DNA of 64,000 bases from Trueperaceae bacterium (GCA_965213925.1 OZ243927.1:1568001-1632000); one strand, 5' to 3'; shown: positions 1-64,000, counted from the stretch's first letter. Notes: a model not told the origin generated them from the letters alone. Numbers and translations are program-made.

Positions 1-473
1 TTGACGACTAGGATGCCGCTGTTGTCGCGCATCCGGTGCGTCGGCAAGATGGTGCGGGCGAAGGCGGGGTCGGTGACGGCTTGGCTATTCGCGTCCAAGA
101 GGTTCGACATCGCCGTGCCGCCGAGGGTGCGCGTGGTGGAGAGCGCGTAAAAGGAGAGGTTCTCCAAGGTCTCGCTGGAGGTGTTCGTAACGTCGAACGT
201 GCCGTAGAGGTAACGCACGCCGCCCTTGTCCACGAGTCCTTTTGAAGAGGGCTGCAAATTGATAGGGGCTGCTTGCGCGCCCAGTGACGAGGTGCTCAAC
301 GTCTCGAGCTGCCCCGTTTTGGGGTTGACTTGGAGGTTGACCTCGAGCGTCTCGTGACTCAGCAAACGGTTAGTGCGTCCTTCGGGCGTTTCGTTATCGA
401 CGTTCGTTTCGGGAAGCGCCGCCTGGTTACAAGCGGCGAGAATAAGAAGGGATAAAAGAAGAAATTTTTTCAT
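1..473 (-). CDS. Lipoprotein, 5' part only (runs off the left edge)
   Basis: Manual translation from ATG at 473: MKKFLLLSLLILAACNQAALPETNVD..., with lipobox LAAC; open to position 1; absent from the ORF track because it is partial. Confidence 0.85.
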   Translation of the reverse strand, partial: MKKFLLLSLLILAACNQAALPETNVDNETPEGRTNRLLSHETLEVNLQVNPKTGQLETLSTSSLGAQAAPINLQPSSKGLVDKGGVRYLYGTFDVTNTSSETLENLSFYALSTTRTLGGTAMSNLLDANSQAVTDPAFARTILPTHRMRDNSGILVV

Positions 474-571
474 AGAGGGTGTCCGCAGGGAGCGTGTGTG
501 CTAGTGGGATGAGAGGGAGTGAGATGTCGTTGAATCATTCAGGGCCTCCGGGTTGTATTGTGCGCATCCGA

Positions 572-589
572 GCGTTACGTAGGCGTTCC
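572..589 (-). promoter_or_regulatory. Heptamer direct repeat GGAACGC-N4-GTAACGC, candidate activator site
   Basis: 11-bp period, 9 nt upstream of a -10-like CACAAT; same motif at 943-960 and 2943-2960. Confidence 0.45.
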
Positions 590-738
590 GGCTTTGGGGC
601 GCTCGTCCCGTCTCACTCGGGTCCTTCTTAAAAACGTTCATAGTTCGAAGTAGGGTGACGTAGGAATGACATGGGAGCACAAAGATAAAGACGCGCGGTG
701 TGTCGCGCGCCTATCTGAGTATTCGGTTGAGGGGGGGT

Positions 739-921
739 TTAGTCGTCTTCGCCCGCGGAGTAGGACTCGGGGGGCTGCTGAAGCGCTTCGAGCAAGGCGG
801 TCCAACTGCTCAGCGTGAGTACCTCTTTCGTGTTGACGTTTTGTAGGGTGATGTGCGGCGCGCCGTTCACGTCATCGGACCAGCGGACGCGGATAACAAA
901 GCCTGAGGTCTTTGGGTGCAT
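739..921 (-). CDS. Small hypothetical protein (60 aa), leaderless
   Basis: TACACT 7 nt upstream of ATG; beta-beta-beta-helix-like pattern FVIRVRW...ITLQNV.TKE...SSWTALLEAL. Confidence 0.7.
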   Translation of the reverse strand: MHPKTSGFVIRVRWSDDVNGAPHITLQNVNTKEVLTLSSWTALLEALQQPPESYSAGEDD

Positions 922-942
922 AAGTTTAAGTGTAATGAGGGA

Positions 943-960
943 GCATTCCTCGAGCGTTAC
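943..960 (-). promoter_or_regulatory. Heptamer direct repeat GTAACGC-N4-GGAATGC, 8 nt upstream of -10 TACACT
   Basis: Seen directly; geometry matches SARP-family binding sites. Confidence 0.5.
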
Positions 961-1187
961 GGCGTAGATGTCGCCTGAGGAACGCCTCCATTGTGAGCTT
1001 ATAAAAAGCTGCCGAACCGTTAGCCGAAGCCTTTAAGCTCAAGGTCGACAGCCTCGAAAGACGCACTTTCACGGCGCGCTCACGTGTTTTCGTAGTGATG
1101 CGAGCTTCATTTGCGGATAGGCGTGGTAGACGACGTCTTCGGAGGGGCTCGAGCGACCTCTTCCGTTCCTTTTTGTCCCTGCTCCAA

Positions 1188-1226
1188 CAAAGAAAAGAAC
1201 CGCCACACGAAAGTGCAGCGGTCTTG
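1188..1226 (-). terminator. Intrinsic terminator after the PKD lipoprotein
   Basis: Minus strand ACCGC...GCGGT stem followed by TCTTTTCTTT. Confidence 0.65.
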
Positions 1227-1264
1227 GAGCGTTTTGCGAGGCTCGAGGTGAGTTCGGGAAGGAT

Positions 1265-2791
1265 TTAGCCGCCTAAAGGCGCGCCCGTGAAGGTGTCTAA
1301 CTTAACCGTCCCCGTCGCTTCGCCGCCGTTCCCGTCAGAGATAACGTAGGTGAACGAGGTTCTGGCTTCGCTCGTCGGTACGTCGTAGGTGAAGGTGTTG
1401 CCGCTCAAGGTAAGGCTACCGACCTCTGGCTGCGTGAAGCGGACAATAGTTAAGCTGTCGCCGTCCGCGTCGGTGTCAGCGCCGCTACCGAGCGTTGTGT
1501 CGGTACCGCTCGCGTCAACCGGGTTGAACGTCCAGGTGCCGTCGTTCGTATAGAGCGTCACGATATCGTCTACCGCGACGGGCGCACGGTTCGCGCTGCC
1601 GGTTGCGCCGAGCGACACGGTGACGCTAAAGTCGTCTGTGCCGTCGTCCAGCTCGAAGGTCTTGGCATCACTCTTCTCGCCGTCGTGGTTTAAGACGACG
1701 CTATATGCCGTGTCGTTCAGGAGTTCCGCCGAGCCGCGCCAGGTTGCGCCGTCTTTGGAGAGACCGAAAACCGTCTTTTCGCCCTCATCATTTGTGATAG
1801 TGGCTTCAACCTCCGCCGTTTCTGCGGGCACGTCCGTGGCGGTCACGGTGACGAGGCGTGCCTCTTTGCCCGTTTCGATGGTCACGTCGGTGTCGTCTGG
1901 TACCTCGGCGACTTTGACGTCGATGGTCACGCTAGCTTGCGCCGAGACGCCCTTCGCATCGGTTACGGTGACGGTAGGCTTTTGTGGTCCTGCGGCGGCG
2001 TAAGTATGCGTGAAGGCTTCGTTGGCGGCGCTACCGCTGATCGTCGCGGTGCTCGCGTCGCTGCCGTCGCCCCATTCCACTTTGAGGCTCGCCAAGTTGC
2101 CGTCGGTGTCGCTCGCGGCGACGCTGAGGGTGAAGCTTTCACCTTCAGTGACAGTTTCAGGTGCGCTGAGCCTCGGCACGTTTGGCGCGACGTTGTCGGT
2201 GCCGAGCGCGGTGAGGGTGACGCTGACAGCGGCAGTCGTTTCGGAGAGGTCGAAGCTCGCGCTGCCTTGGCGCATACGCGCGCCGCCGTCAAAACCTTCG
2301 ATGATGAGGGTCTGGTCTGCGCCCGTCTTGACGCCGGTGAGCGTAAGGTTGCTACCCAACCCCTGCACCACACCGCCGACTGTCGCCTTGAGCGTCTCGC
2401 CAGCCACTGTGCCCGCGAGGTTGACTTTCACGTCGCTCGTGAGGCGGTTCATGGTCAACTTGATGGTGTCGGTGTCTTCTGTAACGCCTTTCGTCTCGAC
2501 GCCCTTATAGAGCACGGTGCCCTCAGCGTCCAAGCCGCGCGAGGTAAAGGTGGTGTCTTTTAGCTCGAGGTTGCTGAGCGTAAGGCTCGCCGCGCCCGCG
2601 CCCATATCGGCGGTATAGCTTTTTCCGTCAAACTCGAGCGTCACTTTCGTGACCTGCGCCGGAATCGCGGCGACTTGCAGTGTCACCTCGTCGGAGGTGC
2701 GGAAGTCTTCTTGTTCTTGCGTGCAGGCAGCCAGAACGGTGAGCGCGAGTCCTAGCAGCGCTATGACAGGGAAGCGTTTTCGTCGTGTCAT
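1265..2791 (-). CDS. Surface lipoprotein with Ig-like, PKD and cadherin-like (Big_9) domains
   Basis: Lipobox LAAC; PKD motif WGDG...HTY...VTVTD; C-terminal NRAPVAVDD...D.DGDSL...SFTYVISDG.GG. Confidence 0.85.
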   Translation of the reverse strand: MTRRKRFPVIALLGLALTVLAACTQEQEDFRTSDEVTLQVAAIPAQVTKVTLEFDGKSYTADMGAGAASLTLSNLELKDTTFTSRGLDAEGTVLYKGVETKGVTEDTDTIKLTMNRLTSDVKVNLAGTVAGETLKATVGGVVQGLGSNLTLTGVKTGADQTLIIEGFDGGARMRQGSASFDLSETTAAVSVTLTALGTDNVAPNVPRLSAPETVTEGESFTLSVAASDTDGNLASLKVEWGDGSDASTATISGSAANEAFTHTYAAAGPQKPTVTVTDAKGVSAQASVTIDVKVAEVPDDTDVTIETGKEARLVTVTATDVPAETAEVEATITNDEGEKTVFGLSKDGATWRGSAELLNDTAYSVVLNHDGEKSDAKTFELDDGTDDFSVTVSLGATGSANRAPVAVDDIVTLYTNDGTWTFNPVDASGTDTTLGSGADTDADGDSLTIVRFTQPEVGSLTLSGNTFTYDVPTSEARTSFTYVISDGNGGEATGTVKLDTFTGAPLGG

Positions 2792-2942
2792 CTAAAGGTA
2801 ACTCCTTATGGCTCGGTGAGCCGTTACTTGAATCTAAGCGGAGGGTGGACAGAGGTAAGGACCTGCCTCCTTTCTCGAGGCGCTCCAAATAAAGCATCTA
2901 TGAGGTCTCGAGACTTCGACTACCGCTATTCTTTATGGGGGC

Positions 2943-2960
2943 GCGTTTCGTCAGCGTTCC
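2943..2960 (-). promoter_or_regulatory. Heptamer direct repeat GGAACGC-N4-GAAACGC
   Basis: Upstream of the 2791 lipoprotein, 9 nt before AAGAAT. Confidence 0.45.
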
Positions 2961-2967
2961 GTTAAAA

Positions 2968-3035
2968 GCAGCAACGAGTTGAAAGCAATGAGCAATGAGT
3001 CTAAAGGTTTTTGCTCATTGCTCATTGCTGTTTTC
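2968..3035. repeat. STRR-like heptamer inverted repeat (GCAATGA)n...(TCATTGC)n
   Basis: aaagcaatgagcaatgag...ctcattgctcattgct; relatives at 33425-33535 and 37938-38172. Confidence 0.75.
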
Positions 3036-3072
3036 ACGATAAGATGCTCCAAAGAGGTCATGAGGAGGGCGT

Positions 3073-3684
3073 ATGCAAAGGCTGGTCGAACGCATCCGGG
3101 CAGAGGGGCAACATTTAGGGAGCGGCATTCTCAAGGTCGACGGGTTTATCAACCACCGGCTCGAGCCCGACCTGACGCTCGAGATGGGTAAAGCGTTCGT
3201 GGAGCGCTTCTACGCAGAAGAGGTCACGGGCGTTACCAAAATCGTCACAGCAGAGGTCAGCGGTATCGCTCCGGCGTTAGCGACGGGCATCGCGCTAGGC
3301 GTCCCCGTTGTCTACGCGAGAAAGACGCGCCCCATCACGATGGCAGATGGCGTTTATGAAGCCGAAGCCCCGAGCCATACTAAAGGCGGCGTGACCAAGC
3401 TCATTATCTCTCCTGAATATCTGCACCAGGATGACCGGGTCCTCTTAATTGACGACTTCTTGGCGTCAGGGAAAACGCTCGTCGCCCTCGTGGACCTCAT
3501 CAAACAGTGCGGCGCGGACCTTTTGGGTATCGGCTGCGTCATCGAGAAATCCTTTGAGGGGGGGCGTGAGGCGCTCCAAGAGGTCGGCGTTCCTATCGTG
3601 ACGCTCGCGGTGGTGACGAGGTTAGGGGGCGACACCGTCGAAGTGCAGGATGCAGAAGAGAATCTAAAAGTACAAGGCGCATAG
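3073..3684 (+). CDS. xpt: Xanthine phosphoribosyltransferase
   Basis: ILKVDGFINH, TAEVSGI, PRPP motif VLLIDDFLASG, IEKSF; RBS GAGGAGG. Confidence 0.93.
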   Translation: MQRLVERIRAEGQHLGSGILKVDGFINHRLEPDLTLEMGKAFVERFYAEEVTGVTKIVTAEVSGIAPALATGIALGVPVVYARKTRPITMADGVYEAEAPSHTKGGVTKLIISPEYLHQDDRVLLIDDFLASGKTLVALVDLIKQCGADLLGIGCVIEKSFEGGREALQEVGVPIVTLAVVTRLGGDTVEVQDAEENLKVQGA

Positions 3685-3720
3685 CACGCCGCCGAACCCC
3701 TAAAACAAGTACGATAAGGT

Positions 3721-5061
3721 ATGAAAAATAATAATGGCAGGAATGTCGTCCTCGTAGACGGCTGCCGCACGCCTTTTATGCGGGCGGGCACGGAATACTT
3801 CGACCTCATCTCGTACGACCTCGGGCGCACTGTACTAAAGGGTCTCTTGACGCGGAGCGAACTCGAGCCTCAAAAAGTAGACCGCGTCATCATGGGCACG
3901 GTGGTGCAAAACGTCCGCACCAGCAACGTCGCGAGAGATTCGGCGCTGGGCGCAGGCTTTCCCGTGAGCGTCCCCGCGCACACCGTCACGATGGCGTGTA
4001 TTTCAGCGAATCAGGCGATTGCGAGCGGCGCGGACCTCATCCGCACCGGCCAAGCGGACATCGTCATCGCGGGCGGCGTCGAGACCCTTTCGGACGCGCC
4101 GCCGCAGTTCGACAAGGACATGCGCAAGCGGCTCTATGAGACGCAGAAGTACAAAAATCCGCTGGACTTCCGCAAGTTTTTGCAAGGTTTATCTCCGAGC
4201 GACCTCTTGCCGAGTGCACCCTCCGTCTCCGAATACTCCACGGGTGAGGTGATGGGCGAAAGCGCGGACAAGCTCGCGGCAGCGTTCGGCGTTTCGCGTG
4301 AGGCACAAGATGAGTACGCGCTCCGCTCGCACCACGCGGCGGCGAAGGCGACCGAAGAGGGCAAGCTAGACCCCGAACTCCTGCCTACCGCTGTGCCGCC
4401 CAAGTTCAAGCCTTTAGAGCACGACAACACCTTCCGGGCAGATACGAGTTTGGAAAAGCTCTCCACCCTCAAACCCGTCTTCGTCAAACCCTTCGGTACC
4501 GTCACCGCAGGCAACGCCTCGCCCCTTACGGACGGTGCGGCGGCGACGCTGCTGATGGCGGAAGAGACCGCGGAGGCCCTCGGCTACACGCCCGCCGCCT
4601 ATCTGCGCCACTACACGTTCGTCGCGCAAGACCCCAAGGACGAACTCCTCTTGGGTCCGGCGTACGCGATGCCCCAGGTTTTCGACGCGGCGGGCATCAC
4701 CTTTGATGACGTGGACGTGATCGAATTTCACGAGGCGTTCGCAGGACAGGTTTTGGCTGTCTTAACCGCAGTCGAGTCGGACGAGTTCGCCAAGGAGAAG
4801 TTAGGGCGAGACAAGCGCATCGGTGATGTGGATATGGACAAAATCAACCCCTGGGGCGGTTCACTCTCCTTAGGACATCCCTTCGGCGCGACGGGCGCGC
4901 GGCTCGTCACCACGGCAGCGCACCGCCTTCACGCCGAGGACAAGCAGATCGCCCTTGTGACGGCGTGCGCGGCGGGCGGTTTAGGTCACGCGATGCTGTT
5001 GGAACGTTACGAGGGCGGCAGCTATACCGCAAATCCGAACAGTAACGGGGGGCAAGCATGA
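3721..5061 (+). CDS. fadI: Acetyl-CoA C-acyltransferase (thiolase, FadI type)
   Basis: MACISAN, HEAFAGQ, GHPFGATG, CAAGGLG motifs. Confidence 0.93.
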   Translation: MKNNNGRNVVLVDGCRTPFMRAGTEYFDLISYDLGRTVLKGLLTRSELEPQKVDRVIMGTVVQNVRTSNVARDSALGAGFPVSVPAHTVTMACISANQAIASGADLIRTGQADIVIAGGVETLSDAPPQFDKDMRKRLYETQKYKNPLDFRKFLQGLSPSDLLPSAPSVSEYSTGEVMGESADKLAAAFGVSREAQDEYALRSHHAAAKATEEGKLDPELLPTAVPPKFKPLEHDNTFRADTSLEKLSTLKPVFVKPFGTVTAGNASPLTDGAAATLLMAEETAEALGYTPAAYLRHYTFVAQDPKDELLLGPAYAMPQVFDAAGITFDDVDVIEFHEAFAGQVLAVLTAVESDEFAKEKLGRDKRIGDVDMDKINPWGGSLSLGHPFGATGARLVTTAAHRLHAEDKQIALVTACAAGGLGHAMLLERYEGGSYTANPNSNGGQA

Positions 5062-7183
5062 CGCACTTCGACATCGACTTCGACGCGCAAAAAGATAAAA
5101 GCATCGCGACCATCTACCTAGACGGACCCGAAAAGGTCAACAAGCTCTCCACAGCGGCGATGCGCGAGTTTGGCGAGGTGTTGGACAGGCTCGAGCAAGA
5201 GCGCGACATCCGAGCCGCCGTGCTGTACAGCCGCAAAAAAGACTCCTTCATCGTCGGCGCGGACATCGAAGAGTTTAGAGAGTTCCAAACGCCCGAAGAG
5301 GTCAAAAGGCTCATCGAAGAGGGACACGATCTCTTCAACCGTTTAGAAAATCTGAGCAAACCTGTCGTGGCGGCGGTGCACGGTCCAGCAGTGGGGGGCG
5401 GCTTAGAACTCATCCTCGCCTGCTCGTACCGCCTCGCCTCGGAGCACGAGAAGACGAAGTTCGCTCTGCCCGAAGTCAACCTGGGGCTCTTGCCGGGGCT
5501 CGGCGGCTGTCAGCGGTTGCCGCGACTAGTCGGAGTGCAGAAGGGGCTCGAGCTGATCCTCACCGGCAAAAACATCTACGCCAAGCCTGCTAGAAAGATG
5601 GGCTTAGTAGACGCCCTTATACACCCGCAGGGTCTCCTCCGCGCTGCGAAAGAGGCGGCGCAAGGGCTTCTTCTAGGTAAGCTGACACCCAGGCGTAACT
5701 CGCAAGGCTGGCGTGACAAGCTCTTGGAGCGTACTCCGCTCAGTAGAATTGTCTACCGACAAGCCGAAGAGAACGTCCAAAAGCGCACGCGCGGTAACTA
5801 TCCCGCCCCGCCCAAAATCATCGAAACGGTGCGCACCGGGCAGGAAAAAGGAATGAAAGCGGGGCTCCAAGCCGAAGCGGACAACTTCGCCGAACTCGTC
5901 TTCACGTCCGAGTCCAAGGCTTTAGTTCACCTCTTCTTCGCTAAAAATGCCTCGGAGAAGAACCCGTATAAGGACGACGCTAAGCATATTCAAAAGGTTG
6001 GCGTGTTGGGCGCAGGGCTGATGGGCGCGGGCATCGCGCAGGTGAGCGCGGAGGGCGAGCACGAGGTTCTCTTGAAAGACCAAAATTTCGAGATGGCGGC
6101 GAAGGGCAAGGGAACGATCTGGAAAGACCTCTCGAAGCGCGTCGGCAAGGGACGGAGCGAATTCGAGCGCGACCTCATCTCTGAGCGCGTCACGCCTGTG
6201 GAGGATTACGACTTGTTCGACCGGGTTGACCTGGTCATCGAAGCGGTCTTGGAAGATGTCGATCTCAAGCAAAAGGTTCTGAGTGAAGTCGAAGAGGTCG
6301 CGAAAGAAGACCTCGTCTTTGCGACGAATACCTCTTCGATTCCGATCAAAGAGGTGGCTGCAAAAGCGAAACGTCCTGAACAAGTCGTAGGAATGCACTA
6401 CTTTTCTCCCGTACAGAAGTTGCCTCTTTTAGAAATCGTCAAGACCGACAAGACGCCCGATTGGGTTTTGGGAACAGCGTTTCAGGCAGGGTTGGAGCAA
6501 GGCAAAACCGTCGTCGTCGTGGGCGACGCGCCCGGCTTCTACACCACGCGCATCCTCTCGCTCTTCATGAATGAGGCGTTGGTCATGTTAGAAGAGGGCG
6601 GCGACATCCAAGAGATTGACAAGGCGATGAAGGACTTTGGCTTCCCCGTCGGTCCGATTAAACTTTTAGATGAGGTCGGTATCGACGTCGGCGCGAAGAT
6701 CAACGAGGTCATGCGTCCCTTTTTGGAAGAGCGCGGTGTCAACCTGAGTTCTAAAGGTAAAGATGTCGTCGAGGCGGGCTACAAAGGACGCAAAAATAAG
6801 CAGGGTTTTTACAAGTACGAAGAGGGCAAGAAGAGCAAAGAGGTCAACGAGGAGATTTACAAATTCTTTGGCGGTTCGGGGCGCAAGCAGTTCGGCAAAG
6901 AGACTGTACAAGAACGCTTGTCTCTGGTGATGATCAACGAGGCGGTGCGCTGTCTGGAAGAAGAGGTGCTTTGCGTTCGCCTCGAGATGGCGATGTGGGC
7001 GCGGTCTTCGGTCTCGGCTTTCCGCCCTTTTTGGGTGGACCTTTTTGGTACTTGGACCGCACCGGGTTGGGTGAAGCGGTGATGAGGCTCGAGAAGTTGG
7101 AGCAACAGCACGGTGTCCGCTTTAAGCCCGCATCACTACTCAAGGATTACGCGCAAGGAGGTCAGCACTTTTACGATGCGTGA
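5058..7183 (+). CDS. fadJ: Fatty acid oxidation complex alpha subunit; frameshift near 6970 (probably an assembly error)
   Basis: Crotonase plus 3-hydroxyacyl-CoA dehydrogenase (GAGLMG, GMHYFSP). The conserved C-terminus LRSPRDGDVGAVFGLGFPPFLGGPF continues in another frame (6971-7183). Confidence 0.9.
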
Positions 7184-7220
7184 GGGCGTGAGTTACTCCC
7201 GGGCTCGAGACCACGAGTAG

Positions 7221-7249
7221 CAAGGGGTTGTACAGCCCCTTGGTTTTTT
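7221..7249 (+). terminator. Terminator / REP-like hairpin CAAGGGG-N8-CCCCTTG plus T-run
   Basis: Stem followed by GTTTTTT after fadJ; related hairpin at 19418-19444. Confidence 0.65.
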
Positions 7250-7339
7250 GGCGCTTTTTCACACCCCCGTTGTGGACTTTTTGCTTTCCCGCCTGCCCCC
7301 ATCCTTCTTAATATGGAGGTAGCTAACGGGAGGACGCTT

Positions 7340-7540
7340 ATGAGCATCTGGGGAAACCTCAATTTGGACACAGCCTACACCATCAACCTCTACCGCAAGG
7401 ACGACGTGTACAGCCGCAAGCCTTATAAAAAGGTCTTGGTCTTCGCCCGCGATTTCGCAGAAGCGCTAGAAATCGCTAGGCACGAGGCGGCGTCGTTTAG
7501 ACTCACCCCTCGCCAGCCTGACGCGCTGAGATTCAACTAA
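7340..7540 (+). CDS. Small hypothetical protein (66 aa)
   Basis: RBS GGGAGG 7 nt before ATG 7340; MSIWGNLNLDTAYTINLYRK... Confidence 0.65.
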   Translation: MSIWGNLNLDTAYTINLYRKDDVYSRKPYKKVLVFARDFAEALEIARHEAASFRLTPRQPDALRFN

Positions 7541-7543
7541 ACT

Positions 7544-8743
7544 CTAAGATTTTAGTAGCAGCGTCGCCACTGCCACCATCAAGAGCCCGACGACTGCCGC
7601 CACAAAAAAGACCGCCGCGCCGCCAAATGCGCTGTAGACCCCTGCCATGAGCAGGGGTCCTGTCGTTTCGCCCACGCGCTTGACCATCGTCTGAAAAGCG
7701 ACGAGCGCACCCCTATAGCCACTCGGCGCGGCGTCGGTCAGGAGCGTTTGCGAGTTAGGCAAGTGGAGCGCGTGCGCGATGCCGAGCATCGCAACGGGTA
7801 CAAAGGTCCACAAAGCGCTGCCGAAAAGAGGAAGCGTCACCATCGTCAAGGCGCTGAGTGCGAACGCAACCTTAATGAGCAGCCTCGGCGAGGTCTGCTC
7901 CGTGAGTTTGCCGATGAACGTCGTCCCGAGCGAATAACTCGCCGCCCACACCGAAATCGCAATCCCCGCGAGGAGCGCGGACGCGCCGTACGTATTCTCT
8001 AGGTAGAGCGGTAAGTAGGTAAAAAGCGCCCCAACCACCGCGATGTTGTCGCCGATTGTCAAGATAAAGAGCCCGATGACCTCGCGGTGACGGGTAACCT
8101 CTTCGACGCCTCGGAGGTAGTGGCTGAGCTTCTGCTTATTTTTAGGCTCGGGGATTTTCAGAAAGGGAATGAGCAGCAGCCCAACCGGAACGGCGGCAGC
8201 GGGAATTAAGAAGGGATAGTTCCAGCCGATGAGCGCGAGTGCGCCGCCCAACGCCGGGTAGAGCGTCGTGCCGAAGCCGTTGACCGTTGCGTTGTAGCCC
8301 ATCGACTTGCTGCGCGAGACCCCTTCGTAGAGGTCGCCTATAATCGTGATGTTCGTCGAGAGCAGCGCCGCGCCGCCGATGCCCTGGATAAAGCGCAGGG
8401 CGAGCAAGAGGTTGAAGTTGTCCGCGAAGAAACACGCGCCGCCCGCGAGCCCGAAGACGAGGAGCGAGGCGACTAAGACCCGCTTGCGTCCGTGCCTATC
8501 GGCGAAAACGCCCAAGAGAGGTGTGAGGACGATGGCGGGCAAGGTATACGCCGTAACGATTAAGCTGACCGCGCCCGCCGAGACGCCGAGCTGCTCCACG
8601 ACGTTAGGGAAAGCGGGGGTGATGGCGGTGACGCTCGAGGTCACCACCAGCGTCGCTGCAAAAACGAGCAATAAGTTTTGGTCTCTGAGAAGTATTTTGG
8701 ATGGTAAGTTCGGCGTGCGTTCTTCTTGGCTCAGTGGTGCCAT
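7544..8743 (-). CDS. MFS transporter
   Basis: About 12 TM segments, motif A GVFADRHGRKRVL; start set at MAPLSQ with RBS AAGGGGG. Confidence 0.92.
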   Translation of the reverse strand: MAPLSQEERTPNLPSKILLRDQNLLLVFAATLVVTSSVTAITPAFPNVVEQLGVSAGAVSLIVTAYTLPAIVLTPLLGVFADRHGRKRVLVASLLVFGLAGGACFFADNFNLLLALRFIQGIGGAALLSTNITIIGDLYEGVSRSKSMGYNATVNGFGTTLYPALGGALALIGWNYPFLIPAAAVPVGLLLIPFLKIPEPKNKQKLSHYLRGVEEVTRHREVIGLFILTIGDNIAVVGALFTYLPLYLENTYGASALLAGIAISVWAASYSLGTTFIGKLTEQTSPRLLIKVAFALSALTMVTLPLFGSALWTFVPVAMLGIAHALHLPNSQTLLTDAAPSGYRGALVAFQTMVKRVGETTGPLLMAGVYSAFGGAAVFFVAAVVGLLMVAVATLLLKS

Positions 8744-8965
8744 AAAAAGCCCCCTTGGACTTGTTTCGTACAGTTTTGTTGTACAGGATGGTGCAGCTTG
8801 CTTAGCTGCGAGCAAGTAGGGTAACAAGCTATAGGGAGAGGTGTGTCGGCTTGGCGACATCGTTTTGAGTCGCCTTGTAAGAGGTCAAAAGAGGAATTTT
8901 TGGAGGGGTGGCTCGAGGTTTTGAAGAAATGGGTTCACCATGTCTCTAACTGGAAAGCAGCACGC

Positions 8966-9421
8966 TTACAAATCAAGAATCTTGGCAAAATGCTCGAAAT
9001 TCTTAGCAACAAGCCTGTGCTCGGCGGAGCCTACCGAGTCAAGCCAGTAGTTTGCTACAACTACAGGGTTGTGCAAGTCTAAACGGTAATCAAGGAAGAA
9101 ACCTTCTTCGTTGTGATTCACAACGATATTCACAGCTAAGCCAGTATCTAAAAGTTTGGTCTTACTGAAAAGACTTTCATCTTTTTCGGAGTAAACGAAA
9201 CTATAAATTTCAGCCATTTTTTGGTCGGAAGAAAGTTCGCGGCAAGCCTGCGTTTCACGTTCCATATCTTGAGGTTGCATGAAGCTCAAACTTTCTGGTC
9301 TTTCAAATGGAGCAAGCTGGGTAAGAATTGAGCTATTAGCGGGACGCTTCCACCTTCCGGCTTCTAACAATTCAACTAAATATTCTGGAAGCGTTAAGTT
9401 GTTTATTACAATAGATGTCAT
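8966..9421 (-). CDS. SMI1/KNR4 (SUKH)-like protein, AT-rich
   Basis: LTLPEYL..LL near the N-terminus; FFLDYR...NPVVV...HRLVAKNFEHFAKIL at the C-terminus. Confidence 0.7.
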   Translation of the reverse strand: MTSIVINNLTLPEYLVELLEAGRWKRPANSSILTQLAPFERPESLSFMQPQDMERETQACRELSSDQKMAEIYSFVYSEKDESLFSKTKLLDTGLAVNIVVNHNEEGFFLDYRLDLHNPVVVANYWLDSVGSAEHRLVAKNFEHFAKILDL

Positions 9422-9549
9422 ATGTAGAAATAATTTAGCGAAATAACCTTTAGCCACTAACTATTGAGATAAGTTGTTTGAACAAGGTTTAGAAAACAAG
9501 TAGTGCGCCGCAGTTGTCACTGCAGCGCATCTAAAACCTCTTGCTTCCC

Positions 9550-10644
9550 TTACTCCTCTTTATCCTCTTCCTCGGTAGGCCACACTGGATTCTTCGTAAA
9601 GACAATCGGGTCAACCTCATCAAACCCAATCTCCGCTTCGTACTTGCCGATCTTCCGGTAAAGCCGCTTTACATCACCTTCGATAAGCCCGTAGTCGAAG
9701 GTGTCCCAGAGGGCGGACTGCTGCATGTTGCCGTCCGTCGTGGGGACGAGACGGGTACGTTTGATGCCAGCCTCGAGCGTCTTACGGCTCTCCACCCCTA
9801 AGTTTCTAAAGACGACTTGCACCACGTCTCGAGCATATTCACGCGGACCGTAGACGCCGCCCCGGTAGACCGCCTCGAAAAAGGCGTCCCAGTCGGGGAC
9901 GAGTTTGGAAGCGGGCATGGTGAAGTGCTCCAGCACGTCCTTAATCGCCTCTAGGGTGCGCTGCGGATAGTAGTACATGAAGAGCCGCACGCCCTCTAAG
10001 AAGAAGTTATAGTGCGCCGCTTCGTCCACGGCGATGGTCTGCGCGACTTTGGTGAGCACGGGGTCGGCGTCGTTCTTGTGCTGCTCTTTGTCCGACTTGC
10101 CCTGCGCAATCTTCATCGCGTTGAGGTAGTTGAGCTGCGTGGCGCGTTCCTGAAAGACGGTGTAGACGAGGTTGCGCAGCGGGTCGTCCCAGGGCTCGTG
10201 CCACTCCTTTAAGCGGAGGTCGTACTTGTACTCTTCCAACCACTGCGGGCTGCGGCTGCGCGAGAAGAGCACGGCGTTCTCCCAGGTGTCGGCGTGCTTC
10301 TCCTCTTCGGAGCCCCAACGCATCTGAAAGTGGCTGCGCCCGTGGCTGCGGCGCACCATGTTCAAAATCTTCTCGGTGAAGTCGGGCGCGTACTGCTCGA
10401 CAGCAAAGAACCCTTGAAGAATCTGCACCATCGGCTCGGAGAGGTCGTGACGCATCTTGCGCCATTCGAAGGAGCGGTCCGCGTTCCAGTTGCGCGTCTC
10501 TTGGCTGCGGGCGGTGTACCAGCGGTAGAGCCCTAAAAAGCCGCGCTCGATGAGGCGGTCACGCTCCATGCGCGAGAGCAGGTTGGGTTGGGTGCGCGGC
10601 TTGTCGTCGTCCCAAAGGTAAGATGGCGGTACGGTGATGTCCAT
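9550..10644 (-). CDS. Acyl-ACP desaturase-like ferritin-fold diiron protein
   Basis: W..EEEKH, YTVFQERAT, IAVDEAAH, F.MP motifs; RBS AGGAG. Confidence 0.85.
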   Translation of the reverse strand: MDITVPPSYLWDDDKPRTQPNLLSRMERDRLIERGFLGLYRWYTARSQETRNWNADRSFEWRKMRHDLSEPMVQILQGFFAVEQYAPDFTEKILNMVRRSHGRSHFQMRWGSEEEKHADTWENAVLFSRSRSPQWLEEYKYDLRLKEWHEPWDDPLRNLVYTVFQERATQLNYLNAMKIAQGKSDKEQHKNDADPVLTKVAQTIAVDEAAHYNFFLEGVRLFMYYYPQRTLEAIKDVLEHFTMPASKLVPDWDAFFEAVYRGGVYGPREYARDVVQVVFRNLGVESRKTLEAGIKRTRLVPTTDGNMQQSALWDTFDYGLIEGDVKRLYRKIGKYEAEIGFDEVDPIVFTKNPVWPTEEEDKEE

Positions 10645-10942
10645 GAAGATGCTCCTAGCTACTGATTCGCAGTTTGTCGGGGTACATGTCCTTTGTTGGG
10701 ACACATGTCTAAAGAGGTAATCTCTACCAAAGTAGTGTAGTTTAACCCACATCGGCATGAAAAGTGGGGGGAATACCTTACACAAACCCGATCTTTAGGC
10801 ATTTATTTACGCAAAAACCAGTACATTCGTATGCGATTTTTAGTATGTCCGTAAGGTATTTGCAGCGAGCTAGCAAGAGGTGGTTTACAAGTCCTTTGCT
10901 CGAGCTTTTTCCAGGGATTGATGCTCGAGCCCCCACCAAAAC

Positions 10943-12044
10943 TCAAGCAGACCTCTCGTAAACTCGCCTAATTCTAGGTCCGAGCCGCGTGAGAAGTTCG
11001 TAGGAAATCGTGTCAACCATCCCCGCCAAGTCCTCCGCGTTTTGCCCGTTCGGACCGAAAAGCGTCACGCTCTCACCTTGCTGAACGTCTAAGTCACCGA
11101 CATCAACCATAATCTGGTCCATACAGACGCGCCCCGCAAGAGGTCTTTTCTCACCCTGCACCGTGACGCAAAGCTGTCCGCTCAGGGCGCGGAAGAGCCC
11201 GTCGCCGTAACCTAAGCGAACCGTAGCGACTTTCGTATTGTATGACGCCGTCCAGGTCGCACCATAAGAAACGGACGTACCCGCTTTGACCTCTTTTACA
11301 AAGGTGATAGGTGCGGTGAGCGTCAAGGCGGGTTTGAGGTGAGGCTCGAGTTTCTCAATCACCGGGCTCGAGTGATACCCATAGACCGCAATCCCAGGGC
11401 GCACCAGATCGAAGTGAGCTTCAGGATAAGCGATGAGCCCGGCGGAGTTGGCAGTGTGTTTGAGAGGTATGGAGATGCTCTCGTGCTCGAGCTTTTCCAA
11501 CACCTCTCCATACTGCGCTATCTGCTGATTCGTGTACGCTCGCTCAGCTTCGTCGGCACAGGCAAAGTGGGTCCAGACTGCTTCCAACTCGACCTCTTTA
11601 GCAGCGTCAACCTCTTTCGCCAGTACCACAACCTCTTGCGGCGGCGGTCCTAAGCGCCCCATACCCGTGTCTACTTTGAGGTGGGCTCGAGCCTTCTTCC
11701 CGACCTCTTGCGCCGCCTTCGCTGCCGCTCGAAGACTTCTCTCGTCTACAATCGTCAAGGCGACATCCGCATCTACAAGGTCATTCACACCGTCATAAAC
11801 CGGAATGAAGATGAGGATATTCGCACTTACCCCGCACTGCGAAGCTCCAACGCCTCTTCCCGCGTCGCCACACCGAGCCACGTCACGCCGGATCTTCTCC
11901 AGATGCTTCGCCACCTCAACCGCGCCGTGACCGTAGGCATTCGCTTTGACAGCGGTCAACATGCGCGTTTCGGGTTTGTAGGTAGCTTTTGAGCCTCGAG
12001 AGGTTATGGCTGATGGCGCTGAGGTCAACGGTGGCAGTGGGCAT
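10943..12044 (-). CDS. alr: Alanine racemase; three small indels (near 11978, 11890, 11832)
   Basis: AVKANAYGHG, HLKVDTGMGR, GYGDG, GRVCMDQ. The N-terminus MPTATVDLSAISHN and the segment GVTWLGVATREEALELR lie in shifted frames; TAAAAT 6 nt before ATG 12044. Confidence 0.9.
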
Positions 12045-12067
12045 GGTGCTATTTTACCTCTTGCTCA

Positions 12068-12120
12068 AACGAAAAGAAGCAGGAAGGGGCGTCTCTCGTT
12101 CTCACGCCTTACTTCCTGCT
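12068..12120 (-). terminator. Intrinsic terminator after the betaine SBP
   Basis: AGCAGGAAG...CTTCCTGCT stem then TCTTTT on the minus strand. Confidence 0.65.
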
Positions 12121-12152
12121 CCTCCCGACGGCTTATCTGTCAGAAGTTTCGG

Positions 12153-13070
12153 CTAGTTGGAACCGAAAGCCGACTCGAGCGCCGCCCCCGCTGGCTCCCC
12201 GTCCGCTGTCGTCACGCCTTCGACCCACGTCATCACCGTATCCATATTCGCGGCAATCCACTCGTTCGCGACGGTGTCGGGGTCCATCTCTTGACGGCTG
12301 TACTGGTCGATCCAGGTGTTTTGCGTTTCGGGGTCCACTTTGAACTGGCTGAAAAAGGTCTCGAGGTTGGCGTTCTCTTCGGCGAATCCTGCGTTGAGTG
12401 CCGTCGCTACGAAACCGTCCTCACCCCATACGTTCTCGGGGTCATCCAAGTACGTGATGTCGTAGACGTTGTTCATCCAGTGCGGGCTCCACGCTAAAAA
12501 GGCGATAGGCTCTTCTCGCTCGATGGCGCGTCCGACAGCGGAGAGCATCCCCTCAGTCGAGCTTTCGACGATTTCGAAGTCGCTAAAGCCGTAGGTATCG
12601 TTCTCGATCATGTCTAAGATGATGGTGTTGCCGTCGTTGCCCGGCTCGATGCCGTAGAGTTCACTGTTGAACATCTCCGGGTTTTCAGCGACATCCGCGA
12701 GCGAACTGATGCCCTGCTCGGCGACGTAGGTTGGGACGGCAGGGCGGTAGATGGTCGGCGCTAAATTCTGCGCGGTGAGCGTGATGCTGCCGTCGCCCGC
12801 GTCGGCGGTGTAGGACTCGATCATCCCGTTCATGCTGGGTCGCCAGACGCCTAAGAACACGTCCAAGTCGCCCTCGGACACGCCTTGGAGGATGATGGGC
12901 ACGCTCAGAGATTCCGTGCTCGTGTCGTAACCAAGCGCATCTAAGATATTTGCGGCAACTTGCGTTTTGACGGTGACGCCGGGCCACTCGACGTAGCCGA
13001 AATCGACGCTTTGGGCTGCGCCGAATGAGAGAAGAAGCGTCGTTGCGAGGACTAAAAGGGATCGAATCAT
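12153..13070 (-). CDS. proX: Glycine betaine/choline ABC transporter substrate-binding protein (OpuAC/ProX family)
   Basis: Signal peptide; GDLDVFLGVW.P, YGIEPGNDGN, WSPHWMN; RBS AAGGAG. Confidence 0.88.
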   Translation of the reverse strand: MIRSLLVLATTLLLSFGAAQSVDFGYVEWPGVTVKTQVAANILDALGYDTSTESLSVPIILQGVSEGDLDVFLGVWRPSMNGMIESYTADAGDGSITLTAQNLAPTIYRPAVPTYVAEQGISSLADVAENPEMFNSELYGIEPGNDGNTIILDMIENDTYGFSDFEIVESSTEGMLSAVGRAIEREEPIAFLAWSPHWMNNVYDITYLDDPENVWGEDGFVATALNAGFAEENANLETFFSQFKVDPETQNTWIDQYSRQEMDPDTVANEWIAANMDTVMTWVEGVTTADGEPAGAALESAFGSN

Positions 13071-13355
13071 CGGGCTCTCCTTTACGAAGGTCACTCAAAA
13101 GATTGAGGGCTCGAGCGTCACGGCGTCTGTTATATCGTTGTGAGCCAGACGTGCATACGCAAGGTGCACGTGGCGCAAGCTCGAGGCACCTCTTCACTGT
13201 TCAACTGTTCGGACGCGGCACCGTGATACGTTAGAGTAACACGTAGCAGGCAAGCGTTGCGCAAGTGTTGCCAGAGTATTACAGCGAGAGTATTACAGCG
13301 GGTTGCAGCGGCTGAGCTGCAACCTTCTAAGCGCAGACCAAGGAGGCTCGAGCCC

Positions 13356-14222
13356 ATGTCTACTCAATCTAATCAAGCCTGGTGGGAAACCTGGTGGGAG
13401 CGCGGCGTGCCTATAGGCGATTGGGTCGAGACGGGCGTGGAGTCGCTCTCCTCGAACTTTCCGGGCGTGTTCGACGGTTTCAGTGCGGGGGTGTTATGGG
13501 TGGTTGAGGGGTTGATAGGAGGATTGGAATGGCTCCACTTCAGCGTCCTCATAGCCGCGTTCGCCGCGCTCGCTTTCTGGCTGAGCGGCTGGCGCACTGC
13601 GCTTTTTAGTGTGTTGGGGCTACTTCTCATTGTGAATATCGACCTGTGGGAATCGTTTGTCAGCACGCTCGCGCTCGTTGTCGCCGCCGAAGTTTTCGTT
13701 GTGCTCTTAGGGTTGCCGCTAGGTATTCTAGCGGGCACGAGTACGATAGTTGAGCGCCTCACCAAGCCTGTCTTAGACTTTATGCAGACCATGCCCGCGT
13801 TCGTCTATCTAATTCCCTCCATCGTTTTTTTTGGCATCGGCATCGTACCGGGTATCGTCTCCACCGTGATCTTTGCCTTGCCCCCGCTCATTCGTCTAAC
13901 CAGTTTAGGCATCCAACAGGTTCCCCACGACCTCATCGAAGCGTCTAAGGCGTTCGGCTCGACGAAGCGGCAGATGCTCTTTAAGGTGCAGATTCCCACG
14001 GCGACGCCGAGCATCTTGGCGGGGCTCAACCAGTCGATCATGTTAGGGCTTTCGATGGTCGTCATCGCGGCTTTGGTCGGCGCGAGTGGGTTAGGCTCGG
14101 AAGTCTTGCGCGGGGTGAATACGCTCGATATCAGCCTTGGGTTCGAGGCGGGCTTGGCGATTGTCATCATGGCGATTGTCTTAGACCGCATCACACAGGG
14201 CTTGGGTGGAAAGCGGCGTTAG
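13356..14222 (+). CDS. proW: Glycine betaine/proline ABC transporter permease
   Basis: PVLDFMQTMPAFVYLIP, EAA-loop LIEASKAFG, GLSMVVIA; RBS AAGGAGG. Confidence 0.92.
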   Translation: MSTQSNQAWWETWWERGVPIGDWVETGVESLSSNFPGVFDGFSAGVLWVVEGLIGGLEWLHFSVLIAAFAALAFWLSGWRTALFSVLGLLLIVNIDLWESFVSTLALVVAAEVFVVLLGLPLGILAGTSTIVERLTKPVLDFMQTMPAFVYLIPSIVFFGIGIVPGIVSTVIFALPPLIRLTSLGIQQVPHDLIEASKAFGSTKRQMLFKVQIPTATPSILAGLNQSIMLGLSMVVIAALVGASGLGSEVLRGVNTLDISLGFEAGLAIVIMAIVLDRITQGLGGKRR

Positions 14223-14251
14223 GGACGCCCTGCGTCTGATAGTTTAGGAGT

Positions 14252-15103
14252 ATGGCAGCTCTACCCGCCTCATTCAGAAGTACCTTAGAAGATGTTCTAA
14301 AAACACCTCAGTCTCTCGTCCCACTTCTCTGCCTGCTCGTCACTTCGGTTGCGTGGACTGCGTTCAGCTCTTTCGGTTTCGGTGCTTACAGCGTCGGCGG
14401 GCTCTTCGCCGCGGGGTTCGCCGTCTCACTCCTGCGCGAATCACCAGATCGCGCCCTGCGCTACCTCGCTCTCGCCGCGTCCGTCGCCGTGCTCGGCGCT
14501 GCGCCCATCAACACGGATACGAGTAACGAACACGTCCTCATCTTAGGAACTGCTTTTCTTCTCGCCATCGTGCTACCAACGCTCATTCTCTGGCGACGTA
14601 AACCGCGTGTCATAACCTTTAAGCTCTTTCCCGACGAGTTCGATTGGGTGGAGGTCTTTTACACACTTCTAGCCATACCGCTCGCCTGGGGCGTCTTTCA
14701 GCTCTACTTCTTTGTGTGGAGTCCCGAAGTTCCTTTTAACTGGACGTTGCCACCCGAACCACAAACCGAACCTCTCTTGCGGCTGTTTCTAGGCATCAAC
14801 GCGGTAGGGATTTGGGACGAACTCTTCTTTATTAACATCTCTTACGCGATTATCCGCTCGCTCTTCCCGTACCTCACGGCGAACTTAGCGCAGAGCGTCA
14901 TCTACACGACGGTGCTCTGGACGATGGCGTTTAGGGGCGTCGGACCTCTTCTCGTTTACATTTTCGCCTTTACGCAAGGGGCGATGTATGAGCGCTCTAA
15001 GTCGCTCCTCTGGGTCTTGATCGTCCACCTCATCGTGGACTACTTCCTCTTCCAAGCGATTGTTAGCGCGTACTATCCAGATTTTGAGGTGTGGTGGCAT
15101 TGA
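14252..15103 (+). CDS. CPBP-family intramembrane glutamic endopeptidase-like protein
   Basis: Multi-TM; WDELFF and ERSKSL...VHLIVD motifs. Confidence 0.75.
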   Translation: MAALPASFRSTLEDVLKTPQSLVPLLCLLVTSVAWTAFSSFGFGAYSVGGLFAAGFAVSLLRESPDRALRYLALAASVAVLGAAPINTDTSNEHVLILGTAFLLAIVLPTLILWRRKPRVITFKLFPDEFDWVEVFYTLLAIPLAWGVFQLYFFVWSPEVPFNWTLPPEPQTEPLLRLFLGINAVGIWDELFFINISYAIIRSLFPYLTANLAQSVIYTTVLWTMAFRGVGPLLVYIFAFTQGAMYERSKSLLWVLIVHLIVDYFLFQAIVSAYYPDFEVWWH

Positions 15104-15342
15104 CGCATCATCTAGTAGACCACGCTGGAAAAGCCACAGAAGGAGGCAAATACAGTAGGAGTACGTAGTTGACTACCGTATGAATCACCCCTACGCCGCG
15201 CACACCCTCACTAAGAATGATAATTGTGCAACATACAAAGAGGTTGAGCAATCTGCCTAGAAACGCTATCTGTCAATGTGGCATCACCAAAGTTTTCACA
15301 TTCAAAGATGATATCTGCGCCGTTCAAAGCCAGTTATGGTGC

Positions 15343-16749
15343 TCAGCCGAGCGCGGGCTCGAGTTTTTCTTGTTGTGCTTGCTTAGTTTGCTCGAGTACG
15401 GGTCTTTTCGTGAGCATACCCAAGAAAATCTCCGTAATCTCCGGGTCGAACTCCGTACCGGCGCGTTCGCGTAAATAGGCGATGACCTTGTCTTGTGACC
15501 AGGCGCGGCGGTACGGGCGGTCGTATGAAAGCGCGTCCCACACGTCTACAAGGCTGAAAATTCGCGCGGCGAGCGGAATTGCCTCACCTTTAAGCCCGCG
15601 CGGATAGCCCGAACCGTCCCACTTTTCGTGGTGGCAGTAGGGAATCTCTAAGGCGGGGCGTAAAAAGGTGATAGGGGAGAGCATGGTGAGCGCGTGGCTC
15701 GGGTGCTCGCGCATCGCTTCCCACTCGAGGGGGCTAAGTTTACCCGGTTTGAGCAGGATATAGTCAGGCACGCCCATCTTGCCGATGTCGTGCAGGAGTG
15801 CGCCACGCCGAATGTGCACGAGCGCTTCGTCGTCGACGCCTACGAGCCTGGCTAAACGCACCGTCATGTCGGTGACGCGGCGCGTGTGCCCTTCGGTCTC
15901 TTTATCGCGCAGTTCCAGAGCCCGCGCCCAGCCCTCGATGGTGGTGTCGTAAGCGAGGCGCAACTCCGTGTTTGAGCGGCGCAGGTGCGCTTCGGTGAGC
16001 TTGCGCTGGGTAGTGTCGCGAATGATGAGCTGGGCAGCGGGAGCGCCGCTCCAGTTCGAATGTGCGCCGTGCACTTCGACGTGGACGTGTGCGCCGCTCG
16101 GCTTGAGAAGCGTGGTCTCAAAGCGCACCTGCGTGGTGGGGAACTTGAAAAGCTCTAAGAGTTTCGCGCGGCAGTGGTTCAGCTCGGCGGGCAGCACAAA
16201 GCGGCCTAACCCCTCTTGGCTCCTATACTCGTCGTCAATACCTAACAGGCGGAACATCGCTGGGTTGATAAGTCGAATCTGCTGGTTGCTGTCTACAATG
16301 ATGATGCCGTCCGGCGAGAGGTCGATAAGTTCGCCGAAGCGCGAGCGTTCGGCGTGGAGACGGCGCGAATGATTCAAGCGTGTCAGCGCCCCGACGCGCC
16401 GCCGCAGCAGCGCGGGGTGAAAGGGCTTAGCAATAAAGTCGTCCGCGCCCGCCTCGAAACCCTTGTCTCGAGAGCGCTCGTCGTCCTCGGACGTGACGAT
16501 GACGATAGGTGTCTCTTCGAAAGCCGGGTTAGCGCGTAAGCGGCGACATACGTCGAACCCGCTCAAGCCCGGCATGTTGATATCCAATAAGATAAGATCA
16601 GGGTTGAGTTCAGACGCGCGCTCTAAAGCGTCTAGACCATTTTGCGCCGTAGCAAGATTTAGGTCTAAAGGACCCAGCAGCCGTTTGATCAGCTCGCGCA
16701 TAGAGGTCTGATTATCGACGATGAGGACGGTAGCGCGTTTCGAAGTCAA
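15343..16749 (-). CDS. REC-PAS-HD-GYP cyclic-di-GMP phosphodiesterase
   Basis: DLILLDINMPG receiver; PAS; HDIGK and HHEKWDGSGYP. Confidence 0.93.
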   Translation of the reverse strand: MTSKRATVLIVDNQTSMRELIKRLLGPLDLNLATAQNGLDALERASELNPDLILLDINMPGLSGFDVCRRLRANPAFEETPIVIVTSEDDERSRDKGFEAGADDFIAKPFHPALLRRRVGALTRLNHSRRLHAERSRFGELIDLSPDGIIIVDSNQQIRLINPAMFRLLGIDDEYRSQEGLGRFVLPAELNHCRAKLLELFKFPTTQVRFETTLLKPSGAHVHVEVHGAHSNWSGAPAAQLIIRDTTQRKLTEAHLRRSNTELRLAYDTTIEGWARALELRDKETEGHTRRVTDMTVRLARLVGVDDEALVHIRRGALLHDIGKMGVPDYILLKPGKLSPLEWEAMREHPSHALTMLSPITFLRPALEIPYCHHEKWDGSGYPRGLKGEAIPLAARIFSLVDVWDALSYDRPYRRAWSQDKVIAYLRERAGTEFDPEITEIFLGMLTKRPVLEQTKQAQQEKLEPALG

Positions 16750-16847
16750 CGCTGAACTCCCTTACGGTAGTGCGTGTGGCGGCGAGTAGGAGAGGCGTCG
16801 TGAGTCAGCATAACGTTCACTATAGGGAAGATGATCTAACAAGATTC

Positions 16848-17380
16848 TTACCCGCTGACCTCTCTCACCCAGCCACTTTCGACCTTGCGCTCCGGGTCGC
16901 CGATGAGGGTGAACGCCGCCCAGTGGTAAGGGTTGGGGTGCTCGGCGCGTACGGCGAATGGTGCCGCACCTCGGCGGGCGTGGCGATGTCGGTGACGGCG
17001 CACTTCCCCTCTTGTCCTTAGCTTCACCGTTTCGCCTTAAGGCAAGCTGCGCCTCCGCTAATGTCACGAGTCCAAACGCAACGCCCGAAAGCACTCCCGC
17101 CCCTTCTAGCGTCGCAACTCCGCCCTGAGCAAGTGCCGCCGCCTCGAGATACGAGGTTTTCGCCTCCTCGTCTTCTAAAGCTTCTGCGATGTTGAGGTGC
17201 AAGTTGGCGATGTAAAGCTCGACTGACGCCGCCTGGGTCGGGTTGCTTAGCTCGAGCCAGGTCGAACGCGCTGCGCTCAGCGCCTCCAACGCTTCACTAT
17301 TACGCGCACCGTGCCGAGCACCACGAGCGCCTCGACCTGCGTGCGAGGGAGCGCTGTTTCTAGCAGTGTTTCTACAAATC
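16848..17380 (-). pseudogene. Decayed TPR-CHAT protein remnant
   Basis: TPR-like helical fragments in shifting frames, then HPNPYHWAAFTLIGDP (CHAT C-terminal motif) ending at stop 16848; catalytic core absent. Confidence 0.7.
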
Positions 17381-17483
17381 ATGATGACGTAGTGGCGGCG
17401 CGACAACCGTAAAAAGTTCTGTCCGCGCTTCGCTAAATGTCAAGAGTAAGAATCTTGTAACAGCCCATCCGTAGACTGAGGCT

Positions 17484-17597
17484 ATGTCTTCGTTTTTGCG
17501 CTATGTATTTAACTATCTATCGGGCACGCCCCCCGCTTTGATGCGTGCCAAAAGGTCCCAACGACCCCCGAAGGTCGCCCAAGGGATACGCCTATGA
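17484..17597 (+). CDS. Possible leaderless 37-aa uORF overlapping the GGDEF-EAL start
   Basis: TAGACT 6 nt before ATG 17484; its TGA overlaps ATG 17594 (ATGA). Confidence 0.35.
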   Translation: MSSFLRYVFNYLSGTPPALMRAKRSQRPPKVAQGIRL

Positions 17598-19336
17598 GCC
17601 TCGAGCGACCCGAATCCCGAAACGATGTCGAGGCGTTGCGCGAGGCGCTGACCCAGGCTGAGCGAGCTTTGCAGGAGAGCGAGGCGCGTTACGCGCTCGC
17701 CGCCGCCGCGATGAACGACGGACTGTGGGACTGGAATCTGCAGACGGGTGAGGTCTTTTATTCGCCGCGCTGGCAGGCGCTGCTAGGTCTCGAGGAGCCC
17801 ATCACGAACGGCACGTCGAACGATTGGCTAGGGCGGATTCATCCGCTCGACCGTGAGCGCGTCAGGGCGCAACTCAACGCGCACTTGGCGGACAACATCC
17901 CCGTATTCGAGTGCGAGCACCGCGTGTTGCACCGAGACGGGCGCTACCACTGGATGATGAGCCGCGGGCTCGCCGTGCGCGACGAAACGGGCAGGGCGTT
18001 GCGCGTCGCGGGCTCCTTGACAAGCATCGCGCAGCAAGGGGTCTGCGACGCGCTGACCGGGCTGCCTAACCGGGCCTTGCTCCTAGACCGCCTGCGTCAA
18101 GCGTTCGAGAAGTACCAGCGCGACCCGTCGCAGACCTTCGCCGTACTCTTCATGGACCTCAACCGCTTCAAAGTCATCAACGACAGTTTGGGACACCAGG
18201 TGGGCGATTTGCTCCTCATTGAACTCGCCAAGCGCTTGCAGCTCTGCGTGCGCAGCGCGGACACGGTGGCGCGTCTAGGCGGGGACGAGTTCGTGATTCT
18301 GCTCGAGAACCTAGACGGACCTCATAGCGTCATGCAGGTGATCGACCGCATCGGGCGCTACACCGCGACGACCTTTAGCCTAGACGGACATCAGGTGGCG
18401 AGCAGCACGAGCATCGGCGTGGTGATGGACATTCAGCACTACGTCTCCACCGACGACATCCTGCGCGACGCCGACATCGCGATGTACCACGCGAAGAGCC
18501 GTAAAAATCCCTATGCGCGCTTCGACAAGCGGATGTTTGAGCGCGTCGCGTCGCGGCAGCAGACCGAGATGGAGCTTCGCTCGGCGCTAGAGCGCGGTGA
18601 ACTCTTCTTGATGTACCAGCCCATCGTCTCCTTGAAGGACGGTGAGGTGAGCGGCTTCGAGGCGTTGGTGCGCTGGCAGCACCCGCGCCGAGGGCTCGTC
18701 TCGCCGACCGAGTTTATCGCCCTCGCCGAAGAGACGGGGCTCATCGGCGCGATCGGTGAGTGGGTCTTGAGCGAAGCCTGCGCCCAGATGAGCTTGTGGC
18801 AGCGCACGCAGAAGGACCCGCCTCTCACGATTAGCGTCAACTTGTCGAGCAAGCAGTTCATGCAGCCCGACCTCGTGAAGCGGGTGGCGGCGATTTTGCG
18901 CGACACCGGCTTAGCGCCGCGCTATCTCAAGCTCGAGATCACCGAAAGTGCCGTGATGGAAGACCCCGCCCTCGCGGTCGAGGTGCTCAGCGCGCTTAGG
19001 GATTTAGGCGTGCGCATCGCGATGGACGACTTCGGCACGGGCTACTCGTCGCTCTCGTACATCCACAGCTTGCCGCTCGACACGCTCAAAATAGACCAGT
19101 CGTTCGTCAACCGGATGAAGAGCGACCCTAGAAGCTTAGAGATCGTGAGAACGGTGGTGAATTTAGCGCAAAACCTGAATCTGGACGTGGTCTCCGAAGG
19201 GGTCGAGTCGGCTGAACAGGCGACGATTTTAGGAACGCTCCACTGCCGCTACGCGCAGGGTTACTACTTCTCCAAACCGCTCATCGAAAGGGAGGTTTTA
19301 GAACTTCTTAGCGCCCCTGTTGCTGAGGTGTGCTAG
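17594..19336 (+). CDS. PAS-GGDEF-EAL diguanylate cyclase/phosphodiesterase
   Basis: PAS_3-like, DALTGLPNR, RLGGDEF, FEALVRW, DDFGTGYSSL. Confidence 0.95.
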   Translation: MSLERPESRNDVEALREALTQAERALQESEARYALAAAAMNDGLWDWNLQTGEVFYSPRWQALLGLEEPITNGTSNDWLGRIHPLDRERVRAQLNAHLADNIPVFECEHRVLHRDGRYHWMMSRGLAVRDETGRALRVAGSLTSIAQQGVCDALTGLPNRALLLDRLRQAFEKYQRDPSQTFAVLFMDLNRFKVINDSLGHQVGDLLLIELAKRLQLCVRSADTVARLGGDEFVILLENLDGPHSVMQVIDRIGRYTATTFSLDGHQVASSTSIGVVMDIQHYVSTDDILRDADIAMYHAKSRKNPYARFDKRMFERVASRQQTEMELRSALERGELFLMYQPIVSLKDGEVSGFEALVRWQHPRRGLVSPTEFIALAEETGLIGAIGEWVLSEACAQMSLWQRTQKDPPLTISVNLSSKQFMQPDLVKRVAAILRDTGLAPRYLKLEITESAVMEDPALAVEVLSALRDLGVRIAMDDFGTGYSSLSYIHSLPLDTLKIDQSFVNRMKSDPRSLEIVRTVVNLAQNLNLDVVSEGVESAEQATILGTLHCRYAQGYYFSKPLIEREVLELLSAPVAEVC

Positions 19337-19417
19337 ATGCGGGGTGCGCTGCATCCGAGAAAGAAGGAGCAAGAAAGGTTAGCTGACAGAGGAGCAAGCA
19401 GCGCGTTTCTAAAACGC

Positions 19418-19444
19418 CAACAGGGGGTCGCACACCCCTTGTTG
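19418..19444. repeat. REP-like hairpin CAACAGGGG...CCCCTTGTTG between convergent genes
   Basis: Imperfect palindrome similar to 7221-7242. Confidence 0.5.
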
Positions 19445-19497
19445 TAAGGTGAGACGGAGCGCTGAGTTTGACTACGTACGCTCAGGTTAGAAGAGGG

Positions 19498-20673
19498 CTA
19501 GGCTAGCTCGAGCGCCTCACGCCTGAGCGTCTCCGCCTTGTCAGTGCGCTCCCAGGGAAAGCCACCGCGCCCGAAGTGACCGTATGCGCTCGTCGCTTTG
19601 TAAATAGGTTGCCGCAAGCCGAGTTGCGCGATGATCGCAGCAGGTCTCGCGTCGAACACCCTGCCGAGTAAGTCGCTCAACACCTCATCGGCTAGCGTTG
19701 ACGTGCCGAACGTGTCTACATAGATGCCTACGGGTTGCGCCACGCCGATCGCGTAAGCGAGTTGCACCTGTGCCCGCTTCGCCAAACCTGCCGCGACAAT
19801 GTTTTTCGCCATGTAACGCGCGTAGTAAGAGGCGCTCCTGTCGACCTTCGTCGGGTCTTTGCCGCTGAACGCGCCCCCGCCGTGCGGCGCTGCGCCGCCA
19901 TACGTATCCACGATGATCTTGCGCCCGGTGAGCCCTGCGTCCCCTTCTGGGCCGCCGATGACGAAGCGCCCCGTCGGGTTGATATAAAAGACTGTATCTT
20001 CGTCTAAATACTCCTCTGGAATCGCCGCATGGACGACCTCTTGCTCGATGTCGCGCTGAAGCCTCTTCTCTGACACGTCGGGGTTGTGTTGCGCGCTCAC
20101 CACGACAGCCGTAACCTTGACGGGCGTGTCGCCGTCGTAAGCCACCGTCACTTGCGCCTTACCGTCGGGTCGCAGGTAAGGTAAGACCTCTTCCTTACGG
20201 CACTCAGCGAGCCTCCTCGTGAGGTTATGTGCGAGCGTAATAGGCAGCGGCATCAGGTCTGGCGTCTCGTCGGTAGCGTAGCCGAACATGAGCCCCTGGT
20301 CACCCGCGCCGATCTGGTCGAACTGTTCACCCGAGGCAGCTTCGCGGGCGCGGCTCACCCCTTGGGCGATGTCGGGTGACTGCTCGGCGATGGCGACCAA
20401 GACGGCGCAGTGATCAGCGTCAATGCCGTAAGCGCTGTCCGTATAGCCAACCTCGCGCACGGTGTCGCGCACAATGCGCTGCAGATCGACGTAGCCCTTA
20501 CAGGAAATCTCGCCCGCGATGAGCGCCAAGCCTTTCGTGAGAATCGTCTCGGCGGCGACCCTGGCACTCGGGTCGAGCGTTAAAATCGCATCCAAAACGC
20601 TGTCGCTGATGCGGTCTGCGAGCTTGTCGGGGTGTCCTTCGGTTACGGATTCTGAAGTGATGAGCCTATACAA
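19498..20673 (-). CDS. metK: S-adenosylmethionine synthetase
   Basis: [37 protein letters not shown] start with RBS AAGGAG. Confidence 0.97.
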
Positions 20674-21083
20674 TGTGCTGTCTCCTTCTAAAAGATCAAC
20701 GTCGCGCTTTCGCGCCCCTGAAGAAGTATAGCAAGGGCGAGAGAAGCGCTTGGTTCTTGCTCCCATCATGTAGCAGGTATCAAAGTCTGTTTCTCAAAGC
20801 TACGCCCGACTTCGTGAAGACGTTCGGAGCTGATTTAAGTGAACGAAGCTAAGTCGCGTGGTCCCGCTCCCGCTAGGCGAAGCAACACTCTCACTGTGAA
20901 AACGCCGCCTATCACACACATTTGGAGATGAGGTCCCGTTACAGCAAGCTGTGAAATCTGTGGCACTCTGTCTCAGTATGTTTTGGAAGTGCTAATGGAG
21001 ACGTACCAGCATCTCAAACTCTGATGAGCTGAAGTCCCGTTATATCCGCTAGCGCAGGGCTTGCAAAGTACCTCACAGGGAGT

Positions 21084-21184
21084 AGACCTCTTGCGTCGGG
21101 GAGCAAACGCACGTCCAGAGGGCGCTTTTGCCGAGTGGGGCGAGCGCGAGTAGACGCTCCTAGCAGTACCTTCGCAAGAGGTCT
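21084..21184. ncRNA. Candidate structured RNA (about 100-nt rod-like hairpin), family unknown
   Basis: Perfect 12-bp closing stem AGACCTCTTGCG/CGCAAGAGGTCT with nested stems GGAGC/GCTCC, CGTC/GACG, GCGCT/AGCGC. Confidence 0.35.
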
Positions 21185-21272
21185 GATGAATGACGCTGAC
21201 TCGCCGATACACTTCTCTCAAACGTTCCCGGAACCCTCATAACGTAGTTTTGCGCACCTTATAATTGAGCTT

Positions 21273-21794
21273 ATGTCTACCGCGATAAGTCGCCCTGCGA
21301 GTCGTCCGGTTGTGCGCCATGCGAGACCGAGTGACGCGAGTGCCCTCGTGAATCTGCAAGCCGAAATCTACGCCGAAGGGCGCTGGTTCGTGGGCGACGG
21401 GCCGCCCTCGGCGCAGACCTTAGAGCGCCGCCTCCGCGCCTTCGGTGATGAGATGACCCTCTACCTCGTTGCACTGCCGCCTAGAGGAGAGGTGTGCGCC
21501 TGGCTCGAGCTGCACCGCTTGACCCCCAAACGCCTCCGGCACGTCGCAATGCTCACGCTCGCCGTGTCTGAAAACTGGCGGCAGCGCGGCGTAGCCACGA
21601 AACTTTTAGAAAGTGCCTACCGCTGGACGGAGCAGAACGGCGTTCAGAAAATTCAGCTCAACGTGCGCGCGAATAATAGCGCCGCGCTTGCGCTCTACCG
21701 CGCGCAAGGCTTCGAGCAGGAGGGGTGTGAACGTGCTCAGATTCTCGAGGGCGAGCACTACGAAGACAATCTGCTTATGGCGAAGTTTCTGTGA
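21273..21794 (+). CDS. GNAT family N-acetyltransferase
   Basis: LAVSENWRQRGVATKLL, N..A.ALY...GF; leaderless TATAAT. Confidence 0.9.
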   Translation: MSTAISRPASRPVVRHARPSDASALVNLQAEIYAEGRWFVGDGPPSAQTLERRLRAFGDEMTLYLVALPPRGEVCAWLELHRLTPKRLRHVAMLTLAVSENWRQRGVATKLLESAYRWTEQNGVQKIQLNVRANNSAALALYRAQGFEQEGCERAQILEGEHYEDNLLMAKFL

Positions 21795-21857
21795 TGATGA
21801 GCTGAATAAGCTCGAGGTCAGGACTCCTAATAAAGTGTTTAAGAGGGCATTCAAAGA

Positions 21858-22376
21858 ATGAGCCACACGCTCGGTGAGTGGACTGATCAGCGCGTCGGTC
21901 TGTTCGTTGATACGCAAAATTTGTACTACGCGGCTCGTGATTACTACAGCGCCCACGTGGATTACGAAAAACTGCTGAGCGTGGCGGTTAGGGAGCGGCG
22001 CTTAGGACAAGCGACCGCCTACGTCGTCGAGCGTGAGGGCGAAGCGACCGCGTACGGCTTCGTGACCAAACTCTCCGCGCTCGGCTACCGCGTGCGCCGC
22101 CGCACGGTGCGCGTGCACCGCGACAACGGCGGCAGACCCGTTTTAGAAGGCGACTGGGACATGGGCATCGCCGCCGATATGGTGCAAGCCTGGGACCATT
22201 TGGATGTCATTGCGTTAGCAAGCGGCGACGGCGACTTCGTGCCGATGCTGGAGCTTGCTCAGCGCCGAGGCAAGCGCGTCGAAATCTTGGCGTTTCGGGA
22301 GGCGGCGAGCCAGAGTTTGCTGGATTTGGCGGACGTGTTTCGTAACCTGCCGGAGGTAGCGGATATTTTTGTGTAA
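21858..22376 (+). CDS. NYN-domain (LabA/DUF88) protein
   Basis: FVDTQNL, DWDMGIAAD, LASGDGDFVP, LADVF. Confidence 0.9.
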   Translation: MSHTLGEWTDQRVGLFVDTQNLYYAARDYYSAHVDYEKLLSVAVRERRLGQATAYVVEREGEATAYGFVTKLSALGYRVRRRTVRVHRDNGGRPVLEGDWDMGIAADMVQAWDHLDVIALASGDGDFVPMLELAQRRGKRVEILAFREAASQSLLDLADVFRNLPEVADIFV

Positions 22377-22377
22377 G

Positions 22378-23802
22378 TTAAGCTTGCTCTACTAAGCCTA
22401 ATTTCTCGCTCAACAAACCTCGAACCGTTTCCGGGTTCGCCTTCCCTTTCGTCTCTTTCATGACCTTGCCCAAAAGCGCGTTGATCGCCTTGGGGTTTTC
22501 CGCCACCTGCTCCGCCACGCTCGGATTGGCTGCGATAACCTCGTCCACGATCTGTTCGACCGCGCCGGTATCGGTCATCTGTTTGAGCCCTCTGGCTTCG
22601 ACGATCTCTTCTGGGTCGCCCCCCTGCATCACATCACTCAGGATGTCTTTGGCGGTTTTGCCGGAGATCGTCCCTGTGTCGATAAGCTTGACGAGCGAGA
22701 CGAGGTGCTCAGGCGTCAGCTCTGACGCGCGGATGCTCACGCCCTGCGCGTTGAGCCAGCCCGCCACGTCGCCGTTGAGCCAGTTCGCCAGGGTTTGCGC
22801 CGAGCCGTCATAATGGGTCAGCGCCGCGTCGAAGAACCGCGCCGCCGCCACGTCTAGCGCGATGAGCCTCGAGTCGACCTCCCGCACCCCTAGCGAGAGG
22901 TAGCGCGCCAGCTTCGCCTCGGGCAATTCGGGCGTTTCTCTACGCACTTCGCTCAACCATTCCTGTGAGATAACCATAGGCGGCAAGTCGGGCTCGGGGA
23001 AGTAGCGGTAGTCCGCCTCGCCCTCTTTCGTGCGCATGAGGTATGTTTTCTGCCCGCCCTCGTTCCAGCCCCTCGTGGACTGCACCACGCGCTCGCCGTC
23101 CTCGATAAGCCGGCTCTGCCGCGCGATCTCGAACGCCAGCGCCCGCTGCACGCTCCGGAACGAGTTGAGGTTTTTCACCTCGACTTTGGTGCCGAAGCCC
23201 TCCCCCTCGCGGCGCACCGAAACGTTGACGTCCGCGCGCATCTTGCCCTCTTCGGGATTAGCGTCCGAGACGCCGAGCGCCTGGGCGACGGCGCGGACTT
23301 GACCTAAAAAGTCCCTCGCTTCTTCCGGGTCGCGCAGGTCGGGCTCCGTGACCATCTCGATGAGAGGCGTGCCCGCCCGGTTGAGGTCGACGAGGCTGTA
23401 GTCCGCGTACGCCGGGTGCACCGACTTGCCCGCGTCCTCCTCTAAGTGGCAGCGCGTGATGCCGATGTGCCGCCCGCCGGGGAGGTCGATGTGTCCGCGC
23501 GAGCCGATCGGACGGTCGTACTGGCTGATCTGGTAGTTTTTGGGCGCATCCGGGTAGTAGTAATTCTTGCGGTGAAACTGCGTGTTCTCCGGCACCTCGC
23601 AGCCTAAAGCGAGCGAGAACATGATGGCCTTCTCGACCGCTTCGCGGTTGATGGTCGGCAAGCTTCCGGGAAGACCCAAACAGATGGGGCACGTGTTCGT
23701 ATTGGGCGCTTTGCCTACCGAGTCGTTCGCGCAGCCGCAGAAGAGTTTTGTGCGGGTGCTCAAAGCGAGGTGAACTTCTAAACCGATGACGGGTTCGAAC
23801 AT
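22378..23802 (-). CDS. gatB: Asp/Glu-tRNA amidotransferase subunit B
   Basis: [39 protein letters not shown]. Confidence 0.97.
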
Positions 23803-23897
23803 GCTTCAGTTTAGCAGGGTTGTAGCAGGTGTCATCCGGTCGCAACCCCCTTATAACGTGAAAGCAGACTCTTATCGCCAAGGCGAAAGCGTGGTAA

Positions 23898-23987
23898 GTC
23901 AGGCGATCAGCTCGTCAGCATCGTTCATCCAGCTAGACTGAATTTTAGGACAAACGCTTAGCTGATAGGCTGACTTGCTGAACTGCT
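23898..23987. repeat. Short tandem inverted repeat (TCAGC)n...(GCTGA)n
   Basis: tcaggcga tcagctcg tcagc...gctgatag gctgactt gctga, 8-nt period. Confidence 0.5.
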
Positions 23988-24080
23988 CTCGAGGTATCAA
24001 AAGAAAAGCGAGTTTCAAAGGGTGACGATAAAAGCCTGTACCTCTAACAGTAGAGCCCCTAAGCGCGTTACACTGTCCTT

Positions 24081-24509
24081 ATGATCGAAGCTGTGCTCGA
24101 GGACGTAGCCGTCGCCGGTGACGGCAGCCAATTCATCGTGCTCTTAAAGGCGAAGGACGAAGAGGGTAGCGTGGTGCCCATTTGGATCGGGGCGCTAGAG
24201 GCGATGTCGATCGTGGCGGGGCGCTCGCAGGAGTTTCCGCGCCCGATGTCACACGACCTGATGTTGTCGCTGCTCGAGATGATGGGCGCTAAGGTCGCGC
24301 GCATCGAAGTCACCGACATCTCGGAGGGGACCTTTTACGCGCGGCTCGTCGTCGAGAACCGCGGCGTGGAGTTCGACATCGACGCCCGCCCGAGCGACGC
24401 GCTCGCGCTCGCAGTGCGCGTGGACGCGCCCCTTTACATCGCGGAAAAAGTGGTTAAGCAGACCGCCATGACCGACTTCCCGAGCGGTACGGGCGGGGCG
24501 GAGGCTTGA
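24081..24509 (+). CDS. Bifunctional nuclease family protein (DUF151)
   Basis: PIWIG..EA, RPMSHDL, DARPSDALALA; leaderless TACACT. Confidence 0.92.
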   Translation: MIEAVLEDVAVAGDGSQFIVLLKAKDEEGSVVPIWIGALEAMSIVAGRSQEFPRPMSHDLMLSLLEMMGAKVARIEVTDISEGTFYARLVVENRGVEFDIDARPSDALALAVRVDAPLYIAEKVVKQTAMTDFPSGTGGAEA

Positions 24510-24512
24510 GGC

Positions 24513-25706
24513 TTAGGACAGGGCGAGTTGGGTGGCGCGCCCCAGCGCCTCGGTCAAGCTCTCAGGCGCGTCTCCGCTCCCCTGTGCGAATTCGGGCTTG
24601 CCGCCGCCACGCCCACCTACAAGCGGCAGCACCTCTCTGATAAGGTCTGCCACGCTGAGCGCAACCCCGTCACCCCTCGCGAAGAGGAGCTGCGCACGTC
24701 CGTTTTGGGTCGCGCCGAGTAGAGCGATGACGTCCTCTTGCTCCGTCAGAGAGGCGGCAAGAGGTTTGAGCAGCGCGCGCTCATCCGGAGCGAGTTGATG
24801 CGCGACGACGCGCCCGCGCTGACCTCTTTGTGCGCCTGCAAGAAGTTGCTCGCTCAGCAGCGCGGCGAGTTTAGCTTGCAGTTCGCTCACCTCTCGCTTC
24901 GACGCTGCAAGGTCACGTTGCAGCGCGGCGACGCGCTCCGGGACCGCTTCGACCTGTGCGCTAAAGGTGAGCGCTAAGTCGCGGCTTACGGCGTGTTTGA
25001 GGCGGTAATCCTCCACCGCCTCTACACCGCAGACGAAAAAAACTCGCGTCAAGCCGCTCTTAACGCGCTCGGACTTGAGCAGCTTGATGGGTCCCGCCTC
25101 GGCGGTGCGGCGCAGGTGTGTGCCGCCACACGCAGAGACCTCCCAGTCGCCCATGTTCACTAAACGGACGCGGCCAGAAACTTTAGGCGCTCGGCGCAGA
25201 GGGTAGCGCAGAGCCTTCCCCTCGTCCACTTCGAAGGCGCGAATCTCGAGGTTTTGGTACACGACCTCATTCACGAGCCTTTCAGCGTCAAGCTGCGCCG
25301 CCTCATCCGGCTCGCCTGCAAAGTCGACGGTGCAGACCGGACCGTTCAAGCTCACCGACTTCGTTTCGAAAGCCGGGTCGACGCGGACGAACGCCTGCGA
25401 CAAGAGGTGCTGCCCTGTGTGGCGCTGCATATGGCGGTAGCGCCGGTCCCAATCGACCTCGCCGTGAACGCACCTCCCGACCTCGAAGTGACCCCCTTCG
25501 ACGAGGTGGCGCACCTCTTGAGCGTCTTTACTTACATCGACGACGCGCCCTTCGCCTAGCGTGCCCGTGTCGTGCGGTTGTCCGCCCGAGGTGGGGTAGA
25601 AAAGCGACTGGTCGAGGACGACCCACGTACGGTCGTCCTCGCGGATGACCTTCGCGACCTCACCCGCGAAGATTCGTTGGTAGCTGTTTCGCTGCTCGAG
25701 TCTCAC
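24513..25706 (-). CDS. AlaX-type alanyl-tRNA editing protein with DHHA1 domain
   Basis: FYPTSGGQPHD, HTGQH, CGGTH, GGRGGGKPEFAQG. Confidence 0.9.
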   Translation of the reverse strand: MRLEQRNSYQRIFAGEVAKVIREDDRTWVVLDQSLFYPTSGGQPHDTGTLGEGRVVDVSKDAQEVRHLVEGGHFEVGRCVHGEVDWDRRYRHMQRHTGQHLLSQAFVRVDPAFETKSVSLNGPVCTVDFAGEPDEAAQLDAERLVNEVVYQNLEIRAFEVDEGKALRYPLRRAPKVSGRVRLVNMGDWEVSACGGTHLRRTAEAGPIKLLKSERVKSGLTRVFFVCGVEAVEDYRLKHAVSRDLALTFSAQVEAVPERVAALQRDLAASKREVSELQAKLAALLSEQLLAGAQRGQRGRVVAHQLAPDERALLKPLAASLTEQEDVIALLGATQNGRAQLLFARGDGVALSVADLIREVLPLVGGRGGGKPEFAQGSGDAPESLTEALGRATQLALS

Positions 25707-25907
25707 AGCATAGTTTACTCACGCTAAGCGCCGAGGTGTCAACGACACTTGCTTTGTGAGCGAGAACTAATCCCATCATGAAGTGTTGGGGCTCGGGGGC
25801 GTCCGCTATAAAATGTGAAAATTACGACATCTGCGCATCTAAACTTTGCTACCCTGCATAGTACAAAGTGTCGCGATCTATTCGCCCTTCTACACTCCAG
25901 GAGCAAC

Positions 25908-26510
25908 ATGGCAACGATTCTTATCGACACACCTAACTCGTTTATGCGCGAGGCGCTCGAGTCTCACCTCACCGCGGCGGGCTTTCGCACCTCAACCGAC
26001 ACGGAGCATGAAATCGACCTCGTGCTCCGCGACCTCCAAGCGGACGTCTCCCCCTACCCGACGCCGCCCCCTTACCCGACGTTAGCCTTCGTTTCGGGGG
26101 GCGACAAAGAGGTCATCCACCTGCTCTATCTGGGCTATAAGGGGTACCTGCGCCCGGAAGACAGAGAAAAGGTTGTCCCTGCGATCCAGGCGGTTTTGCG
26201 CGGCGAGATTTGGGGCGAGAGGCACCTCATCTCCAGAGCCTTGGAGAAACACACCGCGCCCCAGCTCACGCCCCGCGAGCATCAGGTCCACTACCTCATC
26301 GTGCGCAGGCTTTCCAACCGCGATATCGGCAAGCAACTGGGTATTACCGAAAAGACGGTTAAGGGCTACGTGACGAACCTGCTCAGCAAGCTAGGAGCCG
26401 AAGACCGCACCGAACTCATCCTCAACGCGCAGAAATTGCCAGGGCAACTTCCGCGACAACCCTCGCAAGAGAGGTCTCAAGACCATCGTCTTAACCTGAG
26501 CACCGACTAG
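25908..26510 (+). CDS. LuxR/NarL-type response regulator (divergent receiver)
   Basis: LTPRE...LSNRDIG.QLGITEKTVK.YVTNLLSKL HTH; RBS AGGAG. Confidence 0.85.
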   Translation: MATILIDTPNSFMREALESHLTAAGFRTSTDTEHEIDLVLRDLQADVSPYPTPPPYPTLAFVSGGDKEVIHLLYLGYKGYLRPEDREKVVPAIQAVLRGEIWGERHLISRALEKHTAPQLTPREHQVHYLIVRRLSNRDIGKQLGITEKTVKGYVTNLLSKLGAEDRTELILNAQKLPGQLPRQPSQERSQDHRLNLSTD

Positions 26511-26562
26511 AGGTGCTACCCAGTCTTACACCCCCGCAACGTTCGCACCTTTTATTCACGAG

Positions 26563-27006
26563 GTGCAGGCTCGAGGCTATCAATTTTCCCCACTCGAAGA
26601 ACTGCGCGGCGCGTGGCAACTGGAACAGAAGCTATACCAACTCGTCAGAGAAGGTGTACTCAATTCACCCCAAAGCGACGGGAACTTTGAGTCCTTTGAT
26701 AGATTTTGCGACAATCTACTTCACCCGTGCTACTTAGATGTCGGTAACAGCTTCGTCATCGCGACTTACGCCGGAGCGTGGGTCGGGCTTGCGGGCTTTA
26801 CGCTTAGTCAAGAAACGCGGATGGCGAAAAGCGGCTTAACCGTCGTTCAAAAAGCGCATCAAGGTCGGGGGGTCGCCAAAGCGCTTAAAGCCGTCATTCT
26901 CGCTCAGGCTCTGGAGCTAGGGGCGAAAGCGGTTACGACGGAAAACCATGTAGCGAACACACCCATGCTTGCGATCAACCGCTCGTTAGGTTTTGGGTCA
27001 GTCTGA
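26563..27006 (+). CDS. GNAT acetyltransferase, probably the N-terminally truncated half of a tandem GNAT
   Basis: [17 protein letters not shown]...TENH..N.PML.IN..LGF; in-frame stop at 26497 and no clear RBS. Confidence 0.6.
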
Positions 27007-27074
27007 ACGCGAGGGTCCTCACGACGCGCGTAGCGACACCCAAGCACCGCCACTCACTTGTTACACTCTTTTCT

Positions 27075-28373
27075 ATGAACGTCTCCATTAGTCAATTCAA
27101 ACACCACATCGGCGAGAGCGTCACCCTCTCGGGCTGGCTCACGAACTCGCGTAGCAGCGGCAAAATCGCCTTTTTACAACTCCGGGACGGCTCGGGCTTC
27201 GTGCAGGGCGTCGTCGTCAAAGCGGAGGTCTCGGAAGAGGTCTTCGCGCGGGCCAAGGGTCTCGTGCAGGAGCAGAGCGTCGAAGTGACGGGCGAGGTTC
27301 GCGAGGATGCCCGCTCGCCTCTAGGCGTCGAACTTGGCGTCACCGACCTCAAAATCACCACTCAACAGGGCGACGAGTACCCGATCACGCCCAAAGAGCA
27401 CGGCGTCGAATTTCTGATGGACCGCCGCCACCTCTACTTGCGGCATAAACGTCCTTGGGCAATTTTGCGTGTGAGGGACGAACTCGAGCGTGCCGTCCAC
27501 GACTTTTACTCAGAGCGTGATTTCGTCCGCTTCGACACGCCCTTTTTCATGCCCACTGCCGTCGAAGGCACCACCAACCTCTTTGAAATCGACCTCTTCG
27601 GCGAGGACAAAGCCTACCTCTCGCAGTCGGGGCAGCTCTATGCGGAGGCGGGCGCGCTGGCGCTGGGCAAGGTCTACACGTTTGGACCGACCTTTCGCGC
27701 CGAAAAGTCTAAAACGAGAAAGCACCTCTTGGAGTTTTGGATGATCGAGCCCGAAGTGGCGTACTTGGAGCACGAGGGCAACATGGCGCTGCAAGAGGAT
27801 TTCGTCTCCTACCTCGTCGGTCGCGTGCTGGAAAATCGCAAGGCGGAACTCGACATGTTGGAGCGCGAAACGACGGTTTTAGAGGCGACAGCGAACGGCG
27901 AATTCCCACGAATCACGTACGACGAAGCCTTGCAGATATTGGCGGATAAAGGAGAGACGCTCTCCTGGGGTGAAGACTTCGGCGCGCCGCACGAGACCAT
28001 CTTAGGCGACGCCTTTGACCGCCCCGTCTTCGTGCATTCGTGGCCCACTCAGACTAAAGCCTTCTACATGGAACCTCTGGAGGGCGACCCCACCCGCGTC
28101 AAATGCGACGACCTCATCGCGCCCGAGGGCTACGGCGAACTCATCGGCGGCTCCGAGCGCATCCACGACTACGACCTCTTGAAGCAGAGGATCGAGGAGC
28201 ATGGTCTTCCTTTGGAGGCGTTTGAATGGTATCTGGACCTGCGCAAGTACGGCAGCGTGCCGCATTCGGGTTTTGGGATGGGGTTGGAGCGCACCTTGGC
28301 GTGGATTACGGGTGTAAGCCACCTGCGAGAGGTGATTCCTTTTCCGAGGATGTTGACGCGGATGTATCCATGA
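27075..28373 (+). CDS. asnS: Asparagine--tRNA ligase
   Basis: [38 protein letters not shown]; leaderless TACACT. Confidence 0.96.
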
Positions 28374-28580
28374 CAGTAGGTATCATCTACATGACAACGC
28401 GCTCACCGTAACAAGCACCGTCCAGGCTCGCACATTATGAAGATGATGCCTGCGTGATACAACCTCACTAAAGAAAAGACTATCAGTAGGTATCATTTAC
28501 ATGACAACGCGCTCACCCTAGAAAACGTTTCTTAACGCGCACATTACGAAGCTACCCTTCGCATAGCGAAAACTTCGTAA
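28374..28580. repeat. Two-copy direct repeat (34 bp, 110-bp period) with a REP-like hairpin
   Basis: CAGTAGGTATCAT(C/T)TACATGACAACGCGCTCACC at 28374 and 28484, each followed by CGCACATTA(T/C)GAAG. Confidence 0.8.
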
Positions 28581-28612
28581 GCGTGAAACAGCCTCACCGA
28601 CAGCATCTCCCC

Positions 28613-29128
28613 TTACTCGAGCCTACTCTCCACCGCTAGATGCTCCAAGAAGACCGGGCGGCTCTGCCCGTTGGTGAGAACGACGACCTCGAAAAGCCCC
28701 TGCTGCGCCAGCGTCCTTTCGACCGAGGTCAAGAGCTGCCGCTCTTGCTGCACCGAGAGGTCGGTTGGACCCTCCAGCGGAAAGTCCAAAACCGCCCTCT
28801 CGCCCAGCCGAAACACCGTGGGCACGCCCAACGCCTCGGGCCAGATCGCTTCTAACCAGGTGCGGAGCGCGGCGAGCGTCGCCTCTAGTACGGCGCTCGG
28901 CGTCTCTGGCGTCTGCACGTTCACGGTGCGCGTCTCTTGCGTCGCCGCATTGACGAGCGTAACTGCGCGCTCGACCTGTGTAGTGGGCTCGGTCTGTACC
29001 GCCCCCCGAGGCGGAGGCGCTTGACCCGGAACGCGGAAGAAGGCGTAGAGCCCGAGGAAAAAGATCAGTGCACCCAAGAGGGTCGGCAAGGTAGCGCGGG
29101 GCGTAAAAACCCTCGAGATAAGGCGCAC
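28613..29128 (-). CDS. GerMN-domain membrane protein
   Basis: N-terminal TM; AVLDF...E..LL.SVERTL...VVVLTNG pattern. Confidence 0.7.
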   Translation of the reverse strand: MRLISRVFTPRATLPTLLGALIFFLGLYAFFRVPGQAPPPRGAVQTEPTTQVERAVTLVNAATQETRTVNVQTPETPSAVLEATLAALRTWLEAIWPEALGVPTVFRLGERAVLDFPLEGPTDLSVQQERQLLTSVERTLAQQGLFEVVVLTNGQSRPVFLEHLAVESRLE

Positions 29129-29132
29129 CGTA

Positions 29133-30362
29133 TTAGGGGTCTAGCAGCCCGACGAGCGCGTCCGCGAGCGGGCTCACGAGCGCGTCCGAGGCGAGGTCGT
29201 CGGGGTTTAGCTCGAGCAGCACCCCCCGCCCCGCCGCGCCCGCAAGCAGATAGAGCGGCGCGCCCTCGACGCTGAGCGCCTGCCAACCTTCCGCTTCTAA
29301 GCGCGCGCTGAGACGCTGAGCGTAGCGTTCACCCTGAGTTAAATCGGGGACGAGGCGGCTCAAGGTGCGCTGCGGCGGCGTGAGGCTCGTCGGGTCGTCC
29401 GCGCTGAAGTCGGCTTCAGCCGCGTTCTGGCGGATGGCGGCATCTAAGCTAGCGACGTCGCCCTCGAGATAGTAAACCCCGAACTGACCTGAGCTGAGGG
29501 GCGCGGGCTCGAGCGAGACGAAGAGCGGTGCGCCGATGCCCGCCGCCATGCGCGCTGCTAGGTCCCCTTGCGCGAGCTGCACCCGCACGCCGCGCGCTTC
29601 TAGGGCGCGGCGCAGCGGCTCTGCGGCGTCGCCTGCGTCCAGCACGATAACAGGGGGCGGGCTCGTCTCCTGCGCCGCCTCGACCTCTTCCTCCGAAAAG
29701 ATGTCCACGACGACCTCGGTGCCTGCCCCTTTGGGCACCGCGTACATCTCATACGTGCTGTCTCGCCCTAACGTCAGCATAAAGTCGGTGTAGTCCGAGC
29801 CCGGCAGGAGCACCGCGTCGGAAAAACGCTGACCGCTAAAGTTCTGCTTCTGCGCTAGGTCGGTCCGCGCGAAGCGGAAGCGCACGGTGTCGAGTGAGGG
29901 CTCGTAGCGTTCGTCAATGGCGACGGGCGCGCTGAAGCGCAGCACGAAGCGCTCATAGCTGCCCCACAGGTCGGGCGGCTGCACGCTGCGCAGCCGCGCC
30001 CTCGGAAAGACCACCACCACGGTCTTCGCATCGGTGAGGTAGTCCACCTCGCCGCCGAGCCGCCGCGCGACCTCTTTAACGGGTACGTAGGGCGTCCCCT
30101 CGTGAAGCTGTGCGTCGCCCGCCTCGCCGCGCACCTGTAAGGTGACGAAGCGTCCCGCCAGCTCGAAACCGAGCGCGTCGCCGCTGTAGCGGTACGTCGC
30201 TCCCATCGCCCGCGCGAAGGGCTCAGCGGCGGCGTAGGCCGTGCCGGGCTCGAGCGTATTCGTAAACGCAGCGATGTCAACGCCGTTGACGATGAGCCTT
30301 TGCGCCGAGCCCAACATGAAGAGGTTGAGCGCGAGTAAGACGAGAAGAGGACGCCTCATCAC
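29133..30362 (-). CDS. Amidase_3-like protein with degenerate active site
   Basis: Signal peptide, stalk/AMIN-like regions, VIVLDAG(D), LFVSL(E), VLLEL; the Zn-binding His residues are missing. Confidence 0.7.
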   Translation of the reverse strand: MMRRPLLVLLALNLFMLGSAQRLIVNGVDIAAFTNTLEPGTAYAAAEPFARAMGATYRYSGDALGFELAGRFVTLQVRGEAGDAQLHEGTPYVPVKEVARRLGGEVDYLTDAKTVVVVFPRARLRSVQPPDLWGSYERFVLRFSAPVAIDERYEPSLDTVRFRFARTDLAQKQNFSGQRFSDAVLLPGSDYTDFMLTLGRDSTYEMYAVPKGAGTEVVVDIFSEEEVEAAQETSPPPVIVLDAGDAAEPLRRALEARGVRVQLAQGDLAARMAAGIGAPLFVSLEPAPLSSGQFGVYYLEGDVASLDAAIRQNAAEADFSADDPTSLTPPQRTLSRLVPDLTQGERYAQRLSARLEAEGWQALSVEGAPLYLLAGAAGRGVLLELNPDDLASDALVSPLADALVGLLDP

Positions 30363-30365
30363 CTG

Positions 30366-30800
30366 TCACCGCTCCTTGAGCGCCCGCTCGATCTGCCGCT
30401 TCGCGTCCTTCTTCGCTTGGTCTTGGCGCTTGTCGTAGCGCTTTTTACCTCTTGCGAGCGCGACGCCCAGCTTCGCCCAACCATCCTTGAAGTAGAGCCT
30501 GGTCGGGACGAGCGTCAAACCTTGCCGCTCTAAACCCTTTCGAATCTCGGCGATTTCGCGGTTTTTAAGGAGGAGTTTGCGGCTGCGCAGGGGGTCGTGG
30601 TTGTTGTAGCTCGCCTGTTTGTACGGGGGGATGTACATCCCCTCGAGCCACACCTCCCCGTTTTTGTAGCGGGCAAACGCTTCACCTAGCGTCGCGCCGC
30701 CCGCTCGCAGCGACTTGACCTCGCTGCCTGTCAGCGCCAAGCCCGCCTCGTAGGAGTCTAAAAGTTCGTAATCGAATGATGCGCGCCTATTCTTAATCAC
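30366..30800 (-). CDS. smpB: SsrA-binding protein
   Basis: NRRASFDY, EAGLALTGSEVKSLR, RKLLL, GKKRYDKR. Confidence 0.97.
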   Translation of the reverse strand: MIKNRRASFDYELLDSYEAGLALTGSEVKSLRAGGATLGEAFARYKNGEVWLEGMYIPPYKQASYNNHDPLRSRKLLLKNREIAEIRKGLERQGLTLVPTRLYFKDGWAKLGVALARGKKRYDKRQDQAKKDAKRQIERALKER

Positions 30801-30972
30801 GCTTCCATCATAAGAAATGTGGATGAAGAAGTGGTGCGCAAAAGGACATGGGAGGCGTTTCAGCGCTCAACCAACCCTTTCGTTTTACACAATACACACG
30901 CCGTGTGTCCTTTTGCGCTAGCTTAAAACCGTACCGATTCAGTCACCCTACGTTCTCGTCAAAGGAGACATC

Positions 30973-31536
30973 ATGGACCTTACCCCGCTTTACCCGAGGC
31001 AGCAAACCCCTAGCTTGAGCTTACCTACCGTCGGCGGCGACACCTGGACGCTGAGCGAGCAAGCGGGTGAAAACTTCACGATGGTGGTTTTTTACCGGGG
31101 TCTACACTGCCCTATTTGCGGAACCTATCTGCGCGACTTAAACAGCAAAGCGGACGAGTTCGCTCAGCGCGGTGTGAACATCGTGGTTGCGAGCAGCGAC
31201 GTTCAAGAGCGCGCCGAGAAGAGTAAGGAGCGGTGGAAGCTGGATAACCTTACGGTGGCGTATGACTTAGACCTCGACAAGGCGCGCGAGTGGGGGCTCT
31301 ACATCTCGACGAGTCGCGGCAAAACCTCTACGGGCGTCGTCGAGCCCGACCTCTTCAGCGAGCCCGCGCTCTACCTCATCCGCCCTGACGGGACGCTCTA
31401 TTTCGGCGCAGTCCAGACAATGCCTTTCGCCAGACCGGATTTCGCACAAGTGTTGCAAGCGCTCGACTTCGTGATGGAGAAAGACTATCCGGCGCGAGGT
31501 GAGGTTGTGGACCATCAAGCGGTAGCAGCAGACTGA
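30973..31536 (+). CDS. Peroxiredoxin-like AhpC/TSA family protein
   Basis: FYRGLHCPIC, FSEP..YLIRPDG, MPFARP, YPARG; RBS AAGGAG. Confidence 0.9.
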   Translation: MDLTPLYPRQQTPSLSLPTVGGDTWTLSEQAGENFTMVVFYRGLHCPICGTYLRDLNSKADEFAQRGVNIVVASSDVQERAEKSKERWKLDNLTVAYDLDLDKAREWGLYISTSRGKTSTGVVEPDLFSEPALYLIRPDGTLYFGAVQTMPFARPDFAQVLQALDFVMEKDYPARGEVVDHQAVAAD

Positions 31537-31667
31537 GCGGAATACGCTGAAGCGTGAAGAGGCTTGGACTTGTTCCGAACCTCTTCACTCTTATTGACCG
31601 CACACTCAACATGCCAAGCACTCGTACATATCTAGCCAAGACCCGACGCACTTGTTAAGCTACAAAA

Positions 31668-33386
31668 GTGTTCGACGCCGCCAACCCGCTCATCGTGCAA
31701 GCGGACCGTTCTATCTACCTAGAGACCTTCAATGCGCGTGCGGAGGAGGCGAGGGCGGCGATTTCGCCCTTCGCCGAGTTGGAGAAGAGCCCCGAGCACC
31801 TGCACACCTACAGGCTCACCCCGCTCTCCTTATGGAACGCCGCGAGTAGCGGGCAAAAGAGCGAGACGATGGTGGCGGCGCTCACACGCTTTAGCAAGTT
31901 TCCCGTCCCTGAAAACGTGATGACTGACGTTCGAGAACTCGTCGAGCGCTGGGGGCGACTGCGGCTCATGGAGCTAGGGGCGGGGCTCGGGTTGGAGGTC
32001 CAACCCAGCGACGAAGCGCTGCTTTTGGAAATTTCTAAACAGCGCAAGGTCGCCCCGCTTTTAGGCGAACGCCTCGGCAAGCAGACCTTCGCCGTGCCAC
32101 TGGCGCACCGAGGGCTCATCAAGCAAGCCCTGTTAGAAGTCGGCTGGCCTGTGGAGGATTTAGCGGGCTACAAGGATGGGTTGGAGCTTTCCGTCGCCCT
32201 AGCGAACACCTTGCAGGTGCGTTCTTATCAAGAGGACGCGGTGGAAGCGTTCTATCTTGGGGGTTCCCGGCAGGGCGGCTCCGGCGTCGTCGTGTTGCCA
32301 CCTGGCGCGGGCAAGACTATCGTGGGTCTCGTCGCCATGACGAGGGTCGGTCAGCGCACGCTCATCCTGACGACGAACCGCACCAGCGTCAGCCAGTGGG
32401 GGCGCGAGCTTTTAGATAAGACGACGCTCGCGCAAGAGGACGTGGCGGAGTACCGCTCCAACGCGAAGAAGCTGGGTCCGGTCACGCTCTGCACCTATCA
32501 GATGCTGACCACGCGCAAAAGGCGCAAAAAGGGCGAAAAGGAGACCGAAGCGGTCTACCCGCACATGCAGCTCTTTCGCGAGCAGGACTGGGGGCTCATC
32601 GTGTACGACGAGGTCCACCTCTTGCCCGCGCCCGTGTTCCGCCTCACCGCCGAGGTGCAGGCGCGGCGGCGCTTGGGGCTTACCGCAACGCTGATTCGCG
32701 AGGACGGGCGCGAGGGGGACGTGTTCTCGCTCATCGGTCCGAAACGCTTCGACGTGCCGTGGAAGGACCTCGAGTCGAGCGGCTGGATCGCCAACGCGCA
32801 CCTCTGCGAGGTACGCCTCAAACTGTCCGAAGAAGAGCGCCTCAGCTACGCGGTCTCCGAACCCGCGCTCAAGTTTCGCATCGCCGCTGAGAACCCGCGC
32901 AAACGTGAGCTGGTTGAGCGCATCTTAGCGCACCACCGGGGCGAGCCGAGCTTGGTGATCGGGCAGTACCTGCACCAGCTAGAACTCATCGCGAATGACC
33001 TAGACGCGCCGCTCATCACGGGCGAAACCCCGCAGAGCGAACGCGAACGGCTCTTCGCCGCGTTTAGGGAGGGCGGTGTGGAGACGCTCGTCTTATCCAA
33101 AGTCGGTAACTTCGCGCTCGACTTGCCCGACGCGCAGGTAATGATTCAGGTCTCGGGCGCGTTCGGCTCACGCCAGGAGGAGGCGCAACGCTTGGGGCGC
33201 GTGCTGCGCCCGAAACGTGCGGGCGTCGGCGCTTACTTCTACAGCTTAGTGACGAGGGAAACCAAAGAGGAGGACTTCGCGCATCACCGGCAGCTCTTTT
33301 TGACCGAGCAGGGCTACGGGTATAGGATTATGGACGAGGCGGAGTGGTTGGAGCCGGAAGTAAGGGATGCGAGCGCACTGAACTAG
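31668..33386 (+). CDS. xpb: XPB/Ssl2-family SF2 DNA helicase
   Basis: N-terminal LIVQ.D...FAELEKSPEHLHTYRLTPLSLWNA; GAGKT, DEVH, GLTATLIREDG (RED), GSRQEEAQRLGR. Confidence 0.95.
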   Translation: MFDAANPLIVQADRSIYLETFNARAEEARAAISPFAELEKSPEHLHTYRLTPLSLWNAASSGQKSETMVAALTRFSKFPVPENVMTDVRELVERWGRLRLMELGAGLGLEVQPSDEALLLEISKQRKVAPLLGERLGKQTFAVPLAHRGLIKQALLEVGWPVEDLAGYKDGLELSVALANTLQVRSYQEDAVEAFYLGGSRQGGSGVVVLPPGAGKTIVGLVAMTRVGQRTLILTTNRTSVSQWGRELLDKTTLAQEDVAEYRSNAKKLGPVTLCTYQMLTTRKRRKKGEKETEAVYPHMQLFREQDWGLIVYDEVHLLPAPVFRLTAEVQARRRLGLTATLIREDGREGDVFSLIGPKRFDVPWKDLESSGWIANAHLCEVRLKLSEEERLSYAVSEPALKFRIAAENPRKRELVERILAHHRGEPSLVIGQYLHQLELIANDLDAPLITGETPQSERERLFAAFREGGVETLVLSKVGNFALDLPDAQVMIQVSGAFGSRQEEAQRLGRVLRPKRAGVGAYFYSLVTRETKEEDFAHHRQLFLTEQGYGYRIMDEAEWLEPEVRDASALN

Positions 33387-33424
33387 CAAACATAAGCGAC
33401 TGAGTATGAGTATAGAGTATCGGG

Positions 33425-33535
33425 AGGAAGCAGTTGAAAGCAATGAGTTGAAAGTGGAAAAGCTTTTTGGTTTTCACTCACTACTCACCGTTCGTCCAGC
33501 TCGACTGGATTGCTCGGTACTCATTGCTTTTTACT
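33425..33535. repeat. STRR-like GCAATGA/TCATTGC repeat element
   Basis: Reverse complement aligns with both ends of 37938-38172. Confidence 0.7.
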
Positions 33536-33548
33536 TAAAGGAGTTTTC

Positions 33549-33809
33549 ATGTCCGCTAAACCTAGACGAAATCTCAAGTTTAATTCGCTCGAGCCTTTTC
33601 CCGCTCCTAAAGAGGTCGTGCTGCACGAGGGCTTGACGCTCGTCGAGGTGTCGGACGAGGCGGAGCTGAGCGCCCTACAAGCCGACGCCCGCTTGAAAGA
33701 TTTCATCTTGGCGCGGCTCTCACCCACCGAAGCGGTGGTGCTGCCCCAGCATCACCAGAGTTTTCTCAAGGCGCTGCTCAAGGCGGGGCATACGCCCAAA
33801 GTGGACTGA
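33549..33809 (+). CDS. Small XPB-operon protein (86 aa), p8/Tfb5-like pattern
   Basis: RBS AAAGGAG; EGLTLVEVSD...LKDFILARLSPTEAVV...FLKALLKAG.P. Confidence 0.8.
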   Translation: MSAKPRRNLKFNSLEPFPAPKEVVLHEGLTLVEVSDEAELSALQADARLKDFILARLSPTEAVVLPQHHQSFLKALLKAGHTPKVD

Positions 33810-33812
33810 GCG

Positions 33813-36574
33813 GTGCCGAGAAATAGCCTATTAGAATTACTTGGTGAGTTGAGCGGCGCGCGTGAGGCAGAGACGGACGAAGGCGTTTCACCGGAACTGC
33901 TCGAGAAGCTTCGCGTGCTGGGCGTGAGCGTCGGTACCTCGGGGCTCGATAAGGTGACGCTCACTTCGTCACCCGGCGCGGCGTCGGTACCTGCGAGCGA
34001 AGGCGTAGGGTTAGAGCCCATGCTGCAGTACATGAACGTAGACCAGCTCAAGCAGGTTGCTAAGCGCTTTAACGAAGAGGCAAACGCGAGTCGCATGGCG
34101 GAGAGTAAGAAAGCTGTCAAACAGGCGCTTAGTAAGCCCGCAGCGCTGAAACAGATGGTAGCCGCGCTCAGCCCGCTCGAGCGCGCGCTCTTAAACGAAG
34201 TCAAACGGCGCGGCGGCGCGGCGGACGGCTGGTCGCTTATCGTTTACGCCGCCTTACGCGGTTTGAAGCCGAATAAGCGAGTAGGTAGCGGCAGCGTCTA
34301 CAAGCAGCAACTCAGCAGCGCTTTAGGGCTCGAGTATCTAGGCGTGCTGATTCGCGACGGGCTGCTCATCCCCGCGAGCAACCTCGCGTCGTGGTTTTTG
34401 CGCTATCAGTATTATATGAGCGAGAGCAGCCCCGAAGACGACGTTTTGCTCGCAGACCCGCGCCTCCTCGCGCAGCTACCGGACGAGCCGCCCCCAGAGC
34501 TGCAACCGCTCGCCCTTGAACCGCCCGCCCTTGAATCACCCGGTGGCGTCACGCTTACAGCGGTGCATCCAATGCGGACGTTGCTCGAGCTGTTCGACCT
34601 CTTGTCCCTCGTCACCGAAGAGGGCGGCGTGCAAATTACGCAGCGCGGCACGGTCAGCAGAACGCTGCTCAAACGCTTGGCGAAACGCAGACCGAACTTG
34701 GACAAGCGCATAGAAATGCTGCTGCATTTAGGCGTAACATTAGGGCTCTTCGATCCGCCTATAAGCGAATCTAGTAAAGACCCCTGGCGCGTCAACTTCA
34801 CCCGCCTACACGCCCTTAGAAGTGCCCCGCTCGCGCTGACCTATAGCTTCGCCATAGACGCCTCGCTGCAAATCCCCGAGGCGGAAGACGCTAGGGGCTC
34901 GGGCGCGTCCAGCTTGATCTCGAAAGAGGTGGCGAAGCGGGCACTTTTGGAGAGTTTGGAGGCGTTGCCAGAGGAAAGCGTGAAGCTGGACGCGGCGCTG
35001 GCGGCGCTGTGGGAGCGGGCGCTCAAGTACGTGGCGAGGGCTCCGCGCTGGGGCGACGACGCCGAGCCCAAGCGCCCCGCTTGGTTTACGGGCGTGCTGC
35101 AAGGCGCGTTTCACGAACTGGGTTTAGTGGCAACGGCGGAGCTAAAGGGCGTAAGCGAACCGCAAAAGAAAGCTCGCGGCGGCGTCAAGGTGATGGTTAA
35201 TGGAGAGATTGTGCCAGCGGCGTCCCTCTACAAAGATGACACCGCGCACAAGTACGCCGTCGCGCCCGCATTAGGTTTCGAATGGTTTCAGCGTGGGCGA
35301 GCCTTGCAAGAGGTCACGACGCCGCCCGAAATAACGCAGCTTCGCTCACTTAGGGGACTCGAGCCCGAGACGGGCAAACCCAACGAGCCTAGCTTGCTGA
35401 TTCAGCCGAACTTCGATATTTTAGTCTACCTGGATAAACTCACGCCCGCCGCGATGACCGCGCTCAGTTGCGCCGCCCTCACCCGCGTAGACGCGCAAAC
35501 GGCGAGCTACACGCTGAGCCGGGGGAGCCTCTACCGCGCCCTCGAGACCGGACTAGACCTAAAGGGCTTACTCGACCTCTTGAATGAGCACAGCATGGGC
35601 GTCCCCGACAACGTCACGCAGAGCCTGCGCGACTGGGCGTCACGCCGCGAGCGCTTGCGCGTGCAGGAGGATGTGCGGCTGCTCGAGTACGCCAGCCAAA
35701 AAGAGCGCGACGCCGCCTTGAAGAAGTTGACGGAAAGAGGTGCGCGTGCCCTCGCCGAGCGGTTCATCTTGCTAGAAAGAGGTGCACAACTCCCTAAAGT
35801 CAAGGTGCGCCACCCCTACGACCGTGCGCCGAGCCGTACGCTGCGCTTTTTACCCTCGGGACACTTCAAGTTGGAGGGTGCCACCGATTTAGCCGGACGC
35901 GCCGTCTTAGCGCAACTCGCTACTCAAGACGAAAAAGGGTACCACCTCGACGTGGATAAGGTTCGCGCCGGAGCGCTCACCCAAGCCGCCCGCGACGCGC
36001 TTACCGAACGGGCTCAAGGCGGTCTGCCGCCGCAGCTAGAAGCGCTCATTAACGTGTGGAGTGGCCAGAGCGCCGCGCCCACCGTCGCGACGATTCGCGT
36101 CTTTCAGCACCCGAGCGCGGCGGCGCTCGCCAAACACCCCAAAATCGCGCCGCACTTGGGCACAGCCATCAATGAAACGAGCTTTTTGGTTCAAGAGGGG
36201 CATGAGGAGCGGCTCGAGCAGCACCTCTCCGAGCTTGGTATAGAACCCGCCGAACGCTTCAAAGCGGACGTCAAACCGCAAGTCATCGACAGCAGCGCCA
36301 TGCAGACCGGGCTCAACACCCGCAAGATGCGCGAGTTAATCGAGGCGGCGATTGCGCAAGGGCGGGGCTCGAGCTGCGCTACCACCACGAAAAGACGAAC
36401 TACAACCGCTACGGTTACGACAAAAAAGTCAAGGGCAAGCTCGTCACGGAAAAGGTCACGCCCGAGTCGGTGACGTATTCGGGCTCGACGCCCTACGTGC
36501 GGACGAGTGCGCCGGGTAAGAAGGGGAGTTTTGAGATTCGGGTTGGGTATATTGAGGGGATTGCGGTGCTGTAG
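33813..36574 (+). CDS. XPB-associated helicase_C_3 (p52/Tfb2-like) protein with WYL-like tail; one base missing near 36365
   Basis: LLIQPNFDILV...YTLSRGSLYRALETG...VPDNV..SLRDW; the frame restored by one base reads LELRY...KVTPESV...IRVGYIEGIAVL* to 36574. Confidence 0.85.
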
Positions 36575-36576
36575 GT

Positions 36577-36657
36577 GAGGAGTAGTCAGTGGTCAGAATT
36601 CAGTGGTCAAATAGCTTGTCTGCTGACTACTTACTACTGATTCCTGACTACTCCTCC
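36577..36657. repeat. STRR-like (AGTAGTC/AGTGGTC)n...(GACTACT)n inverted repeat between convergent genes
   Basis: ggagtagtcagtggtcag...ctgactacttactactgattcctgactactcc. Confidence 0.65.
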
Positions 36658-36684
36658 TTTCGACCTCTTACTTCCTCACGCAAC

Positions 36685-37881
36685 CTAACCTCTAAACTGT
36701 GACAAATACGCCCTCGAGATAATCAGATGCTGAATCTCGTCTGTTCCCTCACCGATTCTCGTAAGCCTCGCGTCGCGCCACATCCGCTCGACGTGGTACT
36801 CCTTGATGTAGCCGTAGCCGCCCAAAATCTGAATCGCGTAGTCGCACGCCTTGACCCCGGCGGTGCTCCCCTTGAGCTTCGCCATAGACGCCGCCATCGC
36901 GTAGTCCTTGCCCGCGTCTTTAAGCGCCGCCGCTTTGATGACTAAGAGCCGCGCCGCCTCTAACTCCGTCGCCATCTCCGCAATCTTAAAGCTGATGCCT
37001 TGATTGTCCGCAATGGGCTTGCCGAACTGCTCGCGCTCTAAAGCGTACTTCGAGGCAATTTCTAGTGCGCCGCGCCCGAGCCCGATACCCATCGCGCCGA
37101 TGCCGATGCGCCCGCCGTTTAAGACCTCCATCACGTCCTTAAAGGCTTCGCCGCGCGCGCCGAGCAGGTTTTCGGCGGGAACTTCTAAGTTCTCAAAGGT
37201 CAAGGGCGTCGTGTCAGAGGAGTGTAGTCCCAACTTCTCCTCGGGCTTGCCGCGAATCAGACCTTGCGACTCGCCGTCAAAAACGAATGCGCTGATGCCG
37301 TTTGAGGGCGAACGTCCCTCCTCGGCCGCGTCGGTGCGCGCGAGAATGACGTAGGTGCCGCCCACCGTGCCCTGCGTGATGAAAATCTTCGAGCCGCTCA
37401 CGACGAAGTGGTCGCCCATGTCCTCGGCTTTGGTCTTCATCCCCGCCGCGTCCGAGCCGGAGCTAGGCTCGGTGAGCCCCCACGCACCGAGCTTTTCTGC
37501 GCTTGCTAAAGAGGGTAAAAACTCACCCTTTTGCGCCTCGCTGCCTGCAATCTGGATATGCCCGGTGCAGAGCGAGTTGTGCGAGGCGACGGTCAAGCAG
37601 AGCGAGCCGTCCACAGCGGCAATCTCTTCGATGATGCGCGCCATCGTTTCGGTATCTAGCGCGGAGCCGCCGTACTGTTCAGGGACTTGCATCCCCATCA
37701 CGCCGAGTTCGCCGAGTTGTTTAACGATCTCGAGGGGAAACTCCCCCGACTTGTCCCGCTCCAACGCGCCCGGTGCGACTTCGTGATTCAAAAAATCTTT
37801 GAGCGCGCCAATCAGCGCTTTCTGGTCAGCGTCTAGCTCGAACCAGAGGTTGTTTTCAACATTTTGAAGTGTAGTCGTCAT
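36685..37881 (-). CDS. Acyl-CoA dehydrogenase
   Basis: [39 protein letters not shown]; leaderless TATAAT. Confidence 0.95.
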
Positions 37882-37937
37882 AATTCATTATAGAGCGTAA
37901 ACTATTTTTGGAGCGCAGTGTACATATGTCGGTAAAC

Positions 37938-38172
37938 AAGAAAGCAATGAGAAAAAGACAGTTGAAAGCAATCCAGTCGTACCCGGAGGGCACAGGGCTG
38001 GTTAGGTAATCTTTTGCCGGAGGGCAAAACTTCGTTTGCGTAGTCCTCCTTCGGGAGAAGCGAAGCAATGTACGTCAGTTTTTCCGATTACGAAGTTTTC
38101 GCAGAAGCGAAACGGCGAGCAATGAGTGAAAAGCCCTTGGTTTTTACTTTCAACTCATTGCTCATTGTTATC
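37938..38172. repeat. STRR-like element with a nested REP-like insert
   Basis: GCAATGAG/CTCATTGC arms enclosing about 130 bp with hairpins TTTTGCC..GGCAAAA and AAACTTCGT...ACGAAGTTT. Confidence 0.7.
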
Positions 38173-38220
38173 TTCGCCTTACCGCTTCTCTCTCCACCGA
38201 TAACTTGCTACACTACCCTT

Positions 38221-38602
38221 ATGGAGCACTACTGGGTAAGAGGGATTCGCGGGGCGACGACGGTGGCGCGCGACGAGCCGGAGCTTATTTTAGAGGCGAC
38301 CGGAGAGCTTTTAGAAACCATGCTGCGCGAAAACGGCGTCACGGAGTTCGAGCCGATCGCGTCTATCTTTTTTACGACGACGCCCGACTTATGCAGTACC
38401 TTTCCCGCTGAGGCGGCGCGGCGGCTCGGCATGAACATGGTGCCCCTTAATCTGTAACCAAGAGATTCCCGTGCCGAACCGCCTGCCCTTGGCGGTGCGC
38501 GTGATGATGCAGGTCAACACGCGCAAAAGCCAAAAGGAGATGAAACATATCTATTTACGTGAAGCGGTCAAGCTTCGTCCCGACCTGGTAAGTGCGCAGT
38601 AG
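38221..38602 (+). CDS. aroH: Chorismate mutase AroH class; one extra C near 38445
   Basis: VRGIRGATT, FTTTPDL..FPA.AAR; after the shift VPLICNQEIPV...VRVM...HIYL..A.KLRPD; leaderless TACACT. Confidence 0.92.
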
Positions 38603-38610
38603 TTGGGTTT

Positions 38611-39147
38611 TTACTTATCCCCAAACTTCTCCCTGTAGAGCTTTCGGCAGCGCTCGATTGACTCGTGCGCAGCTTCTTTACCCTGGAAGTCCTCGACATC
38701 GACGCCTTTTTGCATCGCGTCCTTGTAAGAGTTGAAAAACCACTTGAGTTCGTCGCGCTCATAGCGGGGTAGGTCGCCAACCTCTTTGTAATCGCTGTAC
38801 ATAGGGTCGTCCACATGGACGCAGATGAGTTTATCGTCGGTCTCGCCGTTGTCCTTCATCTTGAAAATTCCGATGGGTCGCACGCGCAGCACGCTGAGGG
38901 GAATAACAGCGTTTTGCATCATGACCAACACGTCAATGGGGTCGCCGTCGTCGTCCAACGTCTGCGGCAGAAAGCCGTAGTTCGTCGGGTAAGGGATGGG
39001 CGGATGGAGCACGCGGTCTACGCTGATGATGCCTAGTTCGGGGTCGAGTTCGTACTTCGTCGTGTCGCCGCCCGGAACCTCAACAACAGCGCGGACCTCT
39101 TCGGGTGCGTCGTCGCCTAGGGGGATGTCGTGCCAGGGGTGAACCAT
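38611..39147 (-). CDS. ppa: Inorganic pyrophosphatase, family I
   Basis: KYELD, YPTNYGFLPQT, DGDPIDV, DDKLI. Confidence 0.95.
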   Translation of the reverse strand: MVHPWHDIPLGDDAPEEVRAVVEVPGGDTTKYELDPELGIISVDRVLHPPIPYPTNYGFLPQTLDDDGDPIDVLVMMQNAVIPLSVLRVRPIGIFKMKDNGETDDKLICVHVDDPMYSDYKEVGDLPRYERDELKWFFNSYKDAMQKGVDVEDFQGKEAAHESIERCRKLYREKFGDK

Positions 39148-39252
39148 GGTGAATCTCCTTGTTTGCCGGTATCCTCACGGGAGAAGGATACGCGTGAAAT
39201 TGTTTCAGTTTAGACCTGAAAGCGCTCGAGTTTAACAGAGGAAGATGAAAGC

Positions 39253-39702
39253 TCACTGTTCGCGCAACCCTGATTCATCCGTGGCGAAGCCGATGTAAGG
39301 ATTCTCACGCTTCTGCGTCCAAACCTCTTTCAGTTGCGGCGGATAAATGGTGACGCCTTGTACCTCGCCTCGGCTGAACCACCGCGCCTCGGCTAGGTGC
39401 TCCTGCTCGGGAATGCTCGGTTCGCTCCCCCCATCTACCAAGGTCGCAAGAAAGGTCAGCTCTAAGGAACGTTCGTGCTTGCCTTCGCCGTAAAATTCCT
39501 GCACGAAGAGAAGCTCGCCCACCTCCACGTGCAGCCGCGTTTCCTCGAAGACCTCACGCGCGCCGCATTCGGGCAACGTCTCACCCGCTTCCCAACCGCC
39601 ACCCGGCGGATACCAGTAGGGGAGACCTTCATTGCGGACGAGCAGCAAACGCGCTTCGTGCATCACCGCGAGGCGGCAGATAACTCTCGGATTCACTCCC
39701 AC
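39253..39702 (-). CDS. NUDIX hydrolase
   Basis: PGGGWEAGETL.ECGAREVFEET; alternative GTG start at 39696 overlaps the upstream stop. Confidence 0.9.
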   Translation of the reverse strand: MGVNPRVICRLAVMHEARLLLVRNEGLPYWYPPGGGWEAGETLPECGAREVFEETRLHVEVGELLFVQEFYGEGKHERSLELTFLATLVDGGSEPSIPEQEHLAEARWFSRGEVQGVTIYPPQLKEVWTQKRENPYIGFATDESGLREQ

Positions 39703-39974
39703 GCTTTGACGGGGATGAGTTCGCCGCCGTCTACGGTCGCGTTCTTGACGCGGTGGCTACGGCTCAATGTGACCTCTAACACGGCTTCATCCAGGCTGCT
39801 CGAGCCGATCAGCACCTTGCGCACGAAGTAGCCACCCCCCGGCTGAGCGCTCATCTCACTCGACTTGGACAACCTGACGGGGATGACCTCGCCGTTTCTC
39901 GAGGTGCGCACCCTAGCCAGTAAAAAGTTGCCTTCGTTTTTGAAGTTGGGATTTCTGCGGAGGAAGGAGAACAT
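39693..39974 (-). CDS. Hypothetical protein (93 aa)
   Basis: Leaderless TACACT; coupled to the NUDIX gene. Confidence 0.75.
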   Translation of the reverse strand: MFSFLRRNPNFKNEGNFLLARVRTSRNGEVIPVRLSKSSEMSAQPGGGYFVRKVLIGSSSLDEAVLEVTLSRSHRVKNATVDGGELIPVKAWE

Positions 39975-40042
39975 GCTCTTAGTGTAACTGAGTTGCGTCT
40001 TTTTGTAGAGCTAGTGCTTTAGAGAAACGAGAGAAAAGAGAA

Positions 40043-40097
40043 AAGGACTGAGGACTGAGTATTTTACTTTCCTCTCAGTCCTCAGTCCTCAGTCCTT
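40043..40097. repeat. STRR-like (AGGACTG)n...(CAGTCCT)n inverted repeat downstream of clpX
   Basis: aggactgaggactgag...ctcagtcctcagtcctcagtcct. Confidence 0.8.
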
Positions 40098-40115
40098 ATT
40101 CCTCGTTACTCGCCT

Positions 40116-41315
<1,200 letters not shown>

Positions 41316-41316
41316 C

Positions 41317-41940
41317 CTACTCGTCCTCACTGAGCTGACTCGCGCCGATGCGCACGTTTTCTCTTGGGGAGACGACGCGGTCTATGAGCCCGTAATCCTT
41401 CGCCTCGTCGGGCGACATGAAGTAGTCGCGCTCCATGTCCTTTTTGATCTTTTCCTTGTCGAGCCCGGTGTGCTCCTCGTAAAGGTTGAGCATCGTGTCG
41501 CGCAAGAAGAGGATTTCGTTCGCCTGCACTTCGACGTCCGGCGTGTTGCCGCGAAAGCCCGAAGAGCCCTGGTGGATCATGACCCTCGAGTTCGGCAGCG
41601 CCAAACGCTTGCCCTTCTCGCCCGCCATGAGGATCACGGAGCCCATCGACATGGCGATGCCGACACAAATCGTGCTAATCGGCGCGGAAACGAGCTGCAT
41701 GGTGTCGTAAATGGCGAGACCCGCGTAGACCTCGCCACCGGGCGAGTTGATGTAAATCTGAATATCTTGCTCGGGGTTTTGAGCGTCCAAGAGGAGAAGC
41801 TGCGCGACGATGACGTTGGCAACTTCGGAGTTGATGGGCGTACCCAGAAAGATGATGCGCTCTTTCATGAGGCGGCTGTAAACGTCATACATGCGCTCGC
41901 CGCGCCCGGTCTGTTCGATGACGTAGGGGACTAGGGACAT
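41317..41940 (-). CDS. clpP: ATP-dependent Clp protease proteolytic subunit
   Basis: [32 protein letters not shown]. Confidence 0.97.
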
Positions 41941-42207
41941 AAATCGCTCCTTCTGTAGCAGATATCATCCGGTCGGAGATGATACAAGTCGACAAGATAT
42001 GTAGCGCGCATTTCAGATCGTACCTTTGGCGTCGCCAAAACTTCGTCTGCTACGCAGCTTGCAGAAAGTGTCATTTCGGTCTCATGTTGAATGATAACCG
42101 TTTTGGTCTGAAGCGTACTCGCTATATAAAATATCACTATTGCCAGTATTCACGTCCCCGCGTTCCTTTGCCGTTATCGGGGTCACGTAAACCACGGGGA
42201 TTTAGGG

Positions 42208-43704
42208 CTACTCAGTCGATTCGGCGGCTCGAGGCTCGGCAGGTTCATTCGTATCCACGTCCGCCTCTGCTGTCTCCACATTCGTGTCCGCGCTCGCAGC
42301 GGTAGTCTCGGTGTCCTCTGATTCACCCGGCAACGCTTCGTCCTCGTCATCTTCACCTAAAAGCTCACGCACGCTCTCGCGCACCGCCTTGTCCCGCGCG
42401 AGTAAAAAGCGGTAGTTCTCCACCCCTTCGCGCCCGAGTTCCTGCCTGAGCTTTGCAACGTTGCTCTGCTGACGTTGTGCCATGTAGGTCAGGGCGGCGT
42501 CTAGTTCTTCGCTTGTGACCTGCGTGCCGCGCACCTCTAAGAGCTTTTCCAGCACCAAGTCACGCTTCACGCCCGTCGTCGCAGCTTCGTCCAACTCGTC
42601 CTCGAACTCCTGGCGCTTGTCGTCCTCTTCCAAGCTCTGCAAGTACATCTGCATGTTCATGCCGCGCCCTTGCAAATCCTGCGCCAAGTTCTCCAAGAGG
42701 TTGCGCTTGCGCCGGTTGATGAGACTCTGCGGAAGGCTCAGCTCAGTTTCCTCCACGAGCTTGCCGATAAACTCCTCTTGCTGCTCGGAGAAAATCTCTT
42801 GGTCCATCTGCGCCTGGAGGCTCCTGCGGATTTGCGCTTCGGCTTCTTCCCAGGTGCCAAAGCCGAGCGTCTGCGCGAACTCGTCGTCCGGCTCGGGTTT
42901 CTCCTTCGCTTTGATATCGCGGATAACGACGTTGAGGACGGTTAGCTCGTTGACTTCTGCGTCTTCTTCGGCTTGCGCGTCTTGGCTCGAGTCCGCCGCG
43001 ACCTCTTCCGCACTCTCTTCGGACTCACCTTCCGCTAAAACTTCGACCTCTTCGTCCTCGTCTTCGATCTCGGGCGGCGTCGGCACGTCCAACTTCAAAG
43101 CGACCTCGTCGCCGATCAACTTGCCGTAGAACTGCTCCGCGAGGGTGTCGCCCACGCGCTCCAAGTCGATGGGCATGGTGGAGCCTGCGGTTTCGCCTAG
43201 TGACTCGACGGTCAGATAGTCGCCCGCTTCGGCAGGACGCTCGACGGGAACGAGCGTAGCGTTCTCGCTCTGCAGGTTCTCGACCGTCTCTGCGACCATC
43301 TCGTCGGTGACGGGCACGCCCTCCGTGTCGATGACGATGTCTTCGATATTCGGCAGCTTGACCTCGGGGTAGAGTTCGACCTCAACCTCGAACGTGTAGT
43401 CCTCGTTCTCGACGGGCTCGTGCGCGTGGAAGTTGGCGCTGACGGGATTCAGCTCTAATTCTTGTGCTGCTTGCGGATAGTACGTCTCAACTAAAGCGTC
43501 GCGCACCTCTTGGGCGACGGCGTCCTTGCCGACCCTCGCTTCGATTACACCCCTGGGCGCTTTGCCGGGGCGAAAGCCGGGCACCTTGACCTGACGCGCT
43601 AAGCTTCGCAAAATTGTGCTGTACGCCTTGTTGACCTCTTCGGCGGGCACGTCCACCTTGAATTTGGCGCTGACGCCTTGTCGTTCTAAAATCTCTGTTT
43701 GCAT
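42208..43704 (-). CDS. tig: Trigger factor with an acidic insertion in the PPIase region
   Basis: VPGFRPGKAP signature; upstream of clpP-clpX. Confidence 0.95.
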   Translation of the reverse strand: MQTEILERQGVSAKFKVDVPAEEVNKAYSTILRSLARQVKVPGFRPGKAPRGVIEARVGKDAVAQEVRDALVETYYPQAAQELELNPVSANFHAHEPVENEDYTFEVEVELYPEVKLPNIEDIVIDTEGVPVTDEMVAETVENLQSENATLVPVERPAEAGDYLTVESLGETAGSTMPIDLERVGDTLAEQFYGKLIGDEVALKLDVPTPPEIEDEDEEVEVLAEGESEESAEEVAADSSQDAQAEEDAEVNELTVLNVVIRDIKAKEKPEPDDEFAQTLGFGTWEEAEAQIRRSLQAQMDQEIFSEQQEEFIGKLVEETELSLPQSLINRRKRNLLENLAQDLQGRGMNMQMYLQSLEEDDKRQEFEDELDEAATTGVKRDLVLEKLLEVRGTQVTSEELDAALTYMAQRQQSNVAKLRQELGREGVENYRFLLARDKAVRESVRELLGEDDEDEALPGESEDTETTAASADTNVETAEADVDTNEPAEPRAAESTE

Positions 43705-44296
43705 ACCGTCTCCTGACCTCTTCCCGGTGCCTTCGTAAGTTCACCCTTGCTGAGCGTATCCCACACTTGTGCCAGTATCGGCTCGGCCAAGGATTTCAGC
43801 TCGCTTTACAAAGTTTTTGCACGGAACTTCATCTACCAACGTGCGCGCTGAATCTGCGAATTTCTTGACCATGAGCGTTCTCGACCAGATGAAATCCCGC
43901 TCTCAGCGAAGCCTAGCGGGGTGGCTGACGCCTGAACGCGCAAAGCCTTCCCGGTTACCGTTCATTCCGAAAGGGAAACTTCGTAACCGAAGGAACCCGC
44001 TCTATCTGTGTAAATTCTAACCTCATGTCGCGAACGACAAAGCAGTGTAGTCTAACAGGTTGTTTGGATGTGCGCCAAAGCGTGAGGAGACAGAAGCGAG
44101 CAGCTCAGGGCGTTCTAGGGGCGTTTGGAGGCTGTTGTTTGCTCGAGAAGGCTCTTTTGGCGGTTATCAGTGGAGTACGAAGTTGTGCGCAGCAACGCTC
44201 TCACATGTTGCAATGCTCCCTGCAAGCGCTGCTGGTTAGGATTAGCGCGAAAGTGCTTCTGTCACGCACCTAAAGTTCAACCGCTATACTTTAGCT

Positions 44297-44701
44297 ATGG
44301 GTGAAGGAATTCTTGTACGTCTTCTAGCCGACGCCGTCATGGTGCTGCACTTCGGCTTCATCCTCTTCGTGGGTTTAGGGGCGCTGCTGGTACTGTGGCG
44401 CAAATGGACCGCGTGGATTCACCTTCCCTGTGTGCTTTACGGCGCGGCTATCTCCTTCTACGGCTGGACCTGTCCGCTCACCCCGTTAGAACAGACCCTC
44501 CGCCGCTCAGCCGGTAGCGCGGGGTACTCAGGGAGTTTCATCGAGCACTATCTGGGCAGGCTCATCTATCCCAGCAGTTGGCACGCTATCCACCTCTATC
44601 TGGGCGCGTTCGTCCTGCTCTTTAATGCCGGTCTTTATATCTGGTTGTGGCGGCGGCAAAGAGCGGCGCTCACCTCAGGTTCTTCGCGTGCGGTTGAATA
44701 G
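44297..44701 (+). CDS. DUF2784 family membrane protein
   Basis: HFGFILF, WTCPLTPLE..LR, FIEHY...IYP; leaderless TATACT. Confidence 0.88.
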   Translation: MGEGILVRLLADAVMVLHFGFILFVGLGALLVLWRKWTAWIHLPCVLYGAAISFYGWTCPLTPLEQTLRRSAGSAGYSGSFIEHYLGRLIYPSSWHAIHLYLGAFVLLFNAGLYIWLWRRQRAALTSGSSRAVE

Positions 44702-44716
44702 ACCCAGAAGCTATCT

Positions 44717-45055
44717 ATGATTTGGTTTTACCTCGTCCTCGGTTATCTCGTCCTTGCCGCGACGTTGAGTGCGCTAACGCGCAGCGTCCAGAAGGGCGCG
44801 AAGCGTGCTGGACTTGTGGTTTTTGGCGCAGGGCTGCTCTTCAATCTCTTAAACCCTTCCGGGCTTGACCTCCGCCTCGCGCTTACGTTCGCCGCTGGGC
44901 TCGCCTGCTTCGGCGGGTGGGCGCTCGTTGCGTCCTTGCTGAGCTACGACGACACCTTGCAGGAGCACTGGGACGCGGCGCAGGCTGAGGCGGCTCAGAA
45001 GCGGGAGGCGGAATCAGGTGAGGACGCGGGCGACGTACCGGAGCGTGGAGCTTGA
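44717..45055 (+). CDS. Hypothetical membrane protein
   Basis: Three hydrophobic segments and an acidic tail. Confidence 0.7.
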   Translation: MIWFYLVLGYLVLAATLSALTRSVQKGAKRAGLVVFGAGLLFNLLNPSGLDLRLALTFAAGLACFGGWALVASLLSYDDTLQEHWDAAQAEAAQKREAESGEDAGDVPERGA

Positions 45056-45092
45056 GCGGCGCTCGAGGCGTACACGCCTACAGGTGCGTTCA

Positions 45093-46649
45093 CTAGAATT
45101 TCACCTCATGCGACCCTTCGGGGGGAAGCGCTAAAAACCGCTCCACCACGCTTTTCGCGCCGAGTTTCAAAAAGAAGCTGAAGGGGCTCAGCACGCGCTC
45201 TTGGGGTTTGCCAGTCGGCAAGAGGTGCGCTCTCAACCTTTCGAATTGCTTTGACACAGTGGCGTCCTGCTTACGGAGCGCGCGCGCGCTTTTGAAGCGG
45301 AGCAGCTCTACCGTCTTGCGCATATGATTTTCACCGCGCTCCACGGTTGACCTTAAGGTTGGGTCGATCGCAGAAACGTGTCCGATAAGGTCGCTCGTCA
45401 ACCTCTCCAATTCGTTCAAACTCGCCTCGAACGCTTCGCCGTGACCTCTTAATTTTAGAAGCAAGTCATCGTAGATCGTGTCGAAGTCAGTCTGCACCGC
45501 CTCGGCGGAGAGGTCGTACTTTTCCAGAATGCGCCGCGCGGGTGGCTCTAACATGGTGACCTCCATGCGCGGGTAGATGAGGGGCATCGCGACGCCGTGG
45601 GCTTCGTAGACGCCTCTTAACTGCGCGAAGTAGCGCAGCTCGCCCGGTCCGACGACGGTGGCGGCGGTGGGCAGCGCGGCGTCTTGGGTAACTGGGCGCA
45701 AGCCTGCGGCGGGGGTGAGGCGGCTCGGTTCTTCGTCTAAAACCTTTTTCAAATCATCCGAGGTGTAGAGGTTGCTTTCGGTGTAGAACTCGCGTCCGTC
45801 AAAGCGGAGTAAGCGGCGCTTACCCTCCTCTTCCAAAAAGAGGTTCGTCGCCTCTTCGCCGCGCCCGAGTTGCGGCGCGAAGCCGAGGTCGCGCAGCCTC
45901 TCGCCCGCCTCGTTGATGGCTAAAGAGGAGGCCCTAGGACGGTCTAACTCGGTCTCTACGACGGAACGAAAGAGGGGCGCAATATCGGGCTCTAAGGGAT
46001 TGATGATGACGAGCCCCTGGTCTCCTAAGAGGTTGTAGAGCATCGCGGCGAACCAGTCCGCAAAGGTCTCGGCGCGTTTAGCGGAGCGCGTCAAGAGGTC
46101 AACAGCTTCGTCCCGGTAAGCGCCGTGTGCGTTCACGCTTTGCAAAGAGGTCGTGACGCGCTCTACCCAGTCGTTCTCTAAGCCGATTCTCCCGGCGGGC
46201 ACGTCGGCGGGCAGGGGCAGCTCGAGCTTATGAAGGTCTTCGTCTAAGTCGAGCAGAAAGGCGTGGTCGATTTCGGCGCTGTCGCCGTCTTGAGACGCGA
46301 GCCAGAAAACCGGCACAACGGGCTTCTCTTCGGCGCTGAGCTTCTTCGCCAAGTTGACCGCCGTGACCGCTTTGGAGAGGGTGTAGAGCGGTCCCAAGAG
46401 GAGGCCGACCTGTTGCCCGGTCACGACGGCGCGGCTCTCGGGGTGTGCCAGAGCGTCTAAAGACGCAAAAACGGCTCCGGGCGCGCCCAGTTTCTCGGCG
46501 TAGCGAGCTAACGCTCGAGTCAAAACATCCCGAGGAATAGAACGCGGTATATTGAGAGACGCGGCGAGCTGCTGAGGCTCGAGATCGAAAAAGGACGACA
46601 GCGCACCCCGTGCGTAGCGTTTCTGAAAGGAGGACGGAGGTATAGACAC
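45093..46649 (-). CDS. bshC: Bacillithiol biosynthesis cysteine-adding enzyme
   Basis: VVTGQQ.GL..GPLY...KA, PVFW.ASQD.D..EI, GPGE..YFAQL, PQERV. Confidence 0.93.
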   Translation of the reverse strand: MSIPPSSFQKRYARGALSSFFDLEPQQLAASLNIPRSIPRDVLTRALARYAEKLGAPGAVFASLDALAHPESRAVVTGQQVGLLLGPLYTLSKAVTAVNLAKKLSAEEKPVVPVFWLASQDGDSAEIDHAFLLDLDEDLHKLELPLPADVPAGRIGLENDWVERVTTSLQSVNAHGAYRDEAVDLLTRSAKRAETFADWFAAMLYNLLGDQGLVIINPLEPDIAPLFRSVVETELDRPRASSLAINEAGERLRDLGFAPQLGRGEEATNLFLEEEGKRRLLRFDGREFYTESNLYTSDDLKKVLDEEPSRLTPAAGLRPVTQDAALPTAATVVGPGELRYFAQLRGVYEAHGVAMPLIYPRMEVTMLEPPARRILEKYDLSAEAVQTDFDTIYDDLLLKLRGHGEAFEASLNELERLTSDLIGHVSAIDPTLRSTVERGENHMRKTVELLRFKSARALRKQDATVSKQFERLRAHLLPTGKPQERVLSPFSFFLKLGAKSVVERFLALPPEGSHEVKF

Positions 46650-46734
46650 GGTCGTAGACTACCGCGCCCCTCTGCGCGCAACCGTCAGGTGCACTGCAGC
46701 CTCGTCACCCTCACCCCACCTGTACAATTTAACT

Positions 46735-46753
46735 TAACATGTGTATTATGTTA
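46735..46753. promoter_or_regulatory. Palindrome TAACAT-N7-ATGTTA, candidate operator
   Basis: In the AT-rich divergent region between bshC and the WecB/TagA gene. Confidence 0.3.
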
Positions 46754-46798
46754 CATATACTTTATTTACTTATCCGGGGCAAATAGGTAACAATAGGG

Positions 46799-47554
46799 AT
46801 GATGATGACTGATCAACTCAAAACGGTCGAAGTTCTCGGTTACCGCGTGGCCAACTGTACCTTAGCGGAGGCGGCGCAGTGGAGCGTGACCCACTGCCTC
46901 GGCTCACAACTGAGTGCGGTCTCGTCCAGACTTCTCGTCACGCTCAATCCGGAAATCGTGGTGCAAGCGAAAGCCCGCCCGGACCTAGCCGGAGCGCTTC
47001 GCAACGCCGACTTGACCGTAGCGGACGGCGTCGGCATCACTTGGGCGGCGCAGCGAGCCGGCATGAGGCTGCCCGAGCGCGTGCCGGGCATCGAACTGAT
47101 GGAGGAGATTCTAGCGCTAGGCGGCGCGTCGCTGCGCACTTACTTTCTGGGTGCCAAGCCGGGCGTCGCGCTCAAAGCCTCCAAGGTCGCCTACGAGCGC
47201 TACGGCACGACGGTCGTGGGCGTGCAGCACGGCTATTTCAAACGCCCCGACGAGGTCGAGCGGATCATCGAGCAGATCGCCGAGAGCGGGGCGCACCTCC
47301 TGCTCGCGGGTCTAGGCGAGGGGCAAGAACTCTTTTTGGACACGCACCGCAAGGCGCTCGGCGTGCCGCTCATGATCGGGGTCGGCGGCGCGCTCGACGT
47401 GCTCTCGGGCGAGGTCAAGCGCACGCCCGTGTGGACGCGGCGGCTGCGGCTCGAGTGGGCGTACCGGGTCGGCTCAGACCGCACGCGGTGGCACCGCTTG
47501 CCGAGGCTTGCCCAGTTCATACGGCTCGTGCGGGAGCGGTCGTCAAGTCATTAG
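46799..47554 (+). CDS. WecB/TagA/CpsF family glycosyltransferase
   Basis: VTLNPE, ADGVG, RVPGIEL, HGYF, GVGG..D, R.P......LEW.YR. Confidence 0.93.
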   Translation: MMMTDQLKTVEVLGYRVANCTLAEAAQWSVTHCLGSQLSAVSSRLLVTLNPEIVVQAKARPDLAGALRNADLTVADGVGITWAAQRAGMRLPERVPGIELMEEILALGGASLRTYFLGAKPGVALKASKVAYERYGTTVVGVQHGYFKRPDEVERIIEQIAESGAHLLLAGLGEGQELFLDTHRKALGVPLMIGVGGALDVLSGEVKRTPVWTRRLRLEWAYRVGSDRTRWHRLPRLAQFIRLVRERSSSH

Positions 47555-47779
47555 ATCGCGTTGACGGTTTACACCGTTTCCGGTATCGAGCCGTTCCACT
47601 AGGCTTTGCCTGAGAGCGAAATTTTATCCCTGAAAGCGCGTGCTGAGTGACATTTTCGCAAGTGAGGGTGGTGCAAACCAGGTGGTACCTGCTCATTAGT
47701 GCGGATAGTCGCCTGTGACGTTGTCGCAAGGGCTGGCGACGCTCTTGGCTATAATGACCGGGGGGTATAGGAGTTATTC

Positions 47780-48775
47780 ATGAACAACTCGGACTTTCAA
47801 GGCCCGCTTTTCATCGTCGGCTGCGGTCGTAGTGGCACGAAACTGCTCAGAAATCTACTCAATAATCATCCGCAGATAGGGATTTTGGGCTTCGAGACTA
47901 ACTTCATTCCGTTTTTCGTCAAACGCTTTGGCAAAACCCCCGACTTCTCGGACGAAGCGACGCTAAGAGCCGTCTATGACGCGCTCACGCAGACCGCTTG
48001 CTATCAGTCTCGCCAGGCTGAAGGCGTCACGATGTCTTATGAACAGCTTAAAGCCCGTCTCGAGGGGGTCGACACCGAGCTTGCCTGGCATCACGTCATC
48101 GAAGGTATCGTCAAATTCTACTTGAACGCGCCTTCCGTTTCTATCTGGGGCGACAAATCGCCCGACTACACCGTTCATATCTCGCTGCTTAAAGAGGTCT
48201 TTCCGCGAGCACGCTTTATCCATATCATTCGCGACCCTAGAGACCGCAGCCTCTCGGCACGCAAGACCTGGGGTAAAAGCGTCTTGCGCTCGGCGCACGG
48301 CTGGTCTAAGGTGATGGAGCTTATGGAGAAGGCAAACGTGCGCGCCGACCCTAACTACTTAGAGGTTTTCTACGAACAGCTTATCGGAGAACCGGAAAAG
48401 GTCATGCGGGGTATCTGCGACTTTTTGGATGTTCCTTTTCACGAAGATGTGCTCGTTGTAGACCAGCCCGCCGAGGCCGTGGGCAAAACGAAAAGGCTCA
48501 CCGAGTTCGTTACGAGCAACAAGGCTAAGTACCGAAAGGAACTCTCGCCCTTTGAGATTCGCAGAGCGAGCGAGATTACCTACCCTTACCTCGAGGCGTT
48601 TGGTTACCCCTTAGAGGACGCAAAGTCGCACCGCGAACTTAGTCCGCTCTTTTTGAACGTTCTCAAGGTGACTGACGGGCTCTCGACACTCCGCATCCAC
48701 ATGCAGAAAAAGGGCTTCGCCCAAGGGTTGCGCTATTACGTCAAGCGAAACCGCGAGAAAATGAGGTCATTCTGA
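47780..48775 (+). CDS. PAPS-dependent sulfotransferase
   Basis: 5'-PSB motif FIVGCGRSGT, WGDKSP, 3'-PB motif IIRDPRD..LS, YEQL...PE. Confidence 0.92.
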   Translation: MNNSDFQGPLFIVGCGRSGTKLLRNLLNNHPQIGILGFETNFIPFFVKRFGKTPDFSDEATLRAVYDALTQTACYQSRQAEGVTMSYEQLKARLEGVDTELAWHHVIEGIVKFYLNAPSVSIWGDKSPDYTVHISLLKEVFPRARFIHIIRDPRDRSLSARKTWGKSVLRSAHGWSKVMELMEKANVRADPNYLEVFYEQLIGEPEKVMRGICDFLDVPFHEDVLVVDQPAEAVGKTKRLTEFVTSNKAKYRKELSPFEIRRASEITYPYLEAFGYPLEDAKSHRELSPLFLNVLKVTDGLSTLRIHMQKKGFAQGLRYYVKRNREKMRSF

Positions 48776-49327
48776 ACGGAGCGAAGTGGCGTGAAAGCGT
48801 CTTCCATTCCCAACTAGCCGAGATTGCAAGCAGAGTTTTGGCATCGCCAAACGAGACCCTTACGCCATTATTGTTCTCACTTCGTTCGGACCCGCCAGAC
48901 TACGTCCTACTGCGTGAATAGGGTGACATCAGTAAGAGAGTATCGATACTTAATTAACGGTGTACTTAGTACACTGTTAGCTAAAATAACGAGTGATGTC
49001 ATTCTGAGCGGAACGCAGTGGAGCGTAAGAATCTCTGACCTTGCTGACTCCTCTGACAGAGATTGCGAGTTACAAAGTTTTGGCTATTGCCAAACGAGAC
49101 CCTCACGCCTTCGCCGAAGCTTCGCTCTACTTCGTGAACAGGGTGACAACAACGTCGCAGAATTTACTTAACAGAGTACTCAGTACACTGTCAGCTAAAA
49201 AATGACTCATGTCATTCTGAGCGTAGCGAAAGAATCTCGTCTCGCAATCTCAACTCGTTGAGATTGCGAGACGAGGCCCCTCGACTGGGCTCGGGGTGAC
49301 ATCAGTGAGAAGGCGTTAATACTTAAC
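48766..49327 (+). mobile_element. Three tandem copies of a MITE-like element
   Basis: Units 48766-48966 (5'-truncated), 48968-49180 and 49182-~49327; ~17-bp TIR AGTACAYTGTYARCTAA; internal GTCATTCTGAGCG...AGAATCT...GGGTGACA. Confidence 0.75.
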
Positions 49328-49645
49328 CTTTGCGAGCGTCGCTGCTGTGACTATGCGCACGGGACATTCTTTTAATCGCATTCTATAATATGACCATTCT
49401 AAAGCTATTGCAGTGTTTGCATAGCAGTTCCACAATATACTGAGACAGATTACCGCAGGTCTCTGTCCGTAGGACTAGCGGGATTTCATCTCCGAAAGTG
49501 CGTGTTACGTTTCTGAAAGCTGCTCCGCGTGAGCGAGCAGTCTGAAAGCCCGTAGGGACGCAAGTTTGCTGCCTAGCAACAGTAACTCGTAGAGTGAGAG
49601 TGTTTCAAACTAGATGATACCTGCTACCAGTAGGAAGGACGTACG

Positions 49646-51361
49646 ATGTCGAAAGCGGTACTGGTCTGCCCGAGAAATGCGGATGACGTCTCCTGGACGG
49701 GGCTACGTGAGCGCCTAACGTGCCTGAGTGAGCGGCTACTCCCAGATAATATCGAGGCTCAGCAGCCTCTCTACCTCGAGCATGAGGGCGTCAGCGCCGC
49801 TGTCTATAACCCCAATGGAACGGTATTGGCGCAGCGAGCAAGCCTGATGCTGGGTCAAATGCTCGGCTCTTCGCCGGACTGGTGGTGCCCTGGGGCGAGC
49901 GTGCCCGAGGGCACCTTCGCCCTTTTCCGCAGCGACGCAGAGGGTGTCGAGATCGTAAGCGACACGCTCGCCTCGCGCACGATCTGGTACGTGCAGACGG
50001 ATACGGTCTTCATCGCGGCGACCTCACAGCGTGCCATCGTCGCGCTACTCGGCAGCTTCGAGCCTGACGAGAACGCCCCGCTTTGGATGCTTTCGGCGGG
50101 TCATCTAGGCCCTAACAACGTCTGGGACCGGCGACTCAAATGCCTTCAGGGGGACGCGCGCCTCCGGCTCGACCGGGCTGCGTGGCGTCTCAGCGTCGCG
50201 CAGACCCCCGCGGTGTTTCAACCCGAAAGTCTCAGCTTGGAGGAGCACAAGCGGCGGCTGAAGGAGACCTTAGAGGACGTATTAGGGAGCCTCGACCTCG
50301 ACTACAGCAAATGGGCGCTACCCCTTTCCGGGGGTTACGACAGCCGAGCTATCTTGATGGGCTTGGGGAAACGCGAGGGGCTCCAGACGCTTACGTGGGG
50401 CGGGGAGAGCGCACTAAAGGATAAACAGGGCGACGCTTACGTCGCTAAGGCGCTGGCTGCGCACTTTGGCGTCCAACACCACTACTTCGAAACGGATTCT
50501 TCGGACGAGCCTACCGAGGTCATCTTCCGCCGCTTCGTCGTCGCGGGCGAGGGCAGAATCGACCATATTCACGGCTACGCCGACGGCTTCGAGACCTGGA
50601 GACGCCTGTTCGAGGGGGGAACCGAAGGGGTTGTTCGGGGTGACGAGGGGTTCGGTTGGAGGCGAGCCGGTGCAGCGCGTGATGTCCCGCGTTCGGTGGG
50701 ACTTTTTCTCGTAGACGACTTTCAGAACCTGGGGACGCACTTGCCTACGCAGTCTCTTCCAGAGAGGCTCCATCAGCGTCCGGGGGAGAGTCTAGCGCTC
50801 TGGCGCGACCGCCTCTATCACGAATTCAGAGTTCCCTCCGTGCTCGCCGCGCTGAGTGACCTCACCTGTCCGTATGTTGAACTCTTCAACCCTCTTATCG
50901 TCGGTAGGCTGGTGAAGCTGGTGCGGACTTTGCCCGACGAGTTAAGGACTGACAAGCAACTCTTCAAAGACGTCGTCTCCGAGGAGGGACCCGACATCGC
51001 TTTCGCAACGCGCGCGGCGACGCGTGCTGGTGGCGACCTGCTTAAAGACGCGCAAGTCGTCGCGTATCTGCGCGACGTGCTCGAGTCGCGCCAAGTCGCA
51101 GACCTTTTTCCTGCGCCCTTCGTCGGCTACGTCGCTGAGAATTTAAGCGTCGCCGCCTCTAAGGGTAGAGATTCGGCGTTCAGTCGGCGGCGACTTCTGC
51201 AGGCGCTTAAACGCCGCCTCCCAGAAAGGGCACAGCGCCTCGGTAAGCGTGCGCTGCAACAGCCCACCATGCCGCCCAACCGAAGTGCCTTCCGAATCTA
51301 CCTCGTCGCCGAGATGCATGAGACGCTCACCTCCGACGCAGCCTTTTTAGGCGTGACGTGA
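49646..51361 (+). CDS. Asparagine synthase-related (PP-loop) amidoligase-like protein
   Basis: PLSGGYDSRAIL; degenerate Ntn domain with no Cys at position 2. Confidence 0.8.
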   Translation: MSKAVLVCPRNADDVSWTGLRERLTCLSERLLPDNIEAQQPLYLEHEGVSAAVYNPNGTVLAQRASLMLGQMLGSSPDWWCPGASVPEGTFALFRSDAEGVEIVSDTLASRTIWYVQTDTVFIAATSQRAIVALLGSFEPDENAPLWMLSAGHLGPNNVWDRRLKCLQGDARLRLDRAAWRLSVAQTPAVFQPESLSLEEHKRRLKETLEDVLGSLDLDYSKWALPLSGGYDSRAILMGLGKREGLQTLTWGGESALKDKQGDAYVAKALAAHFGVQHHYFETDSSDEPTEVIFRRFVVAGEGRIDHIHGYADGFETWRRLFEGGTEGVVRGDEGFGWRRAGAARDVPRSVGLFLVDDFQNLGTHLPTQSLPERLHQRPGESLALWRDRLYHEFRVPSVLAALSDLTCPYVELFNPLIVGRLVKLVRTLPDELRTDKQLFKDVVSEEGPDIAFATRAATRAGGDLLKDAQVVAYLRDVLESRQVADLFPAPFVGYVAENLSVAASKGRDSAFSRRRLLQALKRRLPERAQRLGKRALQQPTMPPNRSAFRIYLVAEMHETLTSDAAFLGVT

Positions 51362-51388
51362 GCGTGTCGGCAGAACCTAGCCCCCTTT

Positions 51389-51570
51389 AGTACATTGTCA
51401 ACTAAAGAATGAGTGATGTCATTCTGAGCGGAGCGAAGCGGAGTCGAAGAATCTCGTCTTCCAATCTCGACTAGCTGGGATTGGAAGACGAGACCCCTCG
51501 ACAACCAAGCTTCGCCGTACTTCGTGAACAGGGTGACAACAGTGATGCAGAACTTAGTTGTCAGTGTAGT
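51389..51570 (+). mobile_element. Solo MITE-like copy (182 bp)
   Basis: Left AGTACATTGTCAACTAA, right TTAGTTGTCAGTGTAGT, same internal REP-like core. Confidence 0.75.
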
Positions 51571-51784
51571 GAGCCTACCGGCAGAATATAGCTCCCCTTA
51601 GACCGATCCGCCGTGATTTCTGCAACGTGTTTCTGTGATGTATCTCTGCGGCTACGCGCACGCGCCTGCTAAGATACTTAGCGGTACCTGAAAGGTACTT
51701 AGGTAAGGAGCAGCGTGTCAACACAACCACAGATAGAATCACGTCGGCGCGAAGATAAGCAGATGAAACCAACGAGGCTAGCGC

Positions 51785-53110
51785 ATGGCTTCTAGTTCTG
51801 CTCCCGCCAAGAGGAGCTTCATCCGCGACACGATAAGCGTCATGAAAAGCCGCGTGTTCATGCTCGCGCTGTCTTTTATTACAGGGGTCGCCCTCGCGCG
51901 GTTTTTGGGTCCGGAAGGCAAGGGCATCTACGCGGCGATCCTCGTTTTTCCCTCGCTTATTCTCAGCCTGGCCGACCTGGGCATCCGGCAGGCGACGATC
52001 TTTCAGCTCGGTAAGAAGAAATACTCAGAAGAGGACGTGGTCTCAGTCACGATGTTCTTTTTAGTCGTCTCGAGCTTGCTGAGCCTGGTGGTCGGGGCGG
52101 GCGTGTACTACGTCGTCGACAACCCCAACTTCACCTTGCCGCTTATCTTACTCGCGCTCTCGAGCATCCCGACGAGCCTCATCAACTCGTACACCAAAGG
52201 TATCTTTCTGGGCAAAGAGCAGGTGCAGCGTTTCTCGTTCACGAGTTGGCTCACCGCGTTCGTCAGGCTCGTGGGGATTCTCCTGCTCGTCGGCGTGGCG
52301 GGCTTTTACGTTACGGGAGCGCTCGTCGCGGGGCTTCTGGCGAGCGTTTCTTTGGCGCTCTACTCGCTCTGGCTCGTCTCGAGGCACACCTCGCTCAAGG
52401 TCGGGTTCGAGCCCAAACTGGCGCGCGAGATGCTGGGGCTGGGCGTCGTCTACGCCGCCGCGCTGTTTGTGCTCGGGCTCAACTACAAAATCGATATCGT
52501 CATCTTGCAGCAGCTCAGCTCCGCCGCCGAGGTCGGGCAGTACGCCCAGGGCGTCAACCTGGCTGAACTGCTATGGCAACTGCCGGCTGCGCTCAGCGTC
52601 GTGCTCTTCTCGAAAGGGGCCAACGCGAAAGACTCGCAGGCCTTTTCGCGCAACGTGACCAAGCTCATGCGCGTGACGCTCGTCGCCGCTTCGCTGGGCA
52701 GCGTGGCGCTCTTTTTCATCGTCGACTACTTTATCCCGTTCGTCTACGGTCAGGCGTTCGCCCCGAGCGTGCTCGTGACGCGGCTGCTCTTGCCGGGCGT
52801 CGTCGCGTTCACCATCTACAAGGTGCTCAACATGGATTTAGCGGGCAAGGGACGCCCCTGGCTCTCGCTCTACGTCGCGACGCCCGCCGTGCTTTTCAAT
52901 GTCGTTCTCAACGTGCTGCTGATTCCACGTTTCGGCGCGAACGGTGCGGCGCTCGCCTCGACCATAAGCTACAGCGCGGCCGTTCTCGCCTTTCTCGTCG
53001 TCTATTCGAGGGCCGTCCACATTCCGCTCCGGGACATCTTGCGGTACCGCCGGAGCGACTTCGACTTTTTAGATAAGCTCGCGGCGAAGGCTAAAGCGTC
53101 TAGGGGCTAG
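51785..53110 (+). CDS. Wzx-type polysaccharide flippase
   Basis: LARFLGPEGKG, D.GI, KIDIVIL, NVLLIPRFGANGAALAS. Confidence 0.92.
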   Translation: MASSSAPAKRSFIRDTISVMKSRVFMLALSFITGVALARFLGPEGKGIYAAILVFPSLILSLADLGIRQATIFQLGKKKYSEEDVVSVTMFFLVVSSLLSLVVGAGVYYVVDNPNFTLPLILLALSSIPTSLINSYTKGIFLGKEQVQRFSFTSWLTAFVRLVGILLLVGVAGFYVTGALVAGLLASVSLALYSLWLVSRHTSLKVGFEPKLAREMLGLGVVYAAALFVLGLNYKIDIVILQQLSSAAEVGQYAQGVNLAELLWQLPAALSVVLFSKGANAKDSQAFSRNVTKLMRVTLVAASLGSVALFFIVDYFIPFVYGQAFAPSVLVTRLLLPGVVAFTIYKVLNMDLAGKGRPWLSLYVATPAVLFNVVLNVLLIPRFGANGAALASTISYSAAVLAFLVVYSRAVHIPLRDILRYRRSDFDFLDKLAAKAKASRG

Positions 53111-53130
53111 CGCGCGCTTAGGAGAAACAC

Positions 53131-54393
53131 ATGAAGATTTTGTTCGTCGACATGCACGCCGGCATAGCGGGTCACACGCGCACCGCAACGACCCTCGCTC
53201 AAGCCTTGCAAAGGCGCGGACACGAGGTCTCTTTTGCAGTAGCAAAGGACTCGAGAACCGACGTTATCGAAGCCGCCCAATTGCCTATTCACCGCGTTCC
53301 TATGCGTTGGGCGGGGCGCTATCCCGACTTAGAAAAGCTCATCGGCAGCCTGTATGAGCGCGGTGAGGTCGACGTCGTTCACTCGTTCAACTCAAGAGGT
53401 CTGCCCGAAGCAGCTAAGGCCGCTAAGGCGCTAGGCGTTCCTGTTTTTCAGACTATCTGCGGAGGTAGGGCGCGGCACGACGTCTTGGAGACAAAGCCTA
53501 TTATCTCGCTCAGCCACGAAGTCAAAAAGACGCTTCTCAAAAGGATGCCTTTACGCGATGAAGATATTCACGTGATTCCGGCTCGCCTCGACTTTGCGGC
53601 GATGCTGCGCGCTGCAAAGAGCAAGGATACAGAGGCAACCCACAGGCGCTTTCGCGAAAAATATGCGCTGCCGCCGACTTCAAAGGTTGTCTTGCGCATC
53701 GCCCGCGTCAACCAGAAATACAAGGGCAGTTTGCTGCAGGGCGCGGACGCGGTCGCCCGGCTCCGCGAGGAGGGCTTCGACGTCCGCTTCGTCCACATCG
53801 GCTTCGCGACGCCCGAGAATGCGGCGGACTTGGAGGAGGTCAGGGCGCATTTTGACGAACTCAACCGCGCCGCGGGCGAAGTCGTGGCGGTGAGCGCGCA
53901 AGACGAAGCGCCGCACGCGCCCGACTACTCGGAGCTGGCGGACATCGTCATCGGTTTAGGTCGCACCGCTTTTGAAGGAATGCTTTTTGAGAAACCTGTT
54001 CTCTTGGTCGGCTCGAGAGGCTTTGCGGGCTTGGTCGGACGCGACGACACCGAGCAACTTGCGTTTTACAATTTCTCAGGTCGGAACCTCTCTAGCGCTA
54101 AACCGTACGAGCAGAGCGTGACGGAGCTGACGGCTACGCTGCGCGAGTTGCTCCGAGACGAAGCGCTGCGCGCGCGCGTGGGCGAGTTCGGTCGGCGCTA
54201 CGTGTTAGAAAACCTCGACGCGAACGCCGCCGCGCGGCGCTACGAGGTGCTCTACACCTCCTTCTCGAGCGCCAACTACCCGTCGGACGCGCAGCTCGCC
54301 AAGTTCCTCAACCTCACGCCGAGGCGTGTCCTAAGGACGCTGCTGCCCGAACCACTCCACCGGTATTATCGGCGGCTTCGTCACGCGCGGTGA
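53131..54393 (+). CDS. GT-B (family 4-like) glycosyltransferase
   Basis: LAQALQRRGHEV, DVVH, ADIVIG.GRTAFEGM..EKPV. Confidence 0.85.
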   Translation: MKILFVDMHAGIAGHTRTATTLAQALQRRGHEVSFAVAKDSRTDVIEAAQLPIHRVPMRWAGRYPDLEKLIGSLYERGEVDVVHSFNSRGLPEAAKAAKALGVPVFQTICGGRARHDVLETKPIISLSHEVKKTLLKRMPLRDEDIHVIPARLDFAAMLRAAKSKDTEATHRRFREKYALPPTSKVVLRIARVNQKYKGSLLQGADAVARLREEGFDVRFVHIGFATPENAADLEEVRAHFDELNRAAGEVVAVSAQDEAPHAPDYSELADIVIGLGRTAFEGMLFEKPVLLVGSRGFAGLVGRDDTEQLAFYNFSGRNLSSAKPYEQSVTELTATLRELLRDEALRARVGEFGRRYVLENLDANAAARRYEVLYTSFSSANYPSDAQLAKFLNLTPRRVLRTLLPEPLHRYYRRLRHAR

Positions 54394-54440
54394 GTTCTCT
54401 CGAGCCAACCCTGACGCCGCTCACCGCACCAGTTACGGTC

Positions 54441-55100
54441 TCAAAGGTGAGCCTCCAGCCACGCGCCTACCACCGAATAGCCCGCGCGCGGCACGCGGTG
54501 CTTGCCCGGCAACTCTAACCAGGTGACGTCCCGTGCGCGCCGCTCCAACTGCGCCTTAAAATGACGCGCACGCTCCAACGGGTACGCTTCGTCTTCGGTG
54601 GGGGCGAGGTGTAGAACGGGTACATCCAACGTTTCATCCTCCGACCAATCCGACGGTGTCGCCCCCGCCACCGCAACAACGCCGCGCACGCGCTCGGGGT
54701 GCGCGGCGGCGAAGCGGTAGTTGAGGCTCACGGACTGCGAAAAGCCGAAGAGAAACGCGCCCTTTCTGTCGGTCCAGCCTTCACGGTGAGCGTGCTCTAT
54801 CACATGCGTCAAAAAGAGGTGATGGTTGCGCACGTCCTCTGCGGGTTCGTACGAACTTACCCAGCTAAAGCCCGCCCCCAAACCCCCTTCTCGGCGGATA
54901 TGGTGCGGGTGCGGCGCTTGCAGGGCGGCGAGCGTCCAGTCGCTTTGCGTATGGTCGCGGATACCTTGTGCGAAGCGCAGCGCCGCTTCCTTGTTCTGTC
55001 CGTAGCCGTGCAAGGCGACGAGGAGCGGCGCAGGTTTGTCGGGAACGACGAGGTCGTAGCGGTAAGAGATGGGAAGCTGGAGCGTTTCACTGTGAATCAT
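54441..55100 (-). CDS. Alpha/beta hydrolase (phospholipase/carboxylesterase)
   Basis: LHGYGQ, GFSQS nucleophile elbow, Asp and His near the C-terminus. Confidence 0.85.
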   Translation of the reverse strand: MIHSETLQLPISYRYDLVVPDKPAPLLVALHGYGQNKEAALRFAQGIRDHTQSDWTLAALQAPHPHHIRREGGLGAGFSWVSSYEPAEDVRNHHLFLTHVIEHAHREGWTDRKGAFLFGFSQSVSLNYRFAAAHPERVRGVVAVAGATPSDWSEDETLDVPVLHLAPTEDEAYPLERARHFKAQLERRARDVTWLELPGKHRVPRAGYSVVGAWLEAHL

Positions 55101-55117
55101 AGGCGCAGCATCGGGGG

Positions 55118-55693
55118 CTAGCGAAAGACGCCGAACGTGTACGCGACGAGCCCCAGAAGCTCGCGCAGGGCGTAGCCGAGGCGGAGCGGTCCCGTGTCGA
55201 CAGGTACGACGCTCGCGTCAAACCCTAGGTGCGCCGCGAGCCACTGCGTCCGGTAGGCGTGCATGTCGTCGGTGACGATCAGGACGCGCTCATGTTCGAT
55301 GAAGGGGCGGCTCAGCTCGAGGTTTTGAAAGCTGCTGCGACTCTTCGTCTCGGCTAGTAGGTGTTCTGCGGGTACACCCTGCGCGGCGAGGTACGCGACG
55401 CCCGCGTCGCCCTCCGTAAAGCGGTCCCCTTCCTGTTTGCCCCCGGTCACGACGATGCGCTCGGCGCAGCCCTGCTCGTAGAGCGTCAGCGCTTCGTCCA
55501 GCCTCCTTGCGAACGCCGGCGAGGGCGTGCCGTCGTACTGCGCCGCGCCCATCACCAGGAGCGTGTCCGCTGAGCACGCGACCTGCGCGGCGACCGGGTA
55601 CCACCAGATGCCGAAAGCGCTCTCTAAGGTGACGACGAGCAGCAGGAGCGGCGCGAGTCCGACCACGCGGAGCCCTGGGGCGAGCTTGCGCAC
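55118..55693 (-). CDS. YdcF/DUF218 family protein
   Basis: VMGAA, RRLD.A..LY, VTGG, E..SRSS.QN, VTDDMH.YR, RE. Confidence 0.88.
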   Translation of the reverse strand: MRKLAPGLRVVGLAPLLLLVVTLESAFGIWWYPVAAQVACSADTLLVMGAAQYDGTPSPAFARRLDEALTLYEQGCAERIVVTGGKQEGDRFTEGDAGVAYLAAQGVPAEHLLAETKSRSSFQNLELSRPFIEHERVLIVTDDMHAYRTQWLAAHLGFDASVVPVDTGPLRLGYALRELLGLVAYTFGVFR

Positions 55694-55694
55694 C

Positions 55695-57002
55695 TCAGTC
55701 CTCGACGCCTGCGTCTACGCCGACGTTTGCAGGGGCGGGAGACAAGCGCGACTCGATCGCACGGGCGTGCGCCTCTAATCCTTCCGCGCGCGCCATCTTC
55801 GCCGCGTACGGTCCGATCTCCTGCAGCGTTTTTTGACCCAAATTCACTAAAGGGATGACCTTCTGGAAGTCGCGGACGTTGAGCGCGCTAGAGAACCGCG
55901 CCGTTCCCCCCGTCGGCATTACGTGGCTCGGCCCGGCGGCGTAGTCGCCTAGCGCCTCCATGCTGTATTCGCCTAGGAAGATACCGCCCGCGTGTTTCAC
56001 CTGCGGCACGAGCGACCAGGGGTCGCGGGTCAGCAAGCAGAGGTGCTCGGGCGCGTAGGCGTTGGCGACCTCCAAGCCCTCCGCCAAGTCCGCGACGAGC
56101 ACCGCGAAGCCGCGCATTTCGACGGATTCCTGAGCGCTCTCCTTCGTCGACAACGTCTGCAGTTGCCGCTCTAGCTCCCGCTCGGTCGCCTCTAAAAGTG
56201 CGCGGCTCGGCGTGACGAGCACGGGTTGCGCGCCCGCGTGCTCGGCTTGCGCTAAGAGGTCCGCCGCGACGTGCTGTACGTCAGCGGAGTCGTCCGCCAA
56301 GACGAGCGTCTCGGTCGGGCCGGGCAGCGACTCGACGCCCACGTCGCCATAGACGAGTTGTTTGGCGAGCACGACAAAGCGGTTGCCGGGTCCGACGATT
56401 TTGTCCACCTTGGGGACCGTCTGCGTGCCGTAAGCGAGCGCCGCCACCGCCTGCGCGCCGCCCAAACGGTAGACCTTGGTGATCCCTAAAAGCGACGCCG
56501 TCACCAAAATCTCCGGCGCGACGCTGCCGTCTTCTCGCGGCGGCGTCGCGACGACGACCTCTTTGGCGCCCGCGACCTGCGCGGGCACCGCCGTCATGAG
56601 GAGCGTGCTGAAGAGCGGGGCGCTGCCCCCCGGCACGTAGCACGCCACGCGCTCCAAGGGTCGCACCAGTTGACCTAACAAGGAGCCGCCCGTTTGCTCT
56701 AAAAAGCCGCCCGCAGGCTGCGCTTCGTGGAAGGCGCGGACTCGAGCCGCCGCCCGCTCGATCGCCCGTTGAAGGTCGCTTGGAACCTGCCGCGCCGCCG
56801 TGCCAAACGCCGCCTCGTCCATGAGAAAGGTCTCGAGTTTAACGCCGTCGAAGCGCGCGGTCAGTTCACGTAGCACCGCGTCGCCCTCTTCGCGCACCCG
56901 CCGCAAGGTCGTCAAGACCGACTCGCGCGCCGCCGCGTCCTCATCAGCCGCGCCGCGCCGCAAGGTGCGCGCCGCCTCGTCTTTGCCGTGTAGAACTCGC
57001 AT
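55695..57002 (-). CDS. hisD: Histidinol dehydrogenase
   Basis: YVPGG, GGAQA, GPGN, PGPTE, QAEH, APEH, GDY.AGPSHVMPT; leaderless TATAGT. Confidence 0.96.
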   Translation of the reverse strand: MRVLHGKDEAARTLRRGAADEDAAARESVLTTLRRVREEGDAVLRELTARFDGVKLETFLMDEAAFGTAARQVPSDLQRAIERAAARVRAFHEAQPAGGFLEQTGGSLLGQLVRPLERVACYVPGGSAPLFSTLLMTAVPAQVAGAKEVVVATPPREDGSVAPEILVTASLLGITKVYRLGGAQAVAALAYGTQTVPKVDKIVGPGNRFVVLAKQLVYGDVGVESLPGPTETLVLADDSADVQHVAADLLAQAEHAGAQPVLVTPSRALLEATERELERQLQTLSTKESAQESVEMRGFAVLVADLAEGLEVANAYAPEHLCLLTRDPWSLVPQVKHAGGIFLGEYSMEALGDYAAGPSHVMPTGGTARFSSALNVRDFQKVIPLVNLGQKTLQEIGPYAAKMARAEGLEAHARAIESRLSPAPANVGVDAGVED

Positions 57003-57090
57003 CGTGCCACTATAACGCTTTCCGACGTTGCCGAGCCTGCAGCGCGCAGACATGTGAAGCTTGTGACATCTTCGGGCCAGCCCTAGCCCG

Positions 57091-57663
57091 TCAAATCAGG
57101 TCTACGTCTAACTTCTTGGTCAGCTCGAGCAAATTCGCCACGCTGAGCCCCACCACGTTGAAGTAGCACCCGTGAATCTCGCGGATTAGAGCCGCGCCGT
57201 AGCCTTGGATAGCGTAGCCGCCCGCTTTGTCCATGCCTTCACCTGTGGAAACGTACCAGTCGATTTCGCGGTCCTCGAGATTCCGAAACGTAACCTCCGT
57301 CGAGACGACGCGCGCGGCGACCTCTTCGCCCCTTTGCACGGCGTGTCCGGTGTAGACGCGGTGGGTCCGTCCCGCGAGCCGTTCTATAAATGCCTGCTTC
57401 TCCTCCCTATCCACGGGTTTGCCGAGCACGCCTTTGTCCAGCGTCACTACCGTGTCGGCGGCGATGACTAGCGCGTCAGGGTGCTCCGCGGCGATCACGG
57501 CGGCTTTGGCAGTACTCAGACGGCTTACGAGTGCGTCCGGCGTTTCGTCCGCATGGGGCGTCTCGTCAATGTCCGCCGGAATAACGTCGAAGGTCAAGCC
57601 TAACGTCTGCAAGAGGTCGCGGCGGCGGGGGGAGGCGCTGGCGAGGATAAGAGGGGGGTTCAC
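57091..57663 (-). CDS. maf: Maf family nucleotide pyrophosphatase
   Basis: ILASASPRR, ADTVV, KP, DKAGGYAIQG, NVVGL. Confidence 0.94.
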   Translation of the reverse strand: MNPPLILASASPRRRDLLQTLGLTFDVIPADIDETPHADETPDALVSRLSTAKAAVIAAEHPDALVIAADTVVTLDKGVLGKPVDREEKQAFIERLAGRTHRVYTGHAVQRGEEVAARVVSTEVTFRNLEDREIDWYVSTGEGMDKAGGYAIQGYGAALIREIHGCYFNVVGLSVANLLELTKKLDVDLI

Positions 57664-57811
57664 AAGGTCAGTTTACCCTTTAGCTGGAACGCCCGAATAT
57701 ACGCCCCTGTTTCGGTCATATGTGTTTCGGTCATCAACCCAATAATTTGAACTATTTCACATTTCGTCGCCTTTCTCAGCAAACAAGCGTGGAGGCTCCG
57801 TAGACTGTGGT

Positions 57812-59584
57812 GTGATGTTCTTAACCCGGCAGCGGCTTCTACTCCTGATGAGCCTTTTCGTGATGAGCCTCGTCCTCATCGCCCTCAGCCAGCCCTGGGG
57901 ATTCAGAGCGATTCCTGTACCCGAGGCAAGCGCCGAAGTCGTCAACCCTTATGGGGGCGCGTCTCTAGCGGACTACGGACGCTTTTACGAAGCGGTGCGG
58001 CAGGACGATACGGAGGCGCTTAAAGCGCTTCTGAACCGGGGGACGCAAGACTTCTTGACGTACCGCGTCCTGTTGACGCTTGCCAGAGACGCGCTCCCCG
58101 CCGCCGAGCGCGTGGGCTACTACCGAAGCGCGCTCGAACTCAAACCGAGCGACCCGCTGGCGAGAGAGGAAACGCGGCGTCTGCACCTCGAGCTCGCCCA
58201 GACCGCCGAGAACGCCGGACTTATAGAGGAGGCGGTCGCCGCGTACGCGCAGGCGTTGCCCTTGAGAGAGGCGGTCGCGGGGCTCGAGCGACTCGAGTCC
58301 GACCCGCTCAAACTGGCGAATATTTTCTTGCAACATAGGGGTTACGAGGACGCGCTAAGGGTGCTGGACGGCCGCGCGGTCCCCTCCATCGAAGCGCCCG
58401 CTTACCGCGCTTTGGGCGAGCACGAACGCGCTTTGGAGGCCTACAGGCGCTGGTTAGAGGAGGTGCCGGGCAGCTTAGCGGCGCGCTACGGCGAGGCGTG
58501 GTCGCTTCTGTCACTCGGTCAAAACGAGGCGGCGGACGCGCGTTTTGCCTCCTTGCCGGGCGGTGACGCGCTTTACGGGCGAGGCGTCGTGGCGCGGCGC
58601 GAAGGCGACGTAGACGCGGCGGTAGACTTCTTCGTGCGAACGGGCGAAGCGCGGCGTTTGTGGCAGGCGACGGACTTATTAGAGGCCTATAGCCGCGCCG
58701 AAGACGCCATTCCTATCTACCTAGAGCTTGCCGCGACGCGAACGAGCTACGCCGACGACGCGGCTTACCGCGCGTTCATCCTATCAGAGCGCTACGGTGA
58801 TGAGGCGTCAGCAGACCGGGCTAGGGCGCTGCTGCCCGCATTTTCCTACTTCGGGCTCGTGACAGGGCGCGGGCTCGAGCTTCCTCAAACCTCCTCTTTG
58901 CCCGAGGTCGCGTCCCCCGTTTTAGACCTCGCTGACGCACTCGCAGGCGCTCACGACAGCGAGGCGGCGGTGGGCGAGCTGCTCTTCGCGCTTAGGGAGG
59001 CGAGAGGTGAGGCGGCGACGGTCACGGTCGCGGAGAAGTTGCAAGCTTTAGGTGAGTTTCGTAAGAGCGCCCGCGCCGCCGAAGCGTACCTAGAGCGCGG
59101 CAGCCGCGACCTGCGCACCTGGCGAGCCGCGTACCCGAAGGCGTATCCGTCGCTGGTCAACGCGCAAGCCGCGCTTAGAGGGATAGACCCCGAACTCATC
59201 TGGGCGGTGATGCGCAAAGAGTCGCGCTTTTACCCTCGGGCGGTCTCGCATACGGGCGCGAAAGGACTTATGCAGTTCGTCTCGCTCACGTGGGATTGGG
59301 TCGCCGAACTGCTTGGGGAGCCGCCCGGCGACCCTTTTGACCCCGAAGACAACATCCGCTACGGCGCGTTCTATCTGCGCTGGCTCTCCGACTATTTCGG
59401 CGGCGACCTGGAGCGCGTCGTACCCTCTTACAACGGTGGGCAGGGCTATATCGGGAGGCTCTTCGAGGCCGCACCTGTCAGCGGCGACAAAACCGAATTC
59501 TACCGCTTCATCAGCCGCGCTGAGCCGAGGGAGTATCTCCAAGCTGTTTTGCTCGACTACGAAATCTACAAGGCGCTCTACTGA
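57812..59584 (+). CDS. TPR-containing soluble lytic transglycosylase (SLT domain)
   Basis: AVMRKESRF, GAKGLMQ, NIRYG..YL, YNGG; N-terminal TM and TPRs. Confidence 0.9.
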   Translation: MMFLTRQRLLLLMSLFVMSLVLIALSQPWGFRAIPVPEASAEVVNPYGGASLADYGRFYEAVRQDDTEALKALLNRGTQDFLTYRVLLTLARDALPAAERVGYYRSALELKPSDPLAREETRRLHLELAQTAENAGLIEEAVAAYAQALPLREAVAGLERLESDPLKLANIFLQHRGYEDALRVLDGRAVPSIEAPAYRALGEHERALEAYRRWLEEVPGSLAARYGEAWSLLSLGQNEAADARFASLPGGDALYGRGVVARREGDVDAAVDFFVRTGEARRLWQATDLLEAYSRAEDAIPIYLELAATRTSYADDAAYRAFILSERYGDEASADRARALLPAFSYFGLVTGRGLELPQTSSLPEVASPVLDLADALAGAHDSEAAVGELLFALREARGEAATVTVAEKLQALGEFRKSARAAEAYLERGSRDLRTWRAAYPKAYPSLVNAQAALRGIDPELIWAVMRKESRFYPRAVSHTGAKGLMQFVSLTWDWVAELLGEPPGDPFDPEDNIRYGAFYLRWLSDYFGGDLERVVPSYNGGQGYIGRLFEAAPVSGDKTEFYRFISRAEPREYLQAVLLDYEIYKALY

Positions 59585-59660
59585 ATTTCAGCACGAAACA
59601 CGCCCGAGCACCGTCCTAAAAAACGCGCAGCTTCTCACCCTGCGCGTTATGCTCTTCTGG

Positions 59661-60458
59661 ATGAGCCAAACCCATAAAGCCATTGAGAACCCGGCGGTTC
59701 AATCCGTGGACCGAGCGCTGACTATCCTAGAGGTCTTAGCCGAGCGCGGCTGGTCGAGCGTGAGCGAGGTCGCCGAGCATTTAGAGATTCATAAATCGAC
59801 GGCGTCGCGGCTCTTGGCGACCTTGGCGCAACGCGGCTTTGTCGAGCAAGAGGCGGCGAGGGGACGCTACCGCTTGGGCTTCGGCGTGGTGCATTTGGCG
59901 AGCGCCGTTACCACCGAACTCGACCTCGCCCGCCTCGCGCAGCCCATCTGTGAGCGGCTTAGCCAGCAGACCCAAGAGACAGTCAACGTCGCCGTGCTAG
60001 ACACCTCCTCGGAGAGCTATGAGGTCGTCAACGTCGCGCAGGTCATCGGCTCCTCGTCCGTCGTAAGCGTCAACTGGCTCGGCAGGCGCAACCCGCTCCA
60101 CTGCACCTCGACGGGCAAAGTATTGCTCGCGTTCTTGCCCCACATAGAGCAGGCGCAGGTGCTAGCAGGACCCCTCGAGCAACCGACCGAGTACACCGTC
60201 ACCGACGCCAAACGCCTGCAGGCGCAACTCCGCACAGTGCGTTCGCTCGGCTACGCGGTGACAGAGCAGGAGTTAGAGCTTGGTCTCAACGCCGTCGCCG
60301 CGCCTGTTTACAACTTTGGCGGTCACGTCGTCGCCGCGCTCAGTGTGGCAGGACCTTCGTACCGCATGTCGAGAGAGCGCTTGCCCGAGGTCGCGCAGAG
60401 GGCTCAAAACGCCGCGCGCAAGCTTTCGGCGCAGTTGGGGTTTCAGGCAGAAGAGTAG
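59661..60458 (+). CDS. IclR family transcriptional regulator
   Basis: VQSVDRAL.IL, HKSTASRLL, HCTSTGKVLLA, E.E.GL.AVAAPV; leaderless TATGCT. Confidence 0.93.
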   Translation: MSQTHKAIENPAVQSVDRALTILEVLAERGWSSVSEVAEHLEIHKSTASRLLATLAQRGFVEQEAARGRYRLGFGVVHLASAVTTELDLARLAQPICERLSQQTQETVNVAVLDTSSESYEVVNVAQVIGSSSVVSVNWLGRRNPLHCTSTGKVLLAFLPHIEQAQVLAGPLEQPTEYTVTDAKRLQAQLRTVRSLGYAVTEQELELGLNAVAAPVYNFGGHVVAALSVAGPSYRMSRERLPEVAQRAQNAARKLSAQLGFQAEE

Positions 60459-60580
60459 AGGTGAGCAAAGAAGCCGGAAGCAACAGGCATAGTCGACGGG
60501 CTAGCCGAGGCGGAGGGCTTTGGCGCACCGTTTTTCGCCGACGCTGGGTGTCGCCCTGGGGCTCGAGCCTCAAAACTGGC

Positions 60581-60617
60581 AAAAAAGAGGTCGTTTCGTA
60601 AGAAAGCGACCTCTTTT
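60581..60617. terminator. Bidirectional intrinsic terminator
   Basis: AAAAAAGAGGTCG...CGACCTCTTTT between convergent genes. Confidence 0.75.
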
Positions 60618-60641
60618 CGTGACGTGTTGACGTGACGCTGA

Positions 60642-61514
60642 CTACTCGTCTTCTTGCATCTGCTGCGCGACAAGCGCGTCTACTGAGGTGACAACGGATA
60701 GGGGTGCCTCGCTGTCTTCGGTCGGCGCACCCGCGAAGAAGGTATAGATCACGCCCGAGGCGATCTGCACACCGTTCAAGTTAAGGACCTCGTCGCCGCC
60801 GTCGGCATTCTGCACCTGAACTTGGTAGGAACCTTCGGGCACTTCGGCGTATTCACCCGCGGAGCCGAAGGAGAGACCCGAGGCGAGGTTCATACCGCTC
60901 TGCATGGCCTGGCTGCCGCCCGTCTGACCGCCGCCCGTGCCGCCGCCGGTGCTGCCACCCGTGCTGCCACCCGTGCTGCCGCCCGTTTGACCGCCCTGCG
61001 CCTGCTGCTGCGCCACGATGTTGACCGAGGGGGCGCTAGGTGCGGCGTGGACAACGCGGACTAACGCGCTGCCTGCGGGGGGGAGGCTCGAGAGGTTATC
61101 GGTCAACACCTGAAGCTGCACGTTCATCGTCTGCTCGCCCGAGCCGCCCGTCTGCGAGCCGCCCTGTGAACCTGTCGCGAGCACCGTGTAGTACTGCCCC
61201 GCTTCTAAGGTGACGCTGCTGGACGTGAGGGGTTGCGCCTCGACGTCGCCGCCTGTTTCATCTTCGGAGGGACCTTGTCCCTCTTCGTACACGTCCACTT
61301 GGTGCTCGCCGGAGGGGAGGGCGCTGTAGCTCGAGACCGTCCCCGCCTCGACCCCTTGCAGCGCCTGACTACCGTCTACGTAGATATCGACGTTCGGTCC
61401 GCCTTGTGCCAAGTGTGCCACGCGCACGGCGGCAGATTGGGAGCCCTGCTGGGCGTTTGCGCTCATGAATGCTAAGGCGATGAGTAGGGCGAGAACTACG
61501 AGTCGTTGTCTCAT
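60642..61514 (-). CDS. Secreted DUF4397-domain protein
   Basis: Signal peptide; repeated VRVAHL...PNVDIYVDG and VRVVHAAP motifs; Gly/Ser/Thr loop; RBS AAGGAG. Confidence 0.88.
   Translation of the reverse strand: MRQRLVVLALLIALAFMSANAQQGSQSAAVRVAHLAQGGPNVDIYVDGSQALQGVEAGTVSSYSALPSGEHQVDVYEEGQGPSEDETGGDVEAQPLTSSSVTLEAGQYYTVLATGSQGGSQTGGSGEQTMNVQLQVLTDNLSSLPPAGSALVRVVHAAPSAPSVNIVAQQQAQGGQTGGSTGGSTGGSTGGGTGGGQTGGSQAMQSGMNLASGLSFGSAGEYAEVPEGSYQVQVQNADGGDEVLNLNGVQIASGVIYTFFAGAPTEDSEAPLSVVTSVDALVAQQMQEDE
60912..60995 (-). repeat. Coding 12-bp tandem repeat (GGST/GGQT)
   Basis: GGQTGGSTGGSTGGSTGGGTGGGQTGGS. Confidence 0.8.
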
Positions 61515-62040
61515 ATTTGTCTCCTTCTGTAGCTGCTGATTTGCTCTAAGTTGGCTACGTAATTTTTGCGTAATTTTTACGTGATGTTCTTGGACGTACG
61601 AAGTTGACTCCAGTCGACACCTCCTTTTGCGACGACGCTATGACGAAACGCGGCAAGTAAAACCCAGCCCCCTTTCGAACTTCTCTCGTTTATGAGAGTA
61701 CCTTTCTAGGCTAGGACACCTGGCGCTCAAAGTCTGGGCGTAGCCTTACAAAAGTGAAATAACCCTCTTTTGAAAGAGTGGCAGGTATACCCGCTGACGC
61801 CGGGCTTACGTAGTTTTGACCTTTCGCGTTTGCGAAAACTTCGTAACCGTCAGACAGGTCATCTGGTCAGCTACGCTCTCACTAAAGAGGTTGTTGCTAG
61901 GCAGCAAACTTGCGTAACTGGCACGCACTTCAAGTGACGATATCTGCGGAGAAGCGTTGCTGCGCATGGTTTCACCCAAGCAAGGAGAAGTGGAGCTGCT
62001 AGAGGGTTTAATGAAGATGCAGTTTGGGAGCGAAGCCAAC

Positions 62041-62067
62041 AAAAAGCCCTCTCCGAACGGAGAGGGC
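62041..62067 (-). terminator. Intrinsic terminator
   Basis: GCCCTCTCC-gttc-GGAGAGGGC then TTTTT on the minus strand. Confidence 0.75.
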
Positions 62068-62097
62068 GCGAGGGGTGGGACGTGCTCGTGTCGGGCT

Positions 62098-62907
62098 TTA
62101 CGCCGCTTGCAGCGTGAGCGCTCCCGCAAGCTCGGGAAGCTGCTTACGCAAGAGGTAGCGCACGATGTTCAGTGCGCCCGCATCTTTGAGGCGTAAGACG
62201 AGCGAGGTGTCTTTGTCCACGCGGCTCAGATAGAGCGCTTGCTTGTCGTACTCTAAAAAGAACCCCTCTAAGGACGACGCGCCCACGTGCGAGCCCAGCG
62301 CGTTCGCGCCGGAGAGCATAAAGGCGCAGTAGCTGCCCAAAACGTCGGGTGAGACGCTGCTGTCGCCGAGCTGCACCAAGCTCTCGCCCTGGCGGGTGAC
62401 GAGCGTCGCCGCCAAGATTTCTTGCTTGTCCATAAAGGGCTGCAAGTGCGTTTCTAGGCCGCCCTGAGGCTGGGCTTGTGGCTGCGCTTGCGGAGCGGAC
62501 GCGGGCGCGCTCTCTTGAGCAGGTGCGCTCGTGCTGGTCCGAGCTGCGCCTAGCGCCGCTTCGATTTTCGGAAAGATATCGTCGGGCGTAAAAGGTTTTT
62601 TGACGACGCCGACCGCGCCCGCCTCTTGCGCTTTGCGCTCGACTTCGCCGTCGACGACGCCGGAGATGAGCATGACGGGGGTGTCGGCGTGCGTGTCACC
62701 TGTTTTGACGCTTTCGCAGAGTTCAAAACCGCTCTGACCGGGCATGATGACGTCGGCGATGATAAGGTCGGGGGAGAGGCTTTGCAGGGTCTCCAGGGCG
62801 TCTTCGGCGCTCTTAGCGGCGACCACGTCCATCTTGCGGGTCTTGAGGATGCGCTCTAACGCCTTACGTACGCTTACGCTGTCGTCAACGATTAAAATCT
62901 GGGGCAT
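62098..62907 (-). CDS. Response regulator: receiver plus Roadblock/LC7 (MglB-like) domain
   Basis: ILIVDD, IADVIMPG, KPF; C-terminal ILAATLVTRQG...LG.H.G...LE.FFLEY...LVL roadblock pattern. Confidence 0.8.
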   Translation of the reverse strand: MPQILIVDDSVSVRKALERILKTRKMDVVAAKSAEDALETLQSLSPDLIIADVIMPGQSGFELCESVKTGDTHADTPVMLISGVVDGEVERKAQEAGAVGVVKKPFTPDDIFPKIEAALGAARTSTSAPAQESAPASAPQAQPQAQPQGGLETHLQPFMDKQEILAATLVTRQGESLVQLGDSSVSPDVLGSYCAFMLSGANALGSHVGASSLEGFFLEYDKQALYLSRVDKDTSLVLRLKDAGALNIVRYLLRKQLPELAGALTLQAA

Positions 62908-62926
62908 GGTGTGACCTTTCTTTCGC

Positions 62927-63718
62927 TTATCTTCTTACGGGATGACGCGCGGCTTCGCGCTCATGGTCGAGTTCGACTGCCACTTTGAGCAGCAGTTCTT
63001 GGACGGTCGTGTAGATGGTATGGCTGTTTTTAGGTAGCGCCGCCTCGCTAGGCTCGAAGAAGAACTCGGCGTCCTTGTGTTTGTCCGCCTCTGCGAAGAT
63101 ACGTACGACTGCGTCCTCGCCTACGACGCCTTCGAACTCGGCGTGGACGAAGCGTCCCTTCTCGAAAAACATCGCTGACTCGGTGTCGCCTAAAAGCACG
63201 TAGAGCCTGCCCGAGTTCTCCTTCTGGGTGAGCGAAACGACCAGGTCGAAAAGCGTAAAAACCTCTAAAGTACCACTGACTTTCGCGTCGTTACGCTGCA
63301 AGTTCGAGCGCAGCCGGTTGCGCGGCACCTGCCGGTCTTCTCTGATGTGACCGTTGGCGATAAGTAGCTCGAAGGCGGCTTTGAGAATGTCGGCGGGGTG
63401 GGCGCGCTCCTCTAAAAATTTATCCGAGTCCGAAGAGGCGAGTTGCGTCGCGTCGGGGTCTAAAAGGATAAAGGCGACCTCTTTTGCCGACGTGTCGTCA
63501 CGCACGATCTCGTGAAAGTCGAGACCGCTCATGTCGCCTAGCTCTTTGCCGCTGATGATGAGGTCGGGCGTGTCGCGCTCTAACATAGTGAGCGCGTAGA
63601 GCGCCCCTTCCGCGTTCTCGATTTCTAACTCACCACCGAAGCGCTTGGCAAAACGCTCGTGCAGCGACCTTGCAAACGTCACGTCGGTCATCGCGGTGAG
63701 CACCTTCACCGAGCCCAC
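62927..63718 (-). CDS. Pseudo-receiver plus DUF4388 (PATAN-like) protein
   Basis: PDLIISG..LGDMSG (no phospho-Asp); SGTL..FTLFDLV..L...SGRL...G..VHAE...GEDA. Confidence 0.78.
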   Translation of the reverse strand: MGSVKVLTAMTDVTFARSLHERFAKRFGGELEIENAEGALYALTMLERDTPDLIISGKELGDMSGLDFHEIVRDDTSAKEVAFILLDPDATQLASSDSDKFLEERAHPADILKAAFELLIANGHIREDRQVPRNRLRSNLQRNDAKVSGTLEVFTLFDLVVSLTQKENSGRLYVLLGDTESAMFFEKGRFVHAEFEGVVGEDAVVRIFAEADKHKDAEFFFEPSEAALPKNSHTIYTTVQELLLKVAVELDHEREAARHPVRR

Positions 63719-64000
63719 CTGCGTACATATATAGAATTAAAGCGTGCCTTATTGGGCTTCATCACTTCATCTATCTTCCTACACGGGGTGCGCCTTAGCT
63801 GCGAAAAAGCTATCATTGCCGCGTTCAGCGCGGTGCTTACGCGTACGTGTGGGGCTTTGCACCTTAAGGGCTTGTCGTTATAAGTCGTCATAAGTTTAAG
63901 GGGTTCTATAAGAATGAGGTCGTCAAGTCTCCTTGCGCTGGGGCTGCGGTGACAGCTCGAGTCGTCACTGAAAACTTAGAAGAAGGGCTAGCCGTGCGCT

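Follow-up and report, generated by a model that had tools for sequence, protein, structure and literature searches.

The window analysed here, a stretch of 64,000 nucleotides from a Trueperaceae bacterium (GCA_965213925.1 OZ243927.1:1568001-1632000), contains three genes that follow one another on the plus strand. The first of these (31668..33386) encodes a bacterial XPB helicase of 572 amino acids, which scores 806.9 bits with the NCBIfam model NF045503 against a cut-off of 610. Pfam detects ERCC3_RAD25_C, Helicase_C_3 and ResIII in this protein, and its layout comprises a Helicase_C_3 domain (aa 8-136), a DRD at about aa 108-160 and two RecA-like domains. The second gene (33549..33809) encodes a small protein of 86 amino acids and the third (33813..36473) a large partner that is annotated with 886 amino acids. 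The spacer of 162 nt between the XPB gene and the small gene is filled for the most part by a short, unstranded dispersed repeat (33432..33528) that lies outside the coding content of the module. Contig depth peaks at this repeat, with loose ends on either side, and the stretch 33425-33535 has 48 further matches in the same genome, most of them partial. A promoter and terminator scan of 31400-36800 yielded nothing informative in this spacer. The genes between 24 and 46 kb of the window are housekeeping genes: two of the tRNA synthetase type, SmpB, peroxiredoxin, acyl-CoA dehydrogenase and pyrophosphatase, together with NUDIX, ClpX, ClpP, trigger factor and BshC. Given these surroundings, and since neither partner of XPB matches a PADLOC model, we dropped the idea that the module is cargo of a defence island, although a role in defence as such would be compatible with these findings. 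Pfam and NCBIfam searches found no nuclease domain in the two partners of XPB.

The small gene runs from the ATG at 33549 to the TGA at 33807-33809, as read from the sequence. The first-pass annotation had placed a stand-alone gene of this length here, behind a strong ribosome-binding site, and its coordinates turned out to be exact: the Shine-Dalgarno-like AAGGAG (33538..33543, plus strand, likewise read from the sequence) is followed 5 nt further on by the ATG. Between the stop codon and the GTG start of the large gene (33813) lie 3 nt; this distance had been described correctly, but the large gene itself is frameshifted near 36364-36367. Orthologues of the small protein begin with MSAK or MPAK, which favours the ATG at 33549 over an upstream TTG at 33510. 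The N-terminal tail (aa 1-21) is basic, rich in Lys and Arg, variable and predicted to be disordered. The conserved core comprises aa 22-85 (E22 to V85) and ends with a family motif, KAGHTPKV. In an alignment of 88 diverse family members, which we call A2, the residues H26, L76, G80 and P83 are nearly invariant.

The first-pass annotation noted that a gene of this size is easily labelled hypothetical. A word-indexed search returned 30 close homologues, with E values between 1.9e-43 and 2.7e-23, and those that carry a name are called "hypothetical protein", one record being from a Deinococcota bacterium. Searches with Pfam, NCBIfam and PADLOC models gave no usable match for the small protein; the single NCBIfam row, a fragment of YihI at E 0.1, is noise. 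Apart from one cluster with 14% Helicase_C_3, a sequence search of a protein atlas gave just small bacterial clusters without names. Among 1.84 billion proteins the profile of the family finds 124 cluster representatives (50% identity) at E <= 1e-3, most of which are stand-alone proteins of 60-130 aa. For the 64-codon core of the gene, dN/dS against the five nearest orthologues was 0.016, 0.053, 0.119, 0.079 and 0.082; distant pairs were left out, as their synonymous sites are saturated. The 86-aa reading frame is thereby confirmed as a genuine gene, and the purifying selection on it is strong. Conservation and these dN/dS values (0.016-0.12) rule out a spurious reading frame or the shadow of the opposite-strand reading frames at 33521-33727 and 33752-34204.

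We then asked how the gene is distributed among 301 sampled Deinococcota genomes, one of which (G251) is flagged as unpublished, using a six-frame search with A2 for the small gene and the XPB model for XPB. The small gene is present in 45 and XPB in 46 of the 301 genomes, and the two sets nearly coincide, with the small gene in 45 of the 46 XPB-positive and in none of the 255 XPB-negative genomes. In the sole exception (G278) the XPB gene lies at most 128 bases from a contig end, on the side where the small gene is expected. As the sampled genomes are related to one another, we speak of co-inheritance and attach no statistical test to these counts. The order XPB, small gene, large gene on one strand was found in 30 of 30 loci (29 other genomes and our own), across which the identity of the small protein falls from 95% to 41%. 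Within the phylum the module is patchy, being present in 15 of 55 genera and in none of the 62 sampled genomes of one family (f3). Outside the phylum, a metagenome scan with an alignment of four distant members (A5) as query gave 41 loci, and in 35 of them XPB is encoded on the same fragment. Homologues in the neighbourhood of XPB, which a p8-like protein should have, are therefore found within and beyond the Deinococcota. In 34 of the 35 XPB-bearing metagenome loci XPB lies upstream on the same strand; in the remaining one (L072) it is on the opposite strand. Of the six loci without XPB, four are fragments of at most 1.4 kb and two are longer (L065, L073). The arrangement varies in some metagenome loci (L053, L064, L058, L060), where the order is XPB, large gene, small gene, or the small domain is fused; in a locus from an Actinomycetota MAG (L003) the small gene directly follows a Helicase_C_3 protein. 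These data show a strict linkage between the small gene, XPB and the large partner. This linkage bears on the idea that the small protein is a passenger in the XPB operon with an unrelated function, for example as a transcription regulator or an antitoxin. Such a passenger would fit with a protein that belongs to no curated family and has a common fold. We nevertheless regard it as highly improbable, since presence and absence of the gene track XPB in 300 of 301 genomes, with XPB at a contig end in the exception, since the gene order is fixed over 41-95% identity, and since the small protein is homologous to domains of both its neighbours, as described below. Furthermore, no helix-turn-helix and no toxin partner was seen.

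The large partner has Helicase_C_3 as its sole Pfam match (aa 528-627, E 4.6e-13). An AlphaFold2 model built with 35 homologues has a mean pLDDT of 79.2 and a pTM of 0.64, and in a Foldseek search of the PDB with this model all 18 matches at E <= 0.001 are p52/Tfb2 chains of human, yeast or Chaetomium TFIIH, with E values from 3.1e-9 to 8.4e-5 over about 570 alignment columns; XPB chains come next. With VIA-align, partner aa 230-614 superimpose on p52 128-400 at Z 11.6-12.6 over 215-245 residues, and aa 525-613 superimpose on the N-terminal domain of human XPB (73-164) at Z 14.6, with an rmsd of 1.3 A and 24% identity. A profile of the 35 homologues, searched against the PDB, places the clutch of p52/TFB2 first (E 1.2e-3 to 3.4e-2) and gives E 0.11 for the XPB N-terminal domain. 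The Pfam family Tfb2 (PF03849, cut-off 34.5 bits) does not match our own large protein, while 9 of 16 homologues give matches that fall short of this score (26.7 bits at best, E 3.4e-6 to 0.14), at positions 241-358 of the 358 in the profile. On the basis of the Foldseek, VIA-align and PDB profile searches and the sub-threshold Tfb2 matches, we read the partner as a bacterial p52/Tfb2-like scaffold; judged by its predicted structure, it is a structural relative of the TFIIH subunit p52/Tfb2.

The domain order of the partner can be compared with that of its eukaryotic counterpart. In the available text of PMC6422496, p52 is described as having a clutch that shares the fold of the XPB N-terminal domain and pairs with it, followed by a C-terminal dimerisation module that binds p8 and cradles the RecA2 domain of XPB. 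The partner has a clutch-like domain at aa 525-613 (35385..35651, plus strand), equivalent to the XPB N-terminal fold and to Pfam Helicase_C_3. The domain that follows, aa 616-730 (35658..36002, plus strand), stands where p52 has its C-terminal domain, and it is here that the small protein is predicted to dock. Further downstream lies a C-terminal domain, aa 757-813 (36081..36251, plus strand), that is homologous to the small protein (hhalign, aa 770-813). The coding region then meets a frameshift at a run of G residues (about 36364-36367), owing to which the annotated product of 886 aa ends in an out-of-frame tail. The shifted frame (36364..36574, plus strand, stop at 36572-36574) encodes what is the WYL-like C-terminus in orthologues. 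The orthologues P0156 and P0157 (about 80% identity, 934-936 aa) run on in this frame, and in the orthologue P0167 a WYL match reaches 22.0 bits against a Pfam cut-off of 21.8. The only public contig that spans the site comes from a strain of about 97% identity; it has one extra base there and is in frame. Contigs identical to the window do not reach the site. An assembly error may therefore account for the frameshift.

The relationship of the small protein to its two neighbours becomes apparent only at the level of profiles: BLASTP comparisons of the small protein with XPB and with the large partner gave nothing significant, while the profiles match. When the complete genome of 4.7 Mb was searched in six frames with A2, matches were found in just two places: at the small gene, with E 3.4e-32, and at residues 770-812 of the partner, with E 1.25e-3. 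When slices of 70 residues of the partner alignment were slid along A2 with hhalign, one clear peak appeared at aa 770-813 (probability 96%, E 4e-9), with a weak second peak at aa 617-651 (probability 4%, E 0.01) and all other slices below 3%. A corresponding scan of an alignment of 17 XPB proteins gave one peak, which coincides with the DRD (aa 108-160; probability 95.2%, E 2.5e-8), and slices short of this region scored below 1%. The family HMM scores 17.6 bits on the partner C-terminal domain (aa 757-813) and 13.5 bits at XPB aa 113-159. By profile comparison the small protein thus shows clear homology to a domain in each of its neighbours, the DRD of XPB and the C-terminal domain of the partner. 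The same domain recurs in larger proteins. Among the 124 representatives are seven Helicase_C_3 proteins of 600-770 aa (P0122, P0127, P0141, P0144, P0145, P0149, P0151), in which the stretch matching the small protein adjoins and partly overlaps the end of Helicase_C_3. In six of them this stretch is at the C-terminus; in P0145 the best stretch is internal (aa 535-606) and a second copy is C-terminal (aa 703-757).

The match to p8/Tfb5 is less pronounced. The first-pass annotation had singled out a residue pattern in the small protein, which is indeed present (G28-L-T-L-V-E33, D36, D46, K50-D-F-I53, T60, V64), and had likened it to a p8/Tfb5 motif; that motif is reproduced in the alignment of A2 with TFB5. 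In a search of 177,635 distinct PDB sequences with A2, 10 matches were obtained at E <= 10, and the top five are all constructs of yeast TFB5. Their values are marginal, with E 0.0054-0.008 and 19-20 bits, and profile positions 27-73 align with Tfb5 8-54. Designed TIM barrels, which are unrelated, come next (E 0.03-0.13). Human p8 is absent among the A2 matches at E <= 10, and a narrower profile made from Deinococcota sequences only (A1) gave no match to the PDB sequences at E <= 10. The small protein does not match Pfam Tfb5 (PF06331, cut-off 23.5 bits) at E <= 1. Across the 88 family members, Pfam Tfb5 matches one (E 0.12) and Helicase_C_3 matches six (best E 0.051). Six-frame searches of our genome gave nothing at E <= 10 with Pfam Tfb5 and nothing at the locus with Tfb2_C; the sole Tfb2_C match in the genome (E 0.9, located elsewhere) was rejected as noise, as control genomes match too.

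The predicted structure of the small protein leads to a similar picture. Its AlphaFold2 model is of moderate quality, with a mean pLDDT of 67.6, core blocks at 79-83 and residues 1-27 below 50. The predicted core has a beta-alpha-beta-beta-alpha order, with a strand at 30-33, helices at 37-45 and 47-50, strands at 53-58 and 61-64 and a helix at 66-79. A Foldseek search of the PDB with this model gave no match at E <= 0.001, and the list below this threshold consists mostly of XPB in TFIIH, Tfb5/p8, MutS domain I and archaeal XPB. The best fold match is human XPB 164-294, a DRD-like region, at Z 7.3-9.2 with an rmsd of 2.0-2.4 A over 64-68 residues (VIA-align); in an independent search of all 48,161 chains it came first, with Z 8.0. 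Tfb5/p8 chains superimpose at Z 4.1-5.5 with an rmsd of 2.5-3.0 A over 49-53 residues, with yeast Tfb5 in sixth place of the 48,161-chain search at Z 5.5, Chaetomium p8 at Z 4.8 and human p8 at Z 4.1. The C-terminal domain of p52/Tfb2 reaches Z 4.3-4.6, the archaeal XPB DRD Z 4.6-5.1, and MutS domain I and the N-terminal domain of T4 UvsW Z 4.5-5.6. All these numbers have to be read with the size of the fold in mind, since all of them lie in the range that the tool rates "middling" for a common small alpha/beta arrangement, Z values below 8 are common for small folds, and ACT-like and ArgR-like domains reach Z 5-7. The fold is common and unrelated domains score alike, so that structure alone supports the description "DRD/p8-type small alpha/beta domain" and no more.

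The earlier proposal of a p8/TTDA-like protein is therefore supported, with caveats. TFB5 is the top match in the PDB sequences (E 0.0054, marginal), and the predicted fold superimposes on Tfb5/p8 chains at middling values (Z 4.1-5.5 over 49-53 residues), but the Pfam family Tfb5 fails to recognize the protein and the DRD is closer. The small protein is nearer to the XPB DRD than to p8, both by profile and by structure. It might be, then, that we are looking at a stand-alone DRD that acts on DNA beside XPB, as a small DNA-binding or lesion-sensing module, and has nothing of a p8-like adaptor. The best fold match to the DRD of human XPB (Z 7.3-9.2) and the strong profile-profile homology to the bacterial XPB DRD (E 2.5e-8) point in this direction. 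So do the similarity to MutS domain I and to the N-terminal domain of T4 UvsW, both of which bind DNA (Z 4.5-5.6), and the Lys/Arg-rich tail. We consider this reading unlikely, though, because the complex prediction with the partner passes (0.78 versus 0.01, see below) and because H26, G80 and P83 sit in the predicted protein interface. Moreover, binding of DNA and an adaptor role of the small protein would be mutually compatible.

For the prediction of the complex, partner residues 500-830 with an alignment of 35 homologues (A3) and residues 18-86 of the small protein with A2 were used as input. The predicted complex has an ipSAE of 0.78 (median of 0.68, 0.83 and 0.78) against 0.01 for the best control, a score that may reflect memory of solved p52-p8 structures in the model. 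Of 157 solved complexes 116 attain this ipSAE mark, as do 2 of 215 mismatched pairs; the calibration is rough here, as custom alignments were used. The runs share at least 89% of the contacts, and the pLDDT of the partner is at least 84. On the side of the small protein the predicted interface comprises residues 19-35, 50-58, 61-69 and 72-86, and on the side of the partner residues 611-628, 647-653, 660-670, 692-697 and 723-729; the tightest predicted pairs are between the strand 24-33 of the small protein and partner residues 616-625. This would place the small protein on the domain right after the clutch, the position at which p52 binds p8, without contact to aa 757-813. The most conserved residues of the small protein (H26, L76, G80, P83) fall into the predicted interface, as do several partner residues that are invariant or almost so (R612, L623, E625, F651, Y669, D692 and R696). 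We take the prediction as a sign of likeness and plausibility, short of a proof of binding. The docking site (aa 616-730) is only weakly similar to the small protein, so that a symmetric pair of like domains, of the p8/p52-CTD type, is at most a possibility here.

The position of the docking site is also relevant for a further explanation, in which the small protein is a regulatory decoy, that is a free copy of partner aa 757-813 or of the XPB DRD that competes for a shared dock and thereby switches the complex between states. The clear homology of the small protein to both of these in-cis domains speaks for such a scheme, as does the finding that in other bacteria the domain directly adjoins the clutch as a fusion (P0141, P0122 and others) or is present in two copies within a single partner protein (P0145). 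Direct evidence for competition was not found, however; the predicted complex leaves aa 757-813 untouched and outside the docking site, and the strict co-inheritance is equally consistent with a constitutive subunit. A decoy therefore seems quite improbable to us.

Taking these data together, we favour the reading that XPB, the p52-like partner and the small protein form a bacterial module in which the small protein, built as a free-standing domain of the DRD type, is the third subunit and resembles p8/Tfb5. We give this reading a probability of roughly 0.6. By analogy, we infer that the small protein would bind the partner, contact XPB and have an effect on activity. In such an assembly the clutch of the partner would grip the N-terminal Helicase_C_3 domain of XPB, the fold of which is shared by both. 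The small protein would dock right after the clutch by strand pairing between its residues 24-33 and partner residues 616-625, and a p52-CTD/p8-like pair would thereby be completed and set against the XPB motor. Finally, the assembly might position the XPB motor and tune its ATPase or translocase activity. For Chaetomium TFIIH, the available text of PMC7708078 describes that p52, and then p8, stimulate the ATPase of XPB, and that p8 touches the thumb motif of XPB.

As to the origin of these domains, it is most economical to place the small protein, the XPB DRD and the partner's C-terminal domain in a single domain family. p8 and the p52 CTD are probable relatives of this family, although less firmly linked. 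A much wider proposal would be that the XPB/p52/p8 sub-module of TFIIH did not arise in eukaryotes and exists in bacteria as a three-gene unit complete in itself. The small protein, the p52 C-terminal domain and the XPB DRD would then form one ancient domain family that was duplicated within the module, and the complex, given the WYL-like sensor domain of the partner, would be a DNA translocase regulated by a signal. We put this forward tentatively and would give it somewhat less than even odds. If it is true that the module corresponds to the TFIIH subunits, it would offer a minimal and genetically tractable system for the control of XPB by p52 and p8 without the rest of TFIIH, and a concrete entry point into the origin of the TFIIH core. 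A family of small proteins that is unannotated (no Pfam, NCBIfam or PADLOC model) would at the same time gain a testable role.

In the available text of a 2026 review the function of bacterial XPB is called elusive, and no bacterial partner is mentioned there (PMC13024598). In the full-text literature, a scope outside of which most subscription journals lie, we found no paper that describes bacterial p52-like or p8-like proteins. Among prokaryotic systems the archaeal XPB-Bax1 pair is similar in that XPB likewise has an adjacent, dedicated partner that touches the motor, as far as described in the available text of PMC7672443 and PMC13024598. However, Bax1 is a nuclease and unrelated to p52 or p8. 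The XPB DRD (human aa 165-300; the N-terminal domain in archaeal XPB) gives the best structural and a clear profile match to the small protein. In contrast to the small protein, which is encoded by a separate gene for 86 aa with its own start and ribosome-binding site, the DRD is part of the helicase, and in eukaryotes it has an insertion of about 70 residues, reported in the available part of PMC6422496, that the small protein lacks. With respect to the C-terminal domain of p52/Tfb2, the seven bacterial Helicase_C_3 proteins hold a homologous domain right after the clutch, as p52 does. The small protein differs in that it is free-standing, and the copy in its own partner is found further downstream (aa 757-813), past an extra domain. 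Like p8/TTDA (GTF2H5) and Tfb5, the small protein is a stand-alone protein with an alpha/beta core of 60-70 residues. It is likewise found beside XPB and a p52-like protein and is predicted to sit on the post-clutch domain, in line with the arrangement given in the available text of PMC6422496. There are distinct differences as well, as the bacterial protein scores below every Pfam Tfb5 threshold and human p8 is unmatched by sequence. In addition, the bacterial protein starts with a basic tail of about 20 residues, carries the C-terminal motif KAGHTPKV and is encoded within an operon, and genes for p34, p44, p62 or XPD were not seen at the locus. The nearest known system to the module described here is the XPB/p52/p8 sub-module of eukaryotic TFIIH.

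The gene for the large p52/Tfb2-like partner (33813-36473, plus strand), annotated with 886 aa, is frameshifted relative to its orthologues over 36360-36574. At a run of G residues around 36364-36367 it has one base fewer than they do, and because this run is one base short, the annotated product ends in a basic, out-of-frame C-terminal tail. The sole public contig spanning the site, from a strain that is about 97% identical, has the extra base at this run and reads in frame. The shifted frame, at 36367-36574 with its stop codon at 36572-36574, codes for a WYL-like C-terminus of the large partner. Among the orthologues, the C-terminal stretch of about 70 aa in P0167 scores 22.0 bits against the Pfam WYL family (cut-off 21.8), and the corresponding stretches of P0172 and P0186 score below threshold. 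Judged from these sequences, the end of the p52-like partner is a predicted WYL-like domain.

The spacer between the XPB helicase gene and the small p8-like gene contains a short dispersed repeat (33425-33535) that is found again at about 38111-38162. It has 48 further matches in its own genome, mostly partial, with 67-100% identity and on both strands. Contig depth jumps at least 10-fold at the spacer copy, with loose ends on either side. The repeat may be MITE-like or a small non-coding repeat. Beside smpB, on the minus strand (28613-30362), lie two neighbouring ORFs of 170 and 408 aa, for which a Pfam match at E <= 1e-5 was not found; the 408-aa ORF starts with a signal-peptide-like hydrophobic stretch.

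In the metagenome locus L003 (Actinomycetota MAG; 2116-5550), the partner and small-gene pair is followed by genes for a YhcG/DUF1016 PDDEXK nuclease, for a WGR-plus-ligase-like protein and for an AbiEi-like regulator. With these neighbours, the locus resembles mobile or defence DNA more closely than the window does with its housekeeping context. Bacterial p52-like partners also vary in themselves: P0145 (763 aa) contains the small-protein-like domain twice (aa 535-606 and 703-757), and P0127 (746 aa) has an N-terminal SWIM zinc finger. Eukaryotic p52 is without a WYL-like domain, a type that senses ligands or nucleic acids, whereas the bacterial p52-like partner would have one.
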